Positions 1 to 32,000 of a stretch of DNA of 32,000 nucleotides are shown here, one piece after another. Both the position numbers and the translations under genes were made by a program. Source of the stretch: Promethearchaeota archaeon (GTDB lineage: Archaea; Asgardarchaeota; Hermodarchaeia; Hermodarchaeales; Hermodarchaeaceae). The stretch is from assembly GCA_048939595.1 (NCBI GenBank), contig JBHLPI010000014.1, positions 3,169 to 35,168 of the forward strand, in the 5' to 3' direction. The stretch's first letter is position 1; the number at the start of each line of letters is the position of its first letter. The notes under the pieces were generated by a model. That model worked only from the letters and a program-made list of their open reading frames with translations, searched no databases and was not told the origin of the DNA.

Positions 1-1
1 G

Positions 2-1495
2 AAAGGACAACTCCTTGCTTTTCTTAATACACGTCGATCTGCTGTAAGAACCGCACAGAAGCTTAGCTCAATAACAGCACCACGGTTGATAAAGACTGAT
101 CAGGCTAAGCTGGGTGACTTAGCTGAGAAACTCCTTCATTTAGGCGAAGTCACACAAGTAACTGACACGCTGACACGTCTCATTCGAGCGGGTGTCGCGT
201 TTCATCATGCCGGACTTCGATACTCTGAACGCAAACTCATTGAAGAAGCATTCCGAAACAACTTGATTAAGGTCGTTTGCGCCACTCCGACCCTTGCGAT
301 TGGCGTAAATTTACCTGCACGAGTCGTGGTGATTCAAGAGTATCGTCGATTTGATAGAATCGAGGGCTACCAACCAATTCCCGTTTTAGAATACAAGCAG
401 ATGGCAGGACGTGCAGGAAGACCGAAATATGATACCACTGGAACTGCTATTCTCATCTCACGAAACGAAGGCGAACGCGATTTTCTTCTAGATTACTATA
501 CGCTCGGAACACCTGAAAGCATCATTTCAAAACTTGCCAGCGAATCCGCACTCCGAAGCCATGTGCTTTCAACTATTGCCATGAATTATGCGTCAAGTAA
601 AGATGGTATAATGGAATTCATCAGGCAAACCTTCTTCGGGCATCAACGGGACCCGGATGAAGTTGAATACATGATAGATTTAATCGTCAAATTTCTCAAA
701 GATGAAACGCTCCTCAAGCAACAAGGGAAGCGATTATCTGCTACACCCTTTGGCCGACGTGTTTCTCAGTTGTATATTGATCCCAAATCTGCTGTCATCA
801 TCCGCGATGGACTTGCCAAAGCGGTTAAACAATATGAAAACACTACTGACGTGTCTTTTCTGCATATGGTTTGTCATACACCTGATATGGCGAATCTCTA
901 TCTGCGACGGGGAGAAGATGAGCGGTTTCATGACTATGTCATCGAACACATTGATGAATTCTTAACACCGATACCGGATCCGCGGCATCACAGAGAGCGA
1001 TACGAGTTTTTTTTGGCAGAGGTGAAAACTGCCCTATTAGTTAAAGCTTGGATTGAAGAGCTTCCCGAAGATCAAATTATCAGTCAATTCAAGATTGGAT
1101 CAGGAGACCTTCTCCGATTAGTAGATACCCAAAAATGGCTCCTTTATGCCTGTCACGAGCTTGCGCCGATATTTGGCTATCAAACAGCTGTTTCTGATCT
1201 CGAAGAGTTAGAGTTGCGGACAAGATATGGAGTAAGACGCGAACTCACAGATTTAGTCGAATTGCAAGGTATTGGTCGTGTTCGAGCAAGATTTCTCTTC
1301 AGAGCTGGATTCATTTCCCAGAATCGAATTCGAGACGCCCCTTTAGACCAGCTAGCAGCTGTACCAACCATTGGCTCCCAAATTGCGCTTTCAATCAAAC
1401 AGCAATGTGGCGGGGTAGTCAATCCAGAAGAAGAACAAGCGTTAAAGGATACGCGACGACAAACTAGCAGACAGACGCAATTAACACTGGATTAA
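2..1495 (+). CDS. hel308: Ski2-like / Hel308-type helicase, C-terminal part (5' end lies upstream of the window)
   Basis: The frame is open from nt 2; KGQLLAFLNTRRSAVRTAQKL precedes the listed TTG/Met. Helicase C-domain motifs VAFHHAGL, ATPTLAIGVNLPA and QMAGRAGR are followed by a winged-helix/ratchet-like region and a C-terminal helix-hairpin-helix (LQGIGRVRARFL, VPTIGSQIA). Confidence 0.85.
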   Translation, partial: KGQLLAFLNTRRSAVRTAQKLSSITAPRLIKTDQAKLGDLAEKLLHLGEVTQVTDTLTRLIRAGVAFHHAGLRYSERKLIEEAFRNNLIKVVCATPTLAIGVNLPARVVVIQEYRRFDRIEGYQPIPVLEYKQMAGRAGRPKYDTTGTAILISRNEGERDFLLDYYTLGTPESIISKLASESALRSHVLSTIAMNYASSKDGIMEFIRQTFFGHQRDPDEVEYMIDLIVKFLKDETLLKQQGKRLSATPFGRRVSQLYIDPKSAVIIRDGLAKAVKQYENTTDVSFLHMVCHTPDMANLYLRRGEDERFHDYVIEHIDEFLTPIPDPRHHRERYEFFLAEVKTALLVKAWIEELPEDQIISQFKIGSGDLLRLVDTQKWLLYACHELAPIFGYQTAVSDLEELELRTRYGVRRELTDLVELQGIGRVRARFLFRAGFISQNRIRDAPLDQLAAVPTIGSQIALSIKQQCGGVVNPEEEQALKDTRRQTSRQTQLTLD

Positions 1496-1524
1496 GCTCT
1501 TCCACAAATTTCGAGGTTATCTAC

Positions 1525-2589
1525 GTGCCGACTGGTTTATTCTATCATCCTGCCTTTCTGGAACACGAAATGGGTTTTAGCCACCCTGAACGCCCAGAAC
1601 GCTTGACGGCTGTCTTAAAGTTTCTTGAAGAAAAGCAGGTATTCAAGAATGAAGATATTGCTTTGGTTACCCCTTTAGCAGTTAAACTGAATGAATTAGA
1701 ACGGGTTCATCCAAAAGATTACATCGACCTCATTCGTAATGCGTCAGAACGAGAAGCTCGATTAGATGCTGACACCAGGACTTCAAAGGGTTCCTACAAT
1801 GCTGCTATCCTAGCGGCTGGGGCAGGTATCACGGCTTGGGAACAGATTCAAGCAGGGAAACTCGACAATGCGTTTGCCCTTGTTCGTCCTCCTGGGCATC
1901 ATGCGAACGAACAATCTGCCCGGGGTTTCTGTTTATTTAACAATATATCCGTTCTTGCCCGACACATCACAGCAACGGTTCCTGATAGTCGTGTTCTAAT
2001 TGTTGATATTGATGCCCACCATGGGAATGGGACTCAAGAAATTCATTATACAGAATCTGACATCCTCTATCTCGGGTTGCATCAAGACGGACGTACTCTT
2101 TATCCGGGATATTCAGGTTATCCAGATGAACTAGGAGAAAAGGATGGAAAGGGGTTCAATATCAATCTCCCATTACCCCCCGGAACCACAGACCACTCTT
2201 TTCTCAAAGGTCTCACGACACTTTTTCCTCCAATCGTTGGGCAATTTCATCCCACAGCCATCCTCGTCTCTGCTGGCTACGATGCCCATTTCCGTGATTA
2301 CCTCACTGGTCTCCAATTTAGTGCAGAAGCTTACTATGAGGCAACAAAAGCAATCATGGACGCTGCCCAGAAATACTGCCACGGTAAAGTAATCATGTTC
2401 TTAGAAGGAGGTTATGATCTACAAGCCTTAGCTGAATCGATATACAATACTCTCATTGCCATGAGCTATCAAAGTGACCCTATCCAAGAAAAACCACCAG
2501 TTGAAGACCCACGCATTGACAAATATCTGGAAACCCTTCTTAAGGAAATCAAAAGGCTTCTCAAACCATGGTGGACCTTCAATAGGTAA
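1525..2589 (+). CDS. Histone-deacetylase-family Zn-dependent deacetylase (AcuC / acetylpolyamine amidohydrolase-like)
   Basis: Motifs RPPGHHA, DIDAHHGNGTQ, SAGYDAH and LEGGY. GTG start lies 7 nt downstream of GAGGT. Confidence 0.85.
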   Translation: MPTGLFYHPAFLEHEMGFSHPERPERLTAVLKFLEEKQVFKNEDIALVTPLAVKLNELERVHPKDYIDLIRNASEREARLDADTRTSKGSYNAAILAAGAGITAWEQIQAGKLDNAFALVRPPGHHANEQSARGFCLFNNISVLARHITATVPDSRVLIVDIDAHHGNGTQEIHYTESDILYLGLHQDGRTLYPGYSGYPDELGEKDGKGFNINLPLPPGTTDHSFLKGLTTLFPPIVGQFHPTAILVSAGYDAHFRDYLTGLQFSAEAYYEATKAIMDAAQKYCHGKVIMFLEGGYDLQALAESIYNTLIAMSYQSDPIQEKPPVEDPRIDKYLETLLKEIKRLLKPWWTFNR

Positions 2590-2604
2590 TAATGTAAAAG
2601 AAAG

Positions 2605-2738
2605 TGGTGGGCCGGCCGCGATTTGAACGCGGGATCACCTGAAAGAGGGTCACCAAATAACTAGCAACCACGCCCCAGGCAGGCATCATACCATTCTAGC
2701 CAAAGGCAGCTGCCGGTCGGGATCTAGACCACCGGCCC
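2605..2738 (-). tRNA. tRNA-Pro (anticodon GGG) with two introns and encoded CCA
   Basis: Minus strand reads GGGCCGG...CCGGCCC-A-CCA, with T-arm CCGCG-UUCAAAU-CGCGG. The gene is 134 nt. Intron 1 is 28 nt in the D-loop (2694-2721): H/H' CUAG/CUAG, bulges AUC and AAU. Intron 2 is 29 nt (2642-2670): H/H' GGGG/CUCU, bulges CGU and UUC, 8-bp inner hairpin. Cutting after the 2nd bulge nucleotide gives the anticodon arm CCUGC-CUGGGGC-GCAGG. Confidence 0.85.
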
Positions 2739-2850
2739 ATAGACTTGCTGTTAGAATTCACAAGTCCTTTTAATGTCTTTTCTAGGAAAAAGTATTCCAA
2801 CAATCCTTGGACCTTATTCAGCATTACGAGTATATTGGTTATGATTTTTA

Positions 2851-3867
2851 CTACTGTTCGTGCTTATTCTCAAGATACCCATGCTTGTAATACCAGGCAA
2901 TTAATTCTCTCAATGCTTCTTGCATTGAGGTTTTTGGTGACCAACGAAGAAGCTTTCTTGCCTTCGCATTAGAAAACAAGCGGTTTTCATCCATACTCTG
3001 CACGGTTTTCATATGCCATAAGAAAGTCGTTCTTTGTCGATTCTTGAAAGGACTCAAAATTCCGATTCCAAGCTTGGCAAGTGCGGTCGGAACTTTTCTT
3101 TTTGGAGGTGCAACTCCCAGCTCGGTTCCTAAGAATTCAAAGAGCTCATTGTAAGTCATACCTTCGTCCGGGCACAGGATTATTGTCTCATTCTTTGCTT
3201 CTGCAGATTCTATTGCGGCAATGATGCCGCTGATCACATCCTCGACATATGTGTACATTAGAGTCTTTTCACCATCACCGGGAGTCATAGGTATTTGTCC
3301 TTCATTGACTGCTTGGATAGTTTCGAAAACTGTGTAAAGTTCACCTTCTCCAATTACACCTGTAGGTCGTAAAATCACATGGTTCAGAGCGGTATCCAAA
3401 GAACTAGCTCTTACAATTTCTTCAGCTTCTACCTTGCTTTTTGAATAATCAAATTGTGGACGGAGAGGTGAACTCTCGTCACCTGGTGGGTTTTCAACGG
3501 GTCCAATCACTTCTGTTGTGGAGATATAAATCAGTCGAGACACAGAAGCCTGAATACAAGCGTTAACAAGATTCTGAGTGCCTTCTACGTTTACACGATA
3601 AAGCAGTTTTTTGTCTTTAGGATAAAAATCAAAATATGCAGCTAAATGGATGACAACATCAACATCCTGTACCGCCTTTTCTAACGAGTTAGTGTCCAGC
3701 ATATCTCCATCAATAAGTTCGAGTGTTTTAGGCAAATCCGTTACATTGCTAGTTTTGCGAACAAGAGCTGAAACATCATGCTGGTCTTCGATAAGTTTGC
3801 TTACCAATTTACGACCAATAAATCCTGTTGCCCCGGTTACAAGAATTCTCATAGATTTCACACTCAC
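2851..3867 (-). CDS. NAD-dependent epimerase/dehydratase (extended SDR family)
   Basis: N-terminal Rossmann motif VTGATGFIGRKL, a YxxxK-type region (YSKSKVEAE), 338 aa. Confidence 0.8.
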   Translation of the reverse strand: MSVKSMRILVTGATGFIGRKLVSKLIEDQHDVSALVRKTSNVTDLPKTLELIDGDMLDTNSLEKAVQDVDVVIHLAAYFDFYPKDKKLLYRVNVEGTQNLVNACIQASVSRLIYISTTEVIGPVENPPGDESSPLRPQFDYSKSKVEAEEIVRASSLDTALNHVILRPTGVIGEGELYTVFETIQAVNEGQIPMTPGDGEKTLMYTYVEDVISGIIAAIESAEAKNETIILCPDEGMTYNELFEFLGTELGVAPPKRKVPTALAKLGIGILSPFKNRQRTTFLWHMKTVQSMDENRLFSNAKARKLLRWSPKTSMQEALRELIAWYYKHGYLENKHEQ

Positions 3868-3878
3868 GAATGCCTTGT

Positions 3879-4457
3879 CTATGTCTCCTTGGTTTCATTT
3901 AGTGATTTCACAGACAAATCCTCATATATCGGCCCCTTAGGAGTTAACGTACTTTTTTTCAACTTAATCGACTTGACCCGAAATTTACCGAAATCTTTGT
4001 TTTCATTTTGTCGGACGATTTCCATCAGTTGGTCCCGTTTTAAGCTGCTCCGAACTCGTACCACTGTCAAATGAGGTGAATACTTACGTTTCTCAGAGGG
4101 AAAACGATTGGCACGAAGTTCACGGCCAATGGTTTTCTGATGTTGGATAATTTGTTCTGATCCACCAGTGCAACCAATCCAAATCACACGGGGTCGCTGG
4201 GGTCGGAAGCAACCAAGACCTAAAAGCTCCACTTCAAACACGTTTCCTTCGATATTCTGTAAAATTTCTGATAAACCATCGATTCGTGACTCATCGATAT
4301 TTCCTAAAAAATGAAGAGTAAAATGAAGATTTTGAGGTTCTACAAGTTTCAGTTTGGCCCCGCTTGACTGAAGCTCTTGTTGGATTCGATTGATTTGACG
4401 AAGTACATCTGGATCTTCTACTTCAATTGCAATGAAACACCGAATTGCTGCCATCAT
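3879..4457 (-). CDS. thpR: 2H-phosphoesterase: RNA 2',3'-cyclic phosphodiesterase / 2'-5' RNA ligase (LigT/ThpR)
   Basis: Two H-x-T/S-x motifs (HFTLHFLG and HLTVVRV) with the spacing typical of the family; 192 aa. Confidence 0.8.
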   Translation of the reverse strand: MMAAIRCFIAIEVEDPDVLRQINRIQQELQSSGAKLKLVEPQNLHFTLHFLGNIDESRIDGLSEILQNIEGNVFEVELLGLGCFRPQRPRVIWIGCTGGSEQIIQHQKTIGRELRANRFPSEKRKYSPHLTVVRVRSSLKRDQLMEIVRQNENKDFGKFRVKSIKLKKSTLTPKGPIYEDLSVKSLNETKET

Positions 4458-4555
4458 ATATCTGCTCCAATATTTTTACGATAAATCAGCAGGAAACTTT
4501 ATATGATTCTCCCTTCCCAAAGGCGAACAGCTTGCTTTTGGGAGGCATCGTTTGG

Positions 4556-5674
4556 TTGAAGACAAAGAAATCATCCCGTTCACGCAAACCGCTTACTGAA
4601 ATCGCACGAACAACTGGTGACCCTCTAACCGAACAGATTATTCCAGCCAAAGTGGTTGTCTTACGTCCTGCAGGTTATCCCTTGGAAGTAAATAGTGCTC
4701 CTACAAACCCCCTCCTTCGGATTCGGGATGAAAAACTCTTTAGCGCTTATGCTGTTGACCAATGGCAAGGAATCAAGGTAAAACCCACTGATTATTTATT
4801 CGACCAGCTTCTCCTTCCCGACTTCGCCTTTGAAGTCGTTTCAGTCACTCCTACTGAATCCCATATTGTTGCAGACACCCAAATCCAGCTCATTGAACCT
4901 CCCGAGATAGGTCCGACTAAAGGTCGGAAAGTGAGCTTCGATGACGTAATTGGCCACGAAGATGCTAAAGCGAAATGTCTTATTATTCAAAAATACATAG
5001 CCAATCCTACTCGCTTCGCCGAGTGGGCTCCTCGACGAGTCCTCTTCTATGGTCCTCCTGGAACAGGAAAAACAATGTTAGCGCGAGCTTTAGCCTGGGA
5101 GACCGATACAGAATTTGCCTATGTTAAAGCAACCTCATTGATAGGTCAACATGTCGGGGCGGGTGCGGACAAGGTCAATAAACTCTTTGAAGACATCGTT
5201 CGTAAGAAGCCCTGTATCGTTTTCATTGATGAAATCGACTCAATTGGTCTCGATCGAGGATTTCAATCAGTCCGAGGAGATGTAACTGAAGTTGTTAACT
5301 CTCTCATCTCACAATTCGACCTAATTGAAGAGCAAGAGGGGGTTGTTGTAATCGCAGCAACTAATAGTCGTGAATTTTTGGACTCTGCCTTACGCAGCCG
5401 GTTTGAGGAAGAAATCGATTTTCCCCTACCTGATTTCAATGATCGGCTTCGAATTCTTAAGAAATATTCTACAAGTCTCCCAATGCCTGTTGCTGCCGAC
5501 TTAGAATCTCTCGCTCGGCGAACAGAAGGCTATTCAGGGCGCGATTTGAAAGATCGGGTCCTCAAAGGAGCACTCCACCACGCGCTTTCTAAAGGTCTTT
5601 CCACGCTCGACGAATCCACCTTCCAACATGTAGAAATAATTCAAGCTTCCAAGGACAAGAGTTTGTATAAATAG
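4556..5674 (+). CDS. AAA+ ATPase, single AAA module with a CDC48-like N-domain
   Basis: Walker A GPPGTGKT, Walker B IVFIDEID, sensor ATNS. The ORF is open from 4445, but TTG 4556 sits 10 nt after GGGAGG and about 55 nt after a TTTATAT box (4498-4504), and it avoids overlap with the divergent thpR start. Confidence 0.75.
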   Translation: MKTKKSSRSRKPLTEIARTTGDPLTEQIIPAKVVVLRPAGYPLEVNSAPTNPLLRIRDEKLFSAYAVDQWQGIKVKPTDYLFDQLLLPDFAFEVVSVTPTESHIVADTQIQLIEPPEIGPTKGRKVSFDDVIGHEDAKAKCLIIQKYIANPTRFAEWAPRRVLFYGPPGTGKTMLARALAWETDTEFAYVKATSLIGQHVGAGADKVNKLFEDIVRKKPCIVFIDEIDSIGLDRGFQSVRGDVTEVVNSLISQFDLIEEQEGVVVIAATNSREFLDSALRSRFEEEIDFPLPDFNDRLRILKKYSTSLPMPVAADLESLARRTEGYSGRDLKDRVLKGALHHALSKGLSTLDESTFQHVEIIQASKDKSLYK

Positions 5675-5690
5675 TCTTTAAGCTCGAACC

Positions 5691-6257
5691 GTGGTTACAT
5701 TGCCTGTAAAAACTGCCATCATTTTTTGTGGAATGCCCGGTTCAGGAAAATCCATTGGTGCTACTGTAGCAAAAGATCTTGGAATCCCTGTCTTTGTAAT
5801 GGGAGACGTTGTTCGCGAAGAGGTTTCAAAGCGCCAACTACCTCATACTCCTCAAAGTCTTGGGCAAGTGATGATTAACCTTCGTGAGCAGTTTGGTCCA
5901 GCAATCATCGCTCAACGAATAATCAAGAAACTACAGAGTACTTCTTATCCTCATGTGGTTATAGATGGTGCACGAAGTGAAGCCGAAATTGAGGAGTTCA
6001 GAAAGGCTATTTCTCAAATTTGCATCGTAGCCGTTCACGCATCTCCCCAAATACGGTTCCAACGTCTAAGTCAGCGTGGTCGTGAGGATGACACACTAAC
6101 TCATGAAGCTTTTCATGAACGAGACGCCCGCGAACTGGATGTCGGAATAGGGCGGTTAATCGCCCAAGCAGATATTATGATTATAAATGAAGGTGAATAC
6201 GAAGAACTCAAATCTAAAATCCATCAGGTTCTTATCCAAACCTTCAATCTAGATTAG
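5691..6257 (+). CDS. P-loop nucleotide-kinase-like protein (UPF0200 / dephospho-CoA-kinase-like family)
   Basis: Motif CGMPGSGKS, about 188 aa, and the MGDVVREE region typical of archaeal UPF0200 proteins. GTG start. Confidence 0.65.
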   Translation: MVTLPVKTAIIFCGMPGSGKSIGATVAKDLGIPVFVMGDVVREEVSKRQLPHTPQSLGQVMINLREQFGPAIIAQRIIKKLQSTSYPHVVIDGARSEAEIEEFRKAISQICIVAVHASPQIRFQRLSQRGREDDTLTHEAFHERDARELDVGIGRLIAQADIMIINEGEYEELKSKIHQVLIQTFNLD

Positions 6258-6275
6258 TTACTGGGGGAGCCACCA

Positions 6276-6713
6276 ATCATCAAAACCAAATTATGGGCCG
6301 ATATTAAGCCAACTGAAAGTGTGAAAAAGGTCCAGAAAGCTTTTGAAAATCTCTGTCCACCAGTAATCGCTGAGACCAGATCTGATCCAGAATTCGGAAA
6401 TGTATTAATTGGCAAGGCCAACGGACCCGAGTCCATTGCCATGTTTGCAAGAAAGTTCCGAGAACAACGAATACTGGAAGCGGTACGACAACAGCTTCTC
6501 AAGTCGGTCAATGGTAATCTGCTTGTGTTCGGTATGCAACGACAGGCTGCCCTCATGAATCGTTTTCATTTATGTGACCTAGATGATTATTCAGCTATGG
6601 GACCAATCCGAGTAGAGATTCAAGCTGATTATATTCAAGATGTGATTGATTTCATTAGCCCTCCTACTATGAAAGGGAAACCCCAAGTGCGAAACGATTT
6701 GAAATTAGAATAG
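6276..6713 (+). CDS. UPF0201 (COG1931-type) small protein; start codon unresolved, AUC 6276 proposed
   Basis: The family-like N-terminus (I)IKTKLWADIKPTESVKKVQKAFENL lies upstream of the first canonical start (GTG 6321). The frame is open from 6258. GGGGGAG (6263-6269) is 6 nt before ATC 6276. Confidence 0.6.
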   Translation: MIKTKLWADIKPTESVKKVQKAFENLCPPVIAETRSDPEFGNVLIGKANGPESIAMFARKFREQRILEAVRQQLLKSVNGNLLVFGMQRQAALMNRFHLCDLDDYSAMGPIRVEIQADYIQDVIDFISPPTMKGKPQVRNDLKLE

Positions 6714-6724
6714 GGGTTGCACTT

Positions 6725-7651
6725 TCACTTGGTTGAGGTGAGTTCAATAATATCTAAGTCATTTGGAGCAAAACTTTCAGGAAAAATCGTTTGAGCCTCA
6801 GATTCGTGTTCCTCATGAGATGCGTAACGGGGGCTAATATGAACCAACGCGAGTCGCTGAACAACAGCATCGGAGGCGATTTGGGCCGCTTGCGCCGCAG
6901 TAGAATGTTCGTATTTCTCTGCATTTTCTTTATGTAATTCAGTAAATGTCGCATCATGAATCAGCAAGCTAGCATGCTTTGCGACCTTGGCTAAATTTGG
7001 ATTTGGCGCAGTATCTCCAGAAAACACAATGCGGAGCCCTTTACGGACTGGGCCTAACACATCTTCTGGCTTGACAATCTTCCCATCAGGTGTTTTAATA
7101 GCCTGTCCCTTGTAGAGCTCTTTGCGAAGGGGACCTGATGGAACACCTAGTTCCTCAGCTTTTCGTACATCAAATCTGCCAGGTGTATCTGAAGTCTGAA
7201 GAATATAGGACAAAGATGCAACACTATGTATGGCAGGTAGGCACTCAACTCGATACTGTTCTTGAATTGAGATTGTTCCATTTTTTACATTCTTAACTGT
7301 TAACGGAAACTCAATATGGGCATGAATCAATTCCAACGTAGTTTCAGTGAACTCTTTTGTACCAACTGGTCCGTAAATAGCCAAAGGTTTCGTCCGGTTC
7401 ATCATCATCATTGTCGAAATCAGTCCTGGTAATCCCAAGACATGGTCTCCATGAAGATGAGTGATGAATATTTCCTGAATCTTATGGGGACTTAATCCGA
7501 TTCGTTGTAATTGGAGCTGTGTTCCTTCACCGCAATCGAAAAGGAGGATTTTCCCTTGGAAATTAATAGCTACCGATGGTGGTGATCGCGCAACTGAAGG
7601 TATCCCACCTCCTACGCCTAAGAAGTAGACTTTTACCGATTTTGCTGTCAA
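6725..7651 (-). CDS. rnz: Ribonuclease Z (tRNA 3' endonuclease, metallo-beta-lactamase fold)
   Basis: HLHGDHVLGLPGL motif, FDCGEGTQ, C-terminal LVHISPRY, 308 aa. Confidence 0.85.
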   Translation of the reverse strand: MTAKSVKVYFLGVGGGIPSVARSPPSVAINFQGKILLFDCGEGTQLQLQRIGLSPHKIQEIFITHLHGDHVLGLPGLISTMMMMNRTKPLAIYGPVGTKEFTETTLELIHAHIEFPLTVKNVKNGTISIQEQYRVECLPAIHSVASLSYILQTSDTPGRFDVRKAEELGVPSGPLRKELYKGQAIKTPDGKIVKPEDVLGPVRKGLRIVFSGDTAPNPNLAKVAKHASLLIHDATFTELHKENAEKYEHSTAAQAAQIASDAVVQRLALVHISPRYASHEEHESEAQTIFPESFAPNDLDIIELTSTK

Positions 7652-7652
7652 T

Positions 7653-8711
7653 TCATTTGCGCTCCAAAACGACGATATGACGATACAAGCTTCGATGTAT
7701 ACGCATGGTGTGCATCTCTTTAATTAAGAAGCTATTAGCGGGAATCATGTCTTGATTAAAATGTTCCTTAGGTAGAGCAAGACTCAGATGACCTCCAGGT
7801 TTTAGAATCGAGGATAAAGACGATAAACTCACTCGAATTAACTCCTTTACTGCCGCTCCTTTTGTCGAACTTGATCGACCATAAGGCGGGTCCGTAGCAA
7901 TTGCCTCAACATTTGCATTACGGATCGAGGGAGCTCGGGCATCTGCCAGACCACCAAAAAATGGTATCCGATAATGTGAAAGATTCTGTTTGCTGCCTGA
8001 AACCATTATGCTATCAATATCAAAGGCCACAGGAATACACCCAATTTCTGCTGCTTCTAGGAGAAGACCTCCGGTCCCACAAAAAGGGTCCACAACATAG
8101 CTTCCTGGTCTAGCTCTGCTGAGATTAACCAGAACCCGTGCAATTTTTGGATGAATAGCACTAGGAACAAAAAAAGGACGGAGCGGGCTTCGTCTTGCAG
8201 AAAAGGCCTTTCGGCTTCTAGATGCCAAATGAGGCCCAAAATAGAATTGATTCTCATTTATTACTCCCAGAAACCATAAATCTGGTGATTCTAAAGCCAC
8301 CTCGACCGTGCCGCTCATTGCCTCCCAGATAATAGATCCAACCTTGCTCTGTAAGTCATCTACATCGAGTTTTGTGGGTTCCCGTTTTAACCTTGTAATC
8401 TTTACACCGAATCGAGTATTAGGCTGAATCCATTGAGTGAAATCAAGGCTTTGGAGTGAATCTAGTATCATATCTTCCCTAGAAGGCATTTCAGCTGCAA
8501 CAACACTTGCGTGGTTTACCAATCCGGCTCGTAAGACAACTCGCAGTGCACCAGTTTGATTCACATCTATTATGAGCAGACGCTTGTCATGCCTTTTAAT
8601 CGAATAGGAATAGCCCTCCGATTCTAATATTGCACATAACTCCGCTTTCGGTAGTGTGGGATGTTCACCTGATAAAATGAATAGACATTTAGAAATCTCA
8701 GGTGAACTCAC
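7653..8711 (-). CDS. THUMP-domain tRNA (guanine-N2)-methyltransferase (Trm-G10 / Trm11-like)
   Basis: An N-terminal THUMP-like region is followed by SAM-MTase motifs DPFCGTGG and DPPYG. The gene is tightly coupled to rnz downstream and to the rimI-like gene upstream. Confidence 0.75.
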   Translation of the reverse strand: MSSPEISKCLFILSGEHPTLPKAELCAILESEGYSYSIKRHDKRLLIIDVNQTGALRVVLRAGLVNHASVVAAEMPSREDMILDSLQSLDFTQWIQPNTRFGVKITRLKREPTKLDVDDLQSKVGSIIWEAMSGTVEVALESPDLWFLGVINENQFYFGPHLASRSRKAFSARRSPLRPFFVPSAIHPKIARVLVNLSRARPGSYVVDPFCGTGGLLLEAAEIGCIPVAFDIDSIMVSGSKQNLSHYRIPFFGGLADARAPSIRNANVEAIATDPPYGRSSSTKGAAVKELIRVSLSSLSSILKPGGHLSLALPKEHFNQDMIPANSFLIKEMHTMRIHRSLYRHIVVLERK

Positions 8712-9166
8712 AAAGATTCCTCCAAATCGCGTTTCATAAATATCGCATCTTCTCCATCCTCATAATAGCCAAGGATTTGTTCGACTTCGCGGAAATGCTG
8801 TTTTTGATAAAAACTCCTCGCACTATTGTTCGAAATTCGAACCTCTAACACTACCTCTTTGCACCTCCGTTTCCTAAGAATATCAACTAAATTAGATATT
8901 AATCGGTGTCCAACGCCCTCACGGCGAGTTCTTCTTCTCACAGCTAAAGAGAGTAAGTGACCCGAGTAATATCCCTGACTTTGTTCAATATCAGCAATGA
9001 TATACCCAACTATCATTTCAGTTTCAACTGCCACTAAGAATAACTCAGGCTTGGTGTTCGCTAAGAATTCGAAAACGTTCAGCGGATATGGATCAGAAAA
9101 GGATTCCCACTCTATTTGCATAATTTGGAGGAGATCCTTCTGCATCACCGAGCGAATTGTAATCAT
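8708..9166 (-). CDS. rimI: GNAT N-alpha-acetyltransferase (RimI / Ard1-like)
   Basis: Acetyl-CoA binding segment LAVRRRTRREGVGHRL; 152 aa; 4-nt overlap with the downstream methyltransferase gene. Confidence 0.75.
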   Translation of the reverse strand: MITIRSVMQKDLLQIMQIEWESFSDPYPLNVFEFLANTKPELFLVAVETEMIVGYIIADIEQSQGYYSGHLLSLAVRRRTRREGVGHRLISNLVDILRKRRCKEVVLEVRISNNSARSFYQKQHFREVEQILGYYEDGEDAIFMKRDLEESL

Positions 9167-9239
9167 TTACAGCATTCCTTACGGTGGATAGAAATACAGG
9201 TGAAACTTTGGGTCTTATCAAGTGTTGAGGCGACTGTTC

Positions 9240-10334
9240 GTGAAAATTGTTGCGAAGAGATTGAAAATTGGAAAAGTTGTCGTTGTTCCGGAGGACATGG
9301 ATGACCTGTGGCACCTTTACAATGTGATTCTTCCAGGTGATCAGGTGGCTGCACGAACAGTGAGACGTGTTCGCCGTGACGCAGACGATTCATCCCGACC
9401 TGACAAAGGTGAGCGTCGGGGTATGTTCATTCGATTATCTGTTGAGGAAGTGTCGCTTCATAAATACTCAAACCGCCTCCGAGTAAAAGGAAAAATCTTG
9501 GAAGGGCCTGAGGATTTTGTGTCTACGGGAACCTATCATACTATCAATGTTGAACCAGGACTTAAAGTCGAGATCATCAAAGAACGATGGCCCAACATAC
9601 TACTCCAACGGATACAAGACGCTACTACACGAAAAGGTCAGCGCCTCATAGTCATTGCGGTAGAAGAAGATCAAGCATCGATTGGTGTCATTGATGACTC
9701 TGGAATTGAGGTTCGCGTTGAAATCCACGGAACCGCACGAGGCAAGTATGGTAAATATGTGCAAACTGCTGAAACAATGGACCAGATGTTTGCTGGTATA
9801 GCGCTTCAGCTGAGAGAGTTACTTGAGCAGTTACCAGCCAATACTCGAATTGTTCTTGTGGGACCCGGCTCAACCAAGGATAAGCTTGCCGAATACATCT
9901 CGAATAAGGTTTCGAAAAGTAAAGGACGTATACTCTTAGAACATGTAAGTACAGGAACAGTTGCTGGAATTTATGAAGCACTGAATCGCGGAATTGTTGA
10001 ACGAATTGCTAGCGAAATTCGATTAACTCGTGAGATTCGATTAATGGATGAATTAATGACCCATTTGGGAAAAGACACAGGAAAAACTGTGTATGGTTGG
10101 GACGCAATCCAACGGGCAGTACAGTTTGGAGCCGTTGAAACATTACTGGTTTTAGATAGACTATTTCGCGAAGCTGAACCCGAATTTCGGCGTAAATTAG
10201 AAAATGTGATGCGACAGGTCGAGAAGCAAGCCGGCTCTCTTGAAATTTTCAGTAATGATCATCAAGCCGGAAAACAGCTTGAAGGATTAGGGGGGCTCGC
10301 GGCGCTTTTACGCTTCCGTCTTCCCGACTCCTAA
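9240..10334 (+). CDS. pelA: Pelota (aPelota / Dom34 homologue, ribosome rescue)
   Basis: N-terminus KIGKVVVVPEDMDDLWHLYNVI, central and eRF1-like C-terminal domains. GTG 9240 follows GAGG by about 9 nt. GTG 9222 and TTG 9225 are alternative starts. Confidence 0.85.
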   Translation: MKIVAKRLKIGKVVVVPEDMDDLWHLYNVILPGDQVAARTVRRVRRDADDSSRPDKGERRGMFIRLSVEEVSLHKYSNRLRVKGKILEGPEDFVSTGTYHTINVEPGLKVEIIKERWPNILLQRIQDATTRKGQRLIVIAVEEDQASIGVIDDSGIEVRVEIHGTARGKYGKYVQTAETMDQMFAGIALQLRELLEQLPANTRIVLVGPGSTKDKLAEYISNKVSKSKGRILLEHVSTGTVAGIYEALNRGIVERIASEIRLTREIRLMDELMTHLGKDTGKTVYGWDAIQRAVQFGAVETLLVLDRLFREAEPEFRRKLENVMRQVEKQAGSLEIFSNDHQAGKQLEGLGGLAALLRFRLPDS

Positions 10335-11416
10335 AGCGGATAATAAGACACCTGAAATCGTGAGTCAATAGGATACTCTTCAACAATTCCCACACTAGCC
10401 CCACGAGACTTTATCCGCCTTGCTAGTCTTCGTGCAATTTGAACAGAAGTTTCGATTTGTCCTTTGGTCTCATTGACCCACAGTTGCTCGGAGGGTACTT
10501 GTTCTTCGGAAAGTAAGTATTTGTATAAATCCCGCAAGCTAACATCCTTCGAGGGATAAATGACGCCTTTAACAAGTAGCCCTTCATTCGAAATTTTTTC
10601 AAATGGTTTTCTAATGTTTTTTGCTCTTCGCTTGAAGCGGCTTCGTAACTGATGGCCATCCTTTAGAGAAAGTGGACAGTAATGAATATTCAACGACGTT
10701 TCCGTTGATGCCCACTCCAGAAGTGCTAGAGCTACATCCTCACTTTCCTTAACGGATGCAATTGTATCCGAATCTAACTCGTAACCCCTTTCTCGGAGTT
10801 GTTGGGCATTCAAGGCCGTAAACTCCATCTCATTTAGGTTAATGAAGTCAATACCAATCTCATCGAATTTACGAAACAAGTCTTTGAGTGACTCAAGCAT
10901 TCCCGGAATAACTGGTATTTCAAGACCAAGTCGACCTTTACCCTTCATCAGATTCCGCAATGCAAGGAAATCTGCTCCGACTTCAAATCGGTGGAGTCGT
11001 AACTCATCGAGCCCCGCATCAAGTAGTTGAGTCACCGCATCAAGTGGAACTGGTTCAAGACCTGTATACAAATGGATATGGAACTTTTTCCCAAACACTC
11101 GTTTAAATCGACGAATATAATTGAGAGTACGAGTCAAGTTTTGCAGGGGTTCGCCACCAGTAATACCCATTCCTGTGGCATTGATCAATTGAGCCTCAGT
11201 AATTGCTTGTTCTGGGTCAGTTATTTCAACTTCATTTGCATAGGCTTCATCTTGGTCTTTTCGTTCCTCAGAAATCGGACAATAATAGCAGTCCTTCGAG
11301 CATTTCCCTGAAACGAAAAAGACAAGTTTTGCACCTTTCATACACTCCCGACAACCCTTGGTTAACTGTCCGATATAAGGGGAATTTCCGCGTGAAAGTT
11401 GGATATCTCGGGTCAC
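10331..11416 (-). CDS. Radical SAM protein (pyruvate formate-lyase-activase-related, COG2108-like)
   Basis: CxxxCxxC cluster motif CSKDCYYC near the N-terminus; GITGGEP; 361 aa. Convergent 4-nt overlap with the pelota stop. Confidence 0.75.
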   Translation of the reverse strand: MTRDIQLSRGNSPYIGQLTKGCRECMKGAKLVFFVSGKCSKDCYYCPISEERKDQDEAYANEVEITDPEQAITEAQLINATGMGITGGEPLQNLTRTLNYIRRFKRVFGKKFHIHLYTGLEPVPLDAVTQLLDAGLDELRLHRFEVGADFLALRNLMKGKGRLGLEIPVIPGMLESLKDLFRKFDEIGIDFINLNEMEFTALNAQQLRERGYELDSDTIASVKESEDVALALLEWASTETSLNIHYCPLSLKDGHQLRSRFKRRAKNIRKPFEKISNEGLLVKGVIYPSKDVSLRDLYKYLLSEEQVPSEQLWVNETKGQIETSVQIARRLARRIKSRGASVGIVEEYPIDSRFQVSYYPL

Positions 11417-11422
11417 ATTAAT

Positions 11423-12136
11423 TCAACCTTTTTGCACCCGACGCCGAACGACTGGGTCGCGGTCACTGACATGCTTCAAAACTGATTCAAAAGTCTCATC
11501 CGGTGCCAATTGTCGTTTGAGATAAACACCTGTTCGACCAACTTCATCGCGACGCATTAGAATCTTAACTCGTTCTTCCACGATTTTGAGACTAACACCT
11601 ACAGTCTTCGCCACACTTATTTCGTTTCCAATGACTGGTGTTTCAATGTGTCCTTTTGTAATTGGCTCGATTAGTACTAAGCGTTTATCAACGCCAGGCA
11701 CGCGTATTTTCCTTTCAAGAGCTGATTGATTTAGACACCCACCAAATTGGTAGAATTCAAGTTCAATCGGTGCTGGGTTAGTTAACGGAAACGTTACAAC
11801 GGAATTATTTGGCAAGTAGATATGCGCTTTTATTGCATGAAACGGAGTAGCATGCACAAGCTCTCGGTGGATAATCTGATACCCCGCATCGGATAAGGCA
11901 AATTCCACTGAAAAAGATGGGATAACTCCGGGAAGATAAACGTCGATATCACTGTGTTCACTGACATCACCTCGACAAATACTCCCATGGATTAGCGGCT
12001 CAACCCCAATTTGCTTCAAAATGCTCATAATCTCAATTGCACGTTGGCGTAATTTTCTGAGATGAGACCATTTCTCCGCTTTATAGATAATCTCCTTGCT
12101 TCCGGTGTCACGTCGGGTTGGTTGTTCTCGAGGCAT
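11423..12136 (-). CDS. Pol-beta-superfamily nucleotidyltransferase domain protein
   Basis: HGSICRGDVSEHSDIDVYL matches the GS...DxD NTase signature. GGGAG lies 7 nt before the ATG. Confidence 0.6.
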   Translation of the reverse strand: MPREQPTRRDTGSKEIIYKAEKWSHLRKLRQRAIEIMSILKQIGVEPLIHGSICRGDVSEHSDIDVYLPGVIPSFSVEFALSDAGYQIIHRELVHATPFHAIKAHIYLPNNSVVTFPLTNPAPIELEFYQFGGCLNQSALERKIRVPGVDKRLVLIEPITKGHIETPVIGNEISVAKTVGVSLKIVEERVKILMRRDEVGRTGVYLKRQLAPDETFESVLKHVSDRDPVVRRRVQKG

Positions 12137-12147
12137 GAATAGTCTCC

Positions 12148-12501
12148 CTAATCGGGCTTTTGGACCGTTTCTTCAATCCATCTAAGATAAGGTTCATGGC
12201 CTTCTTGGATATCGATTCGAATAATCTCTGGAACCTCATAACTATGTATACTCAATATCCTATCTCGAAGCGGGATGAACATTTCATTGCTCGTTTTGAT
12301 TATGAGTAAAACTTCATTATCTTCGACTATTTCCCCTTTCCACGAATATATTGAGCTCTGAGGAATTATCCCCACACACGCTGCAAGTGATTCCTCTACA
12401 AGTTTACGCGCAATTATTTTGGCTTCCTCTTCCTTTCCTACTGTTACAAAGACAAGACTTGCTGTTGAAGACATCTTTCCACACACATTAGACGAGCCCA
12501 T
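12148..12501 (-). CDS. cutA: CutA1 divalent-cation tolerance protein
   Basis: AACVGIIPQSSIYSWKGEIVEDNEVLLIIKT is typical of CutA; 117 aa. ATG 12474 is an alternative start. Confidence 0.8.
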   Translation of the reverse strand: MGSSNVCGKMSSTASLVFVTVGKEEEAKIIARKLVEESLAACVGIIPQSSIYSWKGEIVEDNEVLLIIKTSNEMFIPLRDRILSIHSYEVPEIIRIDIQEGHEPYLRWIEETVQKPD

Positions 12502-12592
12502 ACCGCATCTCTTAAAAGCTTCCTTCTCATCGGTGCATCAAACATTTATACCAAATATCTGAACTGAGAACACTCTTGAGGCGATATATCAA

Positions 12593-13780
12593 ATGTTACA
12601 ATTTGAATTCTTGCTCCCTTTTCTTCCATGGTTGTTAATCCTTCTAGCTTGGATGATAATCATTGGGCTCGCCTCAATTTATAATCTAGAAAAATATGGC
12701 ATCGAAGTCGGACCTTTCATGCTCTTCGCGAGAACAGGTCGATTTAACAACTTCTTAGATCGAATTGGTAGATGGCATCCCCGTGCTTGGCGCTATATTT
12801 GGTCCTTCTTTATTGGTGTCGCCTTCTTCTTCTCCTTATACGGATTCTACTTCCTGGGCTTAAATGTCTGGGAATTTGTTAAAGTCTTCTTAGAACTACC
12901 TGGTACCCCAGGTCCTGTTGCACCTCTCATTCCTGGTGTTACAATGTCATACAACTTCTTCTTGATGATACTCATTCCACTAATTGTCGCTATTATTGTC
13001 CACGAAGTCGCTCATGGGATTGCGGCTCGGGCAGATAACATTCCTATAGAAAGCTCTGGGTTATTCGTGTTTCTCGTATTCTTTGGTGCCTTTGTTGAAC
13101 CTGATGAAGAATATGTAAAAATCAAATCAACGCGACGACAACGTGCCAGACTTTATGCCTCCGGTTCTGGGGCAAATCTCATTGTCGCATTTCTTGCATT
13201 GATTCTACTTACCTTCATTATCATCCCTATTCCCAGTGGAGCACTCATTAACAGCGTGGTTCCTGGGAGTGCAGCTGACGGCGTTCTAACACCAGGCATG
13301 GTAATAATTCAGATGAATGACACCACAATCGAAACAACTCAAGATATCCGCACCTTCATGTTAAATGCAAGTCCTGGCGACTTGGTAATATTCACAGTTG
13401 TTCAGGGTACAGTTTCGTTAGTAGTTGATGAAAATCCAACAAACTCCTCTCAGGCTTATATTGGCATATGGACAAGAAACTTTTTCCCTCTAGTCTATCC
13501 TTTCAGTCTTCTTGGTCCAGCTATAGGTACTCAATTCTATGAAGGCTTGGCTTGGTTCTTTATGATTACTTTAAGTTTGGGAATCATTAATCTCTTACCT
13601 ATACCCCCACTTGATGGTGATAGGCTCTGGAAAGAACTAATTGATTCAACAATATCGATGGAACGAAGAGGAGGTAAGGCTGTTCTTTGGAGTCTCCGAA
13701 TTACAGCGATTTCAATTCTTATCGCCAACATAGTGTTTACAATTATAAATCCTAATCTTCTCTTACTCTTCTTTCGGTAA
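12593..13780 (+). CDS. Site-2 protease family (M50) membrane metalloprotease with PDZ-like insert
   Basis: HEVAHGIAAR (HExxH), NLLPIPPLDGDRL, multiple hydrophobic spans; 395 aa. Confidence 0.8.
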   Translation: MLQFEFLLPFLPWLLILLAWMIIIGLASIYNLEKYGIEVGPFMLFARTGRFNNFLDRIGRWHPRAWRYIWSFFIGVAFFFSLYGFYFLGLNVWEFVKVFLELPGTPGPVAPLIPGVTMSYNFFLMILIPLIVAIIVHEVAHGIAARADNIPIESSGLFVFLVFFGAFVEPDEEYVKIKSTRRQRARLYASGSGANLIVAFLALILLTFIIIPIPSGALINSVVPGSAADGVLTPGMVIIQMNDTTIETTQDIRTFMLNASPGDLVIFTVVQGTVSLVVDENPTNSSQAYIGIWTRNFFPLVYPFSLLGPAIGTQFYEGLAWFFMITLSLGIINLLPIPPLDGDRLWKELIDSTISMERRGGKAVLWSLRITAISILIANIVFTIINPNLLLLFFR

Positions 13781-13860
13781 ATCATTAGGAGTAATTCGTT
13801 AAAGATAGTATTTACATAAGGTTTTGAAGTTTCTTTATTCGGGATAGGGAAAAAGGTGAT

Positions 13861-13881
13861 TGTGCCCAAAAATTGGGCACA
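13861..13881. terminator. Perfect 9-bp hairpin between convergent genes (possible bidirectional terminator)
   Basis: tgtgcccaa-aaa-ttgggcaca, followed by a T-rich tract (gtgttttc). It lies between the S2P stop (13780) and the stop of the minus-strand secreted-protein gene (13908). Confidence 0.45.
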
Positions 13882-13907
13882 TTAGTGTTTTCATTCTGAA
13901 GTTATCA

Positions 13908-14561
13908 CTAGACTGCACAGTACATGTCCATGTAATAGACATAGCAGAATGACGGATTTGTGCTTGTTGAGGAAAATTGAACAAAAGATGCTCCGGTCCA
14001 GCCAGAAGTACAGTAAGTACTATATTGGACTTCAATTCTGTATGCGTGAGCATAAAATACTGGACAAGTCGGATTTAGAATGATTGTTTTGATTTGTTTT
14101 ACAGTTACTGATCCACCAACAACTGATTTCGAATATGCTGTACCCGACCATACTACATTCCAGATTAAAAGATCACTTAATTCATACAGCTTAACGCTTA
14201 CAGTAACGGACGCATAGTCTCCCATTGTATCGGCTTTAGCATAGAATGATAAAGATAGTTTTAGTTTGATGAAACAACCCCAGGGGCTTCCTTCATTGAA
14301 GATAAATTCGTCCCACACATAAGCATTTGCAGAAGCCCATCCATACGCTGTTGGACTTGTGCTAACATATCCATAGAGATAGCCACTAGTATAAGCTGCG
14401 GCATACCAGGAACCGAAATAAGCGCCACCTCCGTGATAACTTCCAGTATAAGGAGGTGTCTGATGAACGTATGCTAACGTAGTACTGATACTTAATGATG
14501 AAATTACTAATAGAAGTCCAATTAGAAACTTCTTTTGAACTCTTTTAAATTGCCTACTCAC
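13908..14561 (-). CDS. Hypothetical secreted protein (signal peptide, Tyr/Gly/Ser/Ala-rich N-terminal region)
   Basis: N-terminus MSRQFKRVQKKFLIGLLLVISSLSISTTLA resembles a signal peptide. The mature part is rich in Y/G/S/A with several Cys. No family was recognised. Confidence 0.55.
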   Translation of the reverse strand: MSRQFKRVQKKFLIGLLLVISSLSISTTLAYVHQTPPYTGSYHGGGAYFGSWYAAAYTSGYLYGYVSTSPTAYGWASANAYVWDEFIFNEGSPWGCFIKLKLSLSFYAKADTMGDYASVTVSVKLYELSDLLIWNVVWSGTAYSKSVVGGSVTVKQIKTIILNPTCPVFYAHAYRIEVQYSTYCTSGWTGASFVQFSSTSTNPSFCYVYYMDMYCAV

Positions 14562-14725
14562 CGGTAGATCCCCCCTAAATTTGGTGAATCAATATTGAAA
14601 AAACTTGTATATATAATATATGTGGGTGAATAAGTTACAACTAATTTTACTATTTATTTCGAATTTAATCTCAAAATGAAAGTATACATTTATTGGCTGG
14701 TATGATTTTACAATATGGCTCAATC

Positions 14726-15679
14726 ATGAACGAAGAACAGTGTAGAATGTGTGGAGCCCTCCCTGTAACTACAAGACCATATTCTGGTGAAGTGCTCTGT
14801 GAGAATTGTTTTCGAGATTCAGTAATCAGTAACGTTCGGAGGGCAATCTCCAAATATCAAATGCTGCAGCGAACTGATCGAATCGCGGTGGCATACTCAA
14901 GTGGCAAAGATAGCACCGTGCTATTAGCGATTTTAGTTGAAATACAAAAACGCTTTCCTGAGTCAGAAGTAATTGCCATCACCCTCGAAGAAGGAAGCAA
15001 ACAAGATAAAGACCGTCACAATCTATTGCAAACAGTGACCAAAGAAATCGGTATTGAGCACGTGACTTCCTCATTCCAGGAAATATTCTCTCTAACTCTA
15101 GATGAAGTAGCCGATCGAGCTCAAGCAATGCAGTCTCCCCTTTCTCCATGTGCATATTGTGGAACACTGCGACGACAAGGGTTGAATATCTTGGCTCGAA
15201 AAATCCAAGCGGATAAACTGGCTTTAGGTCATAATCTCGATGATGAAGTGCAATCGATGCTTATGAACCTCATTCGTGGGGATTTGCCTCGATTATCACG
15301 CATAACACCCTTTTTGAAGGGGGTTCCAAATTGGCTTGTTCCCCGAATTAAGCCACTGTATCATCTCCTTGAGAGTGATATCGCCCTTTTTGCAGAACTA
15401 CTTGGTTATCCGATTTACCATCCCCCGTGCCCATACAAGGAAACTTCGTTACGGTCTGAAATGCGTGAATGGCTCAACACCTTTGAAGAAAAACACCCTG
15501 GTTCAAAGTTCAATCTCCATGCAACTTTGATGAAGATTATTGAAGCAATTCGAAGTCCTGAGGATGACCCTTTTCAAAAATGTGTTCGCTGTGGAGAAAT
15601 TACATCAAAGCAGGTTTGTGCCGTTTGCCTCCACAAAGATCAACTTGGCTTATCGAAAACAAAGAAGAGAAGTAAATAG
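14726..15679 (+). CDS. ttuA: tRNA 2-thiolation PP-loop ATPase (TtuA / NcsA-Ctu1 family)
   Basis: N-terminal CxxC...CxxC (CRMCG...CENC), PP-loop SSGKDS, C-terminal CVRCG...CAVC. The ORF is open from 14693; ATG 14726 gives the family-typical N-terminus MNEEQCRMCG. Confidence 0.8.
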   Translation: MNEEQCRMCGALPVTTRPYSGEVLCENCFRDSVISNVRRAISKYQMLQRTDRIAVAYSSGKDSTVLLAILVEIQKRFPESEVIAITLEEGSKQDKDRHNLLQTVTKEIGIEHVTSSFQEIFSLTLDEVADRAQAMQSPLSPCAYCGTLRRQGLNILARKIQADKLALGHNLDDEVQSMLMNLIRGDLPRLSRITPFLKGVPNWLVPRIKPLYHLLESDIALFAELLGYPIYHPPCPYKETSLRSEMREWLNTFEEKHPGSKFNLHATLMKIIEAIRSPEDDPFQKCVRCGEITSKQVCAVCLHKDQLGLSKTKKRSK

Positions 15680-15757
15680 TGGCTTTTCAATCTGAACTTA
15701 GTAATCCATTTTTTACTAAACTTGTTTTATTTTTGAATTTTGTTAAAAAAACTAAGA

Positions 15758-17338
15758 TCAATCTTTTGCATTGGGAACTTCTTGATTTAGGATTTTGTAT
15801 ATTTTACTAATTGGGTGAGATAGATTAAATTCATCAAAAACGGCTTCAGCGATTCTGCCATAGGACATCCTTCTTTTTCGTAATTCCTTCATGAAGGTTA
15901 CAACATTGCTAGTAACTGGCTTTTGCTGTGTTTCTCTTCGTTTCATCATGTCTGCAATTTTATCTGCAGCTTCCTGACGTGTAGTAGCAAATAGAAAGAA
16001 TGGAAGTTCTGCAGCAACCTTAAGACTTGATTTTCTTCCAATCCTTACTTCATCTTTTGAATGAGATTGTCTTGATTCAATGTCTAATGTTCTCAGAAGG
16101 GTTTGAACAAAATTAGTACTTGGACCACTGGCATTTCCGATTTCTTGGCTCTTAACGCTTGCCCATCCATCGCCATCGTTGAGACCTTGAAGAAATCTAA
16201 TCCGTACTATTTTCGGTGCTCTAAAGAGCCATTCCATCCTAATTGGATGATGTGTTGTTGTCTCTTTGTGTTGAATTCCAAGACAACTTCTTTTAATCCA
16301 AGTTATTAGGGGTGAGCATTCAGAATTCCAACAATAGAAAGTAGTTCCTCGGCTGTTTCTGTAGTCTTTCCCTCTTTTTGCTCGAATACCTAACTTGCCT
16401 AAGAAATAGCAGGAAGCTTCTCCGACAACCTCGCTCCACGTATATTTCATCGAGAGCTGTAATTTAATATGTGAAGATGTTTGTTTATTCTTAGGCTTAC
16501 TTGCATCGCTAACTAAAACTCCAAGAATATATCCAAATGCTTGCTCTTGGCTAGTGTCTCCAAAACGATTATGCCACCCTCGCATCCTAGAATGTTCAAG
16601 CTCCTTCAGTTGATCCAGTACATCTCTAATTTCTAGCCATTTACTGATAGAGAACGGGACCTGAATGAAACCCTTCGGTTTGTATGTATGCCCGCTTCCC
16701 ATTTTTGTTGGAAGCCATAGACGTTTATTCCTTGGCTTCAAGTGTGGAATATTTGCTGCAAGATGAACCAAAACGGGTCGCATTTGGTTATTGAACCATC
16801 GTGAAATTACTGTGTATCGAGTGTCATATTCCCTTGCAACATCAGCAAATAAACCACCCTCCTTTAACAATTCGAGGGCACTGAAGTATTTAGAAACCTG
16901 ATTAATTCGCTTAGAAAAATGAGTTGAATTAACTAGCTCACTTGTGGGAAAATAGGTAGCAAGTTTATTGAATACATCGGAAAAAGAACAAACATAATTA
17001 TTTGTTTTATTAATTGCATCTATCTTACCCTGACTCTCGGTTTTCGAAACAGCTTGTTCGAATAAATAGTATAGACGCGGTTTTGTACACTTCTTAACGT
17101 AATCAGAAATCAATAATCGAAGTGTTTGAAAATTACCCTCTCTCTCACGCTTCTTACAAACATCTCGTGTCACTCGAGTTAATTCTCCAGCAAAAATCGT
17201 TTTCCTGTCACTAAATTCTTGATATAAAGCAAGATGTAACTTCGCATCAGAGAGGAGCTTACGAAAATTAGGATTTCTTTTCAGACCTGGAAAGTCATTA
17301 TCGATAATTGAATGAATCTGAATATCGCTAGTTATCAA
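15758..17338 (-). CDS. Free-standing double-motif LAGLIDADG homing-endonuclease-like protein with N- and C-terminal HTH-like regions
   Basis: Two LAGLIDADG motifs retain the acidic residue: FGYILGVLVSDAS and FLQGLNDGDGWAS. An N-terminal extension of about 260 aa contains an HTH-like segment (ADVAREYDTRYTVISRWF), and the C-terminus has an HTH-like tail (MSYGRIAEAVF). AT-rich flanks. Confidence 0.7.
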   Translation of the reverse strand: MITSDIQIHSIIDNDFPGLKRNPNFRKLLSDAKLHLALYQEFSDRKTIFAGELTRVTRDVCKKREREGNFQTLRLLISDYVKKCTKPRLYYLFEQAVSKTESQGKIDAINKTNNYVCSFSDVFNKLATYFPTSELVNSTHFSKRINQVSKYFSALELLKEGGLFADVAREYDTRYTVISRWFNNQMRPVLVHLAANIPHLKPRNKRLWLPTKMGSGHTYKPKGFIQVPFSISKWLEIRDVLDQLKELEHSRMRGWHNRFGDTSQEQAFGYILGVLVSDASKPKNKQTSSHIKLQLSMKYTWSEVVGEASCYFLGKLGIRAKRGKDYRNSRGTTFYCWNSECSPLITWIKRSCLGIQHKETTTHHPIRMEWLFRAPKIVRIRFLQGLNDGDGWASVKSQEIGNASGPSTNFVQTLLRTLDIESRQSHSKDEVRIGRKSSLKVAAELPFFLFATTRQEAADKIADMMKRRETQQKPVTSNVVTFMKELRKRRMSYGRIAEAVFDEFNLSHPISKIYKILNQEVPNAKD

Positions 17339-17510
17339 CTGCCCCTTAAAGTAAGGTTGCTAAATTTTAATTGCATTACTTATTTTACTCCTCTCTTTAA
17401 TGGATGGTCTAGCTTTGAATTTAATAGCCAATATCGAATATTTGCTGACAAATTTTATTCACGCCAAATTTTGCCAATTACTTTGTGAATATTAGGTGTT
17501 TATGACAGGT

Positions 17511-17548
17511 CGAAAATTGACTTTTCATGAAAACATATTAAAAGTCAA
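17511..17548 (-). terminator. Hairpin plus T4 just 3' of the SRP RNA
   Basis: 9-bp inverted repeat ttgactttt (17517-17525) / aaaagtcaa (17540-17548). On the minus strand it is followed by TTTT (17513-17516). Confidence 0.4.
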
Positions 17549-17572
17549 CAAACTCACTTTGAAGAAGGAGTT

Positions 17573-17926
17573 GCGGACGGGAGCCCCGACGGTTGTCAAC
17601 CCTCACTGATGCCGTACTCACAGCCAGGTCTCAGACCCGGATCTCGGAAGCATCTACAGTACAGGTTTACGCTGCTCCCTCCCGGGTCTCGCTGGGTTCA
17701 CCTGATAAAGACGATTCAGCCCTTCCTACGAAAAGCCTACCGCCACCAGCGATCCTCCGAGGCGGATCGTCACAGCCTTGAACAGCGAGTCGTACTCTAG
17801 GTCAGAAAGCCTAACGTTGGCATTCAGCCCGCCGTATAGAGCATCTGCGGTACAGGGGAGCTTTGGCCAGCCCGTAGCGGCGCTGCGGGGCTTCTAGCCC
17901 CCCGCCTAGGCTCACCGTCCATCCAG
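17573..17926 (-). ncRNA. Signal recognition particle RNA (archaeal 7S RNA)
   Basis: Minus strand starts GGACGGUGAGCCUAGGCGGGGGGCUAGAAGCCCCGC (Alu-domain-like 5' end). It contains the helix-8-like core CAGGUGAACCCAGCGAGACCCGGGAGGGAGCAGCG. The 3' end GGCUCCCGUCC pairs with the 5' end. GC-rich island in AT-rich surroundings. Ends are accurate to about 10 nt. Confidence 0.85.
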
Positions 17927-17942
17927 CTCACACACCTCCGCA

Positions 17943-17950
17943 ATATATAA
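17943..17950 (-). promoter_or_regulatory. TATA box for the SRP RNA gene
   Basis: Minus-strand TTATATAT lies about 20-25 nt upstream of the predicted SRP RNA 5' end. Confidence 0.5.
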
Positions 17951-18018
17951 CCATTACTCAATATGTTGTAGTTTAAAGAGTTGAATGTAAAAGATAATTC
18001 GGAATTCTAAGAGTACAA

Positions 18019-19324
18019 GTGACCATTTGTGGTCAGTTATTTCCATCAATAGAACAATCTCATAAACTCGATAATCTAATGCGGATTCAATCGGCTTGTA
18101 TGCGATTTGTTTACAATCGTTTATGTGAGAATGTTTCGTATCATGAAATCAAATCAATAATAAAAAGAGAGTTTTCCACAACTAAATGCTAGATATCTTG
18201 AAGGCGGATTCCATCGAGCAGAAGTTATTTACAAAACTGCGAAATATCTTGTAAAGACTGGCAAATTAGAGGGGCTTCATAAAGTTATTTTTGGTGGGAA
18301 AAAGAATTTTCGTCTAAAAACTAGGGGACTCTTGAGTAAAGAAAGATGGAAGCGATTAAGAAATAACCAGCTTCTATCACGCGGGGAACGTCATCAAAAA
18401 GGCAACTTGAACTTGCGGTTTGTTTTGGTAAATGATACATTTCACCTTCGAGTTAATGTTGGAACCAGAAAATGGATATACATACCTACCTTCCTCCCAA
18501 AGGAAATTAACAGATTCTTACGTGGGGTTCAATCCTACGGTGTTCGAATTTTACGTCGTTTTGAAAAATATGAGTTACGTGTGAATTTTGATGAAACACA
18601 TACAGCATCAATTGATTTTAGGATAGGTGCCATCGGTTTAGATTTTAATCATACAAGTATTGATCTAGCTGTAACGAATTCACAAGGCCAATTCATTAAA
18701 AGTCATACAATTTACTGTCATGAATTGACTTCCTCACGAAAGCACAAAAGATCGTGGATTGTTGGAAATTTGGCTAAACGGGTTATCCAGTTTGCTAAAT
18801 ATTGGAAACGCGGTTTAGTTATTGAGCGTTTATTAGATGTAGCACGTGGTCAGTCTAATCAACATAAGTTTGCTCATAGAAAGTTTCACCAAGCTATCAT
18901 AAGAAGGGCAATTAGAGAAGGCGTAGAGATTCGAATAGTAAATCCTGCATTTACTTCGATAATTGGAAAATGGAAATACGCACCCTATTACCTAATTACG
19001 GTCCACCAAGCCGCTGCGCTTGTTATAGCGCGGCGTGGACAAGGGTTTCCAGAGCATCTTCGAGGGTTAAAGTCGTTGATTTTTGAACCAATGGAAGGAA
19101 AAGAAATCAACAAGCGTGTACCTAATCGTCGGGTACACGCATGGAGCCTTTGGAGATTGTTGGGATCCCTACCTGCCCGCAAAGGGCTAACTGCTATGCA
19201 CCTTGGCCAATCCTCAAAAACAACTGGGGTGGAAAGTCAAGGAACAAGGCATTCGACTAAAAGTCTAAATGGAGGCGATTCATTTAGAAGGAAGATCGCA
19301 AGCCCTAGTAGCGGTCCGTCTTGA
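18019..19324 (+). pseudogene. TnpB-related (IS200/IS605 OrfB-family) gene, interrupted by one frameshift
   Basis: The N-terminal frame (GTG 18019 to TAG 18190) encodes LFPSIEQSHKLDNLMRIQSACMRFVYNRL, an OrfB N-terminal HTH-like motif. The +1 frame continues from 18164 into the listed 330-aa ORF. RuvC-I is GLDFN and RuvC-II is LVIERL, then NPAFTSIIG follows. There is no CxxC zinc finger, and HQAAALVIARRG replaces the D-x-NAA-x-NI motif. Removing one A from the A5 run (18162-18166) gives a 434-aa ORF. Confidence 0.7.
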
Positions 19325-19388
19325 TGACGTGAAGAGAGCCTCACATCCCTTTTGGAATGTAAGGGCTTGAGTACTAGGTATAAAACGT

Positions 19389-19883
19389 TTACTTAGCACG
19401 ATGTTTTACACGCCATATCTGTATAATGTATACAGGAATAGCAATTGCAAAGCAGATTATACAGAACAGATAGATGGTTGAAGACGATACCAGACCTAAG
19501 AAGGGATTTCCTAAAAAGGGCCAAAATGGCTGCATTTCTGGATACAAGAAGGCATCTAGAATGATATGAGAGTAAGCTCCAATCAAAGTCGCCACAGTGA
19601 TATTCAGTGGTGAAGTGGGTTGGGGAAGGAGAAAGAATCTCATAACCTTATCAAAAAAGCCTCGGAGTAGGAAAATTACTGCCACGCCAACGAGGGCAAG
19701 TATTGTGGCACCTAGAAAAGTGTGAAAGAATAGATGCTGAACAGGTAAACCAAGAATGAGGAAGGTCAATGGTTCCAAGTCAACGATGATACTTCCGAGT
19801 AAAATGCTGGGTATGAATAAATATGGATACAAGAGTAAACCGATTAGAAGACCTGGACCGAGATGGAATGGCGTAAACGGCAT
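19389..19883 (-). CDS. DUF4184-like polytopic membrane protein
   Basis: N-terminus MPFTPFHLGPGLLIGLL plus conserved His residues (FFHTFLG, YSHIILD); about 5 hydrophobic spans. Confidence 0.55.
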   Translation of the reverse strand: MPFTPFHLGPGLLIGLLLYPYLFIPSILLGSIIVDLEPLTFLILGLPVQHLFFHTFLGATILALVGVAVIFLLRGFFDKVMRFFLLPQPTSPLNITVATLIGAYSHIILDAFLYPEMQPFWPFLGNPFLGLVSSSTIYLFCIICFAIAIPVYIIQIWRVKHRAK

Positions 19884-19925
19884 TGTCTACAACTCGAAGG
19901 ACTAACTGTATATATAATGTAAGAG

Positions 19926-20011
19926 TGGCGCCGAGGACGAGATTTGAACTCGTGAGTCCAGTGGACACAGACTTAGCAGGCCTGCTCCCTACCAGGCTAG
20001 GATACCTCGGC
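19926..20011 (-). tRNA. tRNA-Ser (anticodon GCU), encoded CCA
   Basis: Minus strand: acceptor GCCGAGG/CCUCGGC, discriminator G, CCA. Anticodon arm CAGGC-CUGCUAA-GUCUG, long variable arm (UGUCCACUGGACUC), T-arm ACGAG-UUCAAAU-CUCGU. Confidence 0.9.
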
Positions 20012-20041
20012 ACAAATTGTGTGCTCTAAAAGTCGCCTTAT

Positions 20042-20458
20042 TTAATAAGGTTGTGTTGATGGGTTTGTAAGAACTGAACGAAAACTATAGTCTGGAATTC
20101 TGAGAATGAAGAGGGCTAGGACTATACCAATTGTCCCTTCGATTATTCCGAGCCAGAGCAGAGTAATAGGTAATCCTATCACAACATAATAAACCACAAC
20201 TATGAAGGCAATTAGACGGGCTGGGATATTAGCCACGGGAATTAAGAGATAATGTTCAAGATTACGTGATGTCAAAATAAGTGCGATACCAAAACCTACG
20301 AGAAACGCTGCAATGATTTGGAGAAGGGCTGCGGAAAGAATTGTTAGAGGGTAATTGAGTAGAATTGAGATTAGTGGTGATCCTAATAGAAAGATAATCC
20401 CTAAGATGAGATCATATAATCCTGCAAATAAGACAAATCGTGAAAACCATCGCTTCAT
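20042..20458 (-). CDS. Hypothetical small membrane protein (about 4 TM)
   Basis: Hydrophobic throughout. The listed ORF start (20557) runs into tRNA-Val, so Met at 20458 (MKRWFSRF) or 20500 is the likely start. Confidence 0.5.
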   Translation of the reverse strand: MKRWFSRFVLFAGLYDLILGIIFLLGSPLISILLNYPLTILSAALLQIIAAFLVGFGIALILTSRNLEHYLLIPVANIPARLIAFIVVVYYVVIGLPITLLWLGIIEGTIGIVLALFILRIPDYSFRSVLTNPSTQPY

Positions 20459-20523
20459 GATTTTAACCTCTGCATAAATTCCGAGCTTAGGTTCCTTCAT
20501 CAGTTCTAGTAGAAAAGGGTGTG

Positions 20524-20631
20524 TGGTGGGCCGAGAGGGACTCGAACCCCCGACCATCGCGGTGTAAGCGCGATATCATAGCCTTCTAGTCTACAGGAGT
20601 CCCGTCCTGTAGATAGCTAGACCATCGGCCC
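20524..20631 (-). tRNA. tRNA-Val (anticodon UAC) with a 31-nt D-loop intron, encoded CCA
   Basis: Acceptor GGGCCGA/UCGGCCC-A-CCA; anticodon arm UCGCG-CUUACAC-CGCGA; T-arm GGGGG-UUCGAGU-CCCUC (5 bp, one G-U pair). Intron 20584-20614: H/H' CUAG/CUAG, bulges CUA and AAG, 9-bp inner hairpin. The mature D-loop reads AGCUGGCUAU. Confidence 0.9.
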
Positions 20632-20693
20632 AACTTGCCGAGAGTTGTTCAACGCTTCCCTATAAAGGCTTCTCGAAGTATATTTTGAAAAAA

Positions 20694-21215
20694 TCAGTTG
20701 TGCTCAACTTCCTTTTTTAGGAGTTGGACTTGTTTTTTCAACAGCGTGATTATTGGGAGGTTATCGACATGAACCAATTGGCCAGAACACACGGGACACT
20801 TGAAGGCATTTGCCATAGCCTCTTCGAAGGTGTGGCGTGGACAACCATTATTTTTGCAGTGGTAGAATGTATTTTCTGTTTCAAATTGGAGTCGTTGTTG
20901 CAGCTTATCAAGAACCTTGTTCTTTTTGTCTCGGAGTAAGCCATGAATCCGTTCAGGTTCTAATATCCAGTAGTAAACAAACCAACCGGTTTGTTTGTCG
21001 CGGGTTCGGCGATATGACGCTAAATGAAGATCGTAAAGTTTGTAAAGGATCTTGCGGACGGCATTTAGGCGCATGCCCGTTTCGTTTGCAATTTCCTCAT
21101 CAGTCGTTTCTTCGTTATCTTTTAAGTGTCTAACTACTTCAAATGCGTCTTCGCCGGCGAATTCTATGACAACCTGCTTAATTAGCGTCTCACGTCCGGA
21201 CATAGATTTACACAT
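20694..21215 (-). CDS. tfe: Transcription factor E (TFE alpha, TFIIE-alpha homologue)
   Basis: N-terminal winged helix (TDEEIANETGMRLNAVRKILYKL) and a zinc ribbon (YHCKNNGCP...FKCPVCSG); 173 aa. Confidence 0.85.
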   Translation of the reverse strand: MCKSMSGRETLIKQVVIEFAGEDAFEVVRHLKDNEETTDEEIANETGMRLNAVRKILYKLYDLHLASYRRTRDKQTGWFVYYWILEPERIHGLLRDKKNKVLDKLQQRLQFETENTFYHCKNNGCPRHTFEEAMANAFKCPVCSGQLVHVDNLPIITLLKKQVQLLKKEVEHN

Positions 21216-21288
21216 AATCTAATCTTACGTTGAATATAGACCTTTTTGTTTAACAACGGAAATTGCTGATTTAAATCGCTCGAGAGAA

Positions 21289-21837
21289 TTAATCAGATTT
21301 CTTAACTTGCTTGCCATGGTTTGTCGGCTGGATTTCTATTTTTGCATCAGAAAATTTTTGGTAAAGGCTTCGTCCCTCAAAGAGCCTATCCAAGAATAAG
21401 GCGAGAGCTGCAACTTCGCTATGTGGTTGATGACCAATTGCAACGTTAAAATCAGCTAAGTGAAAGATCTCGCTAGGCACTTTGGGACCTCCGACCACGA
21501 TGAGTAATGGTTGTTGTGAAGAACGGATTTGTTCAATTACCTCATCAACATGAAGGCCATACATGGTAAGGTGGATAATTGCACCCTGTTGTTCTTTCCA
21601 TTCTTGAATACGATTTCGCCACTTTACACTAGAGGTGGTTTTGAATGCTTGATTTCCCCACTGACTCGTTACCTTCTGTATTGTTTCTGAAATTTTAGGA
21701 TCTTTTAATCCAGAAACCCAAAATTCGGTTGCGCCAAAAGCTCGTGCTGTTAGTCCAACATGCGTTGTTATACGTTTATCACGTTCTGGACGGTGGTCCA
21801 ATTTCAGAACGACTATTCGTCTGTCTATTGGAACCAT
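21289..21837 (-). CDS. tRNA (cytidine56-2'-O)-methyltransferase aTrm56 (SPOUT)
   Basis: VVLKLDHRPERDKRITTHVGLTARAFGA, HLTMYG, VGGPKVP and NVAIGHQPHSEVAALALFLDRL are all family-typical. ATG 21837 is preferred over the listed 21879, which would abut the MBF1 stop. Confidence 0.85.
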   Translation of the reverse strand: MVPIDRRIVVLKLDHRPERDKRITTHVGLTARAFGATEFWVSGLKDPKISETIQKVTSQWGNQAFKTTSSVKWRNRIQEWKEQQGAIIHLTMYGLHVDEVIEQIRSSQQPLLIVVGGPKVPSEIFHLADFNVAIGHQPHSEVAALALFLDRLFEGRSLYQKFSDAKIEIQPTNHGKQVKKSD

Positions 21838-21880
21838 GGAAATTCCTCTTCTTCTGTCTAAGGAATACCAACAAAACAAC

Positions 21881-22405
21881 TTATTGCGATGTTGGTTTCT
21901 TTCGTTTTATTTGAACCACATCACCTAAGGTTGCAGAGCTCGGTGAAGGCATAGGAGAAAGATCAACTGACTCTGCCTCCTCTAGTAGTGTGACTTTGTA
22001 CAACCGTTCTAATTTTCGTGCCAGTGAAATTGTTGGAGTCATTTTGCCACTTTCGACTTTTGTTATCAGTGACGTCCGCTCATGTAGTTGGTTAGCCACA
22101 TCTCGTTGTGACCACCCTTTTTGTTCTCGGGCTTTCCGAATTATTTTGGTAAAATTCTCGACTGGCACTAATTCGCGCTGTTGGAGTCGAGAACGGGAAC
22201 CTGTATGCCTGATTGTTGATGATGGGCGGGAGATGGAAACTGGGCGACTTCTCGGTGGGGTCGATGCCGAATATCCTTGTTTCTTAGTTCGGTGTACAGG
22301 TTGGCCCAACTCAGCACATCGATTACACGCATAAAGGGTTGCTCCTTCGAGAGTAATTTCTCGGGTTGAATGACATTCACGACCACAGATTTCACAGGTT
22401 GGCAT
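21881..22405 (-). CDS. mbf1: Archaeal multiprotein-bridging factor 1 (zinc ribbon + Cro/C1 HTH)
   Basis: N-terminal CEICG...CNRC ribbon and C-terminal HTH GWSQRDVANQLHERTSLITKVESGK. Confidence 0.85.
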   Translation of the reverse strand: MPTCEICGRECHSTREITLEGATLYACNRCAELGQPVHRTKKQGYSASTPPRSRPVSISRPSSTIRHTGSRSRLQQRELVPVENFTKIIRKAREQKGWSQRDVANQLHERTSLITKVESGKMTPTISLARKLERLYKVTLLEEAESVDLSPMPSPSSATLGDVVQIKRKKPTSQ

Positions 22406-22545
22406 TGTTCCTGATCGCCACCATTCTACCTTTACCCGCCAATATCTAAAAAGGTGTTTTTGTTCTAACTATCTCTCAGTAATAGGACATCTTGGACTGA
22501 GGGAATAAAAAAAGCTTTTAGCGCGTTTAACTCAGAGAGCTTGCA

Positions 22546-23751
22546 ATGACCGATTCAACTGACATCCGAAAAAAAGAAGTTTCATCTGAGGACTACATGA
22601 GTCTCGCTGAGCGATCAGTTCTATTAGAGCAACGGCTTCGAGAGCTTGAGGTTGAAAGGGAACAGATAATTGCTGAACGTACGCGGCTTGAAAATGAAGT
22701 TCGTATTCTTCAAGCCGAACTAAACAAATTGCGTCAGCCCCCCCTAGTCTCAGCAACAGTAATCGATGTTCTCGACGATGGTCGGGTGATTGTAAAAAGC
22801 AGCACCGGTCCACAGTTTGTGGTTAATTATCCCGAATCGATAATTGGCAGTCAACTTGAATCGGGGGCAAAGGTGGCATTGAACCAGCGGACACTTGCTG
22901 TTGTCGATATTCTACCCATTTCGATTGACCCCTTTGTCCAAGCTATGAATGTTGAAGAAAGCCCTGATGTAACCTACGATGACATCGGAGGTTTAGAGGA
23001 ACAAATTTCAGAAATTCGTGAGACAGTAGAACTTCCTCTCCTTCATCCTGAGCTATTCGAAAAAGTGGGCATTGAGCCCCCGAAAGGAGTGCTTTTATGT
23101 GGACCTCCAGGTACGGGAAAGACCCTACTCGCTCGTGCAGTCGCTCATGAAACTAAAGCGACCTTCATTCGGGTTATCGGCTCCGAACTCGTCCAAAAAT
23201 TCATTGGCGAAGGAGCTAGAATTGTAAGAGAGATTTTCTATATGGCTCGAAAACGATCGCCAAGTATCGTCTTCATTGATGAATTAGATGCAGTGGCTAG
23301 TCGTCGACTGGATATCGCCACTAGTGGTGATCGTGAAGTACAAAGAACTCTGATGCAACTTCTTAGTATGCTTGATGGCTTTGACCCTCGGGGTGATGTT
23401 CGCATTATTGCTGCAACAAACCGTCCTGATATTCTGGATAGCGCACTTACAAGGCCTGGAAGATTTGATCGTATCATTGAATTTCCATTTCCCGATAAAG
23501 AAGCCCGAATTCAGATTCTTCTTATTCATATGCGGAACATGAACATTCACCCTGATGTTGATGTAAGTAGTCTTGCTTTGAAAACAAACGGTGCCTCTGG
23601 AGCCGATTTGAAGGCAATTTGTACTGAGGCGGGAATGTTTGCTATTCGTGAACTTCGAGATGAGGTCTTCAAAGAGGATTTCAATAAAGCTATCACTAAG
23701 GTTTTGGGCTCAATTGGTGATAGAGGTGACGCGACAGACATTTATGGATAA
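22546..23751 (+). CDS. pan: Proteasome-activating nucleotidase PAN
   Basis: N-terminal coiled coil, OB region, [36 protein letters not shown]; 401 aa. Confidence 0.9.
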
Positions 23752-23754
23752 TTC

Positions 23755-24261
23755 ATTGTAAGAAAAACGAGGCGAGTTACTTCGCAGATTAACGAGAAAC
23801 TCTACCGGGTAAGAGGCATTGCTAACTACCAATTCAATGCGCCAATAGGTCATTTACTGTTTCCCGACAAATGCCAAGTAGAGGTTTCCAAGACTTCAGG
23901 ACGAATTCGACGAGTAAGCTTAGACTCAACAATTCTTGCCACGGTTCGCGCACATGATGGAATGATTGTCCTTACGATAGAAGGTGGTAAACGCCTTCAC
24001 AAAGTTCTTCCACCACCGAAACTAAGAGTGATTGCTGATCAGGGAGTAGCGAAATTCATCGCTAAAGGACGAAGTGTTTTTGCTAAACACGTGAAAGACG
24101 TAGATCCTCACCTACGGGCCGGGGATGAGGTATTAGTTACAGATGAGAAAGACACATTGCTAGCAGTCGGTAGAGCTCACCTAAGCCCACGGGAAATGAT
24201 TGATTTATCTCGTGGTGTAGCAGTGAAAACCCGACATTCAATCAGGAAGCGGAAAACCTAA
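23755..24261 (+). CDS. PUA-domain protein (pre-PUA + PUA, COG1370-like); start codon unresolved
   Basis: The frame is open from 23752. The upstream 70 codons encode ...LYRVRGIANYQFNAPIGHLLFP...SGRIRRV...ATVRAHDG, a family-typical pre-PUA region, but contain no ATG/GTG/TTG. The first canonical start is ATG 23962. ATT 23755 and ATT 23788 are candidate starts. Confidence 0.6.
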   Translation: MVRKTRRVTSQINEKLYRVRGIANYQFNAPIGHLLFPDKCQVEVSKTSGRIRRVSLDSTILATVRAHDGMIVLTIEGGKRLHKVLPPPKLRVIADQGVAKFIAKGRSVFAKHVKDVDPHLRAGDEVLVTDEKDTLLAVGRAHLSPREMIDLSRGVAVKTRHSIRKRKT

Positions 24262-24275
24262 ATTTATACTTACTT

Positions 24276-24701
24276 ATGCGATTCTGCATATATTATGAGG
24301 GACCCGCATTGGTGAAAGTAAAGAAAGTCAAATCGAAGAAACGCTCCATGGAACGCCAAATGCGCAAAATGGGCGTTGATTTTCAACAACTCGAAGATGT
24401 ATCAGAAGTGCTAATACGACTCTCAGATAAGGAAATCGTAATCCCTCAAGCCCAAGTGCTTGTCATGCAGGCACAGGGTGACGATATCTACCAAATAATC
24501 GGCCAATCAGAGGAAAGAAGTCTAACGGTATCTGCTGAAGCAGAAGAGACAAGTCCTACCACTCCAGTTCAGACTTTCAGTGAAGAGGATGTTCAACTAG
24601 TTGCAAGTCAAGCCAATGTATCCGAAAATGAAGCTCGTAATGCTTTGCGTGAGGCTGATGGAAATCTAGCAAAGGCAATTATAGTGTTGACAGAAAAATA
24701 A
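24276..24701 (+). CDS. nac: Nascent polypeptide-associated complex protein (archaeal NAC alpha, NAC + UBA)
   Basis: RQMRKMGVDFQQLEDVSEVLIRL (NAC domain) and a C-terminal UBA-like segment SENEARNALREADGNLAKAI. TTG 24309 and GTG 24312, just after GAGG, are alternative starts. Confidence 0.8.
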   Translation: MRFCIYYEGPALVKVKKVKSKKRSMERQMRKMGVDFQQLEDVSEVLIRLSDKEIVIPQAQVLVMQAQGDDIYQIIGQSEERSLTVSAEAEETSPTTPVQTFSEEDVQLVASQANVSENEARNALREADGNLAKAIIVLTEK

Positions 24702-24706
24702 TGAAT

Positions 24707-25360
24707 TCATTTCTCTTCCTTTCGTTCAAGCATAGCTTTTACCCGTTTCATTCGAAAGAGGTCTTCTCGTTCTTGTTCTTCTAACATGAGTTCGATATAT
24801 CGGATTGTATTGTTAATTCGAGGAAGAACCACATAATTGAGGGCATTTACTCTTCGCTTTGTTTTTTCTATTTCTGATGCAAGCCGCTTAACAGATGCTT
24901 CGATTTCAGCTAATCGTACTACTTTGTCAAGGGCTAAGCGGACTTTTTGAGCCGCTTTATCTACTGTAGCTGATGTTCCTGCTAGGCTATAATGCAACTG
25001 GACAGCTTCTTCCTGTTCGGTTATCCTGAAAATCGGAACCGAGACTCCCATTGTGTTTCGGGTTTCCACTTCAAAATCAAGGGGGCTTTTTGCTCCAAGT
25101 GCTAATTCTTGAAGTTTTGCTCCCCCCTCAACCAGTTTAGCATTCATTAGTGAGGTGAAGGCTTCTGAAAGAGTAGTTTCCATTTCCTCTCGATATTTTT
25201 TTGCTTCTGATAGAATTGCAAAGAATTCGCGAACAAGCGCGTCTTGTTTTTCTCGAAGTAATTCATATCCACGCGCTGCAAGTTCACGCCGTTCTTTGAG
25301 TGATAGTAATTCCATTCGTGTTGGACGAACCCCTGCAATAATACCTGCCGATTCTGACAA
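24707..25360 (-). CDS. atpD: A/V-type ATP synthase subunit D
   Basis: VRPTRMELLSLKERRELAARGYELLREKQDALVREF and a long coiled-coil; 217 aa. Confidence 0.85.
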   Translation of the reverse strand: MSESAGIIAGVRPTRMELLSLKERRELAARGYELLREKQDALVREFFAILSEAKKYREEMETTLSEAFTSLMNAKLVEGGAKLQELALGAKSPLDFEVETRNTMGVSVPIFRITEQEEAVQLHYSLAGTSATVDKAAQKVRLALDKVVRLAEIEASVKRLASEIEKTKRRVNALNYVVLPRINNTIRYIELMLEEQEREDLFRMKRVKAMLERKEEK

Positions 25361-25369
25361 GGTAATACC

Positions 25370-25666
25370 TCACGGAGATAATGGGAGTAGTGCATATACT
25401 CCAATGACCCAAATAAGAATCGCTACTACTACTATAAACCATTCAAAGAACAATTTGCGAGTTCGTTCGGGATTTTCATTCATTAATCCTGCCATGCCAA
25501 AGCAAAGTCCACAAATTAGTAAATATGCGAGAAGGAGGATAGCTGCTGCTTGGTCAAAGGGAATATCCAAGACGAGGTTCGTTATGGCAAGGAATACAGC
25601 TCCAAGTAGGAATAAAATACCTACGACTTGTAAAATCCGAATGAGCTTGGAGTTTGTTTCGACCAC
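25370..25666 (-). CDS. Hypothetical small membrane protein (3 TM)
   Basis: 98 aa with three hydrophobic spans, lying between dnaG and atpD on the same strand. No family was recognised. Confidence 0.45.
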   Translation of the reverse strand: MVETNSKLIRILQVVGILFLLGAVFLAITNLVLDIPFDQAAAILLLAYLLICGLCFGMAGLMNENPERTRKLFFEWFIVVVAILIWVIGVYALLPLSP

Positions 25667-25752
25667 AACTACACACTCGCTGTATTGATAAAGATGAAGC
25701 GAAAATGCGGGGTTCGATATTTAAGCATTGCTAACTTGACAGAATTCACTGG

Positions 25753-26897
25753 TTATTGAAGTTCGTCGAAAGTGTGCACACGCATTTTTGCAGGTTTTTT
25801 AACGATATTCCCGATACGAACGCCAATAATTAATTCGATGCCCCGATCTTCAGCGATATCAATCAGGCGTTGTGTCACAACACCATCAAGGATAAGTGCT
25901 TTTGCCTTTTTGAGTTGCTGTAATTCATTTGCGAGTTCGCCGACATGTGTTTCTTTGACCTGTTTAAACTTGTCATCTAATATGACAGCCATCATTGTTT
26001 GTTGAATTTTTTCAGCCGAACTAAGAACAGGGGGTGGGATTCCCAAATCTTTAGGTGCTTCTTCCAGTTTTTCGGCTTTCTTCACTTTGGTTCGTGTACG
26101 GCGGGATTCTTTGAGTTTCTTTGCAGGGGTTCTATGCATCCTTTTCTTTTCCTTAGGCTTCTCCGTTGTTGATTTGGTTTTTCGTTTAGTTTTACCAATC
26201 ACTTGTTGGGCTGGAACCTTATTCCGGAGTGCTTTTGTCACTTCTTTGTGGGTTAGTTCCTCAACTTCTCTCCCTGTGGGGGCTCGTGCGATATAGTCAA
26301 TTTGAATAACTTGGGAGAGTTCTTTTAAAATTAAATCGCCGCCCCGGTCACCATCAAGGAAAGCAGTAACGGTTTTGTCTTTTGCAATATCTGAAATGGA
26401 TTTTGGTATCGATGTTCCTTCAACTGCCACGGCATTCTTGACTCCAGAACGCAAGAGGGCAAGAACATCGGCTCGTCCTTCGACGATGATGATATTTTTC
26501 GATGTTTTTGCATTCGGTCCCGCCGGTAATTTTTCTTTGCCAAGTTTAATAATCTCTGCTGTTCGGGATTCTCGAAGAACCGTATCAGTCATTTCTAGTG
26601 AATCAGGAGATATTTCTCCTTCCCAATCTCGTAATATATCGACGGCTCGATCAATGATCTGTTTTCGTTTCTCTTCTCGGACATCCTCAAGTTTTTCAAG
26701 AGTTATCTTTGCAGCACAGGGACCTACTCTATCGACTGTTTCCACAGCAGCCGCAAGAATTGCTGTTTCTGTTCTATCAAGGCTACAAGGGATGGTAATG
26801 ACACCCTGTGATTTTCCACTTTCCGAATGAAGTTCGACTTTTATTCGACCAATTCGCCCCGATTGTTGTAATTCTCTTAAGTCCAAATCTTCACCGA
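25753..26897 (-). CDS. dnaG: DNA primase DnaG (archaeal Toprim protein), proposed exon 2
   Basis: ...GEDLDLRELQQSGRIGRIKV, Toprim core IIIVEGRADVLAL...FLDGDRGGD, and a lysine-rich linker. The listed ORF begins at an internal TTG (26886); the frame is open back to 26910. Confidence 0.85.
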
Positions 26898-26925
26898 TTA
26901 CCCCTTCACATCAGCGATATGAAGT
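26898..26925 (-). other. Candidate 28-nt bulge-helix-bulge intron within dnaG mRNA
   Basis: GCCU|ACA|9-bp hairpin (26904-26924)|GGGU|AAU. The 4-bp helix is flanked by 3-nt bulges on opposite strands. Removal restores the frame and the GQTEGLLGEDLDLRELQ motif. See finding. Confidence 0.55.
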
Positions 26926-27049
26926 GTAGGCCCTCCGTTTGGCCAAAGAGAGCACCTACCACATCGGGGGTTTCAACTACTCCATCAATTTCGATTTTTC
27001 CACGAATACAATACTTAGTAGTACCAGTTCCTTCTGCATTTGCTCCCAT
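26926..27049 (-). CDS. dnaG: DNA primase DnaG, proposed exon 1 (N-terminal 41 codons + 1 nt)
   Basis: The ATG at 27049 lies 5 nt after AGGTGG. It encodes [41 protein letters not shown], the conserved DnaG N-terminus. Unspliced, this frame stops at 26906-26908. Confidence 0.7.
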
Positions 27050-27186
27050 AATCGCCACCTAGTAAGAGTGATTTTCGATGTTTAGTGTGGGCGTTTGAGT
27101 TTGAATACGCCATTTTTTGCTCAATTTGTTATGATGATTATGAAATATGGTAAGCGTGATGTAACCAACCTCACGAAGAAACGGCA

Positions 27187-27606
27187 TTAAAACTTTGTGC
27201 CTTTCGGAGTTTTGTCAATTTTTTTAAGTCCTTCTATTACTCGTACTCGCCAGCAAAACGCTCTCCGTAACTGATGACGTTCTCTATGCAGGATTGTTAC
27301 TTTACGCCCTTCAAGCTGGTTAATAAGGTGCCGTGTAAGTTGCCCTCCACGTCGGTCAAAATCAAATAGAATTAGTAGACGCTGCGAATTGGCAAGTTCA
27401 TCAGCTAGGCCAACAATATTATGTCCGGCTAGTGAATGTATGGGTCCAGTTAACCCCAGTTCACGTAAAGCTGCTATATCCTTGAGTCCCTCGACTACAA
27501 TTACAACTCCTTCTTGCGAGAGCTCACTTAGCAGCTTTAGTCCTTTTTCAAAGCTCTCGATGAGCCTTTCCTGCTTTGATTGTGTTAATTTTCGTTGAGA
27601 GGGCAT
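27187..27606 (-). CDS. Small Toprim-domain protein (RNase M5-like / COG1658-type)
   Basis: VVIVVEGLKDIAAL (Toprim Glu) and LILFDFDRRGG (DxD); 139 aa. Directly upstream of dnaG on the same strand. Confidence 0.65.
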   Translation of the reverse strand: MPSQRKLTQSKQERLIESFEKGLKLLSELSQEGVVIVVEGLKDIAALRELGLTGPIHSLAGHNIVGLADELANSQRLLILFDFDRRGGQLTRHLINQLEGRKVTILHRERHQLRRAFCWRVRVIEGLKKIDKTPKGTKF

Positions 27607-27684
27607 TGAATCCGCCTATTTGACTTGTTTGGATGCCAATGAGCCTTTTTCTTATATGTCTCTTCATCGAGGTCTCATACATCG

Positions 27685-28833
27685 ATGTACTTTTATATCA
27701 CACAGAACAAGCCCGATTCACACAGGTGTGTGCCAGTGAACAGCCTTCCACCGAGCGTAAAGACAATTGTGAATCATACCCAAGAAGTACTTACCATCGA
27801 AGATTTAGTTAATATTTTTTCACGCCAAGAGAAACCTCGTGGGTATATCGGTGTTGAACCCAGCGGGTTATTTCATATAGGTTGGATTGGCTGGGTTCAG
27901 AAACTGAATCAACTGGTTGACTTGGGAGTTCGAATGGAAATTCTTCTAGCAACCTGGCATGCCCAAGTTAACGACAAATTTGGTGGCAGCATTGAGAAAA
28001 TTCGACGATGTGCCGAATACCTTCGCCACTGCTTTGTCGCACTTAAGGTCGACACCACTAAAGTACACATTGTAACCGCCGAGGACTTGATGCGCCGACT
28101 TGAGTATTGGGAGCGGCTCTTACGGGTGGCCAAGAACCTCACTCTTGCTCGCGTTCGACGTTCTACTGATATAATGGGTCGAAGTGAAGAAGAAGCGGCA
28201 ATTGACTTTTCTAAACTCATTTACCCGCTATTGCAAGTAACAGATATTATCGATCAACGATATGAAATCTGCTTGTCGGGAATGGATCAGCGTCGTGCAC
28301 ATGTGCTGGCACGTGAGGTAGCAGATAAGATGAAGATAGGATGGAAACCAATTGGCATTCATATGCCTCTTCTTCCTGGTCTAACTGGCACAGCACGAAT
28401 GGATGTTGCATCGGAGTTCTCAGCGCAAGATCTTGCGATTGAATTAAAGATGTCAAAATCAAAACCTGGTGATGCAATTTTCATCCATGACTCCGTTCGA
28501 GAAATTAGGCGAAAGATCAAAAATGCTTATTGTCCTGCCAAAGAAGTAGACAATAATCCCGTTCTCAGTTATATTCGAAACATCCTCTTCGTTCAAGAGG
28601 ACTACACATTTCACCTCGAACGAGCACCCAAATATGGTGGCCCATTAAGCCTTACTAGCGCCGATGAGCTCGAATCACTTTATGCCGCGGGGGCAATTCA
28701 TCCTCTAGATTTGAAAGAAGCTACGACTAAGGCCTTATGTGATTTTCTTGCGCCAATCCGTGATTACTTCAAAGAAAATCCTGAGGCTAAGAAATTATAC
28801 CAGGAAATATCAGATTTCCAGATAACACGGTAA
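27685..28833 (+). CDS. tyrS: Tyrosyl-tRNA synthetase (archaeal/eukaryotic type)
   Basis: GVEPSGLFHIGW (HIGH-type), LLATWHAQVNDK, YPLLQVTD, SGMDQRRAHVLARE, KMSKSKP, NAYCP...NNPVL. GTG 27736, 7 nt after AGGTG, is a plausible alternative start. Confidence 0.85.
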   Translation: MYFYITQNKPDSHRCVPVNSLPPSVKTIVNHTQEVLTIEDLVNIFSRQEKPRGYIGVEPSGLFHIGWIGWVQKLNQLVDLGVRMEILLATWHAQVNDKFGGSIEKIRRCAEYLRHCFVALKVDTTKVHIVTAEDLMRRLEYWERLLRVAKNLTLARVRRSTDIMGRSEEEAAIDFSKLIYPLLQVTDIIDQRYEICLSGMDQRRAHVLAREVADKMKIGWKPIGIHMPLLPGLTGTARMDVASEFSAQDLAIELKMSKSKPGDAIFIHDSVREIRRKIKNAYCPAKEVDNNPVLSYIRNILFVQEDYTFHLERAPKYGGPLSLTSADELESLYAAGAIHPLDLKEATTKALCDFLAPIRDYFKENPEAKKLYQEISDFQITR

Positions 28834-28850
28834 CCTGATAACCTTTCAAT

Positions 28851-29705
28851 TCACCTTTCAAAGACACGAATGTCTAGCACGAAATGATCATACCGCGGGC
28901 TATAACTCTTGATTGTCCGTGTTTCCAGTAGTTCTACATTACGGTTCATCGACGAAGCGAGCTGTTGCATCTTCAAAAGCAGTTCTCTGCCCGAAGCCTT
29001 TTTGGGGCCAATCTCATGAACATGCATTGTTCCTCCCGCTTGAAGGCATTCTATTCCTTGCTTTAGATAGTTCTCGGTCCCTTGAATTAATCCCATTATC
29101 ACCCGATTAGCTTGACCTTTACAAATAGCGGGTGTAATTTCTCCTGTATCGCCGAAATGGGGAAAGACAATACTAGACACTCTATTTGCTCGTATATTCT
29201 GTTCAAGATAGTTGAATGCATCTGGATTCCATTCGATAGCATGGATGATATTAGGTCTTGCATGTACAGCCATGGGTAGGGATAATTGCCCAATCCCCGC
29301 GAACATATCCACGACATATTCGCCAGAACCTAGTTGGCTCATCCGAAGGCGTTCTGCTTTATTACCAACAGAAAACATCACCTTCATTGGGTCAATATAA
29401 AACACCACACGGTTTTCGCGAAAGACTGTCTCTGTTTTAGGTGAACCCGCAATGAGCTCGACAGCTGGCTGGCGGAAGGGTCCTGTGATTGCGTCAGTTC
29501 GGCGTAAAACAGATTTGATTTTTGTGTCATACTTCAATATGGCTTGTCCAATAAGTTCCTTGAATACTTCTAATTGCGGATGTAGCCAAAGAATCCCTAC
29601 ATGACCGAGAATACGAAGGCGCCGTGGTAAAAGTTCAGGAGCGATCTGATCACCTAACTCGGTTTGAAGGAACTGAAAAAACGTCTTTCGGCGACGGCGG
29701 GGAAT
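28851..29705 (-). CDS. taw2: Taw2 / Trm5-family SAM-dependent tRNA modification enzyme (wyosine pathway aTrm12-like); proposed AUU start
   Basis: VVDMFAGIGQLSLP, AIEWNP, RVIMG, YSPRYDHFVLDIRV. The conserved N-terminal segment ELLPRRLRILGHVGILWLHPQLEVFKELIGQAIL lies upstream of the listed TTG (29537). ATT 29703-29705 sits 6 nt after AGGTGA. Confidence 0.7.
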   Translation of the reverse strand: MPRRRRKTFFQFLQTELGDQIAPELLPRRLRILGHVGILWLHPQLEVFKELIGQAILKYDTKIKSVLRRTDAITGPFRQPAVELIAGSPKTETVFRENRVVFYIDPMKVMFSVGNKAERLRMSQLGSGEYVVDMFAGIGQLSLPMAVHARPNIIHAIEWNPDAFNYLEQNIRANRVSSIVFPHFGDTGEITPAICKGQANRVIMGLIQGTENYLKQGIECLQAGGTMHVHEIGPKKASGRELLLKMQQLASSMNRNVELLETRTIKSYSPRYDHFVLDIRVFER

Positions 29706-29719
29706 TGTACTTCACCTGA

Positions 29720-30030
29720 AGGCAAGTAGTTTGAAGAAGTGGTGGGTCGCGCCTGCTCTGCAGACCGATACACTAACGCCCCGTTATCATCGGTGGGCAA
29801 ACGCCGTAATTCCTCCTACAGGTCCTCTCTTAATATGTCGGGCATGATGAGCGTTTTGCGACCCGGCGTTGAAGTGTGGACATCGTGGGTTGCCCCCACA
29901 GTCACATCTTGACGACACGTCATAGATCATGCAGGAGCCTGTCACATGCCGCATAACCTTCAACGCTGCTCCAGTGTCGCCACAAATTTGCACGAATCCT
30001 CATCAGAGGGATTCCTCAGATTCGTCCTCG
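29720..30030. ncRNA. Unassigned GC-rich, helix-rich intergenic block (candidate structured RNA; strand and family unknown)
   Basis: The intergenic gap is about 390 nt in a compact genome, and its GC content is clearly above the neighbours, as for the SRP RNA, tRNAs and 5S rRNA. Nested perfect helices: 29866-29874/29958-29966 (9 bp), 29764-29769/29789-29794 (6 bp) enclosing 29774-29778/29782-29786 (5 bp), and 29885-29889/29895-29899 (5 bp). Confidence 0.35.
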
Positions 30031-30094
30031 ATAGTGGCAATTATCCTTTCATTGCTAATAACAAAACGGAAACGGCGCCTCATAAAGACTTCCA

Positions 30095-30604
30095 CTATTG
30101 ATTCGAAATGCGCTGGTAAATAATCCGCCCATCTCGATCGATTTGCCCTGCTCGAATTCGCGTGGAGGAAATCGAAATTTGGTCTTCGGCTTTGACCATA
30201 GTCAACACCGCAATGTGTAGAAGAGGTAAATTGTGCTCCAGTCGAATTTCATTGATTTCTTTGGCAACTGGACATGTGTCTTCACTAACTACAATCAAAT
30301 CTAACTCGGGCATGGTGATTGCGGGTCCGTATTTATTACGTAAGGGGCGGATAATATAGCGGTCACTATACCCTTCGCCATTCAACCATTTTTCTAATTC
30401 AGTCCGGCGTTCATCATAGCTAGCAATGATTTCCCAATCAGGTTTGTGTTTTACCATTCCTTGGGTTGTTAATCCGATTAGGACTTGTTTACCTAGTTCA
30501 AAGGCTCGCCGGAGGAGGGTCTTGTGTCCCTTATGCAAGCGGTCGAATGTTCCACCAATAGCTGCCCATTCATATGGTGGTTCCGACAAGACACAATACC
30601 TCAT
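30095..30604 (-). CDS. coaD: Phosphopantetheine adenylyltransferase (archaeal cytidylyltransferase-fold PPAT)
   Basis: AIGGTFDRLHKGHKTLL (H-x-G-H nucleotidyltransferase motif) and ISSTRIR; 169 aa. Confidence 0.75.
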   Translation of the reverse strand: MRYCVLSEPPYEWAAIGGTFDRLHKGHKTLLRRAFELGKQVLIGLTTQGMVKHKPDWEIIASYDERRTELEKWLNGEGYSDRYIIRPLRNKYGPAITMPELDLIVVSEDTCPVAKEINEIRLEHNLPLLHIAVLTMVKAEDQISISSTRIRAGQIDRDGRIIYQRISNQ

Positions 30605-30667
30605 TTCTTGCTCTGAGGTTCTGCTGAAAAAGCTTTACCACAAGCCAAGAAACGAAAAACTTTCGGT

Positions 30668-31774
30668 TTAGCCGATACCAACAGTGTTACCAATACCTGC
30701 GATAACGATTGTGTCTCCTTTCTCCGTTAATTCCAAGATGTATTCTTTCATTTTTTCAATGACTTTTGGAATTGCATCCACAAGGGCTTTCTTCAGGGGA
30801 GTCAGGGCATCTTCCAAAGATTCTTTGATTACAATGGCGTCTGTAGGGATTTTATGCTCAAGACCAGAAATTTCCATCTTGTATTTTTCCACTCCCGCGC
30901 CACCAATTGCCGGACCGGCTCCCTCAATAACTTGGCCAGTATCTTCCCCTTCAAGTTTCAAACCGGCATCAACAGTGATAATTCGTGCAACTTTGCCTTT
31001 CTTGCGTTTGACAACTTCCTCAATCCCTTTACCCGGTTTACCAACTTGGCTTCCGGGTCCTTCCGCACGAATGAACCACAAATTACGCCCTTCAAATTCA
31101 CCAGAAAATGCGACTGTGTGTTTGGCAATTGTCTCTGGCTCATTGGCTTTGATTTCTCTGGCAAAATGAGCCACTGCAAGTGGACCCATTCCGTCACCAA
31201 TGGGTTTTCCATCAGCAAAAGCGCGAGTCGCCTCAAAGTAGGCTTTTGCCATTTGGAGAATCTCAGGCAGTTGCATCTGCAGCTGCATCGTGTAGTAAAT
31301 GCTTTTAGTCTTTTTTCCGAGTAAATAGAAATGCCGAACTACCCGAAAGACATAGTATAGGGCATGGGCTCCGGATAGGACTGCTTCAGCATTTGCTTGT
31401 TCAACTGGAGATGCCTTGGTTGCAATCTTTGCCACGTGTTCCTCATGTCGTACTTCCCTTACGTCCAACACATGCTCAAGTCGCTGAATATATCCCGCGG
31501 GATCTAAATTGACTGGCTCAATCACAAAGAACTCGAGGAACTTGTCAAGTGTTGACTTGATTACCTTCTCTTCAACCTTTAAATCCTTGAACGTCTGGGT
31601 TGCGATGTTCCTTCCCTGTTTTGCAAGCACTTCAAGTTGCTTTACACCTGCCTCAGCTTGACGCTGCCAAATGTAGGACTGTAACCGCGTGCCATAGAGG
31701 TAGATGAACATGAAAAAGACTAGAAAGATAATCTGAAAAATCCAGTTGAAATCAACGAGTGGGATTTGAAACAT
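30668..31774 (-). CDS. DUF1512-family archaeal protein with N-terminal membrane anchor
   Basis: N-terminal TM segment (WIFQIIFLVFFMFIYLY) followed by a soluble domain typical of DUF1512. ATG 31774 sits 5 nt after AGGTGA (31780-31785). A T-rich TATA-like box lies near 31822-31832. Confidence 0.6.
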   Translation of the reverse strand: MFQIPLVDFNWIFQIIFLVFFMFIYLYGTRLQSYIWQRQAEAGVKQLEVLAKQGRNIATQTFKDLKVEEKVIKSTLDKFLEFFVIEPVNLDPAGYIQRLEHVLDVREVRHEEHVAKIATKASPVEQANAEAVLSGAHALYYVFRVVRHFYLLGKKTKSIYYTMQLQMQLPEILQMAKAYFEATRAFADGKPIGDGMGPLAVAHFAREIKANEPETIAKHTVAFSGEFEGRNLWFIRAEGPGSQVGKPGKGIEEVVKRKKGKVARIITVDAGLKLEGEDTGQVIEGAGPAIGGAGVEKYKMEISGLEHKIPTDAIVIKESLEDALTPLKKALVDAIPKVIEKMKEYILELTEKGDTIVIAGIGNTVGIG

Positions 31775-31870
31775 CACTGTCACCTGTTGCAAGATAGTGT
31801 CGGAACGGATTCAACACGAAATAAAAACCTTTGCTTACAGTCAACTCACAACCCTTAAGACCGGAAAAGA

Positions 31871-31993
31871 AGTGGCGCAGTTCACACTTTTTCCGACACC
31901 TCTCGGATATCAGTACTCAGCGTGACGAAACCGGCTTAACTTCCGGGATCTGACGAGACCGGGTGTGACCCAGCTTCTATGACCGCGCCACCC
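31871..31993 (-). rRNA. rrf: 5S ribosomal RNA
   Basis: Minus strand GUGGCGCGGUCAUAGAAGCUGGGUCACACCCGGUCUCGUCAGAUCCCGGAAGUUAAGCC...CCGAGAGG...CUGCGCCAC. The termini pair, and CUUCUUUUCC follows the 3' end. Confidence 0.85.
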
Positions 31994-32000
31994 AGCAGGA

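Follow-up and report, generated by a model that had tools for sequence, protein, structure and literature searches.

The dnaG gene on the minus strand of this Asgard archaeal contig raises the question of how a full-length DnaG is encoded when its reading frame is broken inside the family motif, GQTEGLLGEDLDL. In the window (the whole stretch of DNA analyzed here, 32,000 nucleotides long), the ATG at 27049 (MGAN...) opens a frame of only 47 amino acids that closes at the stop codon 26908-26906, and the long Toprim open reading frame (ORF; 25753-26886) lies in a frame other than that of exon 1. A sequence-only reading of the window had described this split, including a start codon preceded by a Shine-Dalgarno sequence, and had proposed that the interruption is an mRNA intron of the bulge-helix-bulge (BHB) type. 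Every coordinate and sequence given for the interruption was rechecked and agreed with the DNA. An in-frame GTG (27058) is also present inside the Shine-Dalgarno-like AGGTGG. On the sequence evidence set out below, we consider it very probable that positions 26898-26925 constitute an archaeal BHB intron within the dnaG coding sequence.

Deletion of these 28 nt produced a 1,269-nt in-frame ORF encoding a DnaG of 422 amino acids that reads ...GQTEGLLGEDLDLRELQ, which reproduces the product proposed earlier and recovers the universal LLG of DnaG. In the predicted spliced mRNA, ...GGCCUAC is joined to UCGGUGAAG, and the predicted junction peptide is ...FGQTEGLLGEDLDLR. The cut rule calibrated on tRNAs (see below) specifies the sole 28-nt offset that gives back LLG. 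When compared with the NCBIfam profile for archaeal DnaG (NF003108; cutoff of 300 bits), the spliced product scored 516.4 bits across profile positions 1-419 of 419, a full-length match that includes the N-terminal domain and qualifies the product as a member of the archaeal DnaG equivalog. The frameshift product scored 498 bits, 18 below the spliced form, and the downstream ORF alone scored 443 bits and covered positions 35-419 only. The features of the locus, together with two tRNA genes that served as positive controls, are listed in Table 1.

Table 1. Coordinates of the predicted dnaG features and of the intron-containing tRNA genes in the window
Feature	Positions	Strand	Remarks
Shine-Dalgarno-like AGGTGG	27055..27060	-	5 nt upstream of the exon-1 ATG; from reading the sequence
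dnaG exon 1 (predicted)	26926..27049	-	ATG 27049 to C26926; 41 codons plus first base of Leu42; MGAN...ALFGQTEGL
dnaG intron (putative), 28 nt, ACUUCAUAUCGCUGAUGUGAAGGGGUAA	26898..26925	-	Removal gives the 422-aa ORF; homologous inserts in relatives
dnaG exon 2 (predicted)	25753..26897	-	UC completes Leu42, then GEDLDLRELQ...; Toprim domain; TAA 25755-25753
Central helix H, 5' strand GCCU	26928..26931	-	Exonic, codons GGC CUA; pairs with 26900-26903
5' bulge ACA	26925..26927	-	Predicted 5' cut between C26926 and A26925; unpaired in MFE and RNAalifold folds
Inner helix h', 9-bp hairpin CUUCAUAUC/GAUGUGAAG, loop GCU	26904..26924	-	From folding and covariation
Central helix H, 3' strand GGGU	26900..26903	-	Intronic; last base U/C across from an invariant G
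3' bulge AAU	26897..26899	-	Predicted 3' cut between A26898 and U26897; outer closure is G26932-C26896 only
tRNA-Pro(GGG), two BHB introns	2605..2738	-	2694-2721 (28 nt, D-loop); 2642-2670 (29 nt, after position 39)
tRNA-Val(UAC), one BHB intron	20524..20631	-	20584-20614 (31 nt, D-loop)

The minimum free energy (MFE) fold of the region (-14.4 kcal/mol, z = -2.2) comprised a 4-bp helix (H) with two G-U pairs, a 3-nt bulge on the 5' side and a 9-bp hairpin, in agreement with the fold and the coordinates proposed in the sequence-only reading. A BHB is defined by two 3-nt bulges on opposite strands with a 4-bp helix between them (PMC6379350). This arrangement is found at the exon-intron boundaries of dnaG, with the 3' bulge closed by one G-C pair, the single pair of the outer exon-exon helix h; the MFE folds placed a 2x2 internal loop at this bulge, which is the relaxed side of the motif. 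The structure departs from the strict hBHBh' form in that h' is a 9-bp hairpin and h is 1 bp, and as modeled it belongs to the recognized relaxed HBh' class rather than to the strict class; the earlier label of relaxed HBh' type was apt. RNAalifold additionally suggested a distal 6-bp exon-exon helix that lacks double-sided covariation. A suspicion that the order of elements (H-bulge-hairpin-H'-bulge) is the mirror image of a BHB was dropped, as the tRNA 37/38 layout and the tRNA controls show the order to be correct.

The motif by itself is not rare. A naive scan with 4-bp stems returned hundreds of matches, and stricter scans returned approximately 2 to 3 times as many as shuffled sequence; when the hairpin stem was required to be 9 bp or longer, 14 matches were found in the window versus 5.4 ± 2.7 in shuffles. 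Because similar motifs arise about five times per shuffled 32 kb, we rejected the motif alone as evidence, and the significance of the dnaG insert comes from frame restoration and comparative data rather than from the fold.

The window itself supplied positive controls. Its three tRNA introns, which had been reported to share one layout and one cut rule, proved to be real: manual excision by the rule applied to dnaG left sequences that ARAGORN called as a clean 77-nt tRNA-Pro and a clean 77-nt tRNA-Val, the former being recognized only once both introns were removed. Both genes were missed by standard ARAGORN (intron options, normal stringency) and at the Rfam gathering threshold. Relaxed ARAGORN settings gave a tRNA-Tyr call that was wrong (the gene is the tRNA-Val) and output that was otherwise mostly noise. 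The tRNA introns resemble the dnaG insert in their length (28 to 31 nt), in the succession of H (4 bp), bulge (3 nt), hairpin, H' and bulge (3 nt), and in the cut rule; the D-loop intron of tRNA-Pro, like the dnaG insert, is without a real outer helix. The dnaG insert differs from them in its host RNA, an mRNA, and in having no sequence similarity to them, and one strand of its helix H consists of codons, so that structure and coding constrain the same bases. Asgard archaea generally have noncanonical tRNA BHB introns (PMC11291895, PMC5829648).

To determine whether the insert is conserved, we compared archaeal dnaG loci. All 25 related loci (DnaG 62 to 100% identical, mostly labeled Hermodarchaeota) had an insert at the identical nucleotide, whereas 138 further archaeal dnaG loci had none, just the four codons L-L-G-x at this place. 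No loss of the insert was seen within the clade sampled, and a sequence search for dispersed copies in the window and in 1.05 Mb of retrieved loci matched dnaG only. The sequence-only reading had named an equivalent in-frame insertion of 10 amino acids in relatives as an outcome contrary to its proposal; no insert length (28, 29 or 31 nt) is divisible by three. Two loci (L016 and L017) have 29 nt (2 mod 3), and the remainder have 28 or 31 nt (1 mod 3). Cutting between bulge nucleotides 2 and 3 restored frame and motif in every one of these length variants.

The fold was likewise conserved as structure rather than as sequence. Helix H was 100% paired in 21 distinct sequences, in which GU alternates with GC and CG with UG, and paired cells amounted to 95%, versus 33 to 53% in slid controls. 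Both partners have changed at five pairs, with such two-sided changes at four pairs in h', and the observed covariation score was reached by 0 of 500 shuffles. RNAalifold, independently, and MFE folding of each length variant gave the same H, bulge and h', while the hairpin loop varies freely in sequence and length. The 5' bulge ACA is invariant in the 21 sequences even though A26927 is a 4-fold degenerate codon position, and the Leu41 codon CUA and the C that follows are invariant in the intron clade and freely variable in intron-less lineages. Codon variation indicates purifying selection on both exons: among relatives, the final 33 codons of exon 1 have accumulated 205 synonymous versus 23 nonsynonymous codon differences, and from the 3' splice site to the annotated TTG exon 2 varies at synonymous positions only. 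Each prediction of the intron reading that could be examined in silico (position, frame offsets, covariation, cut rule and exon selection) was borne out.

Gene callers misannotate these loci. In the protein database, the close homologues (P0001-P0052, 62 to 100% identity) are without exception N-terminally truncated or begin out of frame through the insert, more distant Asgard DnaGs are full length, and exon 1 is elsewhere called as a separate ORF of 38 to 53 amino acids. When the N-terminal 121 residues of the spliced product were used as a protein query for spliced products derived from transcripts or for close relatives lacking the intron, no contiguous junction of Hermodarchaeota type was retrieved, only proteins of other lineages at no more than 72% identity. 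The public annotations of these dnaG genes that we examined are all wrong, either about 45 residues short or with a start in the wrong frame.

Four other explanations were weighed. The source is a metagenome-assembled genome, and the interruption could in principle be an assembly or sequencing artefact, or a recent pseudogene-making insertion in this genome alone; the 25 loci, with their own substitutions and length variants in independent NCBI, JGI and ENA assemblies, refute this and leave it a negligible probability. A second explanation accepts both halves as genuine, the products being a 47-aa peptide and a Toprim protein of about 377 residues with its own translation start, which may associate, and the hairpin serving as terminator or in translational coupling. 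Pipelines indeed annotate a 377-aa "DNA primase DnaG" (with the 47-aa ORF left unannotated), a TTG is available at 26886, and the synonymous excess shows that exon 1 is clearly translated. Many relatives (L005, L008, L015-L017, L082, L161 and L163), however, have TTA or CTG in place of that TTG, and the bases upstream of it (UC GGY GAA GAY) still show nothing but synonymous changes when read in the exon-2 frame, so they are translated despite lacking any start codon to themselves. The short peptide ends in a C-terminal tail (HFISLM here) that is unconserved and variable in length, and two separate proteins would explain neither the exact family motif obtained by tRNA-rule excision nor the covarying H pairs between exon and insert bases. 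We regard a true split gene as very unlikely. The insert could also be a BHB that EndA cuts with the exons never or rarely being ligated, as a cleavage-based down-regulator or in a decaying dnaG. EndA is known to cut non-tRNA substrates, such as the HVO_1309 5' untranslated region (UTR), with an effect on expression (PMC7714728). Strong purifying selection on both exons through a clade whose proteins diverge to 62% identity, the fact that the best 80 genome matches include no further dnaG copy for any of these assemblies, and the restoration of frame and motif on ligation in every length variant all speak against it, and its chance appears slimmer still.

Translational recoding would likewise join the frames, the ribosome either undergoing a programmed +1 frameshift or hopping over the hairpin, with the insert translated or bypassed; ribosome hopping is exemplified by T4 gene 60. 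The +1 offset of the frames in the window and the stable hairpin and UGA stop after the break fit such a mechanism, and cbf5 introns were at first mistaken for frameshifting by other researchers (PMC2738675). Against this, one mechanism cannot fit both the 29-nt inserts and the 28- or 31-nt inserts. In locus L165, reading in the exon-1 frame ends with a stop at intron position 9, but the exon-2 frame is open only past its last stop, at position 13, so that the two exon frames cannot be joined by any single frameshift there; in the present locus the shift window is a single AUG codon wide. The insert region contains no slippery motif, take-off and landing codons are unmatched (CUA would land on GUA or GCA), and loop bases vary without a codon pattern. 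Recoding would place I or F, depending on the locus, where all 138 intron-less loci have Leu, and the frameshift product is the poorer match to the DnaG profile. Neither a constant offset, nor an open window, nor a conserved slippery or take-off-landing sequence was found among these loci, and recoding is in our judgment exceedingly improbable.

Under the BHB intron reading, the dnaG pre-mRNA would fold so that exonic GCCU (codons Gly40-Leu41) pairs with GGGU at the 3' end of the intron, with the bulge ACA and the 9-bp hairpin on the 5' side of this 4-bp helix and the open AAU on the 3' side, as a relaxed HBh' motif. The tRNA splicing endonuclease EndA would cut between the second and third nucleotides of each bulge, and an RtcB-type ligase would seal ...CUA-C to UC-GGU.... 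Translation of the ligated mRNA would then give the complete 422-aa DnaG, family motif GQTEGLLGEDLDL included, and unspliced mRNA would yield the 47-aa peptide only. The intron was probably gained at the base of the Hermodarchaeota-type Asgard clade and retained since. We infer the enzymes, the ligation and the splicing in vivo. A host of BHB introns was taken to be one with an endonuclease suited to relaxed motifs [(alpha-beta)2 with an L1 loop, or epsilon2] and an RtcB ligase. Neither endA nor rtcB lies within the 32-kb window; the noncanonical tRNA introns there imply an activity able to cut relaxed motifs, and the splicing endonuclease of four other Asgard genomes is (alpha-beta)2 with an L1 loop (PMC5829648).

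Other coding-sequence introns were then sought. An ORF-merging scan of BHB removals in the window yielded 50 candidates, of which almost all had 4-bp stems, and revealed no second coding-sequence intron there. The most striking candidate, 21870-21901, was rejected since it would fuse the genes for aTrm56 and an HTH protein, each complete and unrelated to the other, as were candidates in TYW2, which tblastn showed to be one continuous frame. Outside the window, the dnaG of a Jordarchaeales subclade carries a second, unrelated BHB insert of 31 to 34 nt, located 10 nt upstream in the same motif. The sequence-only reading, which is supported for the intron in the window, had missed this independent one. 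It is conceivable, if rather doubtful, that protein-coding BHB introns are recurrent in Asgard archaea, with the GQTEGLLG bases invaded independently at least twice (Hermodarchaeota type and Jordarchaeales subclade, 10 nt apart) and DnaG production in both unable to proceed without the tRNA splicing endonuclease and ligase. If so, RNA decay and tailing might be coupled to RNA-processing capacity by a checkpoint; enzyme-catalyzed, frame-restoring mRNA splicing would already be routine in archaeal relatives of eukaryotes; and many "truncated" or "frameshifted" Asgard genes would be unrecognized intron-containing genes.

A full-text literature search found no report of an intron in dnaG or of a coding-sequence BHB intron in Asgard archaea. 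As far as found in the literature searched, cbf5 of Crenarchaeota is the only archaeal coding sequence with a BHB intron, to which dnaG would add a second gene; a 2020 paper states explicitly that cbf5 is the only confirmed case (PMC7714728). The word "primase" used earlier is the annotation name. In Sulfolobus, DnaG belongs to the exosome as an RNA-binding subunit (PMC5570065), and for this reason the consequence of the intron more likely concerns RNA metabolism than replication. If dnaG is spliced as proposed, an RNA-metabolism protein has been made dependent on EndA and RtcB.

Asgard archaea are the closest known relatives of eukaryotes. The predicted dnaG intron would place coding-sequence BHB introns in a second gene and in a different kingdom-level group of archaea (Asgard), and the Jordarchaeales insert would be a third, independent intron, in the same gene and motif and in another Asgard class. 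To judge from their sequences, these two cases suggest that tRNA-type splicing of mRNA is not just a crenarchaeal curiosity. They also provide a search recipe for more genes: a split conserved motif, an insert length not divisible by three, a BHB and a frame that is regained upon excision.

Of the known systems, the cbf5 pre-mRNA intron of Crenarchaeota (Desulfurococcales and Sulfolobales; Watanabe 2002, Yoshinari 2006, Yokobori 2009; PMC2738675) is the closest in kind. It is 16 to 44 nt long and in phase 1, has a relaxed BHB, interrupts a conserved motif and is cut between bulge nucleotides 2 and 3 (PMC2738675). The dnaG insert is similarly a short BHB within coding sequence, between codon bases 1 and 2, inside the protein's most conserved motif, with a BHB that in cbf5 too is mostly relaxed and with the same (here predicted) cut; both are clade specific and misannotated by gene callers. 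Hosts of cbf5 introns have a hetero-oligomeric, broad-specificity EndA, a likeness to the dnaG host if its enzyme is of the type found in other Asgard genomes. The two differ in gene (cbf5 encodes a pseudouridine synthase), in host (Crenarchaeota versus Hermodarchaeota-type Asgard), in that some cbf5 introns and no dnaG introns are multiples of three, in that the sampled clade showed no secondary loss of the dnaG intron, and in evidence, since cbf5 splicing was proven by cDNA and in vitro cleavage and that of dnaG is deduced. The BHB intron in the HVO_1309 5' UTR of Haloferax volcanii is, like that of dnaG, a small piece (46 nt) of an mRNA substrate of the archaeal splicing endonuclease (PMC7714728). 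Unlike dnaG, it lies in an untranslated leader, so that the protein is independent of exact ligation, and it has a canonical motif, a homodimeric EndA and experimental validation (PMC7714728). HAC1/XBP1 splicing by IRE1 and a tRNA ligase or RTCB also parallels the proposed dnaG reaction in being spliceosome independent and performed by protein enzymes on a short, structure-defined intron whose removal changes the frame (PMC13149111), and in metazoa the exons are sealed by RTCB, a homologue of the archaeal tRNA ligase RtcB (PMC12135372). It is distinguished by its endonuclease (IRE1), by another stem-loop motif and by its role as a regulated stress switch; with these differences, dnaG would offer a testable archaeal analogue of HAC1/XBP1-type splicing.

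We examined the minus strand between positions 25500 and 27200, where a sequence-only reading had placed a dnaG primase open reading frame (ORF) interrupted by a short bulge-helix-bulge (BHB) element; the sequence is as given there, and the split is borne out by the frames. Removal of 28 nt at 26898-26925 (ACTTCATATCGCTGATGTGAAGGGGTAA), between exon 1 (26926-27049) and exon 2 (25753-26897), yields the claimed in-frame DnaG, a 1269-nt ORF of 422 aa reading ...FGQTEGLLGEDLDLRELQ.... When other 28-nt deletion offsets were compared, only the offset set by the BHB rule (cleavage between the second and third nucleotides of both bulges) gave LLG, and its neighbors gave LIG or LHG. The spliced product matched the archaeal DnaG equivalog NF003108 at 516 bits over all 419 profile positions, compared with 498 bits for a hypothetical +1-frameshift product and 443 bits (positions 35-419) for the downstream ORF alone. 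The interruption falls in the N-terminal region of DnaG. The downstream ORF is 100% identical to the "DNA primase DnaG" of a Promethearchaeota (Asgard) MAG, and the nearest named relatives are Hermodarchaeota/Hermodarchaeia.

Features of the dnaG split, the intron-containing tRNA genes, and the second dnaG insert found in relatives (L-numbers are loci in related DNA; H is the central 4-bp helix)
Feature	Position	Strand	Remark
AGGTGG	27060-27055	-	upstream of ATG 27049
Exon-1 ORF	ATG 27049 to stop 26908-26906	-	read from sequence
Long Toprim ORF	25753-26886	-	377 aa from TTG; frame differs from exon 1
H 5' strand, GCCU	26931-26928	-	as in the sequence-only reading
5' bulge, ACA	26927-26925	-	as in the sequence-only reading
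Hairpin, 9 bp	26924-26904	-	as in the sequence-only reading
H 3' strand, GGGU	26903-26900	-	as in the sequence-only reading
3' bulge, AAU	26899-26897	-	as in the sequence-only reading
tRNA-Pro(GGG)	2605-2738	-	two introns, D-loop and after position 39; CCA encoded
tRNA-Val(UAC)	20524-20631	-	one D-loop intron; CCA encoded
Jordarchaeales dnaG insert	L142:1606-1636; L166-L170, at about 1480-1520 each		between Gln37 and the next codon

The MFE fold in 45-nt and 76-nt contexts (-14.4 kcal/mol, z = -2.2) retained three parts of the proposed BHB: the 4-bp helix, the 5' bulge of 3 nt, and the hairpin. On the 3' side, it favored a 2x2 internal loop over a 3-nt bulge that only the pair G26932-C26896 would close. 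We also scanned for the pattern H (4 bp), bulge (3 nt), adjacent hairpin, H', and bulge (3 nt). Hundreds of matches were obtained with 4-bp stems; raising the minimum stem to 9 bp left 14, compared with 5.4 +/- 2.7 in dinucleotide shuffles, and three of these 14 are the dnaG element plus two of the three tRNA introns. Taken by itself, the fold does not set the dnaG element apart from chance, and the case therefore rests on calibration of the cut rule, comparative data, and tests of rival explanations.

The tRNA genes provide this calibration within the same genome. ARAGORN and Rfam at its gathering threshold recognized only tRNA-Ser in the window, and two further tRNA genes were masked by introns with the layout of the dnaG element. 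With cuts after the second bulge nucleotide, tRNA-Pro loses 28 nt (2694-2721) and 29 nt (2642-2670) and tRNA-Val loses 31 nt (20584-20614), after which ARAGORN in no-intron mode called clean 77-nt tRNA-Pro(GGG) and tRNA-Val(UAC); the shared layout and cut rule proposed for these three introns are thereby upheld. Because all three are placed noncanonically (two in the D-loop, one after position 39) and the tRNA-Pro D-loop intron, like the dnaG element, is without a real outer helix, the host organism must process relaxed, noncanonical BHB motifs. No further coding-sequence introns were found within the 32-kb window.

Among database proteins, homologs at 62 to 100% identity (P0001-P0052) each cover just 78 to 94% of the spliced query, and several open with exon 1 and the insert read through in the wrong frame; homologs at ≤56% identity (Jord-, Loki-, Frey-, Odin-, Thor-, and Baldrarchaeia) are mostly full length. 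We then aligned the DNA of the window with 24 related loci (17 from species-representative genomes, 2 from metagenomes, and 5 contigs encoding four database proteins), the comparison suggested in the sequence-only reading. The insert lies at exactly the same nucleotide in 25 of 25 loci (21 distinct sequences), with lengths of 28 nt (20 loci), 29 nt (2 loci), and 31 nt (3 loci). It is absent from 138 other archaeal dnaG loci, where the four codons L-L-G-x stand alone at the site. Since one locus labeled Hermodarchaeota (L045, 49% identity) is intron-less, we defined the intron-bearing clade, here Hermod-type, by DnaG similarity and not by names. GenBank names do not track this clade: L010 and L011 bear the intron yet are labeled Odinarchaeota and Thorarchaeota. 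A search of ~1 Mb of fetched loci for dispersed copies of the intron sequence found none.

Across the 21 distinct sequences, H and the outer four hairpin pairs are paired in 100% of alignment cells. H alternates between G-U and G-C and between C-G and U-G, and double-sided changes occur in one outer and three inner hairpin pairs (for example, CUUUAUAUC/GAUAUAAAG in L009 and CUUCAUGA/UCAUGAAG in L015). Overall, 95% of cells are paired, versus 33 to 53% with partners slid by 1 to 3 columns, and the covariation score was reached by 0 of 500 column shuffles. RNAalifold without an imposed structure and the MFE fold of each length variant returned the same H, 3-nt bulge, and hairpin; the loop varies freely in length and sequence. 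At the bulge and cut site, the CUA codon for Leu41 and the C that follows it are invariant in all 21 sequences; the corresponding Leu codon in intron-less lineages is UUA, CUU, CUC, CUG, or UUG.

A translational frameshift or hop was weighed as another way to join the two frames. Most loci have an offset of 1 mod 3, but L016 and L017 have 2 mod 3. In L165, a stop at intron position 9 closes the exon-1 frame before the exon-2 frame has passed its last stop, at position 13, so that a single shift cannot work there. Neither a slippery site nor matched take-off and landing codons were found, and read-through would yield I or F at a position that is L in every other DnaG. Were two separate polypeptides made instead, the TTG that opens the long ORF should serve as a start, but many relatives have TTA or CTG in its place. 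The stretch from the 3' splice site to this TTG, UC GGY GAA GAY, varies only synonymously and is therefore translated without a start of its own. Purifying selection acts on exon 1 (codon differences among relatives: 205 synonymous, 23 nonsynonymous); the tail it would gain, HFISLM, is not conserved. An assembly artifact or pseudogene is excluded by the 25 loci from independent assemblies and the selection pattern. Frame restoration, comparative data, and covariation thus support in silico the proposal of an mRNA intron, and we consider it very probable that the candidate at 26898-26925 is a BHB intron in dnaG.

Three loci failed the motif test, among them L142, in which dnaG is split ~10 nt upstream of the Hermod-type site (GGCCAA, 31 nt, UUGGAGGGG; FGQ|LEGLLG). 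Its protein relatives are labeled Jordarchaeales; the six closest clusters (P0121-P0126, 79 to 99% identity) are N-truncated, and DnaG of Jordarchaeum proper (~60% identity) is full length. All six loci fetched from this subclade carry an insert of 31, 32, or 34 nt that folds into H (GGCC/GGCA, outer pair G.A), a bulge AAU, an interrupted 10-bp hairpin, and a bulge AAU, and the cut rule restores the frame. H is fully compensated in L168 (GGUC/GACC), and in one hairpin pair U-A gives way to C-G; statistical support is modest with six sequences, the observed values being reached by 37 to 46 of 500 shuffles. Because the Hermod-type and Jordarchaeales inserts have no sequence in common, they likely represent two independent intron gains in one 8-codon motif; alternatively, one old intron may have slid between sites.

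Directly upstream of dnaG lies a gene for a small stand-alone Toprim protein (27187-27606, minus strand; 127-139 aa), common to Hermod-type and Jordarchaeales loci (equivalents in L161, L163, and L166-L170). In Hermod-type loci, the syntenic genes downstream are a small ORF and those for V-ATPase subunit D, NAC, a PUA protein, and a proteasome ATPase. The TRM5/TYW2 methyltransferase gene (28851-29699, minus strand) has a conserved N-terminal region and a single continuous tblastn frame back to 29699, but the first 54 codons include no ATG, GTG, or TTG. ATT lies 6 nt after a strong AGGTGA; most relatives have an in-frame GTG within GGTGA, and a 1-nt shift sets the window and L001 apart from them, suggesting a noncanonical start codon or a local indel. 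Upstream of this gene, a noncoding block (29738-30094, minus strand) shows strong conservation in nearly every Hermod-type locus long enough to reach it. It includes a weak Rfam match to an H/ACA sRNA (HgcG/Pab40; 29831-30094, 16.7 bits, E = 0.017) and, in its 3' part, tRNA-like ends (GGGTCGC...GCGACCC-A-CCA, about 29885-29738), and is probably one or two structured RNAs unrecognized by the tools used. Elsewhere, a 526-aa ORF (15758-17338, minus strand) adjoins the SRP RNA gene (17578-17917). The sole Pfam hit in this ORF is a weak one to LAGLIDADG_3 (homing-endonuclease-like; residues 380-427), and the product may be an endonuclease, either free-standing or derived from an intein. The LigT/2H-phosphoesterase ("2'-5' RNA ligase") family protein at 3879-4457 (minus strand) is an RNA-end-processing enzyme distinct from RtcB, the ligase that BHB splicing would be expected to use.

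A full-text literature search for a dnaG intron found nothing; its coverage was incomplete, so "unreported" is provisional. In the searched literature, the only confirmed coding-sequence BHB intron is that of cbf5 in Desulfurococcales and Sulfolobales, a phase 1 intron of 16 to 44 nt in the catalytic-Asp codon, with a mostly relaxed BHB cut by hetero-oligomeric EndA between bulge nucleotides 2 and 3 (PMC2738675). A 2020 study gives cbf5 as the sole additional BHB intron on record and contributes a 5'-UTR case, HVO_1309 (PMC7714728). Among Asgard relatives, Atabeyarchaeia and Freyarchaeia have introns in 92 to 95% of tRNA genes, often noncanonically placed (PMC11291895). The candidate dnaG element would be an mRNA BHB intron of the cbf5 type but in a new gene and an Asgard host, and the Jordarchaeales insert is likely another such case, independently gained within that motif.
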